DNA from: Delftia acidovorans NBRC 14950
GTDB taxonomy: Bacteria; Pseudomonadota; Gammaproteobacteria; Burkholderiales; Burkholderiaceae_C
Assembly: GCF_001598795.1 (NCBI RefSeq)
Contig: NZ_BCZP01000033.1
Coordinates: 1-32,000, forward strand
Length of the DNA stretch: 32,000 nucleotides
Direction: 5' to 3'
In this document: positions 1-32,000 of the stretch, in pieces
Layout of the letters: each line of letters starts with the position of its first letter
Position numbering within the stretch: position 1 is the first letter of the stretch
Notes under the pieces: generated by a model
What the model was told of the DNA's origin: nothing
The model's input: the letters and a program-made list of their open reading frames with translations, nothing else
Database searches by the model: none
Program-made: the position numbers and the translations under genes

Positions 1-6
1 CCCAAG

Positions 7-38
7 AAACCCCGTAGCCCAAAGCTACGGGGTTTTTT
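7..38. terminator. Rho-independent terminator hairpin, probably for a + strand gene upstream of the window
   Basis: Perfect 9-bp stem CCCCGTAGC (10-18) / GCTACGGGG (24-32) with a 5-nt loop. T6 run at 33-38; AAA at 7-9 precedes the stem. Confidence 0.7.
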
Positions 39-92
39 GCATTGGGATGCAGGAAACGGGGGAACAGGCTGAACAGCCAAAACGGACATCCC

Positions 93-124
93 AAAAAAGA
101 GAGCGCTGACGCGCTCTCTTTTTT
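93..124. terminator. Bidirectional rho-independent terminator; ends the minus-strand amidotransferase gene
   Basis: A6 (93-98), stem GAGAGCGC (99-106), loop TGAC, stem GCGCTCTC (111-118), T-run 119-124. Lies 20 nt beyond the stop of CDS 145-912. Confidence 0.75.
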
Positions 125-144
125 CATTTTGAATGCGCAATGCT

Positions 145-912
145 TCAGAGCGGCAGGCATTCACCCTGTACAAAGACCTTGAGTTCGCCCGACTGGATCG
201 AGGTCCAGGTTTCATTCTTGGTCAACGGCGCTGTGACGATGATGGCCACACGGTCCTGTGGTGTGGTCTCTCGGGCGAAGTCCACGGTAAGGTCCTCATC
301 CGACAGATGGGCCTGGGCAAAGGGGTGGCGTCGTTCGATGTAGCACAGGTGTGTGGTGGCATGGGCCCACAGCGCTTCGCCGTTGGACAGCAGGAAGTTG
401 AAGGTGCCGTGTGGCGAGATGCGCCTGGCCAGTTCGCGCAGCGTATGCGTGAGTTCCTGCACACTGGGCAGGCCGGCATGGGACTTCCAGAGCTCCTGAA
501 GAATCCAGCAGAAGGCCTGCTCGCTGTCGGTGTTGCCTACCGGATGGAAGTGGGCATGCAGTTTGGGAGCGAAGCCCTTGAGATCTCCGTTGTGGGCAAA
601 GACCCAGTTGCGGCCCCACAGTTCACGCACGAAGGGGTGGCAGTTCTGCAGGCTTACCGCGCCCTGCGTGGCCTTGCGGATGTGGGCGATGACGTTGCGG
701 CTCTTGATCGGGTACTCGCGTATCAGCTTGGCGATGGGCGAGTCGATGGCGCGCTCATAGCCGACGAAGTGGCGCAGGCCCTTGTCCTCGAAGAAGGCGA
801 TGCCCCAGCCGTCCGTATGGTCGCCGGTATTGCCCGCCCGCTGGGTGAACCCCGAGAAGCTGAAGCGCACGTCGGTGGGCGTGTTGCAGTTCATTCCAAG
901 CAGCTGGCACAT
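145..912 (-). CDS. Class II (Ntn) glutamine amidotransferase, YafJ-like
   Basis: ORF 145..1095 trimmed to the internal Met giving MCQLLGMNCN..., the Met-Cys2 nucleophile N-terminus typical of class II GATases (CAT at 910-912). Also contains HIRKAT, CHPF and FAHNG motifs. Confidence 0.85.
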   Translation of the reverse strand: MCQLLGMNCNTPTDVRFSFSGFTQRAGNTGDHTDGWGIAFFEDKGLRHFVGYERAIDSPIAKLIREYPIKSRNVIAHIRKATQGAVSLQNCHPFVRELWGRNWVFAHNGDLKGFAPKLHAHFHPVGNTDSEQAFCWILQELWKSHAGLPSVQELTHTLRELARRISPHGTFNFLLSNGEALWAHATTHLCYIERRHPFAQAHLSDEDLTVDFARETTPQDRVAIIVTAPLTKNETWTSIQSGELKVFVQGECLPL

Positions 913-1011
913 GGCGGTATCGTTGTTTGCGTAGTTCAAGCCATAGCCTAACGCCTGGCGCGGCAGCTGCAAGCACAATGCGGGGCAACGGCAAAAAAAC
1001 GGAACACACCC

Positions 1012-1680
1012 ATGCCCATCCTCTGTCTGCATACGGCGCACAGCAACGCCGTGATCTTCGAGCAGGCGGCTGCCGAACTGGGCTGGCCGGCCCACTCAAT
1101 CGTTCATCAGGTGCATGAGGAACTGCTGTTGGAGGCGGAGGCTGCAGGTGGCATGAATGCGTCGCTTCGGCAGAAAACGGCAGGGCAGCTCGATGCGCTG
1201 GCAGACCATGCCGACATCGATGCCGTGCTGCTGACCTGCTCGACCCTGGGTCCGGCCGTGGCGGATTGCCGCAGTGGCAAGGTCTGGCGTGCCGATGGCA
1301 TGCTGGCGCGCAAGGTGGCCGCTGCCTTGCAAAGTGACCCCGGATCGCGCATTGCACTGCTGTGCGCCGCTCCCACAACGTACGAAGCCACGCGCAGTCT
1401 GTTCATGGGAGAACTGCAGCAAGGCAACGCAGATCAACGCATGCAGCTGCAGTGTGTTGAAGGGGCCTGGGCTCTTTTTCGCAGTGGTGATGTCGCCGGC
1501 TATGTGGCGTGCATGGCCGAGGCGGCTGTTCAGGCCCATGCCGCGGGTGCCACCCAGGTGGCCCTGACGCAGGTGTCCATGGATGGCGTTGCCAGGCACT
1601 GGAAGCCAGATACCTCCATGCCTGTGCCCTGGACGGTGGCTGGGAGTGCACTGCAGGCACTCATGGAAATACGGGATTAA
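1012..1680 (+). CDS. Hypothetical protein, possibly Asp/Glu/hydantoin racemase-like
   Basis: 222-aa ORF, codon usage in line with neighbouring genes, ends at a bidirectional terminator. The family assignment rests only on a weak resemblance (LLTCSTLG segment). No clear SD upstream. Confidence 0.5.
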   Translation: MPILCLHTAHSNAVIFEQAAAELGWPAHSIVHQVHEELLLEAEAAGGMNASLRQKTAGQLDALADHADIDAVLLTCSTLGPAVADCRSGKVWRADGMLARKVAAALQSDPGSRIALLCAAPTTYEATRSLFMGELQQGNADQRMQLQCVEGAWALFRSGDVAGYVACMAEAAVQAHAAGATQVALTQVSMDGVARHWKPDTSMPVPWTVAGSALQALMEIRD

Positions 1681-1695
1681 AGACCAGGTTTCATG

Positions 1696-1721
1696 AAAAA
1701 AGGCAGCCAAAGCTGCCTTTT
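1696..1721. terminator. Bidirectional terminator between convergent genes
   Basis: A-run 1696-1700, stem AGGCAGC (1701-1707), loop CAAA, stem GCTGCCT (1712-1718), T-run to 1721. Confidence 0.75.
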
Positions 1722-1743
1722 GCATGCATTGAGCGAAAGATCC

Positions 1744-1932
1744 TCAGCTGCGTTCGGACCAGAGCTTGCCGCCCGTGGCCCAGTTTTCGCGCTTGATGTC
1801 GGTGATCAGGATGTCCACCGATTCGGGCGAGCCACCGAGGACTTCGACCGAGACGCGCGTGATCTCTTCGACCAGCTTGCGCTTTTGTTCGACGGTGCGG
1901 CCTTCCATCATTTCGACGTGGTACGTGGGCAT
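1744..1932 (-). CDS. 4-oxalocrotonate tautomerase family protein
   Basis: Trimmed to MPTYHVEMMEGRT... (62 aa). Has the Pro1 N-terminus and size typical of the tautomerase superfamily. CAT at 1930-1932. Confidence 0.85.
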   Translation of the reverse strand: MPTYHVEMMEGRTVEQKRKLVEEITRVSVEVLGGSPESVDILITDIKRENWATGGKLWSERS

Positions 1933-1956
1933 GTCAATCTCCTCAGGGATCAAGTT

Positions 1957-2205
1957 CTAGGGGGGTTGGGTCGGCGACATCATATCGGCCGACGCGGGCG
2001 GTCGAGGCTTGTCAGTGCCAAGCGCGCAGGCGGGGCACAGGCAGGCCTTGTTGCGCATGGGCTCCGGAATGCGGGCCAGTGCATCGGGTGCCACCGGGGT
2101 GTCCATGCACCAGCAGTTCAGCGGATCAACGCCCGCAAGAATGGCGCATTGATTGCTGCGGCCGCACAGCGGACACAGGCTGGCATCGGGGGGAGGGGCA
2201 CTCAT
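1957..2205 (-). CDS. Cysteine-rich CWC family protein
   Basis: 82 aa with CPLCG-x4-C ... CWC ... CLCPAC cysteine pattern. Immediately upstream of, and co-oriented with, the tautomerase gene. Confidence 0.7.
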   Translation of the reverse strand: MSAPPPDASLCPLCGRSNQCAILAGVDPLNCWCMDTPVAPDALARIPEPMRNKACLCPACALGTDKPRPPASADMMSPTQPP

Positions 2206-2228
2206 CGTGGTTCTGAGTGTAGATCCAT

Positions 2229-2263
2229 GAAAAAAGCACCTCAGGCAAGCCTGGGTGCTTTTT
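2229..2263. terminator. Terminator hairpin downstream of glcB
   Basis: A-run 2229-2235, imperfect stem GCACC(T)CAGG / CCTGGGTGC with CAAG loop, T5 at 2259-2263. Lies between the glcB stop (2286) and the start of the next minus-strand gene. Confidence 0.6.
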
Positions 2264-2285
2264 CAAGCGCCGGGCGCCGCCCGCG

Positions 2286-4478
2286 TCAGGCGGCGGCCTT
2301 GACCTTCAGGCGCCAGGCATGCAGCAGGGGCTCGGTGTAGCCACTGGGTTGCTCCTTGCCCTTGAAAACCAGGTCACAGGCGGCCTGGTAGGCCATCGAG
2401 GTGTCGAAGTGGCCGGCCATGGGCTTGTACAGCGCATCGCCCGCGTTCTGCTGGTCGACCACGGCGGCCATGCGCTCGAAGGTCTCGCGGACCTGGGCCT
2501 CGGTCACGATGCCGTGCTGCAGCCAGTTGGCGATGTGCTGGCTGGAGATGCGCAGCGTGGCGCGGTCTTCCATCAGGCCCACGTTGTGGATGTCGGGCAC
2601 CTTGGAGCAGCCCACGCCCTGGTCCACCCAGCGCACCACATAGCCGAGGATGCCCTGGACGTTGTTGTCCAGCTCCTGCTGCTTTTCAGCCGCGCTCCAC
2701 TTGTCTTCCTTGACCACGGGCACCTGCAGCAGGTCGGCCAGGATGGTGGCGCGCTCGGCGTCGGCATTGGTCTGCTCCAGCTGCTTTTGCACTTCGGCCA
2801 CGTTGACCTGGTGGTAGTGCAGGGCGTGCAGCGTGGCGGCCGTGGGCGAGGGCACCCAGGCGGTATTGGCGCCGGCCTTGGGGTGGCCGATCTTTTGCTC
2901 CAGCATGGCCTTCATCAGGTCGGGCATGGCCCACATGCCCTTGCCGATCTGCGCCTTGCCGCGCAGGCCCAGGCCCAGGCCCACGAGCACGTTGCTGCGC
3001 TCATAGGCGGCCAGCCAGGCGCTGCCCTTCATGTCGGCCTTGCGGACCATGGGGCCGGCATACATGGCGGTGTGCATTTCGTCGCCCGTGCGGTCCAGGA
3101 AGCCGGTGTTGATGAAGGCCACGCGCGATGCGGCAGCGGCGATGCAGGCCTTGAGGTTGACGCTGGTGCGGCGCTCCTCGTCCATGATGCCCAGCTTGAC
3201 GGTGTTCTCGGGCAGGCCCAGCACCTTTTCCACGCGGCCGAACAGCTCGCTGGCGAAGGCGGCTTCCGCGGGGCCGTGCATCTTGGGCTTGACGATGTAG
3301 ACGCTGCCCGTGCGCGAGTTGCGGATGCCGTTGGCGCCCAGACCCTTGATGTCGTGGACGGCGATGGCCGTGGTGACCATGGCGTCCAGGATGCCCTCGG
3401 GGATTTCCTTGCCGTTGTCCCAGAGGATGGCCGGGTTGGTCATCAGGTGACCGACATTGCGCACGAACATCAGCGAACGGCCATGCAGCTTGACGGGCTT
3501 GCCATCGGCGCCCGTGTACTCGCGGTCGGCGTTCAGTCCGCGCGTCATGCTCTTGCCGCCCTTGTCGAAGGTTTCGGTCAGCGTGCCCTTGAGGATGCCC
3601 AGCCAGTTGGCATAGCCCACCACCTTGTCTTCGGCATCCACGGCGGCCACGGAGTCTTCCAGGTCCAAGATGGTGGACAGGGCGGCTTCGACCACCACGT
3701 CGGCCACGCCGGCGGCATCGGTCTGGCCGATGGCCGTGGTCTTGTCGATGCGGATGTCGATGTGCAGGCCGTTGTTGAGCAGCAGCACGGAAGAGGGCGC
3801 CGCGGCATCGCCTTGGTAGCCGACGAACTGGGCGGTGTTCTTCAGGCCCGTGGTGCCGCCGCTCTTGAGTGCGACGACCAGCTGGCCAGCTTCCACGCGA
3901 TAGCCGGCGGCATCCTTGTGCGAGCCCGAGGCCAGCGGGGCTGCCTGGTCCAGGAAATCACGTGCGAAGGCGATCACCTTGGCGCCGCGCACGGGGTTGT
4001 AGCCCTTGCCCTTTTCCGCGCCACCGTCTTCGCCGATGGCGTCCGTGCCGTACAGCGCGTCATACAACGAACCCCAGCGCGCGTTGGCGGCGTTCAGCGC
4101 ATAGCGGGCGTTGAGAATGGGCACGACCAGCTGGGGACCGGCCTGGATGGCCAGTTCCGCATCCACATTGGTGGTGGTGGCCTTGGCATCCTTGGGCTGC
4201 TCGACCAGATAGCCGATCTGCGTCAGGAACTGCTGGTAGCCGGCCATGTCGGTGATGGGGCCGGGATGGGCCTTGTGCCAGGTGTCCAGCTCGGTCTGCA
4301 GGCGGTCACGCTCGGCCAGCAGGGCGGCATTGCGAGGAGCCAGATCGTTGACGATCGCGTCGAAGCCTTTCCAGAACGCCTCGGGAGCGACACCGGTGCC
4401 CGGGAGCACTTGTTCATTGATGAAACGGTGCAGCTCTGTAGCGACCTGCAGGCTGTGGGCTTGGGTGCGATCGGTCAT
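2286..4478 (-). CDS. glcB: Malate synthase G
   Basis: 730-aa ORF with full-length similarity to malate synthase G (N-terminus MTDRTQ...[14 protein letters not shown], typical length). Confidence 0.96.
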
Positions 4479-4529
4479 GGTGGGAACCCCGGGTTGGATG
4501 GATGGAAAGGCTTGGCAGACCCTTTTCGG

Positions 4530-4620
4530 GCCTGACTATAAGGAATACTTTATTAGATTTATTTGCGTACATAAATAGACCATAAATCTTAAAACTCGTG
4601 ACTTTTACGCAAAAATGTGG
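4530..4620. promoter_or_regulatory. AT-rich divergent glcB / LysR control region with inverted repeats
   Basis: Sharp AT-rich island in GC-rich DNA. The 8-mer TTTGCGTA (4562-4569) and its exact reverse complement TACGCAAA (4606-4613) are both present. Dyad ATTTA-N9-TAAAT around 4558-4576. Confidence 0.4.
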
Positions 4621-4782
4621 GAAGGTTATGCGCGCGCCAAAACCGGCCGGCTTTGGCGCGCAGCCCTATGCATGGTGCACATGGAGGACAGCCAGTGCCC
4701 ACTATGCAAAAAGGCGAGTCACAGGAGACGGGTGTGCGGTCGCATGCCCCACAAGAACACGGAAAAGAAACGGACAGCGGTC

Positions 4783-5718
4783 ATGGACAAGCTCAAGGCA
4801 TTCGAGTCATTCGTATCGGTGGCAACGCGCGGCAGCCTCACGGCAGCGGCCAAGGCGGAAGGCGTGGCACCGGCCATCATGGGGCGGCGCCTCGATGCCC
4901 TGGAAGAGCACCTGGGCGTCAAGCTCATGGTGCGCACCACGCGGCGCATCTCCCTCACGCATGAGGGCAGCGCCTTTCTTGAGGATTGCCAGCGCCTGCT
5001 GTCCGATGTGTCCAACGCCGAGGCCAGTGTCAGCGCGGGCGGGGTCAAGGCCACGGGCCACCTGCGCATCACGGCGCCGGCGGGCTTTGGCAGGCGGCAC
5101 GTGGCGCCCCTGGTGCCGCTCTTTCGGGATCTGCACCCGGATGTGACGATTTCCCTGAACCTCAGCGACCGCGTGGTCGATCTGGCCGGCGAAGGCTTTG
5201 ACTGTGCGGTGCGCGTGGGCGATCTGCCCGACTCGGCCCTGGTCAGTGTGCGCATTGCCGACAACCGGCGCCAGTGCGTCGCCACGCCTGCCTATCTGGA
5301 GCGCCGAGGCACGCCGCGCCACCCCAGCGAGTTGACCCAGCACGACTGCCTGACGCTGTCCAGCGACGCCTCGCAGACGCGTGGCTGGGCCTTCCGCATC
5401 CCCCATCCCGACAGCGGCACCAGCGAGGTCGTGCACTTCAAGCCGGGCGGTCCGCTGGACTGCTCCGACGGCCAGGTACTGCACGACTGGTGCCTGGGCG
5501 GCTGGGGCATCGCCTGGCGCAGCACCTGGGAGGTCGAGGCCGAGATCACCTCGGGCCGCCTGGTGGCTGTGCTCGAAACATTCGCGGCACCGCCCAATGG
5601 CATTTTTGTCGTCTTTCCCCAGCGCAAGCACATGCCGCTGCGTGTGCGGCTGTGGATCGACTATCTCAAGCACCACTACGAGCAGCCGGATTTCTGGCGG
5701 CGTACCCACGCGGCCTGA
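4783..5718 (+). CDS. LysR family transcriptional regulator
   Basis: Trimmed to MDKLKAFESFVSVATRGSLTAAAKAEGVAPAIMGRRLDALEEHLGVKL..., a canonical LysR winged-HTH N-terminus (ATG 4783). Divergent from glcB. Confidence 0.9.
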   Translation: MDKLKAFESFVSVATRGSLTAAAKAEGVAPAIMGRRLDALEEHLGVKLMVRTTRRISLTHEGSAFLEDCQRLLSDVSNAEASVSAGGVKATGHLRITAPAGFGRRHVAPLVPLFRDLHPDVTISLNLSDRVVDLAGEGFDCAVRVGDLPDSALVSVRIADNRRQCVATPAYLERRGTPRHPSELTQHDCLTLSSDASQTRGWAFRIPHPDSGTSEVVHFKPGGPLDCSDGQVLHDWCLGGWGIAWRSTWEVEAEITSGRLVAVLETFAAPPNGIFVVFPQRKHMPLRVRLWIDYLKHHYEQPDFWRRTHAA

Positions 5719-5746
5719 GCGGGCCGCCCAGCAAGGAGGAATAAGC

Positions 5747-6352
5747 ATGGCAGTGTCGATCGCGACGAAAGCGGTATCCGCAACGCAGGGCGCGGCCCCA
5801 GGACGGCGGCGCTGGATGCGCATGGCGCTGGGAGCCGCCTGCCTGGGCATGTTGGCAGGCTGCGCCGTCCAGGGTCCGGGGCAGGGCCGGCCGGACGGGA
5901 TGCGGCAGGGCGCGGTGCCTGCCGGCATCGTGAGCGTGACCTTTGACGATCCCTCGCGGTTCGACGCCGGGCGCAACGGACCCCAAGAGTCCGAGAAGGC
6001 GCGCCGCGCCTGGGTCGATGCGCTGGCCCAGTTCCTGGCCGAGCGTGCCGCGCCCAGGCTGCCCCAGGGCCAGCGGCTTGAAGTTCACCTCACCGATGTG
6101 CAGCGCGCAGGCGGCTTCGAGCCCTGGCGCGGGCCCCAGGCTGCCGATGTGCGCATCGTGCGCGACATCTACCCACCGCGCATCGACCTGCGCTTCAAGC
6201 TGCTGGGAGCCGATGGAAAGCTGTTGCGAGAAGGCAGCCGCCAGCTGCGCGACGCCAGCTTCATGATGCGCCCGGACCTGTATCCCAACGATCCCCTGCG
6301 CTACGAAAAGACGCTGCTGGACGACTGGGTGCGCGCGGAACTGGGGCGCTGA
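5747..6352 (+). CDS. Lipoprotein, DUF3016-like
   Basis: ATG 5747 preceded by AGGAGGA. The signal peptide ends in an LAGC lipobox. The C-terminal region resembles the DUF3016 family (recalled from memory, not searched). Alternative start at MRMALG. Confidence 0.65.
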   Translation: MAVSIATKAVSATQGAAPGRRRWMRMALGAACLGMLAGCAVQGPGQGRPDGMRQGAVPAGIVSVTFDDPSRFDAGRNGPQESEKARRAWVDALAQFLAERAAPRLPQGQRLEVHLTDVQRAGGFEPWRGPQAADVRIVRDIYPPRIDLRFKLLGADGKLLREGSRQLRDASFMMRPDLYPNDPLRYEKTLLDDWVRAELGR

Positions 6353-6459
6353 CCGGACCGCAGTGGTCTACCGATTGCCTCGGACATCACGATGGCAGTC
6401 CCCGTTTCTGGCGTAATGGACGCTTGGCCCAAGAGGCCCAATTTCTATACGGATTCCCC

Positions 6460-6906
6460 ATGACGATAGAAGCCATCCTGGCCAGCCTCCACCTGCTGGC
6501 CATCCTCACCTTCGTGGTGTTCCTGTCCAGCCAGGCGGCGCTGTGCCGCAGCGAGTGGATGAGCGCCGCCGTGGTGCAGCGTCTGGCGCGGCTGGACATG
6601 ATCTATGGCCTTGCCGTGGTCTTCCTGGTGCTGACCGGCATCGCCCGTCTGGTGTGGGGCGTCAAGGGCATGTCCTGGTACGTCTCGCAGCCACTGTTTC
6701 ATCTAAAGATGACTTTGTTTGTCGTCGGTGCGCTGCTGTCGATCAAGCCCACGCTGGCCTTCCGGCGCTGGCGCCGCGCGCTGGATGCCGGCCAGGGTCT
6801 GCCCCAGCCGGCCGAGGTCGCCAGCACGCGCCGCTGGGTGATGTGGCAGGCCCATGTGGTGCCCGTGATCGCCGTCGTCGCGGTGTTCTGGGCGCGGGGC
6901 ATGTAG
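6460..6906 (+). CDS. Small integral membrane protein (DUF2214-like)
   Basis: Four hydrophobic helices. Start trimmed to MTIEAIL (ATG 6460). Confidence 0.65.
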   Translation: MTIEAILASLHLLAILTFVVFLSSQAALCRSEWMSAAVVQRLARLDMIYGLAVVFLVLTGIARLVWGVKGMSWYVSQPLFHLKMTLFVVGALLSIKPTLAFRRWRRALDAGQGLPQPAEVASTRRWVMWQAHVVPVIAVVAVFWARGM

Positions 6907-6960
6907 GCTCCGTTGTCCTGTCCGGCGGCATGGGGTGGGCCTGCCACGTAGAATCCGCCG

Positions 6961-8658
6961 ATGCTCTCCGTCAAACAGGAACTGCTCGCGGCTCTGGCCG
7001 GCGAGCTTGAAACTTTGTCGCCCGGCGCCGGTGCCCGTGCCGCTTTTGAATCCCCCAAGGTGGCTGCGCATGGCGATTTCGCCTGCACCGCCGCCATGCA
7101 GCTGGCCAAGCCGCTCAAGCTCAACCCGCGTGCGCTGGGCGAGCAGCTCAAGGCTGCGCTGGAGGCCACGCCGTCCTTCCAGCGTTGGGTCGATGCCATC
7201 GAGATCGCCGGCCCCGGCTTTCTGAACATCCGCCTCAAGCCCGCCGCCAAGCAGCAAATCATCCGCGAAGTGCTGGAGCAGGCCGAGAAGTTCGGCTGGC
7301 TGGCCGACCGTGGCGCAAAGATGCTGGTCGAGTTCGTCTCCGCCAACCCCACCGGCCCGCTGCACGTAGGCCATGGCCGCCAGGCCGCGCTGGGCGATGC
7401 CATCTGCAACCTCTATGCCACCCAGGGCTGGGGCGTGCACCGCGAGTTCTACTACAACGACGCGGGCGTGCAGATCGACACGCTGACCAAGAGCACGCAG
7501 CTGCGTGCCAAGGGCTTCAAGCCCGGTGACGAATGCTGGCCCATCGATCCCGAGAATCCGGCAAGCAAGGCCTTCTACAACGGCTCCTACATCCAGGACA
7601 TCGCCGACGACTTCCTGGCCTGCAAGACCGTCAAGGCCGATGACCGCGAATTCACGGCCAACGGCGATGTCGAGGACTACGACAACATCCGCCAGTTCGC
7701 CGTCGCCTATCTGCGCAACGAGCAGGACAAGGACCTGCAGGCCTTCAACCTGCACTTTGACGAGTACTACCTCGAATCCAGCCTCTACACCAACGGCTAT
7801 GTCGAGGACGCGGTGCAGCGCCTGATCGCGGGCGGACATACCTACGAACTCGACGGCGCGCTCTGGCTCAAGTCCACCGACTACGGTGACGACAAGGACC
7901 GCGTGATGCGCAAGCAGGACGGCAACTACACGTACTTCGTGCCCGATGTCGCCTACCACATCCAGAAATTCAAGCGCGGCTACTCCAAGGTCGTCAACAT
8001 CCAGGGCACGGACCACCACGGCACCATCGCGCGCGTGCGCGCTGGCCTGCAGGCCGCCGACGTGGGCATCCCTGCCGGCTATCCCGACTATGTGCTGCAC
8101 ACCATGGTGCGCGTGGTGCGCGGCGGCGAGGAAGTCAAGATCAGCAAGCGCGCCGGCTCCTACGTCACGCTGCGCGACCTGATCGAATGGACCAGCAAGG
8201 ATGCGGTGCGTTTCTTCCTGCTGTCCCGCAAGCCCGACACTGAGTACACCTTCGACGTGGACCTGGCCGTGGCCCAGAACAACGACAACCCCGTGTACTA
8301 CGTGCAGTACGCCCATGCGCGCATCTGCTCGGTGCTGGCCGCCTGGGGGGGTGACGCGGCCACGCTCAAGGACGTGGACCTGTCGGCGCTGGAAGGCCCG
8401 CAGGCCCAGGCGCTGATGCTGCAGCTGGCCAAGTACCCGGCCATGCTGACCTCGGCCGCAGAAGGCAATGCGCCGCACGACGTGACGTTCTACCTGCGCG
8501 AACTGGCCTCGCTGTACCACAGCTACTACGACGCGGAACGCATCCTGGTGGACGACGAAAAGGTCAAGCTCGCCCGCCTGGCGCTGATCTCGGCCACGCG
8601 CCAGGTATTGCACAATGGCCTGGCAGTGCTGGGCGTCTCGGCCCCGCAACGCATGTAA
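6961..8658 (+). CDS. argS: Arginine--tRNA ligase
   Basis: 565 aa. Class I motifs [11 protein letters not shown] (HIGH-like) and KISKRAG (KMSK-like), with full-length ArgRS similarity. Confidence 0.96.
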
Positions 8659-8678
8659 CTTCGAGCGACAAGCGATCT

Positions 8679-9368
8679 ATGAAGACACAGCAACGTGGGG
8701 GCACCGTCATCGGTCTCATCATCGGCATGATCGTCGGGCTGGCAGCAGCCCTGGCCGTCGCCGTCTATGTGACCAAGGTGCCCGTGCCCTTTCTCTCCAA
8801 GGGCGGCAAGACGGCCGACCAGGACGCGGCCGAGGCCCAGCGCAACAAGAACTGGGACCCCAACGCGCCGCTGCAGGGCAAGAACCCGGCGCCGCCACCA
8901 CCGGCCGCCGTCACGCCCAGCCTCCCCGGCAGCACCGCACCAACCGCCCCCACCCCGCCCGCCGTGGCCGGAGGCGTGACTCCACCACCCGCGCCCGTGG
9001 ACCCGGCCAAGCCGCCCGCCAAGCCCGAAACCAAGGCCGATGGCAAGAGCTCGGCCGATCCGCTGGGTGACCTGGTCAAGTCGCGCTCCGCCGCCGCCGA
9101 GAAGGCGGAAAAGGCAGAAAAGGCCGACGCCGCCTTCAACTACTTCGTGCAGGCCGGTGCCTTCCGCAGCCAGGGCGATGCCGACGCGCAGCGCGCCAAG
9201 CTGGCCATGCTGGGTTGGGAGGCGCGCGTGAGCGAGCGCGAGCAAAACGGCATCACCATCTTCCGCGTGCGTGTGGGTCCGTTCACCAAGCGCGACGATG
9301 CCGAGCAGCTCAAGCAAAAGCTCGATGGCGCCGGGGTCGAGTCCACGCTGGTGCGCGCCGCACGCTGA
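8679..9368 (+). CDS. SPOR domain-containing protein (septal peptidoglycan binding)
   Basis: N-terminal TM helix, Pro/Ala-rich linker, and a C-terminal SPOR-like segment FVQAGAFRSQGDADAQRAKLAMLG...FRVRVGPF. Confidence 0.85.
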   Translation: MKTQQRGGTVIGLIIGMIVGLAAALAVAVYVTKVPVPFLSKGGKTADQDAAEAQRNKNWDPNAPLQGKNPAPPPPAAVTPSLPGSTAPTAPTPPAVAGGVTPPPAPVDPAKPPAKPETKADGKSSADPLGDLVKSRSAAAEKAEKAEKADAAFNYFVQAGAFRSQGDADAQRAKLAMLGWEARVSEREQNGITIFRVRVGPFTKRDDAEQLKQKLDGAGVESTLVRAAR

Positions 9369-9449
9369 AAGCGCGTTGCAACAAGAGCGCTGAACTTTTG
9401 GCGGGCCCCTGCCTCCTAACCTGCAGCATTGAACGAGGAGTTTGTTTTG

Positions 9450-10100
9450 ATGAATCGCCGCGACTTTTCCCTGGCTGCCTCGGCAGCCGCTGCCAGCGCA
9501 CTGACGCTGGGCACTTCCGCCGCCCAGGCCCAGGCCGCAGCGCCCAAGGAGGGCAAGGACTACATCAAGCTGGCCAAGCCCGCACCCACCAGCGCCGGCG
9601 CCGGCAAGGTCGAGGTGGTCGAGTTCTTCTGGTACAGCTGCCCGCACTGCAATGCGTTCGAGCCCACCTTTGCCGCCTGGAAGAACCAGGCCCCGGCCGA
9701 CGTGGTCGTGCACCGCGTGCCCGTGGCCTTCAACGCCAGCTTCGTGCCCCAGCAAAAGCTCTACTACGCCTTCGAAGGCATGAACCTGCTGGACACCATG
9801 CATGCGCGCGCCTTCCACGCCATCCATGTGGAACGCAACCGCCTGGCCAAGGACGACGAGATCTTCGCCTGGGTCGGCAAGCAGGGCGTGGACGTGGCCA
9901 AGTTCAAGGAGGTCTACAACTCCTTCAGCGTCTCCAACCAGGTTCGCAAGGCCACCCAGCTGCAGCAGGACTATGACGTGGAAGGCGTGCCGGCCATGGG
10001 CGTGGCGGGCCGTTACTACACCGACGGCACCAAGGCCGGCAACATGACCAATGTGCTGCGCGTGGTCGATCAGCTGATCGCCACCAGCCGCAAGGGCTGA
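9450..10100 (+). CDS. dsbA: Thiol:disulfide interchange protein DsbA
   Basis: Signal peptide MNRRDFSLAASAAAASALTLG and active site FFWYSCPHCN (CPHC). Start trimmed to ATG 9450. Confidence 0.9.
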   Translation: MNRRDFSLAASAAAASALTLGTSAAQAQAAAPKEGKDYIKLAKPAPTSAGAGKVEVVEFFWYSCPHCNAFEPTFAAWKNQAPADVVVHRVPVAFNASFVPQQKLYYAFEGMNLLDTMHARAFHAIHVERNRLAKDDEIFAWVGKQGVDVAKFKEVYNSFSVSNQVRKATQLQQDYDVEGVPAMGVAGRYYTDGTKAGNMTNVLRVVDQLIATSRKG

Positions 10101-10126
10101 GGCCCGGGCCTCGGCCCAGCCAAGCC

Positions 10127-10162
10127 GCGACAGGCCCGCCATTGCGCGGGCCTGTCGCTTTT
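10127..10162 (+). terminator. Rho-independent terminator of dsbA
   Basis: Perfect 13-bp stem GCGACAGGCCCGC (10127-10139) / GCGGGCCTGTCGC (10146-10158), 6-nt loop, T4 at 10159-10162. Confidence 0.85.
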
Positions 10163-10271
10163 GGAAACCTCTTTTTGTGCCTTTGTGTCAGCGCTTTCCG
10201 TGCGCGTTGAAAGACGCCAGGAACGGTTGCGCGCGACACCCCCTACAATGGATGCAAGAAGCGTGCCCTCC

Positions 10272-10934
10272 ATGAAACAACGACTTTCCTCCCTCCTGCT
10301 CGCCGCCGCCCTGGCGGCTTTCGCCGGTATGGCCCAGGCCGAAAAGGCCGACAGCACCAAGCCCATGAACATCGAGGCTGATGCGCTGCGCCATGACGAA
10401 CTCAAGCAGACCAGCGTCTTCACTGGCAACGTGGTGATGACCAAGGGCACCATCGTGCTGCGCGGCGCCCAGCTCGATGTGCGGCAAGACCCTGAAGGCT
10501 TTCAGTACGGCGTGGTGACGGCCGAGGCGGGCAAGCGTGCCTTCTTCCGCCAAAAGCGCGATACCGTGCCGGGCCAGCCCGAGGAATTCGTGGAAGGCGA
10601 GGGCGAGGTCATCGAATACGACGGCAAGGCCGACCTCGTGAAGTTCATCCGCCGCGGCGAACTGCGCCGCTATCGCGGCGGCCAGCTCAGCGACGAGATC
10701 ACCGGCTCCATCATCGTCTACAACAACCTCACCGACGTGTTCACCGTTGACGGGCAAAAGACCAGCGGTGGCCAGCCCAGCTCCACGGCCGGCCAGGGCG
10801 GACGCGTGCGCGCCGTGCTGGCACCCAAGGAAGGCACGCCGGGCTCGCAGCCGCGCGCCCCCGCAGCGGGCACGCCGGGCACGTCCCTGCAGCCCAGCAA
10901 CAGCCTGGACAGCCTCGGCGGTACCAAGCGATGA
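10272..10934 (+). CDS. lptA: LPS transport periplasmic protein LptA
   Basis: Signal peptide [23 protein letters not shown] followed by an OstA-like segment ([29 protein letters not shown]). ATGA overlap with lptB. Confidence 0.85.
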
Positions 10935-11719
10935 GCGGGCAAGCCGCAGCCCCGGCTGCCACTGCACGCGCCGACCAGGGCAGCAGCCTGCAGGCACGCC
11001 ATCTGGCCAAGTCCTACGGCAGCCGCAAGGTGGTCAAGGACGTGTCGCTTTCCGTGAAAAAGGGCGAGGTCGTGGGCCTGCTGGGCCCCAACGGCGCGGG
11101 CAAGACCACCTCGTTCTACATGATCGTGGGCCTGGTGCGCAGCGACGGCGGCGACATCTTCATCGACGGCCAGGCCGTGGGCAATATGCCCATCCACCAG
11201 CGCTCGCGCCTGGGCCTATCCTACCTGCCGCAAGAGGCATCGATCTTCCGCAAGCTCAGCGTCGAGGACAACGTGCGCGCCGTGCTGGAGCTGCAAAGGG
11301 ACGAGCAGGGCCGGCCGCTGGCGCGCAGCGTCATCGAGGAGCGCCTGACGGCGCTGCTGCAGGAATTGCGCGTGGACCATCTGCGCGCATCGCCTGCGCT
11401 GGCGCTGTCGGGCGGCGAACGCCGCCGCGTCGAGATCGCGCGCGCCCTGGCCACTCAGCCGCGCTTCATCCTGCTGGACGAGCCCTTTGCCGGCATCGAC
11501 CCCATCGCCGTGATCGAGATCCAGCGCATCATCGGCTTTCTCAAGGCGCGCGGCATCGGCGTGCTGATCACCGACCACAACGTGCGCGAGACGCTGGGCA
11601 TCTGCGACCATGCCTTCATCATCAGCGACGGCCACGTGCTGGCCCAGGGCACACCCGAGGAGATCGTGGACAACGCCGAAGTGCGGCGTGTCTACCTCGG
11701 CGAACACTTCCGGATGTAG
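10931..11719 (+). CDS. lptB: LPS export ABC transporter ATP-binding protein LptB
   Basis: Walker [10 protein letters not shown], signature LSGGERRR, Walker B FILLDEP. Conserved position between lptA and rpoN. Confidence 0.95.
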
Positions 11720-11773
11720 CGCCATGCCCTGCCTGGCCCGTCTGCGAGACTGTCTGCGCGAAGGAGCTGCCGC

Positions 11774-13390
11774 TTGAAGCCCGGTCTGTCGCTGCGCGTC
11801 TCCCAGCATCTTTCGCTTACTCCCCAGCTGCAGCAGTCGATACAGCTGCTGCAGCTGTCCACGCTGGAGCTGGCGCAGGAAGTGGAGCAGATGCTGGGCG
11901 ACAACCCCTTCCTGGAGCTGGCGAACGAGGAGGGCGATCACGATGCGGCTGCCGGCACCCGCGAGCCTGCCGCGCCCGGCGCCGAGGCCACGGAGTCCTT
12001 CCAGGAAAGCCGCGCAGACCAGCCTTCGGCGGCGGTGGAGTGGGAGCCCTCGTCGGACGCATCCTCCGGCGATGCCGTGGAGACTTCCGGCACGGCCGAG
12101 TCCCTGAGCTGGGAAGGCGACGGCCAGACCACCTCGGGCAACGATGACCGCGACTGGGGCAGCGATGCGCCCTCCAGCCGCACGCGCGGGCAGGGCGAGG
12201 AAGACGAGGCCGATGCCACCGAACTGGCTCGCAGCGCCGAAAGCCTGACCGACCACCTGCACCGTCAGGCCCTGAGCCTGCGCCTGGGCGAGGTGGACCG
12301 CGCCGCACTGCGCTTTCTGATCGAGAACCTCAACGATGACGGCTACCTGGAAGACCCGCTCGACGAGCTGGCACAGGGCCTGGCGGGCGACGATCTGGAG
12401 GAGTGCGAGGAACTGGTGCACCGCTTCACCGTGGCGCTGCGCCTGCTGCAAAGCCTGGAGCCCGTGGGCGTGGGCGCGCGCGACCTGGCCGAATGCCTGA
12501 CGCTGCAACTGCGCGACCATCTGGCCGATGCCGAGCGCGAAGGCAACGGCAGTGCCGAGGACGAAGACCGGCAGGCCGTGCTGCGCACCGCGCTGGACAT
12601 CTGCGCCCAGCCCATGGACCTGCTTGCGCGGCGCGACCTGCGCAAGCTCGCCAGCCTGTGCGGTGCGCGCGAGGAGCGGCTGCGCGAGGCGCTGGTGCTG
12701 ATCACCCGACTGGAGCCACGCCCGGGCCGGCGCTTTGCCGACGTGCAGCGCCAGATCGTCGTGCCCGACGTCATCGTGCGCCCCGTGCGCAGCGGCGCGG
12801 GCCGCATGGACTTCAGCGTGCAGCTCAACCCCGACGTCATGCCCAAGCTGCGCGTGCACGACATCTATGCCAGCGCGCTGCGCAGCCACAGGGGCAGCGA
12901 AGGCCATGCAGCGCTGCAGCAGCGGCTGCAGGAGGCGCGCTGGTTCATCAAGAACATCCAGCAGCGCTTCGACACCATCCTGCGCGTGTCGCAGGCCATC
13001 GTGGAGCGCCAGAAGAATTTCTTCGTGCATGGCGAGCTGGCCATGCGCCCGCTGGTGCTGCGCGACATTGCCGATGCGCTGGGCCTGCATGAATCCACCA
13101 TCAGCCGCGTGACCACGGCCAAGTACATGGCCACGCCGCAGGGCACCTACGAGCTCAAGTACTTCTTCGGCTCGGGCCTGGGCACCGAGGCCGGTGGCAA
13201 TGCCTCCAGCACTGCCGTGCGCGCGCTGATCAAGCAGTTCGTCGCGGCCGAAGATCCCAAGAAGCCGCTGTCGGACAACCAGCTCGCCGACATGCTCAAG
13301 GAGCAGGGTATCGAATGCGCGCGGCGCACGGTGGCCAAGTACCGCGAGCTGCTCAAGATCCCGCCGACCACGCTGCGCAAGGCGCTGTAG
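11774..13390 (+). CDS. rpoN: RNA polymerase sigma-54 factor
   Basis: N-terminus (M)KPGLSLRVSQHLSLTPQLQQSIQLLQLSTLEL matches RpoN region I. RpoN box ARRTVAKYR near the C-terminus. TTG start with AGGAG 7 nt upstream. Confidence 0.96.
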   Translation: MKPGLSLRVSQHLSLTPQLQQSIQLLQLSTLELAQEVEQMLGDNPFLELANEEGDHDAAAGTREPAAPGAEATESFQESRADQPSAAVEWEPSSDASSGDAVETSGTAESLSWEGDGQTTSGNDDRDWGSDAPSSRTRGQGEEDEADATELARSAESLTDHLHRQALSLRLGEVDRAALRFLIENLNDDGYLEDPLDELAQGLAGDDLEECEELVHRFTVALRLLQSLEPVGVGARDLAECLTLQLRDHLADAEREGNGSAEDEDRQAVLRTALDICAQPMDLLARRDLRKLASLCGAREERLREALVLITRLEPRPGRRFADVQRQIVVPDVIVRPVRSGAGRMDFSVQLNPDVMPKLRVHDIYASALRSHRGSEGHAALQQRLQEARWFIKNIQQRFDTILRVSQAIVERQKNFFVHGELAMRPLVLRDIADALGLHESTISRVTTAKYMATPQGTYELKYFFGSGLGTEAGGNASSTAVRALIKQFVAAEDPKKPLSDNQLADMLKEQGIECARRTVAKYRELLKIPPTTLRKAL

Positions 13391-13428
13391 CCCAGGCGCG
13401 CAAACTCGCCATCGCGCCACCGTGGTGT

Positions 13429-15036
13429 CTATGGCGTTCGACCGGCCACGGCATCCCACTTCAAGCCGAATTTCAGCAGGTACTTGCGCAGGCGGTCGGC
13501 ATCGTTGACCACGCTGCGCTGGGTGCGTGACTGGTCGAACAGACGGCGCCCCGCATCGGACAGCGAAGGTGACTCCCGGCACACGCGCAGCACCGCTTCG
13601 AGCTGCATGCGGTCGAACAGATCCAGCGGCTCCAGCACTTCGGCAGACAGCAGGCTTTGCAGGCTGGCGCCGGCCGGTTGCACGGCATCGCCTCTTTGCC
13701 ACAGCCACTTCAGGCGCTGGATCTCGGCATCGACCAGGGCCGTGGAGATGCGCCCCCCGTCGGCCAGCGTCGCCAGGCGCGTCATGCTGGCCGACAGGTC
13801 GCGGAAGTTGCCGCTCCACAGCGCCTCGGGCGAGCGCGCAAAGCGCAGATAGCGCTCGCGGGCCTCTACGTTGAAGCGCACCATCTGGCCAGTCTCGTCG
13901 GCCGAGCGCGCGAGCAGGTGGTCCATGTTGGGTTCTATGTCCTCGGGGCGCCCGGCCAGGCCCGGCAGCGCGTAGGACCACAGGTTGATGCGCGCGAACA
14001 AATCCTCGCGAAAGCGCCCCTGCGCCACGTCGATGCGCAGGTCGCGGTGCGTGCCGGCGACCAGCTGGAAGTCGCTGCTGACCTCGCGGTCGCTGCCCAT
14101 GGGATAGAAGCGCCTTTCCTCCACCGCCTTGAGCAGCATGGCCTGTTCGTCCAGCCCCAGCTCGCCGATTTCGTCCAGGAACAGCACGCCCTGGTGCGCG
14201 CTGCGCAGCAGGCCGGCGCGGTCGGCCGCAGCGCCCGTGAACGCCCCCTTCTTGTGGCCGAACAGCACCGAAGCCGCTCCATCGCCGCGCAGCGTGGCGC
14301 AATTGACCTCCACGAAGTCGCCCTGCACCTGGTGCCTGGCCTTCTTCAACTCGTACATGCGCCGCGCCAGATGCGACTTGCCCGCGCCCGTGGGACCCGT
14401 GAGCAGGATGGGCGCGCGCGAGCGCACGGCCACGCGCTCGATCTCGTCGATCAGCGCGTTGAACCCGGCATTGCGCGTGGCGATGCCGCTCTTGAGAAAT
14501 TGCACGGCCTCGCTCTGCTCGGCGCCGAAGCGCTGGGCGATCACGTCGTAGCGCGACAGGTCCAGGTCGATCAGCGCATAGCTGCCCGGGTCGCCCATGC
14601 GCTGGCGCCGGGGCGGCGAGGTCTGGGCCAGCACGCCGGGAATGCGGCGCGACTCCACCAGCAGGAACAGGCAGATCTGTGCCACGTGCGTGCCCGTGGT
14701 GATGTGCGTCCAGTACTCCTCGCGCTCGGGGTCGAAGCGGTAGGCCTGCGTCCAGTCGAACAGCCGCGCATAGACCTCGCCGAAATCCCAGGGATCGGCA
14801 ATGTCCATGGGCACGAGGTTCACCTGGGTCTCGGGCGATGCCGTGGCGATGTCGCCCTGCAGCAGCTGCGCCAGGGCCAGATGGGGCGGCGTGTAGAGCA
14901 GCTCCAGCCGCTCCACCACCAGATCCTCGTGCTGCATGAGGGAGAGGGTCGGCCGCCATTTTTCCCAGCGCCCCGCGCCCCTGCCGGAGTCCAGCTGCGT
15001 ACCCAGAAAGCCGATGACGACCTTTTTCTTTTCCAT
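13429..15036 (-). CDS. rtcR: Sigma-54-dependent transcriptional activator RtcR (CARF + AAA+ + HTH)
   Basis: 535 aa. The N-terminal ~185 aa are RtcR/CARF-like (MEKKKVVIGFLGTQLD...). Walker A GPTGAGKS and the sigma54-contact motif GAFTGA are present. Divergent from a sigma54 promoter and an rtcB/rtcA operon. Confidence 0.93.
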   Translation of the reverse strand: MEKKKVVIGFLGTQLDSGRGAGRWEKWRPTLSLMQHEDLVVERLELLYTPPHLALAQLLQGDIATASPETQVNLVPMDIADPWDFGEVYARLFDWTQAYRFDPEREEYWTHITTGTHVAQICLFLLVESRRIPGVLAQTSPPRRQRMGDPGSYALIDLDLSRYDVIAQRFGAEQSEAVQFLKSGIATRNAGFNALIDEIERVAVRSRAPILLTGPTGAGKSHLARRMYELKKARHQVQGDFVEVNCATLRGDGAASVLFGHKKGAFTGAAADRAGLLRSAHQGVLFLDEIGELGLDEQAMLLKAVEERRFYPMGSDREVSSDFQLVAGTHRDLRIDVAQGRFREDLFARINLWSYALPGLAGRPEDIEPNMDHLLARSADETGQMVRFNVEARERYLRFARSPEALWSGNFRDLSASMTRLATLADGGRISTALVDAEIQRLKWLWQRGDAVQPAGASLQSLLSAEVLEPLDLFDRMQLEAVLRVCRESPSLSDAGRRLFDQSRTQRSVVNDADRLRKYLLKFGLKWDAVAGRTP

Positions 15037-15048
15037 GTTTCTGTCTAG

Positions 15049-15142
15049 TTGAATAGCTGAAATTCTAGTTTCTTTGGATCAAATACGAATTCAAGAAAAG
15101 TGTGATTTGAGATTTATTCAAATAAATCAATGGGTTGAAGAA
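15049..15142. promoter_or_regulatory. AT-rich upstream activating region with four TTGAAKA motifs (candidate RtcR sites; also holds the rtcR promoter)
   Basis: TTGAATAG (15049-15056, +). GAATTCAA (15087-15094), which reads TTGAATTC on the minus strand. TTATTCAA (15114-15121), which reads TTGAATAA on the minus strand. TTGAAGAA (15135-15142, +). Near-palindrome ATTTATT-CA-AATAAAT at about 15112-15127. Confidence 0.4.
15125..15137 (+). promoter_or_regulatory. IHF binding site (exact consensus match)
   Basis: AATCAATGGGTTG fits WATCAANNNNTTR exactly. It sits about 30 bp upstream of the -24 element, the usual place for IHF at sigma54 promoters. Confidence 0.6.
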
Positions 15143-15165
15143 TTGTTTGGCGCCTGAGGCCAGGC

Positions 15166-15181
15166 TGGCACGCATCTCGCA
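15166..15181 (+). promoter_or_regulatory. Sigma-54 (-24/-12) promoter of the rtc operon
   Basis: TGGCACGCATCTCGCA versus consensus TGGCACG-N4-TTGCW. GG and GC are at the correct 10-nt spacing, with one deviation (TCGC for TTGC). Expected TSS near 15191. Confidence 0.8.
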
Positions 15182-15320
15182 ATAACCAAGGCATCCAGTG
15201 CAGGCGGTGACCGCTCACAGGCCGGGGTTGGGGCAAAGGCCCGCCCCGCCGGTGCTGGAAGTCCGGGCCCTCAGGGGCTTGTCGATTTCCCGCATGCCGC
15301 ACGCCGCAAGCGCTGGGTAA

Positions 15321-15382
15321 CGGCAAGGTTGTGGAAACCGTCTCGCAAGGGACGCCTGGTTCGACTCCAGGCTTGCCAGCCA
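15321..15382 (+). ncRNA. tRNA-like module A (mini tRNA mimic ending in encoded GCCA)
   Basis: Acceptor-like stem 15322-15327 GGCAAG / 15372-15377 CTTGCC (15321 C opposite 15378 A). T-arm CCTGG (15355-59) / TTCGACT / CCAGG (15367-71). Short stem GTCTC/GGGAC capped by GCAA (15340-15353). Small GTT/AAC hairpin with a GUGGA loop. 3' tail G-CCA at 15379-15382. Confidence 0.45.
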
Positions 15383-15448
15383 CTGGTAGCTCAGTCTGGT
15401 AGAGCACCCTCGCAAGAGGACTGTCGCAGGTTCGATTCCTGTCCACTC
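15383..15448 (+). ncRNA. tRNA-like module B (Y-RNA/YrlA-style tRNA mimic; not a decoding tRNA)
   Basis: TA-GCTC-AGTCTGGTA-GAGC (15387-15405) is a textbook U8-A9 + D-arm. GCAGG-TTCGATT-CCTGT (15426-15442) is a textbook T-arm, with a 5-nt variable region CTGTC. The anticodon arm is replaced by CCTC-GCAA-GAGG (15408-15419, GNRA tetraloop). Only a 3-bp acceptor-like pairing is available (TGG 15384-86 / CCA 15443-45). Confidence 0.65.
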
Positions 15449-15450
15449 TT

Positions 15451-15489
15451 CCGGCCGTAAGGCCGGGCTATTGAAACGGTCGAAAGACC
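15451..15489 (+). ncRNA. Two further GNRA-capped hairpins in the rtc leader
   Basis: CCGGCC-GTAA-GGCCGG (15451-15466) and GGTC-GAAA-GACC (15478-15489). With modules A and B this makes four GNRA tetraloop hairpins within about 150 nt. Confidence 0.45.
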
Positions 15490-15733
15490 ACCCGCCGAAC
15501 GCGGGAGGTGGCCACCGGGTTGCGATGCAGCCCAAGGCCCCCACCCGTCAGCGGCGGCGGCTGTGCCAGGTCCCGGCACGGTCCGCGCCCGCAGCCAGCC
15601 ACGCTGCAACCTGTTTCCAGGGTTGCCGCCACGGCGCACTGCAAGGCCCGGGCCGTGCCCCCTGGAACCCCGCCGCTGCTGTAACGGCACCCCTATTGAT
15701 TGCGGCGAAGACGCCGAACGAGGAGAAGAAGAA

Positions 15734-16873
15734 ATGCTGAAGATCCAACGCATCACCATCAAGAAGAACGAACGCGCCCTGCTGCTGCGCAATGGCGATT
15801 TCGAGCGCGTGCTGCACAGCGGCCGGCACTGGCTGTTTGCCGGCACCGACCAGTTGCGCGTGGAAACCTTTGCCCTGGAGCAGCCCGCCTTCACGCACGG
15901 CCTGGCCGACTACCTGATGGCCCAGGAGCCCGCCGTGGTGGCCGCCGAATTCCTGCGTGTGGAACTGTCCGAGACCGAGGCGGGCCTGCGCAGCGAAAAC
16001 GGCGTGCTGGTCGAGATCCTGCCGCCCGGCACGCGCCGCCTGTACTGGAAGGGACTGGTGGATGTGAGCGTGCAGGTGGTCGACCTGCAGGCCGGCGCCG
16101 AGCTGCCCGCCGCCCTGGCAGCGCGCCTGACCCAGACGCAGCTGCGCCAGCGCAGCGTGTCCGGCCTCAACGGCGTGCTGCAGGTGCAGGTGCTCGCAGG
16201 CCAGTGCGCGCTGCTGACCATCGACGGAAAGGTGGACCGCCTGCTGCAGGCCGGCAGCCATGCGTTCTGGAAGTTCGGCCGCAGCATTGCCGTGGAGCTG
16301 GTGGACCTGCGCCTGCAGGCCGTCGAGGTCTCGGGCCAGGACATCATGACCCGCGACAAGGTCAGCCTGCGCCTGAACCTGAGCGCCACCTATCGCCACA
16401 CCGAGGTTCTGCGCGCCTTTGCCCAGCTGCAAAAGCCTGCCGAGCACCTGTACCGCGAACTGCAGTTCGCACTGCGCGCCGCCGTGGGCACCCGCACGCT
16501 TGATGAGCTGCTGGAGAACAAGACGGTGATCGATGACGTGGTGACCGCGCACATGGCGGCCAAGCTGCAGCCCTTCGGCATGGTGGTGGAGAGTGTGGGC
16601 GTGAAGGACATCGTGCTGCCCGGCGAGATGAAGGCCATCCTGACCCAGGTGGTGCAGGCCGAAAAGCAGGCCCAGGCCAACGTGATCCGCCGCCGCGAGG
16701 AAACGGCCGCCACGCGCTCGCTGCTCAACACGGCCAAGGTCATGGAGGACAACCCCGTGGCCCTGCGCATGAAGGAGCTGGAGACGCTGGAGCGCGTGGC
16801 CGAGCGCATCGACAAGATCTCCGTGTTCGGCGGGCTGGATCAGGTGCTCAACGGGCTGGTGAAGATGCGTTGA
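15734..16873 (+). CDS. SPFH/band-7 (slipin-like) protein with an N-terminal extension and no TM segment
   Basis: ATG 15734 preceded by GAGGAG. The C-terminal ~230 aa are SPFH-like (QDIMTRDKVSLRLNLSATYR..., VGVKDIVLPGEMKAILTQVVQAEKQAQANV). First CDS of the sigma54-driven operon. Confidence 0.85.
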   Translation: MLKIQRITIKKNERALLLRNGDFERVLHSGRHWLFAGTDQLRVETFALEQPAFTHGLADYLMAQEPAVVAAEFLRVELSETEAGLRSENGVLVEILPPGTRRLYWKGLVDVSVQVVDLQAGAELPAALAARLTQTQLRQRSVSGLNGVLQVQVLAGQCALLTIDGKVDRLLQAGSHAFWKFGRSIAVELVDLRLQAVEVSGQDIMTRDKVSLRLNLSATYRHTEVLRAFAQLQKPAEHLYRELQFALRAAVGTRTLDELLENKTVIDDVVTAHMAAKLQPFGMVVESVGVKDIVLPGEMKAILTQVVQAEKQAQANVIRRREETAATRSLLNTAKVMEDNPVALRMKELETLERVAERIDKISVFGGLDQVLNGLVKMR

Positions 16874-16929
16874 CCGGCAGGCTGGTCGGGACACAACGGA
16901 CAACGAAGAAACAAAAGAGAGGTACGGCC

Positions 16930-17427
16930 ATGGCCGCATTCGAAGAACTATGGAGCTATGAGGTGGGCAAGGCGGGCTGGGCGACGTTGAAGTTCAGCAC
17001 GCCCGAGGAGGACCTGGTGTGTGCCGTGTCCTACCTGCATGATTCGCTGGGTGATCTGGCCGCCATGGCGCTGGCCTTGGCCAAGGGCGCGCACCGCGCT
17101 GCCGCCGTGTTCATGGACGAGCCCGGCGAAGTGCACCTGAGCATGGAGGGTGACCGCGACACCCTTTCCTACGAGCTGCGGCAGTACGCGGACTGGGCCA
17201 GCTGGGGCATCACCGCCATGGATGACTATGAAGTGCTGGCCCGTGGGCAGGTGGCCCGCGAGGACGTGGTGCGCAGCGTGTACCGCGTGCTGGACGGTAT
17301 TTATTGCGGCATGGGTGTAGAGGAATACAGAAAGCGCTGGCTGGAGCATGAATTCCCGCTGCGGGACTATCAAAGCCTGGGCAGCGCCATCCGCAAGCGG
17401 GACCTGTCTCGCCTGATGCGTGGATGA
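16930..17427 (+). CDS. Hypothetical protein (165 aa, acidic, no recognisable domain)
   Basis: ATG 16930 with AGAGAGG upstream. Codon usage in line with neighbouring genes. Sits tightly between the SPFH gene and rtcB. Confidence 0.7.
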   Translation: MAAFEELWSYEVGKAGWATLKFSTPEEDLVCAVSYLHDSLGDLAAMALALAKGAHRAAAVFMDEPGEVHLSMEGDRDTLSYELRQYADWASWGITAMDDYEVLARGQVAREDVVRSVYRVLDGIYCGMGVEEYRKRWLEHEFPLRDYQSLGSAIRKRDLSRLMRG

Positions 17428-17486
17428 GCCGCGCGGCAGCAAGACCTAAACAAGACGAACAGACAAGAAGACTGAAGGACAACGCA

Positions 17487-18704
17487 ATGAACTACCTGCA
17501 ACACAACGTGGAAAACGGCGTCCCCATCAAGATGTGGACCAAGGGTGTGCCCGTCGAGGACGAGGCGCGCAAGCAGCTGGAGAACGCCGCGCGCCTGCCC
17601 GTGGTGTTCAAGCATGTCGCGGCCATGCCCGATGTGCACCTGGGCATAGGCGCCACCGTGGGCTCGGTGATCCCGACCATCAAGGCCATCATCCCGGCGG
17701 CCGTGGGCGTGGACATCGGCTGCGGAATGATGGCCGCCAAGACCACGCTGCGCGCCGAGGACCTGCCCGACAACCTGGGCCCGCTGCGCTCGGCGATAGA
17801 GCAGGCCGTGCCGCATGGCTCGGTGCCGCGCCACCGGGGCCGTGATCCCGGCAGCTGGGAAAACCCGCCCGTGTCGGTGGACCAGGTCTGGGCCACGCTG
17901 GCCGATGAGTTCGACCTGCTGTGCGAGCTGCATCCACGCCTGGCCAACACCAACAACCGCAAGCACCTGGGAACGCTGGGCAGCGGCAACCACTTCATCG
18001 AGATCTGCCTGGACGAGGCGGGCTTCGTGTGGTTCATGCTGCACTCGGGCTCGCGCGGCGTGGGCAATGCCATCGGCACCCATTTCATCGAGCTGGCCAA
18101 GAAGGATGCAGAACTCCATCAGCGCAACCTGCCCGACAAGGATCTGGCCTATTTCGAGGAAGGGGCCCGCTACTTTGGCGACTATGTGCGCGGCGTGTCC
18201 TGGGCGCAGAAGTTCGCCATGCGCAACCGCGAGGTGATGATGGCCAACCTCATCGCCACGGTGCGCAAGGTGATCGCCAAGCCCTTCGAGTCGCATGTGG
18301 AGGCGGTGAACTGCCACCACAACTACGTGCAGCAGGAGCGCCATTTCGGGCAGGACGTGTTCATCACCCGCAAGGGCGCGGTGAGCGCGCGGCGCGGCGA
18401 GCTGGGCATCATCCCGGGCAGCATGGGCGCGCGCAGCTACATCGTGCGCGGCCTGGGCAACCCGGAGAGCTTCGAGAGCTGCAGCCACGGTGCGGGCCGC
18501 GTGATGAGCCGGACCAAGGCCAAGAAGATGTTCAGCGTGGAGGACCACATCAAGGCCACCGAGGGCGTGGAATGCCGCAAGGATGCGAATGTGGTGGACG
18601 AGATTCCCATGGCCTACAAGGACATCGATGCGGTCATGGCCGCGCAGCAGGATCTGGTCGAGGTGGTGCACACCCTGAAGCAAGTGGTGTGCGTGAAAGG
18701 GTGA
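17487..18704 (+). CDS. rtcB: RNA-splicing ligase RtcB (3'-phosphate/5'-OH RNA ligase)
   Basis: 405 aa. MNYLQHNVENGVPIKMWTKGVPVEDEARKQL... followed by MPDVHLGIGATVG, GCGMMA, GSGNHFIE, HSGSRG, NCHHNY and SCSHGAGR motifs typical of RtcB. Confidence 0.96.
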   Translation: MNYLQHNVENGVPIKMWTKGVPVEDEARKQLENAARLPVVFKHVAAMPDVHLGIGATVGSVIPTIKAIIPAAVGVDIGCGMMAAKTTLRAEDLPDNLGPLRSAIEQAVPHGSVPRHRGRDPGSWENPPVSVDQVWATLADEFDLLCELHPRLANTNNRKHLGTLGSGNHFIEICLDEAGFVWFMLHSGSRGVGNAIGTHFIELAKKDAELHQRNLPDKDLAYFEEGARYFGDYVRGVSWAQKFAMRNREVMMANLIATVRKVIAKPFESHVEAVNCHHNYVQQERHFGQDVFITRKGAVSARRGELGIIPGSMGARSYIVRGLGNPESFESCSHGAGRVMSRTKAKKMFSVEDHIKATEGVECRKDANVVDEIPMAYKDIDAVMAAQQDLVEVVHTLKQVVCVKG

Positions 18705-18706
18705 GT

Positions 18707-18756
18707 GGATGAGGGCCCCGGGCTCTCATCCTCCAGAACAGAAAGCAGGATGAGAG
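18707..18756 (+). promoter_or_regulatory. Three-arm alternative RNA pairing overlapping the SD of the nucleotidyltransferase gene
   Basis: GGATGAGGG (18707-18715), CTCTCATCC (18723-18731), GGATGAGAG (18748-18756). The middle arm pairs perfectly (9 bp) with the third arm. The third arm overlaps the AGGA SD (18747-50) and ends 1 nt before ATG 18758. The middle arm can also pair with the first arm, which starts 3 nt after the rtcB stop. Confidence 0.4.
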
Positions 18757-18757
18757 C

Positions 18758-19579
18758 ATGAGGGAAGAGAAGGTATTGAGCGCGCATCCGGTCTCCGACG
18801 CCATGCGCGCCACGGTGCTGGCCAACCTGGTCGAGGTGGAGCGCAGGCACGAGGTCACGGTGCTGTTTGCCTGCGAGTCGGGCAGCCGCGGCTGGGGCTT
18901 TGCCTCGCCCGACAGCGACTATGACGTGCGCTTCATCTATGTCCACCGCCTGCCCTGGTATCTGACCGTGGCGCCGGGCCGCGATGTCATAGAGCAGCCG
19001 CTCAGCGGCGAGCTCGATGTCAGCGGCTGGGAGCTGCGCAAGGCGCTGGGGCTGCTGCGCGCCTCCAACCCCACGCTGCTTGAATGGCTGCGCTCGCCCG
19101 TGGTCTACCGGCAGGAGCAGCCCTGGGCCGAGCGCCTGCATCTGCTGGCCGAGCAGGGCTTTTCGCCGGTGCGCGGCTACCACCACTACGTGGCCATGGC
19201 GCGCAAGAACCTGCGCGCCCACCTGCAGAGCGATGTCGTGCGCTACAAGAAATACTTCTACGTGCTGCGCCCCTTGCTGGCCGCGCGCTGGATACGCGAG
19301 GGGCGCGGTGCGCCGCCCATGCGCTTTGCACAGCTGGCGGCGGGCACGCTGGAGGATGCAGGCCTGCTGGCCGAGCTCAACGAGCTGCTGGAGCTCAAGA
19401 TGCGCCTGGGCGAGGCCGCCAAGGGGCCGCGCCGGGTGCGCGTCCATGATTTCCTGGAGCGCGAGCTGGCCCATGCCATGGCCCATGCGCCGGATCCGGG
19501 GTACCAGGCCGATGCGGCGCCGCTGGACCGCTATCTGCGGGATGCCGTGGCGCGCTTTGGCGGCAATTGGCGGCAATGA
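18758..19579 (+). CDS. Pol-beta-fold nucleotidyltransferase (RNA-repair-associated predicted NTase family)
   Basis: 273 aa. ACESGSRGWGFASPDSDYDVRF fits the hG[GS]-x9-13-DxD nucleotidyltransferase signature. Located between rtcB and rtcA. Confidence 0.8.
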   Translation: MREEKVLSAHPVSDAMRATVLANLVEVERRHEVTVLFACESGSRGWGFASPDSDYDVRFIYVHRLPWYLTVAPGRDVIEQPLSGELDVSGWELRKALGLLRASNPTLLEWLRSPVVYRQEQPWAERLHLLAEQGFSPVRGYHHYVAMARKNLRAHLQSDVVRYKKYFYVLRPLLAARWIREGRGAPPMRFAQLAAGTLEDAGLLAELNELLELKMRLGEAAKGPRRVRVHDFLERELAHAMAHAPDPGYQADAAPLDRYLRDAVARFGGNWRQ

Positions 19580-19592
19580 ATGAAAGAGAAAA

Positions 19593-20651
19593 ATGAAAGT
19601 GATCGAGATCGACGGCTCCGCCGGGGAGGGCGGAGGCCAGATGCTGCGCAGCGCGCTGGCGCTGTCCATGTGCACGGGCCAGCCCTTTGCCATGCAGCGC
19701 ATCCGTGCCGGGCGCGCCAAGCCGGGCCTGATGCGCCAGCACCTGGCCTGCGTCAATGCCGCCGCCGAAATCTGCGGCGCGCAGATGCAGGGCGCCGAGA
19801 TGAATTCCCAGGCGCTGCAATTTGCGCCGGGGCCGGTGCGTGCGGGCGAGTACCGCTTCGTGATCGCCTCGGCGGGCAGTTGCACCCTGCTGCTGCAGAC
19901 GCTGTGGCCCGCGCTGATGCTGGCCAATGGCGAAAGCCGCCTGACCCTGGGCGGCGGCACCCACAACCCGGCCGCGCCGCCCTTCCACTTCCTGGAGCGC
20001 AGCTATGCGCCGCTGCTGCACAGGCTGGGCGCCCGCTGCGAACTGCGGCTGCGCCGGCTGGGCTTTTATCCGGCCGGTGGCGGCGAGATGGACGTGACGA
20101 TCACGCCGGCAACCAACGGGCTGGTGCCTTTCGATATCACCGAACGCGGCGCGCCCGTGGCCAGCCATGCCGAATGCTTTGCGCCCGCGCTGCCACGCGC
20201 GGTGGCCCAGCGCGAACTGGACCATCTGGGCGAGGCCCTGGGCTGGTCTGGCGAGCAGCTGCAGGTGGCTGCCGTGCGCCAGAACGAGGGGCCGGGCAAC
20301 GCGCTGCTGGCCACGCTGGCCTATGAGCACCTGAGCGAAGTGTTCACGCAGTTCGGCATGAAGGGCGTCAGCGCCGAAAAGGTGGCGCATGACCTGGCGC
20401 GCGAGGTGCGCCGCCACCAGGGCAGCCGGGCCGCGCTGGGCCCGTACCTGGCCGACCAATGGGCCCTGCCGCTGGCGCTGGCCGTCTGGCGCAGCGGGCG
20501 CGCTGCCAGCTACACCTGCACGGAACTGACGCCGCATGCTCGCAGCAATTTCGAGGTGATCGAGCGCTTTGTGCCTGTGCGCTTTGTGCCCGTGCGCCTT
20601 ATCACGGACGCAACGGGCGACGGCTGGCGTGTTTCGCTCTCGCCAGCCTGA
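19593..20651 (+). CDS. rtcA: RNA 3'-terminal phosphate cyclase
   Basis: 352 aa. MKVIEIDGSAGEGGGQMLRSALALSM...RAGRAKPGLMRQHL matches the RtcA N-terminus, including the conserved His region. Confidence 0.95.
   Translation: MKVIEIDGSAGEGGGQMLRSALALSMCTGQPFAMQRIRAGRAKPGLMRQHLACVNAAAEICGAQMQGAEMNSQALQFAPGPVRAGEYRFVIASAGSCTLLLQTLWPALMLANGESRLTLGGGTHNPAAPPFHFLERSYAPLLHRLGARCELRLRRLGFYPAGGGEMDVTITPATNGLVPFDITERGAPVASHAECFAPALPRAVAQRELDHLGEALGWSGEQLQVAAVRQNEGPGNALLATLAYEHLSEVFTQFGMKGVSAEKVAHDLAREVRRHQGSRAALGPYLADQWALPLALAVWRSGRAASYTCTELTPHARSNFEVIERFVPVRFVPVRLITDATGDGWRVSLSPA
20566..20595 (+). repeat. 15-bp in-frame tandem duplication inside rtcA
   Basis: GCTTTGTGCCTGTGC (20566-20580) followed by GCTTTGTGCCCGTGC (20581-20595), one mismatch. 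Encodes RFVPV-RFVPV. Confidence 0.9.
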
Positions 20652-20657
20652 GCGGCC

Positions 20658-21623
20658 TCAGCGATCGGCCCGCACCAGCGTGCTCTTGCCGAACAGGCTC
20701 TCCAGCAGGTCCACCACCAGTTCGGCCGTCTGGTTGCGCACATCCAGCGCGGGATTGAGCTCCACCAGATCCATCGAGCCCAGGCGTCCGGTGTCGGCCA
20801 GCATCTCCATGCACAGCTGGGCCTCGCGGTAGCTGGGGCCGCCGCGCACGGGGGTGCCGGTGCCGGGCGCGATGTCGGGATCGAGGTAGTCCACGTCGAA
20901 GCTCAGGTGCAGGTGGGTGTCGCTGCCTTCCAGGTCTTCCAGCGCGCGGCGCATGACCTCGCGCATGCCCAGCTCGTCGATGGCGCGCATGTCATAGACC
21001 TCCACGCCCAGCGAATGCAGCAGGCGCTTTTCCTGGTCATCCACGCTGCGCAGGCCGATCTGGCACAGCGAGGCGGCTGCCAGTGCCGGATCGCCGCCCT
21101 GGGACAGCGCGGTGAGCGCCGCGGGCCCCAGGCCGCACAGGCTGGCCACGGGCATGCCGTGCAGGTTGCCGCTGGGCGAGATATCGGGCGTGTTGCAGTC
21201 GGCGTGGGCATCCAGCCAGATCACGCGAAGCGCGCGGCCCAGGCGGCGGCAGTGGGCGGCCACGGCGCTGATCGAACCCATGGCCAGGCTGTGGTCGCCG
21301 CCCAGCATCAGCGGCAGCTCGCCGTCGTCCAGCGCCTGGCCCACGGCCTGGTGCACGGCCTGCATCCAGGCACGGGCCGGTGCGAGGTGGCGCAGCCCCT
21401 GCTCGGGCGGTGTCTGCGGATTGGGCGGGCCTGCCAGATTGCCGATGTCGCTCACCTGGCAGCCCAGCTGGCGCAGCGCCGGGCCCAGGCCGGCCACGCG
21501 CAGTGCGTCGGGCCCCATGGCGCTGCCCAGGCGGCTGGCACCGATGTCGGTGGGCACGCCTATGAGTCTCAGGGCGCGTGCGGTCTGCGGGGTCGTATGG
21601 GTGTTCATGCTCATGGGACCCAT
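20658..21623 (-). CDS. rocF: Arginase
   Basis: Ureohydrolase motifs GGDHSLAMG, WLDAHADCNTP and SFDVDYLDP. The start is ambiguous (ATG at 21623, 21614 or 21608). Confidence 0.9.
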   Translation of the reverse strand: MGPMSMNTHTTPQTARALRLIGVPTDIGASRLGSAMGPDALRVAGLGPALRQLGCQVSDIGNLAGPPNPQTPPEQGLRHLAPARAWMQAVHQAVGQALDDGELPLMLGGDHSLAMGSISAVAAHCRRLGRALRVIWLDAHADCNTPDISPSGNLHGMPVASLCGLGPAALTALSQGGDPALAAASLCQIGLRSVDDQEKRLLHSLGVEVYDMRAIDELGMREVMRRALEDLEGSDTHLHLSFDVDYLDPDIAPGTGTPVRGGPSYREAQLCMEMLADTGRLGSMDLVELNPALDVRNQTAELVVDLLESLFGKSTLVRADR

Positions 21624-21640
21624 GGTATGCAGTCCCCGTG

Positions 21641-22714
21641 TCAGCCAAAGCCGCGTTCTGCCTGCCCGGCCTCGCGCACCAGCCGGTACAGGTCGCGGGG
21701 GTCGGCCAGCGCAGGCACCAGGTCGATCGACTGCATCAGTCCGGTGTCGTGGGCCAGCGCGCGCAACCAGCGCAGGGCCGAATAGTCCTCGAGCGCAAAG
21801 CCCACGGAGTCGAACAGCGTGATCTCCGTGTCATGCCCGCGGCCCGGCGCCTGGCCGTTGATGACCTGCCACAGCTCGGTCACGGGCGCATCGGCGGGCA
21901 ACTGCTGCAGCTCGCCTTCCACGCGCGTCTGGGGCGTGAACTCCACGAAGATGCGCGCGCGCCGCAGCAGTGCCAGGGGCAGCTCGGTCTTGCCGGGGCA
22001 ATCGCCGCCGACGGCGTTGATGTGGGTGCCCGGGCGCACATCGGCATCGGCGATCACGCAGGCGCGGTGCTTGGCGGCCGTCACCGTGGTCACGATGTCG
22101 GCGCCCTCCAGGGCCTCGGCGCTGCTGGCGCAGCAGGTGATGCGCTGGGCCGCGATGCCCGCATGGCCCAGGTTGTCCACGAGCTTGCGCATGGCCTGGA
22201 CATCGATGTCGAAGATGCGCAGCCGTTCCACGCCCAGCAGGTGGGTGAAGGCCAGGGCCTGGAATTCGGACTGCGATCCTGCGCCGATCAGCGCCATGCT
22301 GCGGCAGCCCGGCCGCGCCAGCCGGCGCGCGGCCAGCGCCGAGGTGGCGGCAGTGCGCAGCGCCGTGGCCAGCGTCAGGTCGGACAGGAAGACCGGCAGG
22401 CCCGTGGCCACGTCGGCCAGGGCGCCGAAGGCCATCACCGTGGGCAGGTCCCGATCGGCGTTGTCCGGGTGGCCGTTGACGTACTTGAAGGCGTAGTCGA
22501 GCGCATCGGACACGGGCATGAGCTCGATCACGCCGCCGGGCGAATGGTGGGCGATGCGGGCCGATTTCTCGAAATCGGGCCAGCGCGCGAAGTCTTCCTC
22601 GATGGCATCGGCCAGGCCGGCCAGGCAGGTGGCAACGCCGACCTGCGCCACCAGGCGTGCGGCCTGCGTGGCGCCGAGGAAATCCGTGTGGACGGGCGTG
22701 GTTCGAGGCTTCAT
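21641..22714 (-). CDS. Ornithine cyclodeaminase
   Basis: ORF trimmed to MKPRTTPVHTDFLGATQAARL... (CAT 22712-22714, GGGAGAG SD). Rossmann motif LIGAGSQSEF and full-length OCD / mu-crystallin similarity. Lies 17 nt upstream of the arginase gene. Confidence 0.9.
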   Translation of the reverse strand: MKPRTTPVHTDFLGATQAARLVAQVGVATCLAGLADAIEEDFARWPDFEKSARIAHHSPGGVIELMPVSDALDYAFKYVNGHPDNADRDLPTVMAFGALADVATGLPVFLSDLTLATALRTAATSALAARRLARPGCRSMALIGAGSQSEFQALAFTHLLGVERLRIFDIDVQAMRKLVDNLGHAGIAAQRITCCASSAEALEGADIVTTVTAAKHRACVIADADVRPGTHINAVGGDCPGKTELPLALLRRARIFVEFTPQTRVEGELQQLPADAPVTELWQVINGQAPGRGHDTEITLFDSVGFALEDYSALRWLRALAHDTGLMQSIDLVPALADPRDLYRLVREAGQAERGFG

Positions 22715-22829
22715 GGTGCTCTCCCTCGCGGTTGCTTCCACTGTAGGCCCGGGCCGAAGCGCAGGCAAGCGGGTTTCGGCTGGCGCCTGCGCGGGGAATC
22801 GCGGTGCGCGTATGCTCGGCACCCAAGCT

Positions 22830-24110
22830 ATGAACCAACTGCATCTGTTTTTGCCCTGCGCCGCCGGCGTCGAGGGATTTCTGGCCGACGAGGTCCACGC
22901 GATCACCGGCCTGAGCGGCCACGACCTCATGGTGGGCCGTGGCGGCGTGATGGTGCGCGGCCTGTGGCGCGACGCCCTGCTGCTGAACCTGCACAGCCGA
23001 CTGGCCCAGCGCGTGCTGGTGCAGCTGTCGCAGACCCTGTACCGCAACGAGAACGACCTGTACCGCGCCGCCAGCGAAGTGGCCTGGGAGATCTGGTTCT
23101 CCCCGCGCGAGAGCTTCAAGATCGAGGTCACGGCCCAGCACAGCCCGCTGACCAGCCTCAACTTCGCGGCGCTGCGCGTCAAGGACGCCATTGCCGACCG
23201 CTTCCGCGACAGGAAGGGCGTGCGCCCCGACGTGGAAACGCGCCACCCCGACGTGCGCGTGCACCTGCACCTGACGACCGACGAGGCCACCATCTACATC
23301 GACACCTCGGGCGAGGCGCTGTTCAAGCGCGGCTGGCGCGAGGACAAGGGCGATGCGCCGCTCAAGGAAACCCTGGCCGCGGCCATGATCGCCGCCACGG
23401 GCTGGGACCCGCATGGCGACGATCCCCAGCCGCTGTACGACCCCTGCTGCGGCAGCGGCACGGTGCTGATCGAGGCCGCGCAGATTGCACGCCGCATTCC
23501 GGCCGGCATTCTGCGGCGCTTCGCGTTCGAGAAGCTGGTGCCCTTCCAGAGGCATGTGTGGGAAGCCATGCTGGACGAGGCCGAGGCCGCCATCCTGCCC
23601 GACAGCCCCGTGGCCATCTATGGCTCCGACGTGTCCCACCGCATGGTGGACTTTGCCCAGCGCAACGCCGAGCGTGCGGGCGTGGGCCAGACCGTGCAAC
23701 TGCGCGGTGGCGACGCGCTGCAGCGCATGCCGCCCTGCGAGCAGCCCGGCCTGATGCTGCTGAACCCGCCCTATGGCGAGCGCATTGCCGCAGCCGGCTC
23801 GGCCGGCCGCAGCGCCGGCGAACGCATGGAAGTGGTCGAGCGCGCGGGCCGCGAGACGGCCCAGACCGAGGACGGCGTGGAATTCTTCAGCCAGCTGGCC
23901 ACCCACTGGAAGAAGAACTACAGCGGCTGGAGCGCCTGGATGCTCACGCCCGACCTCAAGCTGCCCGGCAAGATGCGCCTGAAGGAGGCACGCCGCACGC
24001 CCATGTGGAACGGCCCCATCGAATGCCGGCTGTTCCGCTTCGACATGATCCGTGGCGCAGTCAAGCCCAGAAAGGCCGCCGAAGGCCCGGCAGAGGGCGC
24101 CGCGCCATGA
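22830..24110 (+). CDS. THUMP domain class I SAM-dependent RNA methyltransferase (RlmL N-terminal-half-like)
   Basis: MNQLHLFLPCAAGVEGFLADEV... THUMP region, then DPCCGSGT (SAM motif I) and LLNPPYGERI (NPPY motif IV). ATG at 22830. Confidence 0.88.
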   Translation: MNQLHLFLPCAAGVEGFLADEVHAITGLSGHDLMVGRGGVMVRGLWRDALLLNLHSRLAQRVLVQLSQTLYRNENDLYRAASEVAWEIWFSPRESFKIEVTAQHSPLTSLNFAALRVKDAIADRFRDRKGVRPDVETRHPDVRVHLHLTTDEATIYIDTSGEALFKRGWREDKGDAPLKETLAAAMIAATGWDPHGDDPQPLYDPCCGSGTVLIEAAQIARRIPAGILRRFAFEKLVPFQRHVWEAMLDEAEAAILPDSPVAIYGSDVSHRMVDFAQRNAERAGVGQTVQLRGGDALQRMPPCEQPGLMLLNPPYGERIAAAGSAGRSAGERMEVVERAGRETAQTEDGVEFFSQLATHWKKNYSGWSAWMLTPDLKLPGKMRLKEARRTPMWNGPIECRLFRFDMIRGAVKPRKAAEGPAEGAAP

Positions 24111-24595
24111 AGATCGTGCTGCGCTGGCCGCAGTGCAACGACGGCTACGAAGGTCCCCTGCCCCGGCCCGTGGTGCTCGATACCAATGTGGTCCTTGACA
24201 TGCTGATCTTCGACGATCCGCATGTCCCCCCCATCCGCGAACTGGTGGAGCAGGGACAGATGCGCTGGATTGCCGACCAGGCCCAGCGCCTCGAACTCGA
24301 ACGCGTGCTGCACTACAGCCAGATCGCGCCGCGCGTGGCTTTCTACGGCAAGACGGTCGAAGGCGTGCTCTCGGCCTTTGACGGAGCGGTCGAGTACGTG
24401 GCCGATGCGCCGCGCATCCGCTTTGCCTGCACCGACCCCGACGACCAGCATTTCCTGGACCTGGCCAGCCAGCACCAGGCGCTGCTGATCAGCAAGGACA
24501 AGGCCGTGCTCAAGCTGCGCAAGCGCGTGGCCGGCCTGGGCGCCACCGTGGGCAACATCCTGCTGGCCGAGCACGAAGAGGCGCAGGCCGCCTGA
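24107..24595 (+). CDS. PIN domain protein (toxin-like ribonuclease fold)
   Basis: 162 aa. VVLDTNVVLDMLIF N-terminal acidic PIN motif and later DPDDQHFLDLA. ATGA overlap with the methyltransferase stop. Confidence 0.7.
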   Translation: MKIVLRWPQCNDGYEGPLPRPVVLDTNVVLDMLIFDDPHVPPIRELVEQGQMRWIADQAQRLELERVLHYSQIAPRVAFYGKTVEGVLSAFDGAVEYVADAPRIRFACTDPDDQHFLDLASQHQALLISKDKAVLKLRKRVAGLGATVGNILLAEHEEAQAA

Positions 24596-24718
24596 CGCCC
24601 TGGTCGCTGTTGTGCAGCAACCACCCAGGCGGCAATGGGGCAACAGCCTGGGTGCGGCCCACTGGACGGCTTTCTCCTAAACTGGCGGCCATGCAGCAAG
24701 GCGCAAGCCCTTCTGCCA

Positions 24719-24769
24719 GGAGGACGTCCTCCCCCACATCGGGACATGCATGCGCCGGGACGACCCGGC
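24719..24769 (+). promoter_or_regulatory. Candidate guanidine-II (mini-ykkC) riboswitch
   Basis: Two GC-rich hairpins with ACGN tetraloops: GGAGG-ACGT-CCTCC (24719-24732) and GCCGGG-ACGA-CCCGGC (24754-24769). A 21-nt linker separates them. SD AAGGAG (24775-80) and the ATG (24787) of a sugE/gdx gene follow directly. Confidence 0.5.
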
Positions 24770-24786
24770 TTCACAAGGAGTTTTCC

Positions 24787-25104
24787 ATGGCATGGGTCTA
24801 TCTGTTGGTGGCGGGGCTGCTCGAAGTGGTCTGGGCGTTTTCGATGAAGCAATCGCACGGCTTCACGCGCCTGGTGCCCAGCGCCATCACCATCGTCACC
24901 ATGATCGCCAGCTTCGGCCTGCTGGCCGTGGCCATGCGCAGCCTGCCGCTGGGCACGGCCTACACGATCTGGACCGGCATCGGCGCCGTGGGCGCCTTCC
25001 TGGTCGGCATCACGGTCCTGGGCGAGCAGGTCAGCGCCATGCGCATCGGCGCGGCCGTGCTCATCGTTTCGGGCCTGGTGCTGATGAAGCTGTCCTCGGA
25101 CTGA
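24787..25104 (+). CDS. sugE: SMR family guanidinium exporter (SugE/Gdx)
   Basis: 105 aa. MAWVYLLVAGLLEVVWAFSMKQSHGFTRL... aligns along its length with E. coli SugE, including the membrane Glu in LLEVVW. Confidence 0.92.
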   Translation: MAWVYLLVAGLLEVVWAFSMKQSHGFTRLVPSAITIVTMIASFGLLAVAMRSLPLGTAYTIWTGIGAVGAFLVGITVLGEQVSAMRIGAAVLIVSGLVLMKLSSD

Positions 25105-25165
25105 GCGGGGCCGCCCCCTGCCGGCCAGGCCGGCAGGAGGTCGGGGACCGGGCTCAGAACCTGGC

Positions 25166-27622
25166 TCAGAAGCGGTATTTGACGCCCACCATCAGATTGC
25201 GCGGCGTGCCGTAGTGGCTGTAGTAGCCCGCGTAGCTGAAGTACTTGCGGTCCAGCGCGTTGTTCAGGTGCACCGACGCACTCCAGTGCCGGTCGATGTC
25301 ATAGCGTGCCATCAGGTTCACCACGGCATAGCTGGCCTGCCGTACCGTGGCGTCGCCTACCTCGCTTTGCCAGTTCACTCCGCCGCCCAGTGTCAGCCCC
25401 TGTAGTGCGCCGCCCAGGCGGTAGCTGCTGAAGAGCTTGACGCTGTTGCGCGGCAGCATGGTGTTGATGCGCTGGCCCTCTGCATTCGTGGTCAGGGTGT
25501 TGGCATAGCCGGCAGAGACCTGCCAGCCCGGCGCCAGCTCACCGCTCAGTTCCATCTCCAGCCCCTGGGAGGTGGTGTTCTGCTCGGCCTTGTAGACATT
25601 GCTGCCCGGAAATTGCGCCTGCCACACCGCCAGGTTGTCCTGCTTGAGGTTGAACAGGGCCAGGCTGGAGTTGAGCTTGCCGTCCAGGTGCCTGCCCTTG
25701 ATGCCGACCTCCAGTCCCCGGCCTTCCATGGGCGCCAGCGTGGCATTGTTCTCGTCGCGTACCCAGGAGGCCTGGGGATTGAAGATCTTGGTGTAGCTGG
25801 CGTACAGCGCCCACTGGGGCGTCATGTCGTAGACGGCTCCCACGTAGGGGATGAAGGCGCCGTTTTCCCGGGCGCGGGTGGTGGTGGCTTCCCCTGTGTC
25901 CGGCGTGCTGGCGGTGTCGCGCCCCCAGTAGATCTGGCGGCTGCCCAGGATCAGGCGCAGCGGCTCGGAGATGCGGAAACGTCCGGTCAGATAGCCTGCG
26001 TACTGGTGCTCCCTGGTGGAGAACCGGCCGCTGGTCGCGAAGTCGGGCACGGGATTGCTGCCGTCATAGGTGAACAGGTTGTCTATGCGGCCTGCCGCCG
26101 AGCCGGAGTAGTCGTAGAGCCAGCTGCCGGAGGTGGGCCCCTTGTCCTCGAAGCGCGACAGTGTCAGGCCGGCGATCAACTCGTGCTCGCGGCCGAACAG
26201 CTTGAGCGGGCCGGTCAGGTACATGTCGAGGTTGTGCTGGCGCGGCTGGCCCTGAAAGCGCACGGGTAGCAGGCTGGTGCCGCTGCCATCGGCCTGCAGC
26301 GTGCCGTTGAGGTAGGTGTAGACCGAGTCGTAGCGGTCCTGGCCGTAGGCGTACTCGACCTTGCCGGTCCAGCCGCCGCTCAGCTCGCGCTCGATGGAGG
26401 TGAAGAAGCCGCTTTGCTCATGGTTGTTGTACGACCAGTTCGGCGATCCGTTCAGGGCGCGGGGCAGCCGGGTGGCACTGCCGTCCGGAAACCGCGACGG
26501 CAGGCCCGAGCGCATCGGCGCATCCACATCGTTGCGCAGGTAGCTGAAGCCCACGGTCCACAGGGTCCGGTCGTCGAGATCGACCTCGGCGATGCCGTAC
26601 AGCAGGCGCGAGTCCTGGTGGTAGCGCTCCAGCCAGGCATCGCCCGATTGGTAGTCCGCAACCAGGCGCGCGCGGGCCGAGCCGTCCTGGTTCAGCGGGC
26701 GGGAGATGTCCAGGCCCGCGCCTCGGCGTCCCCAGCTGCCGGCATCGACATTGAGCTGCGTCTGGGGCCTGGCCGTGGGGCGCTTGCGGATCAGGTTGAT
26801 GGTGGCCGAGGGGTTGCCCATGCCGCTGATGAGGCCCGTGGCGCCGCGCACGATCTCCACGCGGTCGTACATGGCCATGTGCTGGGTGTACTGGTTCAGG
26901 CCCGCAGCCGTGGGCACGCCATCGATCTCGTAGTTCTGGATCTCGAAACCCCGCGACCAGTAGCCGTCGCTTTCGGCACCCAGTCCGTCGCGCGTGACGA
27001 TGATGCCGGGCGCGGCCTCCAGCATGTCGCTGAGCCGCGTGGTGCCCAGATCCTCCAGCCGCTGGCGCGTCATCACGGTCAGCGCCTGGGGCGTCTCCTG
27101 GGGAGCCAGGTTCAGGCGCGTGGAGCTGCTGGACGATGCCGTGGTGTAGGAGTCCGTGCCCTCCGTGGTCGAGCCCGGGGCCTTGCCGGACACGGTCACC
27201 GTGGCCAGGCTGACGCCTTGCTCCGGCAAAGGCGCTGCCGACGCAGGCAGGGCGCTGGCCTGGGGCGCTGGCCGCACGCCGAGCACGCCCTGGGCATCGC
27301 GCGTGAGCACCAGGCCGCTGCCGGCCAGCGCGGCCTGCAGCGCCTGCTCCGCCGTGTAGCTGCCCTGGATGGCAGGTGCCTGCTTGCCCGAGGCCAGGGC
27401 GGGGTCCAGCGACAGCGTGCGGCCGCTGTGCTGGCCAATGGCCAGCAGCGTCCGGGCCAGCGGCCCGGCTGGCAGGTCATAGCGTTGGCGCTGGGCGGCT
27501 TCGGCGCCGGAGGCTACCGCGGCCTCCTGGGCGGTCTGGGCCTGGACGGGCAGGGTGGCGATGAGGGCGGCCAGGGCTGCGGCATGGGCCACGGGGCGCC
27601 ATGCGAAAAGAGAGCGGGACAT
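25166..27622 (-). CDS. TonB-dependent siderophore receptor with N-terminal signalling (STN) domain
   Basis: Start trimmed to MSRSLFAW... Contains an STN-like segment (YDLPAGPLARTLLAIGQHSGRTLSL...SYTAEQALQAALAGSGL), plug and barrel, and a C-terminal VKYRF. Adjacent to fecR and fecI. Confidence 0.92.
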   Translation of the reverse strand: MSRSLFAWRPVAHAAALAALIATLPVQAQTAQEAAVASGAEAAQRQRYDLPAGPLARTLLAIGQHSGRTLSLDPALASGKQAPAIQGSYTAEQALQAALAGSGLVLTRDAQGVLGVRPAPQASALPASAAPLPEQGVSLATVTVSGKAPGSTTEGTDSYTTASSSSSTRLNLAPQETPQALTVMTRQRLEDLGTTRLSDMLEAAPGIIVTRDGLGAESDGYWSRGFEIQNYEIDGVPTAAGLNQYTQHMAMYDRVEIVRGATGLISGMGNPSATINLIRKRPTARPQTQLNVDAGSWGRRGAGLDISRPLNQDGSARARLVADYQSGDAWLERYHQDSRLLYGIAEVDLDDRTLWTVGFSYLRNDVDAPMRSGLPSRFPDGSATRLPRALNGSPNWSYNNHEQSGFFTSIERELSGGWTGKVEYAYGQDRYDSVYTYLNGTLQADGSGTSLLPVRFQGQPRQHNLDMYLTGPLKLFGREHELIAGLTLSRFEDKGPTSGSWLYDYSGSAAGRIDNLFTYDGSNPVPDFATSGRFSTREHQYAGYLTGRFRISEPLRLILGSRQIYWGRDTASTPDTGEATTTRARENGAFIPYVGAVYDMTPQWALYASYTKIFNPQASWVRDENNATLAPMEGRGLEVGIKGRHLDGKLNSSLALFNLKQDNLAVWQAQFPGSNVYKAEQNTTSQGLEMELSGELAPGWQVSAGYANTLTTNAEGQRINTMLPRNSVKLFSSYRLGGALQGLTLGGGVNWQSEVGDATVRQASYAVVNLMARYDIDRHWSASVHLNNALDRKYFSYAGYYSHYGTPRNLMVGVKYRF

Positions 27623-27730
27623 GCTTGTGGACTCCGGAGAATGGGGGATGACACAGGACATGTCGCGCGAGCGGGTCGGATGTGATCACCCCTGGCGCAG
27701 TTTTTTTTGGAGCCCCGCGTTGACCGGGCC

Positions 27731-28702
27731 TCAGGCCGCATCGATCAGCGTCAGCCAGCCGCCGCGATAGCGCGTCACGCGGATGGGCAGGCTGCTGGCC
27801 AGCGCCTGCAGCGCACGGTCGGTATTGTCCAGCGGGAAGGTGCCCAGCACGCGCAGCCGGGAGGCGGCAGGGGCGACGCGCAACAGGCCGGTCCGGTAAG
27901 GCCGCAGGGCGTCGACCACCGAGTCCAGCGGCCAATCGTCCACGGCCAGCATGCCGCTTTGCCAGGCCGCTGCCGCCTCGGCGCGCGCCAGGGCCTCGGA
28001 AATGGCGGCCCCGTCCATCCAGGCGCTGGCGCCGGCCTGCAGCGGGGACTGGGCGCCCAGCCGCGTGTGCAGGTCCACGTCCTGCGCGAGCGCGGCCACC
28101 TGCGTGCGTTCTTCCTGCAGGCGCACCATGAAGCGCGCGCCGTGCGCTGCCGGCACCTGGGCCTGGCCATGCCGGGTCTGCACGGTGAAGGGGCTGCCGG
28201 CCGGCACCTGCGCGATCAGCGCGCCCTGGCGCAGATGCACGCGGCGGCGGTCGGCGCCCAGGTCGATATCGATGGCGCTGCGCGCGTCCAGCAGCAGCCG
28301 GCTGCCGTCGGCCAACTCCAGGCTGCGCCGCTCGGCCGTGGCGGTATGGGCATCGGCCAGCAGGCCAGGCAAAGGCGTGAATCGGTGGGCCACCAGGCCT
28401 CCCAGGGCCGCGCCCGCAAAGGCCAGTGCGCCGCCCGCAATGCGCCTGCGGCGGCGGTCGGGCTGCAGCAGTGCGCTCAGCGCTGCATCGGCTGACGCAT
28501 GGCTGGAGGTGTGGGGCGCCAGCGGTTGGAGCACGCGCTCCAGCGAGCCGCTCACCTGGGACCACGCGGCTTCGTGGGCCGGGTCGGCCTGTCGCCAACG
28601 GTCCAGGGCCTTGCGCTGGTGCTCGGTCATGGCTCCCGAGCGCGACTCCACCAGCCAGGCGATGGCCTGCTGGCGCAGGGCGGCGGCCGAGGTGGCACTC
28701 AT
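27731..28702 (-). CDS. fecR: FecR family anti-sigma factor / transmembrane sensor
   Basis: 323 aa. N-terminal anti-sigma region (AIAWLV..., W-rich), one TM segment and a periplasmic FecR domain. 4-bp overlap with the fecI-like gene. Confidence 0.85.
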   Translation of the reverse strand: MSATSAAALRQQAIAWLVESRSGAMTEHQRKALDRWRQADPAHEAAWSQVSGSLERVLQPLAPHTSSHASADAALSALLQPDRRRRRIAGGALAFAGAALGGLVAHRFTPLPGLLADAHTATAERRSLELADGSRLLLDARSAIDIDLGADRRRVHLRQGALIAQVPAGSPFTVQTRHGQAQVPAAHGARFMVRLQEERTQVAALAQDVDLHTRLGAQSPLQAGASAWMDGAAISEALARAEAAAAWQSGMLAVDDWPLDSVVDALRPYRTGLLRVAPAASRLRVLGTFPLDNTDRALQALASSLPIRVTRYRGGWLTLIDAA

Positions 28703-29220
28703 TGCGGCAGCGCCGTTGCGCAGTCCAGTGCGCAGCAGGCGGCTATGGCGCGCCCCATGTGGCGCCGCACGGTGATCTCGGCAATGCCCAGGCGCAGCGC
28801 GATCTCCCGGTAGGGCATGTCGTGCAATTGGTTGAGCAGCAGCACGCGGCGCGTGGTGGGTGGCAGCGACTGCAGCACGCGGTCCACGGCCTGCAGCGCC
28901 TGCACGAGGGCATAGCGCTCCTCTTCCGAGGGCTGGTGGACGGCGGGCTGGGCCGTCAGCGCTTCCAGGTAGGCCTGCTCCAGGTCACGCCTGCGCCAGA
29001 ATGAGAACAGCGTGCGCTTGGCCATGGTGGTCAGGTAGGCGCGCGGGTTGTCCAGCGGTGGAAGGTGGCGGGTGGTGAGCAGTTGCACGAAGGTGTCGTG
29101 CGTCAGGTCTTGCGCCTGTGCGGTGTCGCCCAGCTTGCGGCGCAGCCAGCCTTGCAGCCAGCCATGGTGGTCTGCGTAGAGCACGGCGACGGGAGGTGGC
29201 GGCAGGGGATGGGCGGGCAT
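28699..29220 (-). CDS. fecI: ECF sigma factor, FecI-like
   Basis: 173 aa with sigma-70 region 2 (HHGWLQGWLRRKLG...DLTHDTFV) and region 4 (MPYREIALRLGIAEITVRRHM). Confidence 0.9.
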   Translation of the reverse strand: MPAHPLPPPPVAVLYADHHGWLQGWLRRKLGDTAQAQDLTHDTFVQLLTTRHLPPLDNPRAYLTTMAKRTLFSFWRRRDLEQAYLEALTAQPAVHQPSEEERYALVQALQAVDRVLQSLPPTTRRVLLLNQLHDMPYREIALRLGIAEITVRRHMGRAIAACCALDCATALPQ

Positions 29221-29244
29221 GCGGCGGGACAGGTGATGGGATGG

Positions 29245-29263
29245 GAATGCGTCTCAATTATCA
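29245..29263 (-). promoter_or_regulatory. Weak Fur-box-like sequence upstream of fecI
   Basis: The minus strand reads TGATAATTGAGACGCATTC. It shares a perfect GATAAT hexamer and a CATT element with the Fur consensus GATAATGATAATCATTATC, but matches only about half of the positions. Confidence 0.3.
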
Positions 29264-29307
29264 CGCCATGCCCTCACTCCCCGTGATTCACCTCGCCCGT
29301 GAGGCCC

Positions 29308-29859
29308 TCAGCGGCCCGTGCCCAGCTCCAGCGTCAGGCGCAGCATGTCGCGGTGCTGCACGCCGCGCTCCCACAGCTGGGTGGTGTAGTGCCTGAGGAA
29401 GAAATCCCGGTCTATGCCCGTCACGCGAAAACCCGCGCGCTGGTAGAAGACCAGCTGGTCGCCAAAGCTGCCCGTGCCGACCTCGATGCGCGGCGCTCGC
29501 TGGGAGCGCGCCCATTCGATGGCACGCCGCAGCAGGGCGCTGCCCAGGCCCCGGTGGTGCAGCGATTCCGCAACCGCGATGTTCATCAGCTCCCAGGCGG
29601 GTGGGCCTGAGGCCTCATCGCCGCTGGCGCGCAGCGGCACCAGCACGCACATGCCCAATACCTCGCCGCGCCCGCCGGGGCGCGGCGGCTGGCCTTCGCG
29701 CTGGAAGGACTCGCGCGCGGCAAAACAGGTGGAGCCCGCCAGATAGCCGCGCACCTTCTCCCGCGACGGATCCGCCGACAGCAGCAGCGGCCACGGCGCC
29801 TCGGCCGGGTTCAGCGGCTCTATGTGCCAGGGTGCGAGGGAAACGGAAGGCGCGGTCAT
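29308..29859 (-). CDS. GNAT family N-acetyltransferase
   Basis: 183 aa. Acetyl-CoA motif A HHRGLGSALLRRAIEWAR and the FYQRAGF motif. Confidence 0.85.
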   Translation of the reverse strand: MTAPSVSLAPWHIEPLNPAEAPWPLLLSADPSREKVRGYLAGSTCFAARESFQREGQPPRPGGRGEVLGMCVLVPLRASGDEASGPPAWELMNIAVAESLHHRGLGSALLRRAIEWARSQRAPRIEVGTGSFGDQLVFYQRAGFRVTGIDRDFFLRHYTTQLWERGVQHRDMLRLTLELGTGR

Positions 29860-29941
29860 AAGCCTGAATCATCCCATGCCTGACATTGGGACGCAGTTGG
29901 GCTCCTCTGCGGAATCTTGACGTGCGCTTACAACTGTGCCT

Positions 29942-29970
29942 TTGCACGGGTGGATCTAGTGGTTTATACT
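29942..29970 (+). promoter_or_regulatory. Sigma-70-type promoter for the small ORF or transcript
   Basis: TTGCAC (29942-47), 17-nt spacer, TATACT (29965-70), within an AT-rich island. Confidence 0.45.
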
Positions 29971-30069
29971 TAGACCTAGGGTAAACGCTTAGAGGGTTTT
30001 CCCGGCATTCGCGGCACTTGAGATGCATGCCGCCAGTGATTGTTGAGCGTCTCAGTAAGGAAGTTCACC

Positions 30070-30147
30070 ATGCGCCAAGCAATCTATTCCCTGATCGATT
30101 TCATCCAGCAAGCCCGCAACGCCGAGCTCGAAATCGCCAACCAGTAA
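30070..30147 (+). CDS. Small ORF, 25 aa (MRQAIYSLIDFIQQARNAELEIANQ)
   Basis: ATG 30070 with AAGGA 8 nt upstream. Most codons end in G or C, in line with neighbouring genes. A + strand terminator follows. Not in the supplied track, where no ORF under 60 aa is listed. Confidence 0.4.
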   Translation: MRQAIYSLIDFIQQARNAELEIANQ

Positions 30148-30194
30148 TCCGGTTGGAGGCAGGTGCGCCCCGAAGCGCGCCCACCGATGCGATC

Positions 30195-30231
30195 GCCCCA
30201 TTGCCGATGATGGCCTTGGGGCTTTTGTGTT
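30195..30231 (+). terminator. Rho-independent terminator (+ strand)
   Basis: GCCCCA (30195-30200) / TGGGGC (30217-30222) with an inner GCC/GGC helix, followed by TTTTGTGTTT. Confidence 0.55.
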
Positions 30232-30276
30232 TCTGGGCGCCGGGCTTGCGGGCGCCGGGCTGCCCTGTAGCCCTGG

Positions 30277-32000
30277 CTACAGGCCCAGCACCAGCCTGCC
30301 GCTCCTGGCGCGCGAGCAGCAGCTCATCATCTTGGTGCAGGCCGCGCGCTCGCCGCGCGTGAGCACCATGTCGCGGTGGTCCACCTCGCCTTCGAGCACG
30401 GGCACTTCGCAGGACCCGCACAGCCCTTCCCGGCAGTCGCTTTGCACTTCGATCTTCGCGCTGCGCAGGGCGTCCAGCAGCGTCTGGTCGTTGCGCACCT
30501 GCAGCACAAGGCCCGAGGCGCGCAGTTCCACCTCGAAGCCCTGCTCCCTGGCAGGGTCCAGCGCCCCCACGGTGGAGACGAAATGCTCCACGCGCAGGCT
30601 GTCCTCGGGCCAGTGGCGGCTGGCGGCCTCCAGGCCGTCCAGCAGGCGCGCCGGTCCGCAGGCATGGATGCGGGCTCCGGCGCGCGGCGTGGCCAGCAGG
30701 GCGGCGTAGTCGGCGCGCCGGCCTTCCTCCGCCACGTACAGATGCAGCCTGGCGCCATGCTCGGCCAGCAGCGGCGCCAGCAGCGCCATGCCCGCGCGGC
30801 GCCGGCCGCTGTAGTGGATCTCATAGGACAGGCCCAATGCCCTGGCGCGCCGTGCCATGGCCGAGATGGGCGTGATGCCGATGCCGCCGGCCACCAGGAT
30901 CAGGTGGCTGGCGCCTTCGTCCAGCGGGAAATGGTTGCGCGGGCCCCGCACCTGTACGGTGGCGCCGCGGTGCAGATGCTCGTGCACCCAGGCCGAGCCG
31001 CCACGGCCGTTGGCCTCGCGCAGCACGGCAATCTCGTAGCTGCCGGTGTCCTGCGGGTCGCCGCACAGCGAGTACTGGCGTGACAGGCCCGTGTCGCCGC
31101 ATTGCAGGTCGATGTGCGAGCCCGGCGTCCAGCGCGGCAGGGCGTGTCCATCGGCGGCCTTCAGGCGCAGGCGCAGCACGCCTTCGGCGGCGGCCTCGGC
31201 CTCGGCCACGACCATGGGCCGGCTGGCGCCGCCCTGCAGGGCTTCGCCGATGCGCACGGGCTGGCGCGCCTGCAGCAGGGCGGGACGGGCGCGCTCGGGG
31301 TTGAGGGCCGGGTCCCACTCCACCCACAGGTGCTCGGGGCCCCGGAACGAGGTGTTGGGCACGTAGGTGAACCGCTGCTCGGCCAGCCGCATGTGGGGAA
31401 GGCGGCGCGTGAACTCCTCCAGGAAGATCTGCATCTCCATGCGCGCCAGGTTCTTGCCCATGCACTGGTGCGAGCCATAGCCGAAGGTCAGGTGGTCGCC
31501 GGCGTTGTCGCGGTGGATGTCGAAGAAGTCGGCATCGGCGAAATGCCGCTCGTCGTGGTTGGCCGACGAGGTCACGATGAGCAGCTTCGAGCCCGCCGGC
31601 ACGGCCACGCCGCCGATCACCACGTCGCGCGTGGCCAGGCGCCGCCAGGCGGCCACCGAGCCGTTGTGGCGCAGGCATTCCTCCACGGCATTGGGGATCA
31701 GCGCGGGGTTCTCGCAGATCTGCTTCCAGGCGCCGGGATGCTGCAGCAGCAGCTTGACGGCGTTGGCTGTGGCATTGGCCGTGGTCTCGTGCGCGGCCAC
31801 GATGCCGGCCATCATCATGGAGTGCAGGTAGGAGTCGGTGACGACCTCGGGAAGCTCCTTTTGCTTGCGTATGCCGTATTGCATCCAGCCCGGCGCATCG
31901 GGGTTCTCGCGCATCTTGGCCAGCACCTTGCCGGCCAGCTGCCAGAAGTTGCCCACCGCATGGGCCACGGCCACCTGCTGCTCGGGCCGGGGCCGGCCCC
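30277..32000 (-). CDS. Self-sufficient cytochrome P450 fused to a phthalate-dioxygenase-reductase-like domain (CYP116B / P450-RhF type); 5' end outside the window
   Basis: I-helix AAHETTANA and heme loop FGYGSHQCMG. These are followed by an FMN/NADH reductase region (RQYSLCG, LVAGGIGITP) and a C-terminal plant-type 2Fe-2S motif CREGLCGSCE. The frame stays open to position 32000. Confidence 0.9.
   Translation of the reverse strand, partial: GRPRPEQQVAVAHAVGNFWQLAGKVLAKMRENPDAPGWMQYGIRKQKELPEVVTDSYLHSMMMAGIVAAHETTANATANAVKLLLQHPGAWKQICENPALIPNAVEECLRHNGSVAAWRRLATRDVVIGGVAVPAGSKLLIVTSSANHDERHFADADFFDIHRDNAGDHLTFGYGSHQCMGKNLARMEMQIFLEEFTRRLPHMRLAEQRFTYVPNTSFRGPEHLWVEWDPALNPERARPALLQARQPVRIGEALQGGASRPMVVAEAEAAAEGVLRLRLKAADGHALPRWTPGSHIDLQCGDTGLSRQYSLCGDPQDTGSYEIAVLREANGRGGSAWVHEHLHRGATVQVRGPRNHFPLDEGASHLILVAGGIGITPISAMARRARALGLSYEIHYSGRRRAGMALLAPLLAEHGARLHLYVAEEGRRADYAALLATPRAGARIHACGPARLLDGLEAASRHWPEDSLRVEHFVSTVGALDPAREQGFEVELRASGLVLQVRNDQTLLDALRSAKIEVQSDCREGLCGSCEVPVLEGEVDHRDMVLTRGERAACTKMMSCCSRARSGRLVLGL

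Follow-up and report, generated by a model that had tools for sequence, protein, structure and literature searches.

A probable sigma54/RtcR-controlled RNA-repair operon of Delftia acidovorans combining an SPFH protein, a tRNA-like leader RNA and RtcB

The rtc locus of Delftia acidovorans NBRC 14950 is probably an RNA-repair operon under sigma54/RtcR control, of the 'Band-7/SPFH + b7a-tRNA + RtcB' class. In the window, i.e., the whole 32-kb stretch of DNA analysed, six genes (rtcR, SPFH, orf165, rtcB, rlaP and rtcA) occupy the expected positions; Pfam and NCBIfam agree with the gene identities and coordinates of the original prediction. rtcR lies on the minus strand and faces the IHF consensus, the sigma54 promoter, a structured leader, SPFH, orf165, rtcB, rlaP and rtcA, in this order:

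13429..15036, minus strand: rtcR (PF06956, E 1.1e-80; PF00158, E 1.5e-48; NF038308, 824 bits against a cutoff of 650)
15125..15137, plus strand: predicted IHF consensus site AATCAATGGGTTG, the sole match to WATCAANNNNTTR in the window (0.11 expected)
15166..15181, plus strand: sigma54 -24/-12 promoter motif TGGCACGCATCTCGCA, the sole match in 32 kb (0.15 expected)
15201..15696, plus strand: conserved structured leader RNA of about 490 nt, delimited by GCTCACAGG and GCTGTAACGGC in 69/80 related loci
15322..15382, plus strand: tRNA-like domain 1 (RNAalifold and pair counts)
15384..15445, plus strand: tRNA-like domain 2, 'b7a-tRNA' (Rfam tRNA, 29.9 bits against a threshold of 29)
15734..16873, plus strand: SPFH/Band-7 protein gene (PF01145, E 2e-31; PDB stomatin, E 1e-17)
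16930..17427, plus strand: orf165 (no Pfam, NCBIfam or PDB sequence match)
17487..18704, plus strand: rtcB (PF01139, E 1.9e-126, full-length match)
18758..19579, plus strand: rlaP, RNA-ligase-associated Pol-beta nucleotidyltransferase (PF10127, E 3.7e-98)
19593..20651, plus strand: rtcA, RNA 3'-terminal phosphate cyclase (PF01137, E 4.6e-74; NF003246, 398 bits against a cutoff of 352)

The module had been presented as newly recognised, but its component set, RtcB with Band-7/SPFH (an MVP homolog), b7a-tRNA and RlaP, already belongs to Burroughs & Aravind (NAR 2016), as relayed in citing papers (10.1101/312249, PMC12776372, PMC13404743). According to these accounts, the 2016 systems share with Delftia rtcR, a tRNA-like RNA, a Band-7/MVP-like protein, RtcB, RlaP and RtcA in the same order, as well as the proposed logic, in which a scaffold protein and its cognate tRNA-like ncRNA assist the ligase. 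Compared with the systems so described, the Delftia locus has the additional orf165, and its b7a-tRNA, barely at the tRNA threshold, carries a GCAA tetraloop in place of the anticodon loop. An example of this class is the rtc locus of Pseudomonas aeruginosa PA14, in which the SPFH gene PaFlo8 is embedded (PMC13086221), with RlaP (PMC12776372).

The five genes downstream of the promoter are as tightly spaced as originally measured, with gaps of 56, 59, 53 and 13 nt from SPFH to rtcA. Each start is preceded by a purine-rich RBS, and from the promoter to the end of rtcA, plus-strand terminator-like sites do not exceed chance. The short gaps, the RBSs and the lack of a terminator are consistent with a single operon, short of proof.

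The rtcR product combines a CARF-type N-terminal RtcR domain with a sigma54-interaction AAA+ domain and is encoded divergently from the operon. The IHF site is placed in the AT-rich stretch separating rtcR from the promoter. Related loci linked to rtcR keep the GGCAC and GC elements of this promoter in the corresponding position. The proposed RtcR/IHF/sigma54 regulatory logic is supported: both sites are unique in the window and the promoter is kept in relatives. By analogy with E. coli and Salmonella, RNA damage, for example tRNA fragments with 2',3'-cyclic phosphate ends, would activate the CARF domain of RtcR, which, helped by IHF bending, would open the -24/-12 promoter. Damaged tRNAs do activate RtcR (PMC7790460). 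The E. coli rtcR/rtcBA locus shares with Delftia the divergent CARF-AAA+ activator, the sigma54 promoter, the RtcB ligase and the RtcA cyclase, but lacks the leader RNA, SPFH, orf165 and RlaP.

Judged from the sequence, the transcript would start with the structured RNA and continue from SPFH to rtcA without a recognisable terminator. In this RNA, a 5' hairpin domain is accompanied by two tRNA-like domains in tandem, by two hairpins with GNRA caps and by an extended 3' stem of about 47 bp. Across 50 sequences, pairing at its 128 pairs amounts to 89.5%, compared with 36-45% in slid controls; compensatory changes occur at 89 pairs, and 0/500 shuffles reach the observed values. The MFE in the window is -266.6 kcal/mol (z -5.35), and Rfam has no entry for this RNA. 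The tRNA-mimic elements of the original prediction are real, although they are not separate RNAs but domains of a single conserved structured RNA of far greater size.

Domain 1 consists of a 6-bp acceptor-like stem (15322-27/15372-78) followed by a GNRA-capped hairpin, without a D-arm, and a T-arm (15355-59/15367-71) with the loop UUCGACU and CCA after it; covariation is found at 6/6 acceptor pairs and 3/5 T-stem pairs. Its 3' tail is AGCCA in the Delftia window, with an extra G, versus ACCA in most relatives. Domain 2 possesses a 3-bp acceptor remnant, an invariant D-arm, an anticodon-like stem capped by the GCAA tetraloop, and a T-arm. In other Burkholderiales this element reaches 47-55 bits with the Rfam tRNA model, and its loop is of 7 nt with 'anticodons' that vary, whereas Delftia and Acidovorax have a GNRA tetraloop there. 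ARAGORN calls no tRNA. With its tetraloop, domain 2 cannot be a substrate of anticodon nucleases in these two genera, and a role as a scaffold or competitive binder is therefore favoured over that of a sacrificial decoy. Where papers citing Burroughs & Aravind (2016) describe the RNA, they mention only 'a tRNA-like molecule'; set against these descriptions, the present analysis adds that the element is one of two, inside a covarying RNA of about 490 nt.

The leader RNA would be excised from the transcript, like YrlA/YrlB of Salmonella. Alternatively, the region could act in cis as a leader instead of being a trans-acting ncRNA. Its tRNA-like domains would then sense or bind a factor (for example tRNA that is damaged or uncharged, RNase P/Z, or SPFH itself) and so exert control over the downstream genes through elongation, stability or translation. 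This is rather unlikely. The location of the RNA would suit such a leader: it always directly precedes SPFH, on the strand of that gene, and ends about 40 nt ahead of the RBS; no terminator intervenes before the coding genes, and loci without rtcR keep it between an HNH gene and SPFH, again on the same strand. However, the size and conservation of the region go far beyond the needs of attenuation, no alternative terminator/antiterminator pairing is evident, and the anticodon-like loop, unlike that of a specifier-type sensor, varies freely or is a tetraloop. Moreover, the analogous operon-encoded YrlA/YrlB act as stable ncRNAs (10.1101/312249).

The excised RNA may then bind the SPFH protein. 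The AF2 model of this protein, which is of moderate confidence (pLDDT 77; C-terminal helices 53-69), has an MVP-like architecture: three beta modules at the N-terminus, then an SPFH domain, and long helices at the C-terminus. Its Foldseek matches include stomatin 16-mers, HflK/C and, along the whole length, major vault protein; stomatin gives the best E-value, and major vault protein is aligned across about 465-479 columns, with a TM of about 0.45 and a large rmsd. As claimed originally, the protein appears soluble: no TM helix is predicted (maximum 19-residue hydropathy 1.41). In a sample of 80 genomes with orthologs (73-99% identity), RtcB is the next gene in 66, in many genera and in two distinct upstream contexts, which bears out the expected linkage; divergent RtcR occurs in 34, RtcA in 34 and RlaP in 22. 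About seven related loci with sufficient flanks have the leader RNA and SPFH with RtcB absent nearby, and the RNP may therefore not be strictly dedicated to the ligase.

SPFH proteins are classically membrane scaffolds. SPFH and orf165 could accordingly be passengers outside RNA repair, such as a membrane-microdomain scaffold between rtcR and rtcB, and deletion of the P. aeruginosa ortholog PaFlo8 gave no phenotype in general assays, RNA-damage conditions not being among those described (PMC13086221). Such a reading is already disfavoured and highly improbable, given the conserved RtcB adjacency, the lack of a TM segment, the dedicated conserved RNA travelling with SPFH, and syntenic operons in which SPFH is swapped for Ro60/YrlA.

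This swap is seen in two Variovorax-type operons, rtcR-SPFH-orf164-rtcB-...-rlaP-rtcA (L002) and rtcR-Ro60-YrlA-orf183-rtcB-...-rlaP-rtcA (L091), which are otherwise syntenic and differ exactly in this exchange. It directly supports, at the level of gene order, the proposal that SPFH + RNA takes the place of Ro60 + Y RNA. As predicted, Ro60 is missing here: tblastn with related Rsr found no Rsr/TROVE in the window (best E 0.54). SPFH and rsr are not mutually exclusive, since three loci (L049, L068 and L089) contain both, L049 and L089 together with bona fide YrlA (81 bits). SPFH and Ro60/YrlA are thus interchangeable yet not exclusive cassettes, and the sampled loci have either or both. The Salmonella rsr-yrlBA-rtcBA operon resembles the Delftia locus in RtcR/sigma54 control, an operon-encoded tRNA-mimicking ncRNA and a scaffold protein upstream of rtcBA, ring-shaped in Salmonella and putatively so in Delftia. 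In contrast to Salmonella, the Delftia window lacks Rsr/TROVE and a YrlA at threshold (29.4 versus 69 bits); its RNA is 4-5 times longer, with tRNA-like domains in normal order, the one of YrlA being permuted.

orf165 encodes an alpha/beta protein (AF2 pLDDT 88.9) with conserved motifs VSYLHDSL, FMDEPGE, DWASWG and HDFP. With 44 close matches and 1553 relatives by profile, it is a member of a large family without a Pfam model. Close homologs lie directly upstream of rtcB in 7/7 contexts, with SPFH, Ro60 or both; it had been regarded as part of the Ro60 replacement, which does not fit homologs staying beside rtcB where Ro60 is present. orf165 is more probably an RtcB-linked accessory, which either neutralises a toxin in the manner of an immunity protein or serves the ligase as a cofactor.

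Tentatively, an immunity-type protein could have been captured by the operon, binding and neutralising a ribonuclease toxin while RtcB mends prior damage. Distant members of the family (32-43% identity) are found in long arrays of small genes without annotation, all on one strand, beside SMI1_KNR4-family genes (L004, L085-L088). SMI1_KNR4 is the SUKH immunity-protein superfamily, and these arrays resemble immunity-gene loci. The second-best Foldseek PDB match is CdiI of Enterobacter cloacae (4ntq_B), the immunity protein that counters a toxin with 16S rRNase activity. Between SPFH and rtcB there is also a variable slot with at least five unrelated occupants across relatives, differing even between Delftia species. 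Equally tentatively, orf165 could be a cofactor of RtcB, analogous in function to archease, or an adaptor that binds RNA and sits between the scaffold RNP and the ligase. The invariable rtcB adjacency, the small, soluble, confidently folded product and its weak resemblance to PUR/MRP (Whirly-like) nucleic-acid-binding folds speak for it; archease, however, is unmatched in sequence or fold, and distant homologs also occur without any RtcB. Most SPFH-RtcB operons, other Delftia species included, lack orf165, and RtcB therefore does not generally need it.

The rtcB start at 17487 gives the E. coli-like N-terminus MNY... The RtcB family joins 3'-phosphate or 2',3'-cyclic phosphate ends to 5'-OH. 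The nucleotidyltransferase was correctly placed between ligase and cyclase; its role in an Rtc context had been called undefined, but RlaP is already characterised biochemically and adds 1-2 NMP to RNA 3'-OH ends (preprint PMC12776372). Its products end in 3'-OH and are not directly usable by RtcB, as the RlaP authors noted.

For Delftia, we infer co-transcription, RNA excision and the SPFH-RNA interaction. The SPFH protein would oligomerise as a ring or cage, like stomatin, HflK/C and MVP, and in the resulting RNP scaffold the tRNA-shaped domains would recruit or organise broken tRNAs and the enzymes that handle tRNAs. Going by family-level biochemistry, RtcA would convert 3'-phosphate to 2',3'-cyclic phosphate, RlaP would put back one or two lost 3' nucleotides, and RtcB would seal the ends. 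The eukaryotic vault (MVP cage, vault RNA and the TROVE protein TEP1) likewise partners an SPFH protein with a structured ncRNA, and some relatives of the Delftia locus also have a TROVE protein. In the models, both proteins appear to share beta repeats, an SPFH 'shoulder' and a long helix (about 470 Foldseek columns). However, the Delftia protein has three beta modules and MVP nine, a closed cage is not evidenced, the window contains neither PARP4 nor TEP1, and the RNA is unrelated to vault RNAs in sequence.

The Delftia locus is probably a damage-inducible RNA-repair operon of the type predicted in 2016. Two of its parts are less ordinary: the conserved structured RNA of about 490 bases that surrounds the tRNA mimics, and the additional, uncharacterised protein encoded by orf165.

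The ORF map and profile searches show rtcR divergent from SPFH-orf165-rtcB-rlaP-rtcA, and Pfam and NCBIfam bear out all six genes named in the original prediction, at the predicted positions and spacings. The proposed control by RtcR, an IHF site and a sigma54 promoter likewise agrees with the matched RtcR domains and with the two promoter motifs.

Features of the rtc locus (coordinates, strand, assignment)
13429-15036, minus strand: rtcR; PF06956 (RtcR N-terminal/CARF-type) and PF00158 (sigma54 AAA+) domains; NF038308 (RNA_repair_RtcR), 824 bits against a cutoff of 650
15125-15137, plus strand: candidate IHF consensus site AATCAATGGGTTG; sole match in 32 kb
15166-15181, plus strand: candidate sigma54 -24/-12 promoter TGGCACGCATCTCGCA; sole match in 32 kb, kept in relatives
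15734-16873, plus strand: SPFH/Band-7 gene; PF01145 (E 2e-31)
16930-17427, plus strand: orf165, 165 aa; no Pfam or NCBIfam match
17487-18704, plus strand: rtcB; PF01139 (E 1.9e-126)
18758-19579, plus strand: rlaP; PF10127 (E 3.7e-98, 249/249 profile positions)
19593-20651, plus strand: rtcA; PF01137, and NF003246 above cutoff

All elements of an RtcR-regulated rtcBA operon are present (divergent CARF-AAA+ RtcR, predicted -24/-12 promoter, rtcB and rtcA), and the operon is shared by D. tsuruhatensis NBRC 16741, with proteins 96-99% identical. A purine-rich RBS precedes each start, and the intergenic gaps from the SPFH gene to rtcA are 56, 59, 53 and 13 nt. Plus-strand terminator-like sites do not exceed chance from the promoter to the end of rtcA; rtcB and rtcA share a strand and are probably co-transcribed. 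For rtcB, 17487 is preferred as the start, and ATG 17424 rejected: in the longer ORF the Pfam match sets in only at residue 51, and 17487 is preceded by an RBS and gives the N-terminus MNY..., which resembles that of E. coli RtcB.

PF10127 is named for its association with RNA repair (in full, 'RlaP, RNA repair pathway DNA polymerase beta family'). The gene order rtcR-rtcB-rlaP-rtcA in P. fluorescens and P. aeruginosa is described in a preprint (PMC12776372), according to which RlaP adds one or two NMPs to the RNA 3'-OH, damaged RNAs being preferred. On the other side of the locus, lptB and rpoN (10931-13390, plus strand) adjoin rtcR in convergent orientation; the product of rpoN is sigma54 itself, and its neighbor encodes a sigma54-dependent activator. 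This adjacency is found in Delftia loci and in a Burkholderiaceae MAG (L001, L005, L006 and L036 among the numbered related loci) and is absent from Acidovorax and the remaining relatives.

The locus is a further case of the RtcB and Band-7 kind, already known and experimentally unexplored. Systems of RtcB, Band-7/SPFH and b7a-tRNA, a tRNA-like element, were predicted by Burroughs and Aravind (NAR, 2016), as summarised in a passage of 10.1101/312249, a paper on the structure of YrlA. Delftia shares with them the SPFH gene beside the ligase, a tRNA-like RNA and RlaP. A survey from 2026 on the SPFH proteins of P. aeruginosa (PMC13086221) places PaFlo8 within the rtc locus and finds its deletion to be without phenotype in general assays.

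The Band-7 system is also characterised by a homolog of MVP. The Delftia SPFH protein has no hydrophobic segment; among proteins of solved structure it is closest in sequence to stomatins, which align to residues 169-376. Its AF2 model (pLDDT 77) contains three five-stranded beta modules, the SPFH domain and long helices. In Foldseek searches, the best E-values go to stomatin 16-mers and HflK/C, aligned over ~230-280 columns, and MVP is aligned over ~465-479 columns (E 2e-11 to 1e-10) with a TM of only ~0.45. This model-based alignment seems to agree with the literature label 'MVP homolog', and formation of a ring or cage could be expected by analogy with the stomatin, HflK/C and MVP relatives. 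The eukaryotic vault is a closed cage of nine MVP repeats with TEP1/PARP4, whereas the Delftia protein has only three beta modules; TROVE or PARP genes are absent from the operon (Pfam), and no vault RNA is matched by Rfam.

The census of related loci, with one genome per species, comprises 80 SPFH-ortholog loci (73-99% identity) from Comamonadaceae and other Burkholderiales, onto which the window proteins were mapped. The expected SPFH-rtcB linkage holds, RtcB lying downstream of SPFH in 66/80 loci. A divergent RtcR and RtcA are each found in 34/80 and RlaP in 22/80; RtcR, RtcB, RlaP and RtcA occur jointly in 17/80. SPFH without a nearby RtcB is seen in about seven loci having enough flank. 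An HNH gene, the RNA and SPFH with no RtcB within 7 kb are observed in L050, L055, L057, L059, L060, L067 and L083; downstream in L050 lie genes for a 259-aa unannotated protein, a Tll0287/HAMP sensor, a Ser/Thr kinase and a STAND-LuxR regulator. There is no sign of a plasmid- or phage-borne module: the plasmid collection contains no match to the leader RNA or orf165, and viral contigs give one marginal SPFH match and no RNA motif match. In L001, the closest MAG relative (Burkholderiaceae; 8512-13829), rtcB is cut off after 85 codons, and next comes an unannotated 535-aa gene between two Phage_integrase-family genes. Apparently an insertion destroyed the ligase here but spared rtcR, the RNA, SPFH and the orf165 homolog.

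The slot between SPFH and rtcB varies from locus to locus and has at least five unrelated occupants. It is empty in 26 loci (gap of 52-167 nt) and holds a ~250-aa unannotated protein in 17, a ~280-aa unannotated protein in 13 (including Delftia sp. PS-11 and D. acidovorans MMO-42), a ClpP/SDH-protease-like protein in seven, Ro60/TROVE-vWA in two and orf165 in two of the 80. No relationship between the occupant families is detectable. A single diversifying slot family is rejected, profile-profile probabilities of orf165 against the 250-aa and 280-aa families being 0.5 and 0.2. The ClpP/SDH-type serine-protease-like protein stands directly after SPFH (L058:8196-9230 and six more loci), a pair that recalls stomatin-NfeD/STOPP operons, here in an RNA-repair setting.

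Upstream of SPFH, nearly every locus carries two GGTTCGAnTCC T-arm motifs 66-80 nt apart. RNAalifold on 27 sequences folds this region into two tandem tRNA-like domains. Domain 1 combines an acceptor-like stem of 6 bp, which covaries, with a GNRA hairpin and a T-arm; most relatives have ACCA after the T-arm, and the tail in the window is AGCCA, with one additional G. Domain 2 is made up of a short acceptor, a D-arm that is invariant, an anticodon-like stem that covaries and a T-arm, and the D, anticodon-like and T arms of the tRNA-like element are backed by covariation. In the window, domain 2 (15384-15445) scores only 29.9 bits against the Rfam tRNA model, because in Delftia and Acidovorax a tetraloop replaces the anticodon loop. 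In other Burkholderiales its loop is 7 nt long and its score 47-55 bits, and the 'anticodons' assigned there by ARAGORN differ (Ile, Val, Met, Glu). A canonical tRNA, defined by a cloverleaf with a 7-bp acceptor stem and a 7-nt anticodon loop, is ruled out for domain 2, in which the acceptor is cut to 3 bp and a GCAA tetraloop stands for the anticodon loop; ARAGORN finds no tRNA in the window.

Both domains belong to a conserved block of 432-562 nt bounded by GCTCACAGG and GCTGTAACGGC, which is present in 69/80 loci and corresponds to 15201-15696 in the window. Its consensus structure, derived from 50 aligned sequences, has 128 pairs in 22 helices and was compared with controls in which pairing partners were slid by 1-3 columns and with 500 column shuffles. 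Standard pairs are formed in 89.5% of cells (36-45% with slid partners), compensatory changes support 89 pairs (46-62) and the covariation score is 0.352 (~0.07); 0/500 shuffles match any observed measure. For the copy in the window the folding energy is -266.6 kcal/mol (z -5.35). The 'tRNA-mimic RNAs' of the original prediction are therefore real as tRNA-like domains, backed by Rfam and covariation, but are parts of one ~490-nt RNA rather than separate molecules.

Rfam 15 matches nothing in the leader RNA but the tRNA; mir-5132 and other low matches are far under their gathering scores and are attributed to chance. A YrlA-type Y RNA without Ro, defined by a permuted tRNA-like domain and a Ro-binding stem, is rejected as well, since the leader reaches only 29.4 of the 69 bits required for gathering and its domain order is different; genuine YrlA in relatives scores 74-81 bits. 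The citing literature, in its passages on the system, mentions only the tRNA-like molecule 'b7a-tRNA' and no larger RNA, which the 2016 description may itself include. The ~490-nt RNA is the most novel defensible element of the locus.

In loci without divergent rtcR (L038-L084), a ~257-aa HNH-nuclease-domain gene lies directly 5' of the RNA on the same strand, for example L041:5716-6489 (plus strand), and matches the HNH region of IscB, Cas9d and PtuB models. In several Burkholderiales, 12-18 tRNA genes, which together serve most amino acids, form an array just 5' of the HNH/RNA/SPFH unit (L041:3140-5599, 12 genes without the b7a-tRNA-like call; L049:1203-3978, 18 genes; L052; L053). The association of such an array with the SPFH-RtcB module hints at an island that serves both tRNA back-up and repair; the Delftia window contains no tRNA gene array.

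The absence of Ro60/Rsr from the window is confirmed: the operon proteins give no TROVE/vWA_Ro60 match in Pfam, and a tblastn search of all 32 kb with a related Rsr reaches a best E of 0.54. The Ro60/Rsr-Y RNA system (rsr-yrlBA-rtcBA) differs from Delftia in having a TROVE/vWA Rsr and a YrlA, for which the window remains below the gathering score. Rsr is found in 2/80 loci. In Variovorax paradoxus (L002) the order is rtcR-SPFH-orf164-rtcB-zf_Tbcl-MBL-rlaP-rtcA, and in a syntenic metagenomic relative without SPFH (L091) it is rtcR-Ro60-YrlA (74 bits)-orf183-rtcB-...-MBL-rlaP-rtcA, orf164 and orf183 being orf165 homologs. This clean swap supports the functional equivalence of SPFH and Ro60/YrlA. 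The idea that SPFH with an RNA mimic replaces Ro60 with Y RNA thus gains support from the swap, but it is an already published computational hypothesis.

The two systems also share one operon in three loci, in Albitalea terrae (L049:8167-10259; rtcR-leader RNA-SPFH-Rsr-YrlA (81 bits)-rtcB-rlaP-rtcA), in L068 and in L089 (4473-10823; rtcR-tRNA-like-SPFH-orf190-531 aa-Ro60-YrlA (81 bits)-rtcB), so that the mutual exclusivity of SPFH and rsr that had been anticipated is no rule. In L089 an orf165 homolog and a 531-aa unannotated protein accompany both scaffold systems. Variovorax-type operons (L002:9847-11453, plus strand; L091) carry a zf_Tbcl treble-clef zinc-finger protein and an MBL-fold protein between rtcB and rlaP, the latter assigned to Anti-Pycsar_Apyc1 in precomputed matches and to Lactamase_B/Lactamase_B_2 in a separate scan. 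Downstream of rtcR (L002:3399-4259, minus strand) lies a gene for a 2',5'-RNA-ligase/LigT-like protein that weakly matches LMWPc.

The protein orf165 has 44 close relatives, and a profile search of 1.8 billion representatives gives 1553 matches at E <= 1e-3, mostly stand-alone proteins of ~150 aa among the matches listed. The family comprises at least 1500 50%-identity clusters and has no Pfam model; of ten relatives searched with Pfam, nine give no match and the tenth one below cutoff (E 0.073). The profile finds nothing meaningful among PDB sequences (best E 0.73). The AF2 model is confident (pLDDT 88.9, pTM 0.84), with weak Foldseek matches in the PDB to an uncharacterised cupin-like protein, E. 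cloacae CdiI, PUR-alpha and MRP1/2 folds. Membership of the archease family is not supported: orf165 has no Pfam or NCBIfam match, and archease is not among the Foldseek PDB matches.

Two roles for orf165 appear about equally likely. It could be a cofactor or adaptor of RtcB: close homologs (>= 50% identity) stand directly 5' of rtcB in 7/7 contexts, with any scaffold. It could equally be an immunity-like anti-RNase: distant homologs (32-43% identity) are encoded in long runs of small unannotated genes on one strand, in two cases adjoining genes for SMI1_KNR4, the SUKH immunity-protein superfamily. The CdiI match reaches only E 1.3e-2 and TM 0.43-0.47, and no toxin gene is found beside orf165 in the window. 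Distant members (L004:8001-9900, L087, L090) form paralog pairs or singletons in unidirectional small-gene arrays, one of them in a 4.04-Mb genome with SusD-family neighbors.

In the proposed mechanism, RtcR and sigma54 would induce the operon, which would first yield a large structured RNA, two domains of which are shaped like tRNA. This RNA, possibly processed, would bind and work with the MVP-like SPFH protein, presumably oligomeric, as a scaffold for RtcA, RlaP and RtcB. On their presumed substrates, RtcA could cyclise the ends, RlaP restore 3' nucleotides and RtcB carry out the sealing; orf165 would be a lineage-specific accessory. A more far-reaching reading, which we consider rather unlikely, would make the ~490-nt RNA the RNA subunit of a vault-like RNP and the slot proteins anti-ribonuclease add-ons. 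In this doubtful joint scheme, an RNA class outside Rfam would use its tRNA-shaped domains to dock broken tRNAs and RtcB/RlaP/RtcA inside or on the SPFH ring, and orf165 and the other slot proteins would be strain-specific and immunity-like.

The role of bacterial MVP/Band-7 proteins in RNA repair has so far been addressed only computationally. The Delftia locus is a compact version with clearly separable parts, predicted to be inducible, in a culturable organism; with a defined promoter, a delimited RNA, a soluble SPFH protein and three enzymes, direct tests are therefore straightforward. Comparative handles beyond the single window come from the loci in which SPFH and Ro60/YrlA replace or accompany each other, from the variable slot and from the orf165 family. 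By extension, the locus bears on what vaults and tRNA-mimicking ncRNAs did ancestrally.

What the first reader, a model, noticed from the sequence alone, without database searches (positions are those of the whole stretch)
15321..15382. Second, minimal tRNA-like module directly upstream, ending in a genomically encoded GCCA
- **Predicted fold (about 62 nt):** a 6-bp acceptor-like helix (GGCAAG/CTTGCC) can stack on a 5-bp T-stem that carries the canonical T-loop TTCGACT. There is a GTCTC-GCAA-GGGAC stem with the same GCAA cap as module B, and a tiny hairpin with a GUGGA loop that could supply the D-loop GG for elbow formation.
- **3' end:** the 3' strand is followed by A, G, CCA. That is a tRNA-like discriminator-CCA end, with the terminal position being a C opposite an A.
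- **Junction with module B:** the CCA abuts the 5' side of module B. RNase P-type cleavage 5' of module B would therefore release module A with a near-mature CCA end.
- **Overall:** two consecutive mimics with the same GCAA anticodon-arm replacement argue for design rather than chance. The arrangement recalls the paired yrlB-yrlA organisation in Salmonella.
Basis: seen in the sequence. Interest (0 to 1): 0.65.

Follow-up and report, generated by a model that had tools for sequence, protein, structure and literature searches.

The report
Miniature tRNA mimic in repair-operon leader
A real, evolutionarily conserved 62-base miniature tRNA look-alike sits directly in front of a second tRNA look-alike at the start of a bacterial RNA-repair operon; it is a shrunken member of a class of 'Band-7-associated' tRNA-like RNAs that was predicted by computer and has not been tested experimentally.

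Summary
Window 15321-15382 folds into a mini-cloverleaf:
- a 6-bp acceptor helix;
- a 3-bp D-like hairpin with a GUGGA loop;
- a GCAA-capped stem;
- a canonical T-arm, followed by A-G-CCA.

Seventy-four of the 80 related Burkholderiales loci fetched carry the same two-module element upstream of the same SPFH/Band-7 gene. Every helix covaries: the acceptor is 98% paired, with compensatory changes at 6 of 6 pairs. A tertiary co-change (D-like loop G to A together with T-loop U55 to G) follows a rule that I also found in genuine tRNAs.

The window is Delftia. The element lies in a roughly 540-nt structured leader of a sigma-54/RtcR-controlled operon: SPFH, a small ORF, RtcB, RlaP, RtcA.

Module B is the 'b7a-tRNA' predicted by Burroughs and Aravind (2016). 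Module A is the miniaturised upstream member of a tandem set. Gammaproteobacteria have two or three full-size abutting tRNA-like modules. Burkholderia keeps only an acceptor/T-arm minihelix.

It is not a YrlA Y RNA: there is no Rsr, and the Rfam score is 29 against a threshold of 69.

Processing by RNase P and use as a Band-7/RtcB cofactor are inferred, not shown.

Verdict: a new variant of a known but untested kind, of moderate interest.

The parts
15166..15181 (+). sigma-54-type promoter-like site TGGCACGCATCTCGCA (GG and GC elements); probable RtcR-dependent start of the leader about 12 nt downstream
   Evidence: Only match to TGGCAC-N7-GCW in the window. It faces the divergent rtcR gene. 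Equivalent TGGCAC sites lie upstream of the tRNA-like modules in Burkholderia, Citrobacter, Photobacterium, Shewanella and Pseudoalteromonas loci. Function is inferred.
15195..15318 (+). conserved structured 5' domain of the leader, upstream of module A
   Evidence: RNAalifold on 17 leaders predicts nested helices with compensatory changes (alignment columns 25-152).
15321..15382 (+). module A: miniature tRNA-like domain (the finding)
15322..15327 (+). module A acceptor-like helix, 5' strand GGCAAG (pairs with 15372-15377)
   Evidence: 100% paired on the MAFFT alignment, with 3 of 6 pairs changed on both sides. 98.4% paired with 6 of 6 pairs covarying over 73 sequences.
15328..15338 (+). module A D-like mini hairpin (3 bp, loop GUGGA)
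   Evidence: 100% paired, 2 of 3 pairs covary. 96.5% paired, 3 of 3 covary. GG is retained in the loop. GG to AG occurs only together with T-loop U to G.
15339..15354 (+). module A anticodon-arm substitute: 6-bp stem capped by GCAA
   Evidence: A hairpin is present at this position in all relatives. It is GNRA-capped with at least 3 bp in 47 of 73 sequences, with 14 different inner stems. The inner pairs are 97.5% paired.
15355..15371 (+). module A T-arm (5 bp, loop UUCGACU)
   Evidence: 98% paired, and 4 of 5 pairs covary. T-loop positions are invariant or nearly so.
15372..15377 (+). module A acceptor-like helix, 3' strand CUUGCC
15378..15382 (+). A (opposite C15321), discriminator-like G, then genomically encoded CCA
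   Evidence: CCA is present 1-2 nt after the 6-bp acceptor in 62-63 of 73 distinct relatives. The preceding base is A in 43, G in 10, U in 6 and C in 3.
15384..15445 (+). module B: the b7a-tRNA-like module. It has a 3-bp acceptor stub UGG/CCA, a canonical D-arm, a GCAA-capped anticodon stem and a T-arm.
   Evidence: Rfam tRNA 29.9 bits against a gathering score of 29. All arms covary or are invariant. ARAGORN calls it a tRNA, with inconsistent anticodons, in relatives.
15451..15466 (+). GNRA-capped hairpin CCGGCC-GUAA-GGCCGG
   Evidence: Predicted with covariation (columns 292-303).
15478..15505 (+). two invariant hairpins, GGUC-GAAA-GACC and CCCGC-CGAAC-GCGGG
   Evidence: Invariant in 17 of 17 leaders and retained in distant Burkholderiales. 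Both match the low-information GNCGAANG motif.
15545..15688 (+). long, conserved 3' domain of the leader (CCGUCAGCGGCGG ... CCGCUGCUGUAACGG)
   Evidence: columns 408-572. The whole leader 15193-15733 has z = -5.2.
13429..15036 (-). rtcR (CARF-type RtcR domain plus sigma-54 activator domain), divergent regulator
   Evidence: Pfam RtcR 1e-80, Sigma54_activat 1.5e-48.
15734..16873 (+). SPFH/Band-7 (slipin) gene, first ORF after the leader
   Evidence: Pfam Band_7 2e-31. No transmembrane helix in the AF2 model.
17424..20651 (+). rtcB (17424-18704), rlaP (18758-19579), rtcA (19593-20651)
   Evidence: Pfam RtcB 2e-126, RlaP 4e-98, RTC 5e-74.

Best explanation
Module A is a genuine, selectively maintained tRNA mimic. 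An acceptor helix is stacked on a T-arm. It carries a vestigial D-arm whose GG docks on the T-loop, and a GNRA-capped stub in place of the anticodon arm.

It is the miniaturised upstream member of a tandem set of tRNA-like modules. The last of these, module B, is the predicted 'Band-7-associated tRNA'. The set forms the core of the roughly 540-nt structured leader of the SPFH/Band-7-RtcB RNA-repair operon.

It most likely descends from a tandem tRNA gene pair.

Inferred mechanism:
- The leader is transcribed from the RtcR/sigma-54 promoter.
- Because module A has the standard RNase P determinants (T-loop, an 11-12-bp coaxial stack, G at +1, 3' NCCA), it is cut at its 5' side.
- It is separated from module B at or next to the CCA. 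Trimming or CCA addition then gives a stable CCA-ended mini-tRNA of about 60 nt.
- The tRNA-like RNAs then act with the cytosolic Band-7 protein and RtcB as a tRNA-shaped cofactor, scaffold or decoy, much as Y RNAs act with Ro/Rsr.

Shown: the fold, its conservation, the tertiary contact, and co-occurrence with the Band-7 gene.
Inferred: processing, stability, and protein binding.
For: Fold:
- MFE of the isolated module.
- Independent RNAalifold prediction.
- Covariation on a structure-blind alignment and on 73 distinct sequences.
- The rival thermodynamic fold lacks covariation.

Elbow:
- D-like loop G to A co-occurs with T-loop U55 to G in exactly 3 of 3 variants (L007, L019, L031).
- 20 of 26 genuine tRNAs with a UGCRA T-loop likewise have AG instead of GG in the D-loop.

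CCA: present in 62-63 of 73 sequences.

Tandem design is general:
- Two modules in 74 of the 80 Burkholiales loci fetched (Burkholderiales). Three of the other six lack enough upstream sequence to judge.
- Three abutting tRNA-like modules in Shewanella and Paraglaciecola, with the last one again carrying a 3-bp acceptor.
- A full tRNA-like module A in Photobacterium, and a minihelix-only module A in Burkholderia.

Link to Band-7 rather than to RtcR or RtcB:
- Relatives with no nearby rtcR, rtcA or rlaP keep A-B, Band_7 and RtcB.
- Enterobacterial rtcR-slipin-nucleotidyltransferase loci without rtcB keep a T-arm minihelix.

Precedents:
- b7a-tRNA is described as the Band-7 counterpart of YrlA.
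- M. smegmatis YrlA is cut by RNase P and receives CCA.

There is no intrinsic terminator between module B and the SPFH gene.
Against: - No RNA-end, expression or binding data exist for this RNA.
- Module B's acceptor is only 3-5 bp in most species, so it is a poor canonical RNase P substrate. The 12-bp measuring rule would cut before, not after, the CCA in the window.
- CCA is lost by single substitutions in about 15% of Burkholderiales sequences. It is absent at this junction in Gammaproteobacteria and Burkholderia, so a CCA end cannot be essential to the class.
- One locus (L053) has precisely lost module A while keeping B, and L055 has a decayed T-stem.
- Nearest-neighbour energy of A plus B favours another fold by 7 kcal/mol.
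- The modules are embedded in a much larger conserved leader. They might therefore never be released and could act as T-loop tertiary-structure modules of one large RNA.
Confidence: 0.55

Rival explanations
1. Module A is purely a cis-acting processing and stability element ('tRNA punctuation'). It recruits RNase P and tRNA 3'-end enzymes to cut the long leader (or, in relatives, the upstream tRNA array and HNH mRNA) away from the SPFH-rtcB mRNA. The released piece has no job of its own.
For: - It has the same RNase P determinants as in the best explanation.
- It directly abuts the next module, as in polycistronic tRNA operons.
- In many relatives it follows a tRNA array and an HNH gene on the same strand.
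- Its internal arms shrink freely between lineages: full D-arm, then mini hairpin, then a 4-nt bulge. This fits a role that needs only the acceptor/T-arm stack.
Against: - The D-like hairpin and its GG/T-loop contact are kept under selection in more than 70 Burkholderiales species. That is more than RNase P needs from a minihelix.
- The element tracks the Band-7 gene across phyla, whatever lies upstream.
Confidence: 0.22
2. The modules are never released. A and B are T-loop/tRNA-shaped architectural domains of one large (about 540-nt) structured leader RNA that regulates or scaffolds as a whole.
For: - The whole leader is strongly structured (z = -5.2).
- It has several further conserved helices and invariant hairpins on both sides of A-B.
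- Motifs upstream (CAUGCCGC) and downstream recur across phyla.
- Module B lacks a full acceptor.
Against: - The modules keep tRNA-specific features that an architectural T-loop does not need: a 6-7-bp acceptor, NCCA, the D-loop GG rule, and a canonical D-arm in B.
- The flanking domains are replaced or absent in other lineages while the modules persist.
Confidence: 0.15
3. It is a YrlA/YrlB-type Y RNA that works with an Rsr (Ro60) protein.
For: - Sub-threshold YrlA match at 15328-15433 (29.4 bits).
- It sits in an RtcR-controlled operon with RtcB, like Salmonella rsr-yrlBA-rtcBA.
- Two GNCGAANG motif matches lie just downstream.
Against: - The score is far below the gathering score of 69, and the match joins the T-arm of A to the D-arm of B.
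- The closed acceptor hairpin that defines the permuted YrlA layout cannot form. The 3' strand pairs instead with an upstream 5' strand, with strong covariation.
- No TROVE/Rsr gene is in the operon, or among the ten other flanking ORFs scanned on either side of it (2286-23293).
- The motif is common by chance: 28 found against 21 expected.
Confidence: 0.03
4. It is a decaying tRNA pseudogene or relic, or a chance hairpin cluster, with no function.
For: - It probably descends from a tRNA gene.
- One MAG lacks it and one shows decay.
- ARAGORN and Rfam do not call it.
Against: - Compensatory changes keep all four helices paired at 96-98% across families, while primary sequence diverges almost completely in the acceptor.
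- Invariant T-loop.
- Tertiary co-change between the D-like loop and the T-loop.
Confidence: 0.02
5. It is a chargeable or decoding mini-tRNA (aminoacylated minihelix), or a tRNA/CCA-sensing riboswitch of the T-box type.
For: Acceptor, T-arm and NCCA are the elements needed for minihelix charging or CCA recognition.
Against: - There is no anticodon loop.
- Acceptor sequence and discriminator vary freely, so no conserved identity set exists.
- There is no terminator/antiterminator alternative and no UGGN partner.
Confidence: 0.03

Closest known systems
[quoted passage not shown]
   Same: - Same genomic niche: immediately upstream of a Band-7/SPFH gene next to rtcB.
- tRNA-like fold with canonical T-loop.
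- Not a decoding tRNA.
- Module B of this window is that RNA. Module A is its direct upstream neighbour and shares the T-arm/acceptor design.
   Different: - Module A lacks a real D-arm and anticodon loop, is only about 57-62 nt, ends in NCCA, and keeps a full-length acceptor that module B lacks.
[quoted passage not shown] I could not check whether tandem or miniature modules were described.
YrlA / YrlB bacterial Y RNAs (Rfam RF02553; Chen et al. 2014, PMC4201824)
   Same: - tRNA-mimicking non-coding RNAs in RtcR-controlled rtcB operons.
- Two RNAs in tandem, the smaller also carrying a T-arm.
- M. smegmatis YrlA is cut by RNase P and gains CCA.
   Different: - YrlA is a circularly permuted mimic: T-arm, closed acceptor hairpin, D-arm, inside a Ro-binding stem, and it partners with Rsr.
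- Here each module has its own open acceptor, there is no Rsr, and the model score is below threshold.
Polycistronic bacterial tRNA genes with encoded CCA
   Same: - Acceptor/T-arm stack, T-loop, the D-loop GG / T-loop contact, discriminator plus CCA, and head-to-tail abutment.
- Relatives carry genuine tRNA arrays just upstream.
   Different: - No anticodon loop, a 3-bp D-stem, no variable region, and a 6-bp acceptor in most Comamonadaceae.
- Not detected by ARAGORN or by the Rfam tRNA model.
Reduced tRNA-like domains: the tmRNA tRNA-like domain, arm-less mitochondrial tRNAs, mascRNA-type tRNA-like small RNAs (from general knowledge)
   Same: An acceptor plus T-arm core with a reduced D region. 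Recognition by RNase P and CCA enzymes is the known mode of biogenesis for such mimics.
   Different: Different genomic context and partners. No tag reading frame (ARAGORN finds no tmRNA).

Membership tests
Band-7-associated tRNA-like RNA (b7a-tRNA class) | Encoded immediately upstream of, and on the same strand as, an SPFH/Band-7 gene that neighbours rtcB | tested here: met
   Module A lies 352 nt upstream of the SPFH start, in the same leader as module B. The same position holds in 74 Burkholderiales loci and in Gammaproteobacteria.
Band-7-associated tRNA-like RNA (b7a-tRNA class) | tRNA-like fold with conserved T-arm, non-conserved 'anticodon' | tested here: met
   Invariant T-loop and covarying acceptor and T-stem. 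The anticodon arm is replaced by a capped stem.
Band-7-associated tRNA-like RNA (b7a-tRNA class) | 'Strongly resembles an authentic tRNA' (full cloverleaf with D-arm) | tested here: not met
   This holds for module B and for the module-A equivalents in Photobacterium and Shewanella. It does not hold for module A in the window: 3-bp D-like hairpin, no anticodon loop, no ARAGORN or Rfam call. I therefore file it as a reduced variant, not a typical member.
Band-7-associated tRNA-like RNA (b7a-tRNA class) | Physical or functional association with the Band-7 protein | not testable with these tools
   Only co-occurrence is available.
Canonical tRNA (Rfam RF00005) | Score at or above the gathering threshold, or an ARAGORN call | tested here: not met
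   No hit over 15321-15382.
Canonical tRNA (Rfam RF00005) | 7-bp acceptor, 5-bp T-stem, 7-nt T-loop UUCRANY | tested here: inconclusive
   T-arm fully met. The acceptor is 6 bp plus a C-A mismatch in the window, 7 bp in other Delftia and in many relatives.
Canonical tRNA (Rfam RF00005) | D-loop G18/G19 to T-loop 55/56 tertiary contact | tested here: met
   GG retained. A co-change of G to A with U55 to G occurs in 3 of 3 variants, and 20 of 26 real tRNAs with G55 follow the same rule. This is comparative evidence only.
Canonical tRNA (Rfam RF00005) | 7-nt anticodon loop | tested here: not met
   GCAA tetraloop. GNRA or other short caps in relatives.
YrlA Y RNA (Rfam RF02553) | Score at or above the gathering threshold (69 bits) | tested here: not met
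   29.4 bits.
YrlA Y RNA (Rfam RF02553) | Permuted layout: T-arm, closed acceptor hairpin, D-arm, enclosed by a stem formed from the 5' and 3' ends | tested here: not met
   The segment between T-arm A and D-arm B does not form a conserved hairpin. Its 5' part pairs with 15322-15327, with covariation.
YrlA Y RNA (Rfam RF02553) | Encoded within about 4 kb of an Rsr/Ro60 (TROVE) gene | tested here: not met
   No TROVE domain in the operon or in the flanking genes scanned between 2286 and 23293.
YrlA Y RNA (Rfam RF02553) | GNCGAAN0-1G motif | tested here: inconclusive
   Matches at 15479 and 15494 lie in invariant hairpins, but the motif is frequent by chance: 28 found against 21 expected.

The most novel reading that the evidence does not exclude
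The leader of Band-7-RtcB operons encodes a previously uncharacterised multi-module ribonucleoprotein RNA.

In this reading, tandem tRNA mimics are cut out by RNase P. They include a CCA-ended mini-tRNA of about 60 nt (module A) and a truncated-acceptor tRNA (module B). They are then loaded into a ring or cage built by a cytosolic SPFH protein with a vault-like architecture, where they present or template damaged tRNAs to RtcB and RlaP.

In sister lineages the same unit is fused to an inducible array of spare tRNA genes and an HNH nuclease gene. This would be a bacterial 'tRNA emergency kit'.
Probability: 0.15. Interest if true: 0.8.

Novelty: new variant of a known kind. Interest (0 to 1): 0.5.

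Why it matters
RtcB/RtcA repair operons are widespread and respond to tRNA damage. The role of their associated tRNA-like RNAs (Y RNAs with Rsr, b7a-tRNA with Band-7) is still open, and b7a-tRNA had not been validated experimentally as of the 2018 preprint that cites it; no later study turned up in my searches.

This analysis shows four things:
- The Band-7 leader carries a conserved tandem of tRNA mimics.
- The upstream mimic can be shrunk to an acceptor/T-arm core while keeping the tRNA elbow.
- In Burkholderiales it ends in an encoded CCA.
- The last module always has a truncated acceptor.

Together these give precise, cheap experimental handles: predicted ends at 15321 and 15379-15383, elbow mutants, RNase P assays, and pull-downs with the SPFH protein. 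The data also provide a seed alignment for a new RNA family that Rfam 15 lacks.

Tried and rejected
1. YrlA membership. Rejected on score, layout and absence of Rsr.
2. The thermodynamically preferred rival fold of A plus B (GGCA with UGUC, CUUGCC with GGUAG). Rejected because its covariation is no better than shuffles.
3. Plain MAFFT alignment of all relatives. It misaligned the 5' half of module A between lineages. I replaced it with a covariance model built from the well-aligned Comamonadaceae subset. That alignment is fitted to the structure, so I also report the structure-blind counts and the independent RNAalifold prediction.
4. Metagenome scan for module-A variants with a UGCRA T-loop. 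It returned only ordinary tRNA tandems; all scored below 55 bits with the model. It was useless for finding more A-B elements, but the genuine tRNAs it returned served as a control for the A18/G55 rule.
5. The search for homologous proteins with the window's SPFH protein. It listed only relatives at 76% identity or above. Distant loci came instead from the plasmid collection and from a second search seeded with the Photobacterium protein.
6. Phage collection. No SPFH homologue.
7. Burroughs and Aravind 2016 could not be opened by DOI, PMC id or PubMed id. Whether they described a second module therefore remains unchecked.
8. Automated hairpin parsing of the anticodon-arm substitute was noisy where bulges occur. 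I replaced it with a GNRA-anchored count.
9. A 7th acceptor pair and aminoacylation identity elements. No conserved identity set was found.
Full report
**1. What is in the sequence**

Window 15321-15382 (+) reads CGGCAAG-GUUGUGGAAAC-CGUCUCGCAAGGGACG-CCUGGUUCGACUCCAGG-CUUGCC-AGCCA.
- a 6-bp acceptor-like helix (15322-15327 with 15372-15377);
- a 3-bp hairpin with a GUGGA loop (15328-15338);
- a 6-bp stem capped by GCAA (15339-15354);
- a 5-bp T-stem with the canonical loop UUCGACU (15355-15371);
- the tail A, G, CCA (15378-15382), with C15321 opposite A15378.

The isolated 62-mer adopts exactly this three-way junction as its minimum-free-energy fold (-27.2 kcal/mol, 70% of the ensemble, z = -2.5). 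The T-arm core GGTTCRANTCC occurs twice in 32 kb, in this module and in the next one, against 0.07 expected. ARAGORN finds no tRNA in the window. Rfam's tRNA model just reaches threshold on the neighbouring module B (15384-15445; 29.9 bits against 29) and does not see module A.

**2. Genomic setting**

The element lies in a 700-nt gap. On one side is a divergent rtcR gene (13429-15036, minus strand). On the other is an operon encoding:
- an SPFH/Band-7 'slipin' protein (15734-16873);
- a small accessory ORF;
- RtcB (17424-18704);
- the RlaP nucleotidyltransferase (18758-19579);
- RtcA (19593-20651).

A sigma-54-type site, TGGCACGCATCTCGCA, sits at 15166-15181. No terminator-like site on the leader's own strand separates the modules from the SPFH gene; the single site reported is on the opposite strand. 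Upstream of rtcR lie lptA, lptB and rpoN. No TROVE/Rsr gene is found among the genes scanned by Pfam between 2286 and 23293, which cover the operon and both of its flanks. The SPFH protein is 99% identical to that of Delftia tsuruhatensis.

**3. Comparative test of the fold**

The SPFH protein retrieved 80 loci from one-genome-per-species Burkholderiales. A sequence profile of 15300-15470 hits 76 of them at the same distance upstream of the SPFH gene.

On a structure-blind MAFFT alignment of 27 Comamonadaceae sequences:
- the acceptor is 100% paired, with three of six pairs changed on both sides (for example AU 10, CG 9, UA 4, GC 2 at one position);
- the tiny hairpin is 100% paired, with two of three pairs covarying;
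- the T-arm is 98.5% paired;
- slid-partner controls give 35-47% paired.

RNAalifold run on whole leaders predicts the acceptor, the mini hairpin and the T-arm of module A without being told.

I built a covariance model from the 27 sequences. It finds the complete two-module element in the window and in 74 of the 80 loci. On the resulting alignment of 73 distinct sequences:
- the acceptor is 98.4% paired, with all six pairs covarying (for example CG 42, UA 13, GC 9, AU 5);
- the D-like hairpin is 96.5% paired, with 3 of 3 pairs covarying;
- the T-arm is 98.1% paired;
- slid controls give 41-50% paired.

This alignment is fitted to the model, so it leans towards the structure. The acceptor strands are nevertheless plainly different words in different genera: GGCAAG/CUUGCC, GGUGAUG/CAUCACC, GGGCGGC/GCCGCCC, GAACGAU/AUCGUUC.

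The anticodon-arm substitute is always a hairpin. It is GNRA-capped with at least three pairs in 47 of 73 sequences, with 14 different inner stems.

**4. A tertiary signal**

In the alignment, the loop of the mini hairpin keeps GG (GUGGW, UGGA, GGA, CGG). Exactly three sequences (L007, L019, L031) have AG instead: GCAGU or GUAGU in place of GUGGU. They are exactly the three whose T-loop reads UGCGA or UGCAA instead of UUCGA. These are the positions of G18 and U55 in tRNA.

As a control I looked at genuine tRNAs with a UGCRA T-loop, collected by a metagenome scan. Twenty of 26 ARAGORN-validated examples have AG rather than GG in the D-loop. Module A therefore obeys the same elbow rule as real tRNAs.

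The three variants represent one or two independent events, so this is supportive evidence, not proof.

**5. The rival fold**

Nearest-neighbour folding of A plus B (15321-15449) prefers another structure by 7 kcal/mol. In it, GGCA pairs with UGUC of module B, and CUUGCC pairs with the start of the D-arm. The acceptor pairs get a probability of 0.01. The same happens for 15300-15470 and for the whole leader.

On the structure-blind alignment those rival helices show no covariation: score 0.052 against 0.057 for shuffles, with 481 of 500 shuffles at least as high. They break where the acceptor varies. I therefore reject the rival fold. I note that tRNA-like multibranch folds are commonly under-predicted by energy models (general knowledge).

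**6. The 3' tail and the junction**

CCA follows the 6- or 7-bp acceptor after one discriminator-like base in 62-63 of 73 distinct sequences. The preceding base is A in 43, G in 10, U in 6 and C in 3. The exceptions are single substitutions (CAA, CUA, ACA, CCU, CCC). The tail is thus under constraint but is not invariant.

Module B starts immediately afterwards: C, then UGG(A), then U8-A9 and a canonical D-arm. Its acceptor is only 3-5 bp (UGG/CCA, UGGA/UCCA), and 7 bp in one species (L057).

Counting seven nucleotides back from U8 places position +1 of module B on C15380. A canonical RNase P cut would therefore leave module A ending at G15379, ready for CCA addition. A cut at the base of the real 3-bp helix would leave ...CCAC, to be trimmed.

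**7. What it belongs to**

The discussion of the YrlA structure preprint states the following. [quoted passage not shown] This RNA was predicted by Burroughs and Aravind (2016) and was not validated experimentally. Module B is that RNA. The original paper could not be opened, so I cannot say whether a second module was reported.

The sub-threshold YrlA match (29.4 bits against 69) pairs the T-arm of A with the D-arm of B. This is precisely the dimeric-tRNA artefact that Chen et al. excluded. The defining closed acceptor hairpin and the Rsr neighbour are both absent.

**8. Wider distribution**

More distant SPFH loci show that tandem tRNA-like modules are the rule:
- Shewanella algae and Paraglaciecola have three abutting modules of 71-75 nt between rtcR and Band_7. 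ARAGORN calls all three tRNAs, with anticodons that disagree between species. The last again has only a 3-bp acceptor (AGG/CCU). The preceding one has a 7-bp acceptor, discriminator A and no CCA.
- Photobacterium has a full-size module A with a D-arm.
- Burkholderia multivorans has only a 6-bp acceptor, a 4-nt bulge and a T-arm.
- Pseudoalteromonas and the Firmicute Subdoligranulum have a GNRA hairpin plus a T-arm.
- Enterobacterial rtcR-slipin-nucleotidyltransferase loci, present in 1629 of 5426 complete E. coli genomes, keep a single T-arm minihelix and no module B.

Module A of the window is thus one point on a miniaturisation series whose constant core is the acceptor/T-arm stack.

Within Burkholiales (Burkholderiales), one MAG (L053) has precisely lost module A while keeping B, one locus (L055) has a decayed T-stem, and one (L059) has a truncated B.

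**9. Which partner?**

Two observations bear on this:
- Many non-Comamonadaceae Burkholderiales have no rtcR within reach. In the one such genome examined over a 10-kb flank (L206), no rtcR, rtcA or rlaP lies nearby, yet A-B, Band_7 and RtcB are kept.
- The enterobacterial loci lack rtcB but keep a T-arm minihelix with the slipin gene.

The most constant companion of the tRNA-like modules is therefore the Band-7 protein. This agrees with the cofactor idea of Burroughs and Aravind as reported.

The AF2 model of the protein (pLDDT 77) has no transmembrane helix. It has a beta-rich N-terminal part, an SPFH domain and long C-terminal helices. Foldseek matches stomatin, HflK and prohibitin rings and, over its full length, major vault protein. 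That hints at a soluble ring or cage, but it says nothing direct about RNA binding.

**10. Most likely mechanism**

- Shown: a conserved tRNA-shaped domain with a tRNA-like elbow, an encoded NCCA, a tandem arrangement, and linkage to Band-7.
- Established for related systems: RNase P separates closely spaced tRNAs in polycistronic transcripts (general knowledge), and it cuts M. smegmatis YrlA, which then receives CCA.
- Inferred: the leader is made from the RtcR/sigma-54 promoter. Module A is excised as a CCA-ended RNA of about 60 nt. The tRNA-like RNAs work with the Band-7 protein and RtcB as a tRNA-shaped cofactor, scaffold or decoy.

The main rivals are:
- a pure processing or stability signal;
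- non-released architectural domains of one large leader RNA. The whole leader has z = -5.2 and several other conserved domains.

**11. Novelty and score**

The class (tRNA-like RNA with Band-7/RtcB) is known from a computational prediction and is absent from Rfam 15. The miniature, CCA-ended upstream module, its elbow covariation and the tandem rule with a truncated last module are not described in the literature I could reach. They are variations on the known theme.

I rate this as a new variant of a known kind, interest 0.5. It is solid, testable and useful for an open question about RNA-repair cofactors, but it is not a new principle.

Noticed in passing
L038:810-1846, L039:825-1883, L055:719-1892, L043, L047, L058, L060, L079, L057, L040, L037; L206:8076-8768: In many non-Comamonadaceae Burkholderiales (Roseateles, Rubrivivax, Piscinibacter, Ramlibacter, Caldimonas and others), an array of 4-10 bona fide tRNA genes lies on the same strand just upstream of the A-B tandem. 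They score 50-65 bits with Rfam and include Gly, Glu, Ala, Asp, Arg, Pro, His, Leu, Gln, Lys, Met, Trp and others. Neither rtcR, rtcA nor rlaP is nearby in the one genome examined over a wider flank (L206). This could be a spare-tRNA set coupled to RtcB repair.
   Followed up: partly
L038:1893-2467; L206:8830-9405: An HNH-endonuclease ORF of about 190 aa (Pfam HNH) sits between the tRNA array and the A-B tandem in those loci. Its role is unknown.
   Followed up: no
window 15195-15318 and 15545-15688: The leader has two further conserved structured domains flanking the tRNA-like modules, with compensatory changes. The whole 541-nt leader has a folding z-score of -5.2. No Rfam family matches it.
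   Followed up: partly
window 15478-15505 (also 15713-15720): Two invariant hairpins, GGUC-GAAA-GACC and CCCGC-CGAAC-GCGGG, each contain a match to the GNCGAAN0-1G motif proposed for Rsr recognition in YrlA and YrlB. The motif is too short to be significant alone: 28 in the window against 21 expected.
   Followed up: partly
window 15734-16873 (protein model m68ad4bfe6a57): The SPFH/slipin protein has no predicted transmembrane helix. Its full-length AF2 model matches major vault protein (beta repeats, SPFH shoulder and cap helix; E about 5e-11) as well as stomatin, HflK and prohibitin rings. It may be a soluble ring- or cage-forming SPFH protein.
   Followed up: partly
window 16930-17424: A 165-aa ORF with no Pfam match lies between the SPFH gene and rtcB. 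Among the 80 loci it is found only in Delftia (L001) and one Acidovorax (L018). Other relatives have only about 80 nt there. It is an accessory insertion in the operon.
   Followed up: partly
window 11774-13390 and 13429-15036: rpoN (sigma-54), at the end of the lptA-lptB-rpoN cluster, is the immediate convergent neighbour of the sigma-54-dependent activator gene rtcR.
   Followed up: no
L081:3480-4000, L085:3540-4000: About 30% of complete E. coli genomes (1629 of 5426), and also Citrobacter, carry an rtcR-slipin-nucleotidyltransferase locus near lysC. It has no rtcB, and its leader has a single T-arm minihelix (GAUGA...UGGGUUCGAUUCCCA...UCAUC). No RNA feature is annotated under the leader (the match overlaps only the slipin CDS) in the RefSeq records listed.
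   Followed up: partly
L086-L165 (metagenome contigs): Genuine tRNAs with a UGCRA T-loop (G55) are not rare in metagenomic tRNA arrays. They mostly carry AG instead of GG in the D-loop (20 of 26), which is an A18/G55 tertiary covariation.
   Followed up: partly
L053:2588-2771: One MAG has a clean deletion of module A, from the acceptor 5' strand through the discriminator. It leaves ...GAUA-CCAC-UGUUGGA-UAGCUCAG, so the CCA-like linker and module B remain. An assembly artefact is not excluded.
   Followed up: no

Follow-up and report, generated by a model that had tools for sequence, protein, structure and literature searches.

An anticodon-less tRNA mimic in the leader of a Delftia acidovorans RNA-repair operon belongs to a conserved tandem tRNA-like structure upstream of a Band-7 gene

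Introduction

Operons encoding the RNA ligase RtcB and the RNA cyclase RtcA are widespread, and their accessory parts are poorly understood. In one such operon of Delftia acidovorans NBRC 14950, a sequence-only reading had picked out a short leader element with the D-arm and T-arm of a tRNA and a GNRA-capped stub in place of the anticodon arm. What kind of RNA is this, and with which partner might it work? Here we address these questions by a comparative analysis of the 32,000-nt stretch of contig NZ_BCZP01000033.1 that contains the operon (hereafter the window). As judged by sequence comparison, the flagged element is a genuine conserved tRNA mimic without an anticodon, whose elbow-forming D- and T-arms are intact, as had been proposed. 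On the same comparison it is one half (unit 2) of a tandem tRNA-like pair within a structured, three-domain leader of about 500 nt; the initial reading had seen this half and overlooked unit 1 directly upstream, the two flanking domains, the derived state of the stub and the Band-7 partner.

Results

The operon runs in one direction, in the order Band-7, 185-aa protein, RtcB, RlaP and RtcA:

13429-15036, minus strand: rtcR, sigma54-dependent activator with an RtcR/CARF N-terminal domain, divergent from the operon
15166-15181, plus strand: sigma54-type promoter motif TGGCACGcatcTCGCA
15734-16873, plus strand: Band-7/SPFH (slipin-type) protein, first CDS (Pfam Band_7, 2e-31)
16870-17427, plus strand: 185-aa protein without a family match, in a variable slot between Band-7 and RtcB
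17424-18704, plus strand: RtcB RNA ligase (Pfam RtcB, 1.9e-126)
18758-19579, plus strand: RlaP, RNA-repair-pathway nucleotidyltransferase of the pol-beta family (Pfam RlaP, 3.7e-98)
19593-20651, plus strand: RtcA RNA 3'-phosphate cyclase (Pfam RTC, 4.6e-74, and RTC_insert)

RtcR was identified by its Pfam RtcR (1.1e-80) and Sigma54_activat domains, and by the NCBIfam equivalog RNA_repair_RtcR (824 bits, above the cut-off of 650). The 185-aa protein had no match in Pfam or NCBIfam; elsewhere the same slot is occupied by unrelated proteins or a ClpP-like SDH protease, or is empty. A search of the window's 27 likely genes yielded no TROVE/Rsr domain, in line with the earlier statement on Rsr. The sigma54-type motif recurs about 190 nt upstream of the first T-loop in 33 of 34 RtcR-linked loci (L026 being the one in which it was not seen), and RtcR-less loci lack it; a search of positions 14900-15800 for a sigma70-like site found none. 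We infer that transcription starts downstream of this motif and, by homology, that RtcR activates the leader promoter. The flagged element lies between the motif and the first CDS, in the rtc operon leader as previously described; 288 nt separate its end from the start of Band-7, which has the same orientation. Its parts are as follows:

15384-15445, plus strand: tRNA-like unit 2, the flagged element (Rfam tRNA, 29.9 bits, and covariation)
15384-15386 and 15443-15445, plus strand: 3-bp acceptor stem, UGG with CCA
15387-15388 and 15389-15405, plus strand: U8-A9 and D-arm, together TAGCTCAGTCTGGTAGAGC (15387-15405)
15408-15419, plus strand: stub CCUC-GCAA-GAGG (DNA CCTC-GCAA-GAGG), replacing the anticodon arm
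15421-15425, plus strand: 5-nt variable loop CTGTC
15426-15442, plus strand: T-arm GCAGG-TTCGATT-CCTGT

The D-arm, variable loop, T-arm, stub and roughly 3 bp of acceptor pairing were thus all found where the sequence-only reading had placed them. The Rfam tRNA model, matched over model positions 5-66 only, scores the unit just above its gathering score of 29 (E = 0.017 for the entire window). A tRNA gene finder had been expected to reject the element, and ARAGORN run on the window indeed reported 0 tRNA genes. The D-arm pattern occurs once in the window, with 0.00 copies expected, and GGTTCGANTCC occurs twice (15358 and 15429), against 0.02 copies expected by chance. Orthologues of unit 2 score 35-55 bits on the same model, those with a full anticodon arm 40-55 bits, and in this sequence comparison the window copy is a reduced member of its group.

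A search for compensatory substitutions in related leaders, suggested at the outset, revealed covariation of the stems. In MAFFT-based counts over 32 Comamonadaceae loci, 95.5% of cells were paired, with double changes at 19 of 41 pairs; these values were matched by 0 of 500 shuffles, and slid controls were 30-49% paired. Within unit 2, compensatory changes affected all four pairs of the stub and two T-arm pairs, with the D-arm and the tertiary-contact nucleotides invariant across the compared loci. In 41 more distant loci, 90% of cells were paired and double changes were seen at 28 of 37 pairs, including 5 of 5 anticodon-stem pairs. Unguided RNAalifold recovered both cloverleaf-like units in the same fold as the covariation counts. 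The acceptor stem of unit 2, 3 bp in the window against 4-5 bp in relatives, also covaries, reading UUCGA/UCGAA in Burkholderia and AGGA/UCCU in Photobacterium, and because of this we dropped a sequence-specific, T-box-like role for its UGG/CCA.

The same approaches delineated the remainder of the leader:

15194-15317, plus strand: 5' domain, a closed, covarying multi-helix domain (RNAalifold, 15 loci)
15322-15382, plus strand: tRNA-like unit 1, directly upstream of unit 2 (covariation and RNAalifold)
15322-15327 and 15372-15377, plus strand: unit 1 acceptor stem of 6 bp, GGCAAG with CUUGCC
15328-15338, plus strand: unit 1 small D-like hairpin with a GG loop
15339-15354, plus strand: unit 1 GCAA-capped stub
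15355-15371, plus strand: unit 1 T-arm
15378-15382, plus strand: unit 1 AGCCA tail
15451-15466, plus strand: GUAA-capped hairpin CCGGCC-GUAA-GGCCGG (conserved, covarying, RNAalifold)
15478-15489, plus strand: hairpin GGUC-GAAA-GACC (conservation profile)
15494-15688, plus strand: 3' domain, closed by GCCG (15494-15497) with CGGC (15685-15688)

The acceptor, D-like, stub and T helices of unit 1 all covary. Compensatory changes were present at 22 of the 43 pairs of the 5' domain, whose core motifs also occur in RtcR-less loci, between an HNH gene and unit 1, and at 25 of the 49 pairs of the 3' domain (RNAalifold, 16 loci of both context types). Among 20-nt bins of the leader, conservation peaks (99% identity) in the one that contains the GGUC-GAAA-GACC hairpin, which is present in loci with and without RtcR.

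The leader RNA contains five GNRA-capped hairpins.

Several other candidates were discarded. The single-sequence minimum-free-energy fold, with a 7-way junction (CGGCA/UGUCG) and a CCAG-CCA-CUGG hairpin, lacked comparative support. A match of Rfam asX1 to the 5' domain (21 bits, E = 0.86) was absent in 8 orthologous loci and was taken as chance, as were the matches of mir-5132, Pab19 and CRISPR-DR16 in the window. The Rfam 15 models with which the window was scanned include no b7a-tRNA family (see Discussion).

We then asked how closely this RNA is tied to its neighbours. The tRNA-like element was found in the same position in about 190 related loci, whose Band-7 proteins share 30-100% identity. 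Nearly all of 80 Band-7-seeded genome loci have the RNA upstream and, conversely, an RNA-seeded metagenome scan revealed a Band-7 homologue (30-100% identity) downstream in 90 of 90 loci, these being the loci for which 900 nt or more of downstream sequence was available. The Band-7 homologues listed comprised relatives of at least 76% identity; distant loci came from tblastn of plasmid and chromid records and from the metagenome scan. In Photobacterium, tandem tRNA-like units precede a Band-7 gene of 37% identity, and RtcB lies downstream in most related loci. In the E. coli and Subdoligranulum Band-7 loci the tRNA-like element is reduced or absent. A search of viral contigs with the unit 1/unit 2 junction pattern CCACTGG(N)TAGCTCAG did not find the RNA in phages; its 59 matches were set aside as chance, since they lie in coding sequence, without T-arms and without Band-7.

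The linkage to Band-7 is kept in two contexts, one with RtcR and a sigma54-type promoter motif and the other with a tRNA array and an HNH gene. The proposed RtcR setting holds for this operon, which is of the RtcR/sigma54 type, but the link to RtcR is not essential, because the same RNA precedes Band-7 in RtcR-less loci. An AlphaFold 2 model of the Band-7 protein, moderately confident (pLDDT 69.6), resembles the cage-forming stomatin and HflK (HflK/C) and also, across an alignment of about 470 columns, the major vault protein of the vault RNP. SPFH proteins assemble into ring or cage oligomers; a vault-like fold, as modelled here, does not in itself demonstrate RNA binding.

The sensor, decoy and substrate roles floated in the sequence-only reading are hypothetical. 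Given its location, the RNA might act in cis, with the tRNA-like pair and the flanking domains serving as a 5' UTR sensor of the Band-7-RtcB mRNA that binds RtcB, RtcA, RlaP, Band-7, or damaged or uncharged tRNA and tunes translation or stability, without working as a free RNA. In all loci it is part of the 5' UTR and precedes the Band-7 start codon by 180-300 nt; the stretch of about 500 nt from the promoter to near the RBS is structured and 70-99% conserved; and some 45 nt separate the end of the 3' domain from the start codon. The interval leading from the RNA to Band-7 yielded neither a sigma70 promoter-like site nor a terminator-like site on the plus strand (there is one on the minus strand). 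The 5' UTR location and the two flanking domains would fit such a role equally well. Neither a terminator/antiterminator pair nor an RBS-sequestering helix is predicted, however, the RBS region itself is poorly conserved, and the same RNA is kept under different regulatory regimes. We consider cis regulation unlikely to be the main function; it is compatible with a role in a ribonucleoprotein (RNP), not exclusive of it.

Unit 1 raises the possibility of processing. In the MALAT1/mascRNA system, a tRNA-like module works through cleavage by tRNA-processing enzymes, and the units here could likewise be sites for RNase P and 3'-end tRNA processing that set the 5' end of the Band-7-RtcB mRNA, detaching it from the RNA that precedes it (either the 5' domain or a tRNA array with HNH mRNA). 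The acceptor stem of unit 1 is 6-7 bp long in most of 73 loci, despite very different sequences, and is stacked on a 5-bp T stem, with NCCA directly following in 63 of the 73. Unit 1 of one locus (L037) weakly matches the mascRNA-menRNA model (28.5 bits, below its gathering score of 42.5), related loci carry same-strand upstream arrays of up to 22 tRNA genes, and RNase P cleaves the Y RNA YrlA of M. smegmatis (bioRxiv 10.1101/312249). Yet for a simple cleavage signal a second unit, the invariant D-arm of unit 2 and the conserved 5' and 3' domains would all be superfluous, and unit 2 is probably a poor RNase P substrate, because its acceptor stem is just 3-5 bp long. As the whole purpose of the structure, such punctuation thus seems decidedly unlikely. 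It would be compatible with a role of the RNA as partner of the Band-7 protein, and is probably one step within it.

The anticodon arm bears on a third possibility. Most relatives of unit 2 retain a 7-nt loop, in which the "anticodon" varies from genome to genome (19 different triplets among 41 such relatives); GNRA or triloop stubs occur in the Delftia/Acidovorax clade and also in Burkholderia, and unit 1 has a stub in every group looked at. By comparison of these sequences, the stub of unit 2 is a derived, anticodon-less state, and the loops are evidence that the anticodon is dispensable in this unit. The mimic might nevertheless be a bait that titrates, or is cut by, tRNA-targeting nucleases (colicins, CdiA-CT toxins, anticodon nucleases), so that real tRNAs are protected or a signal is generated. 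A competitive-inhibitor role has been suggested for YrlA (PMC7790460), and the unit 2 loop, hypervariable among close relatives, keeps U33 in 28 and A37 in 30 of the 41 loops. In the window, the Acidovorax/Delftia clade and Burkholderia, however, a tetraloop or triloop stub stands in place of the loop, and there is therefore no target for an anticodon nuclease; unit 1 likewise bears a stub. Absent constraint would explain the loop variability equally well, and we regard a decoy as improbable.

The parallel drawn earlier with YrlA is apt as an analogy; membership of that family did not stand. The Rfam YrlA model (RF02553) aligns with 15328-15433 (E = 3e-4 locally), which shares the YrlA order of T-arm, acceptor-like segment and D-arm, and sub-threshold matches recur in orthologous loci. 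The scores, 29.4 bits in the window and 24-36 bits in orthologous loci, nevertheless fall well short of the 69 bits set as gathering score. Columns for the outer stems, which would be equivalent to the Ro-binding helix, align as non-pairs in the window, and the strand after the first T-arm pairs instead with 15322-15327 upstream, with covariation, giving an open acceptor stem rather than a closed hairpin; the CCAG-CCA-CUGG alternative was seen in the single-sequence fold only. The sub-threshold match arises because the T-arm of unit 1 precedes the D-arm of unit 2. A similarly weak match lies between adjacent genuine tRNAs (L057, 1248-1357), and Chen et al. (2014) warned that tandem tRNAs give artefactual YrlA matches. 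Membership would also place an rsr (TROVE) gene within about 4 kb; with no TROVE protein found in the 32-kb window either, a divergent YrlA-type Y RNA that has lost its Ro partner is highly improbable.

Finally, a decayed tRNA gene, drifting neutrally as a pseudogene fragment, would account for the ARAGORN rejection, the truncated acceptor stem and the lack of an anticodon, but this possibility, raised from the start, was not borne out and its probability is negligible, given the shared position in about 190 loci across Band-7 identities of 30-100%, the compensatory changes in every variable stem, the replacement stub included, and the invariant tertiary-contact nucleotides.

Discussion

What, then, is this RNA? 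Its design, presented earlier as a Y RNA-like principle, is not new. According to the summary in bioRxiv 10.1101/312249, Burroughs and Aravind (2016) predicted a tRNA-like RNA, termed b7a-tRNA, that adjoins Band-7 and RtcB; it was considered redundant with YrlA and was experimentally unvalidated as of 2018. Among the papers searched, no later one mentions it. The Band-7/SPFH gene that follows the RNA in all 90 RNA-seeded loci with enough sequence matches this prediction, and the flagged element very probably belongs to the b7a-tRNA class as there summarised and acts by its shape. The three-domain RNA of about 500 nt has no Rfam family, and we found no description of it in the papers searched, which cover b7a-tRNA through the bioRxiv summary.

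The explanation we favour combines this class assignment, and action by shape, with a role as an RNP cofactor, and as a blend we give it a probability of about 0.55. An RtcR/sigma54 promoter would drive a leader of about 500 nt, with the tandem pair at its centre, ahead of Band-7, the variable gene, RtcB, RlaP and RtcA. The pair would work by tRNA shape and not by decoding, since the elbow and the acceptor/T helices are invariant, while the anticodon loop is unconstrained and is here a GCAA tetraloop. The RNA would most likely team up with the Band-7/SPFH protein encoded alongside it, whether as part of the leader or once excised by tRNA-processing enzymes, for which unit 1 would offer an RNase P-like acceptor/T helix of 11-12 bp followed by NCCA. 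The resulting Band-7-RNA RNP may organise RtcB, RlaP and RtcA on damaged tRNAs, a role modelled on that proposed for Y RNA-Ro in rsr-yrlBA-rtcBA operons. What the sequences show is the fold, its conservation, the strict association with Band-7 and the promoter motif; processing, binding to Band-7 and the scaffold role are inferences. To this RNP-cofactor mechanism specifically we would give slightly less than even odds. More tentative still is a fuller version, in which the three-domain RNA and a soluble, vault-like SPFH cage together form an RNP for tRNA repair or quality control, and a unit 1 minihelix ending in NCCA is excised and stable; we see this as possible but doubtful.

These data provide a covariation-backed secondary structure, the tandem organisation, evidence for a dispensable anticodon and the two flanking domains, and with exact boundaries established, Northern blots, end mapping, RNase P assays, Band-7 pull-downs and cryo-EM can be designed directly. 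In relatives, tRNA-gene arrays and an HNH gene are physically linked to the module of RNA, Band-7 and RtcB, and Anabaena co-regulates this set of gene types under translational stress. Together, these observations suggest that the genes share a "replace and repair tRNA" response.

Compared with canonical tRNA (RF00005), whose gathering score it just passes, unit 2 has the D-arm, variable loop and T-arm, with equivalents of U8, A14, G18G19, T54-Psi55-C56 and G53-C61. It differs in having a 3-bp rather than a 7-bp acceptor stem, a 4-bp stem with a GCAA loop where tRNA has an anticodon stem of 5 bp and a loop of 7 nt, an anticodon that is not conserved among relatives, and a location inside an mRNA leader. 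With mascRNA/MEN-beta (RF01684) and the tRNA-like domain of tmRNA the RNA shares an acceptor/T minihelix, a short stub and CCA, within a longer transcript, and these known modules are recognised by tRNA-processing enzymes. Unlike mascRNA/MEN-beta, the RNA described here is bacterial, tandem, placed in a 5' leader and not at a 3' end, and its processing is hypothetical. A likeness to the vault RNP, in which an SPFH-fold cage protein (major vault protein, with an SPFH-like shoulder) is combined with a small structured non-coding RNA, is drawn from the moderate-confidence Band-7 model, the bacterial cage and its RNA binding being suppositions.

YrlA, like unit 2, has intact D/T elbow nucleotides, no anticodon loop and an RtcR-controlled RtcB operon, and both may be RNA cofactors of a ring- or cage-forming scaffold protein. 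YrlA is circularly permuted, with a closed acceptor loop, whereas here two tandem units of ordinary order have an open acceptor, with no Ro-binding helix and no Rsr gene, and the partner would be Band-7, not Ro60; b7a-tRNA and Band-7 would thus be the counterpart of the Ro-Y RNA pair. With b7a-tRNA, as far as its summary allows comparison, the element agrees in gene neighbourhood, being a tRNA-like non-coding RNA that adjoins Band-7/SPFH and RtcB, and both would be functional parallels of YrlA. That summary has b7a-tRNA "strongly" resembling "an authentic tRNA"; in the Delftia element the D-arm, variable loop and T-arm are canonical, while the stub with its GCAA cap has 4 bp and the acceptor stem 3 bp, and the element forms part of a tandem pair inside a three-domain leader of about 500 nt.

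Two tandem tRNA-like modules upstream of a Band-7 gene

The element flagged in the sequence-only reading (unit 2, window 15384-15445) has the tRNA-like parts ascribed to it, together with a GNRA stub, a short hairpin replacing the anticodon arm, and the claimed acceptor pairing of about 3 bp.

Features of the tandem region (read from the sequence; the unit 1 acceptor stem from pairing)
15322-27 / 15372-77, + strand: 6-bp acceptor stem of unit 1, GGCAAG/CUUGCC
15328-15338, + strand: small hairpin of unit 1, GG in the loop
15339-15354, + strand: GCAA-capped stem of unit 1
15355-15371, + strand: T-arm of unit 1 (T1), CCUGG-UUCGACU-CCAGG
15378-82, + strand: AGCCA, 3' of the unit 1 acceptor stem
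15384-86 / 15443-45, + strand: acceptor stem of unit 2, UGG/CCA, just 3 pairs
15387-15405, + strand: U8-A9 and D-arm of unit 2 (D2), TAGCTCAGTCTGGTAGAGC
15408-15419, + strand: stub of unit 2, CCTC-GCAA-GAGG
15421-15425, + strand: variable loop of unit 2, CTGTC
15426-15442, + strand: T-arm of unit 2 (T2), GCAGG-TTCGATT-CCTGT

Unit 2 retains the full set of tRNA tertiary-contact positions (U8, A14, G18G19, A21, the Y48 partner C15425, the G53-C61 equivalent and the T-loop UUCGAUU). Its D-arm pattern occurs once in the 32-kb window against 0.00 expected, and the T-loop pattern GGTTCGANTCC twice against 0.02. When searched with the Rfam tRNA model, 15384-15445 scored 29.9 bits, slightly over the gathering score of 29, the alignment treating the anticodon region as a deletion, while ARAGORN made 0 tRNA calls over the whole window, the rejection that had been predicted of a tRNA gene finder. 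Directly 5' of unit 2, with one nucleotide between its AGCCA and the start of unit 2, lies a second unit (unit 1, 15322-15382) that the sequence-only reading overlooked; two tRNA-like modules thus stand in tandem, and in this Delftia genome GNRA stubs substitute for both anticodon arms.

Relation to b7a-tRNA, YrlA and tRNA

The abstract of Burroughs and Aravind 2016 reportedly pairs "Rot/TROVE and SPFH/Band-7 modules" with "YRNAs and a novel tRNA-like molecule". As summarised in bioRxiv 10.1101/312249, the RtcB gene of some bacteria adjoins a Band-7 gene and a predicted ncRNA said to be very like an authentic tRNA, the band-7-associated tRNA-like RNA (b7a-tRNA), then without experimental validation and considered probably redundant with YrlA. 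Our element shares the defining gene neighbourhood of b7a-tRNA in that summary, a Band-7 gene with RtcB nearby; its fold combines a canonical D-arm, variable loop and T-arm with a stub for the anticodon arm and a 3-bp acceptor stem. The observation behind the sequence-only reading holds, and its interpretation is partly right. Its headline claim is not new, since the class was already known as a prediction. We found no further mention of b7a-tRNA in the literature searched, and Rfam 15 has no dedicated family.

Scored with the Rfam YrlA model, 15328-15433 reached 29.4 bits, where the gathering score is 69, and the element lacks the defining features of YrlA. The match arises because T1 precedes D2 in the tandem, and YrlA membership is effectively excluded. 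Dimeric tRNAs were flagged as a YrlA false-positive scenario by Chen et al. 2014 (PMC4201824), and the same weak match falls between genuine adjacent tRNAs at a related locus (L057). Unit 2 also lacks defining features of a canonical tRNA.

Conservation of the fold and loss of the anticodon arm

A scan seeded with the Band-7 protein yielded 80 loci from Comamonadaceae, Sphaerotilaceae and other Burkholderiales, almost all with T1, D2 and T2 300-400 nt 5' of the Band-7 gene. In a MAFFT alignment of 32 RtcR-linked loci, 95.5% of cells were paired; shuffling gave a mean of 87.1%, and slid partners gave 30-49%. Double-sided changes were found in 19 of 41 pairs, including three in acceptor stem 1, two each in the D-like hairpin, T1 and T2, and all four in stub 2, so that the compensatory changes looked for in related rtc leaders are present; the unit 2 D-arm showed no variation. 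Unguided RNAalifold recovered the same helices. The fold is likewise conserved in 41 more distant loci (90% of cells paired; double changes in 28/37 pairs, 5/5 in the anticodon stem). A decayed tRNA pseudogene is effectively excluded.

Acceptor stem 1 retains 6-7 bp with unrelated sequences (e.g. GGCAAG/CUUGCC, GGUGAUG/CAUCACC, GGGCGGC/GCCGCCC, GAACGAU/AUCGUUC), with NCCA after it at 63 of the 73 loci. For acceptor stem 2, the Band-7-seeded groups have UGG/CCA or UGGA/UCCA; since Burkholderia has UUCGA/UCGAA and Photobacterium AGGA/UCCU, this stem is a true short helix rather than a CCA-specific motif.

ARAGORN did call unit 2 a tRNA at the more distant loci, though nearly every genome had a different anticodon: the 41 sequences all have a 7-nt loop, with U33 in 28, A37 in 30 and 19 different triplets. 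A metagenome scan seeded by the RNA junction pattern alone returned 119 loci, 88 with a full anticodon arm and about 20 with a stub, stubs being nearly exclusive to RtcR-linked loci in which Band-7 shares 83-99% identity with the window's. Burkholderia has its own stub (GCCGGC-AAA-GCCGGC), and at Band-7 identities <55% unit 1 forms a complete cloverleaf that bears a GNRA stub. Given the variable triplets and the stubs in relatives, the anticodon is dispensable and not under selection. The stub in the window is therefore derived and specific to its clade, and constraint falls on the elbow and the acceptor/T helices.

Operon and leader

Operon features
13429-15036, - strand: rtcR (Pfam RtcR and Sigma54 activator domain; NCBIfam RtcR equivalog, 824 bits, cut-off 650)
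15166-15181, + strand: conserved sigma54-type motif, TGGCACGcatcTCGCA
15734-16873, + strand: Band-7/SPFH protein gene, first of five operon proteins
16870-17427, + strand: 185-aa protein gene, no Pfam or NCBIfam match
17424-18704, + strand: RtcB gene
18758-19579, + strand: RlaP nucleotidyltransferase gene
19593-20651, + strand: RtcA gene

The operon is divergent from rtcR. The stretch that runs from the sigma54 motif to the start codon holds neither a sigma70-like promoter nor a + strand terminator-like site, the sole terminator-like match being on the - strand. The claimed absence of an Rsr gene was borne out, with no TROVE/Rsr domain in the window's 27 likely genes. Over the window, identity to D. 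tsuruhatensis NBRC 16741 is 99%. The sigma54 gene rpoN (11774-13390, +), preceded by lptA-like and lptB genes, adjoins rtcR with ends converging. The slot between the Band-7 and RtcB genes is variable, holding at other loci unrelated family-less proteins of 245-304 aa, a protease or nothing (e.g. L003 4168-4914, L002 4137-5051, L039 4108-5103, L061 4157-5242); the protease is a ClpP-like SDH-type serine protease (PF01972), the classic stomatin-operon partner.

From the promoter to ~15696 the leader is 70-99% conserved across RtcR-linked loci, and its folding is far stronger than that of shuffled sequence (z = -4.4). The tandem units sit in a larger structured RNA with flanking domains.

Leader domains
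15194-15317, + strand: closed 5' domain, 22/43 predicted pairs compensatory
15451-66 and 15478-89, + strand: two GNRA hairpins, between the 5' and 3' domains like the tandem units
15494-15688, + strand: closed 3' domain, 25/49 predicted pairs compensatory in an alignment mixing both context types

Hairpin 15478-89 lies within a 20-nt bin of 99% conservation. Motifs of the 5' domain recur in HNH-type loci and, among metagenome loci, in all 36 whose Band-7 is at least 70% identical, and are mostly missing from the <55% group. A third large group (L147, L148, L149 and ~45 other metagenome loci; Band-7 35-50% identical), with neither RtcR nor HNH within reach, has long GC-rich leaders without these 5'/3' domain motifs, a full-cloverleaf unit 1 with GNRA stub and ACCA, and often CUGUUAA (GUU) as the unit 2 loop.

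Some Acidovorax and Ideonella loci (L024 4162-4394, L033 ~4160-4392, L020, L025 with its T-loop at ~4369) carry a further conserved non-coding stretch of ~230-270 nt directly past the Band-7 stop codon, absent from the window. Its ends pair as a 7-bp acceptor stem (GGGCGCG/CGCGUCC) and it has a T-arm and ACCA, a tmRNA-like arrangement scoring just 16.5 bits with Rfam tmRNA (E = 0.011).

Linkage to Band-7 across genomic contexts

The RNA is co-oriented with, and strictly linked to, the Band-7-RtcB operon. In the converse, RNA-seeded scan, 90/90 loci whose downstream sequence ran to 900 nt or more had a Band-7 homologue, which started 250-600 nt downstream of the RNA in 82 and had 30 to 100% identity to the window protein. 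Upstream lies RtcR with the sigma54 motif, an HNH gene behind 2-22 same-strand tRNA genes, or neither. In L035-L080, without RtcR, the RNA-Band-7-RtcB module lies 3' of the HNH endonuclease gene (e.g. L038 810-1846, L039 825-1883, L043 801-1875), as in metagenome loci L201, L242 and L216; tRNAs recurring in the arrays are Glu-UUC, Asp-GUC, His-GUG, Leu-CAG, Gln-UUG and Arg-ACG.

In Photobacterium (Band-7 37% identical), two adjacent tRNA-like elements (Rfam tRNA, 54 and 46 bits) lie 180 nt upstream. E. coli STEC639 (L140, CP061233.1, 4683-4830) has a slipin and RlaP-like nucleotidyltransferase locus with a near-identical sigma54 motif (TGGCACGcttcTCGCA) and no adjacent rtcR; its leader retains a single T-arm-like hairpin (AUGGGUUCGAUUCCCAC) and looks like a reduced version of the RNA. 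Nothing tRNA-like was found near the Subdoligranulum Band-7 gene.

Discussion

By homology, RtcR would activate the promoter in response to damaged tRNA, as it does in Salmonella (PMC7790460). The RNA, by its tRNA shape, would pair with the Band-7 protein, and the two would organise RtcB, RlaP and RtcA. The Band-7 protein has no obvious membrane segment; its AF2 model (pLDDT 69.6, the all-beta N-terminal ~125 residues reaching ~80) matches stomatin, HflK/C and prohibitin cages, and major vault protein over ~470 alignment columns, and fits a soluble cage or ring scaffold. We tentatively favour this shape-based mimic as a partner of Band-7, at a probability of roughly 40%.

Three partly compatible readings overlap with it. 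Cis-regulation by the leader seems unlikely. That the RNA is a processing signal we consider improbable. Judged by anatomy, RNase P and tRNA 3'-end processing could plausibly act on unit 1 (11-12-bp acceptor/T helix and NCCA), and unit 2 (3-5-bp acceptor stem) would be a poor substrate. In Acidovorax sp. CF316 an RNase P RNA gene lies just past rtcR (L024 202-638, -; Rfam RNaseP_bact_a, 186 bits), probably by coincidence, though RNase P is the enzyme expected to cut tRNA-like units. A decoy role, also raised by the sequence-only reading, is very improbable.

Beyond what bioRxiv 10.1101/312249 summarises, we contribute the exact anatomy of the element, its tandem partner, the two flanking domains, the loss of the anticodon loop within one clade and the alternative genomic contexts; all of them make the predicted RNA directly testable.

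The proposed pairing of Band-7 with a tRNA mimic runs parallel to that of Ro with Y RNA. The vault, too, is an RNP with small non-coding RNAs, and the Band-7 protein's likeness to major vault protein is known here from a model of pLDDT 69.6. In Anabaena, TrcR represses the trn tRNA-array operon together with rtcB, a slipin gene and HNH endonucleases, all of which are induced under translational stress (PMC10272220); the same gene types, co-regulated there, are physically linked in the RtcR-less loci described here.
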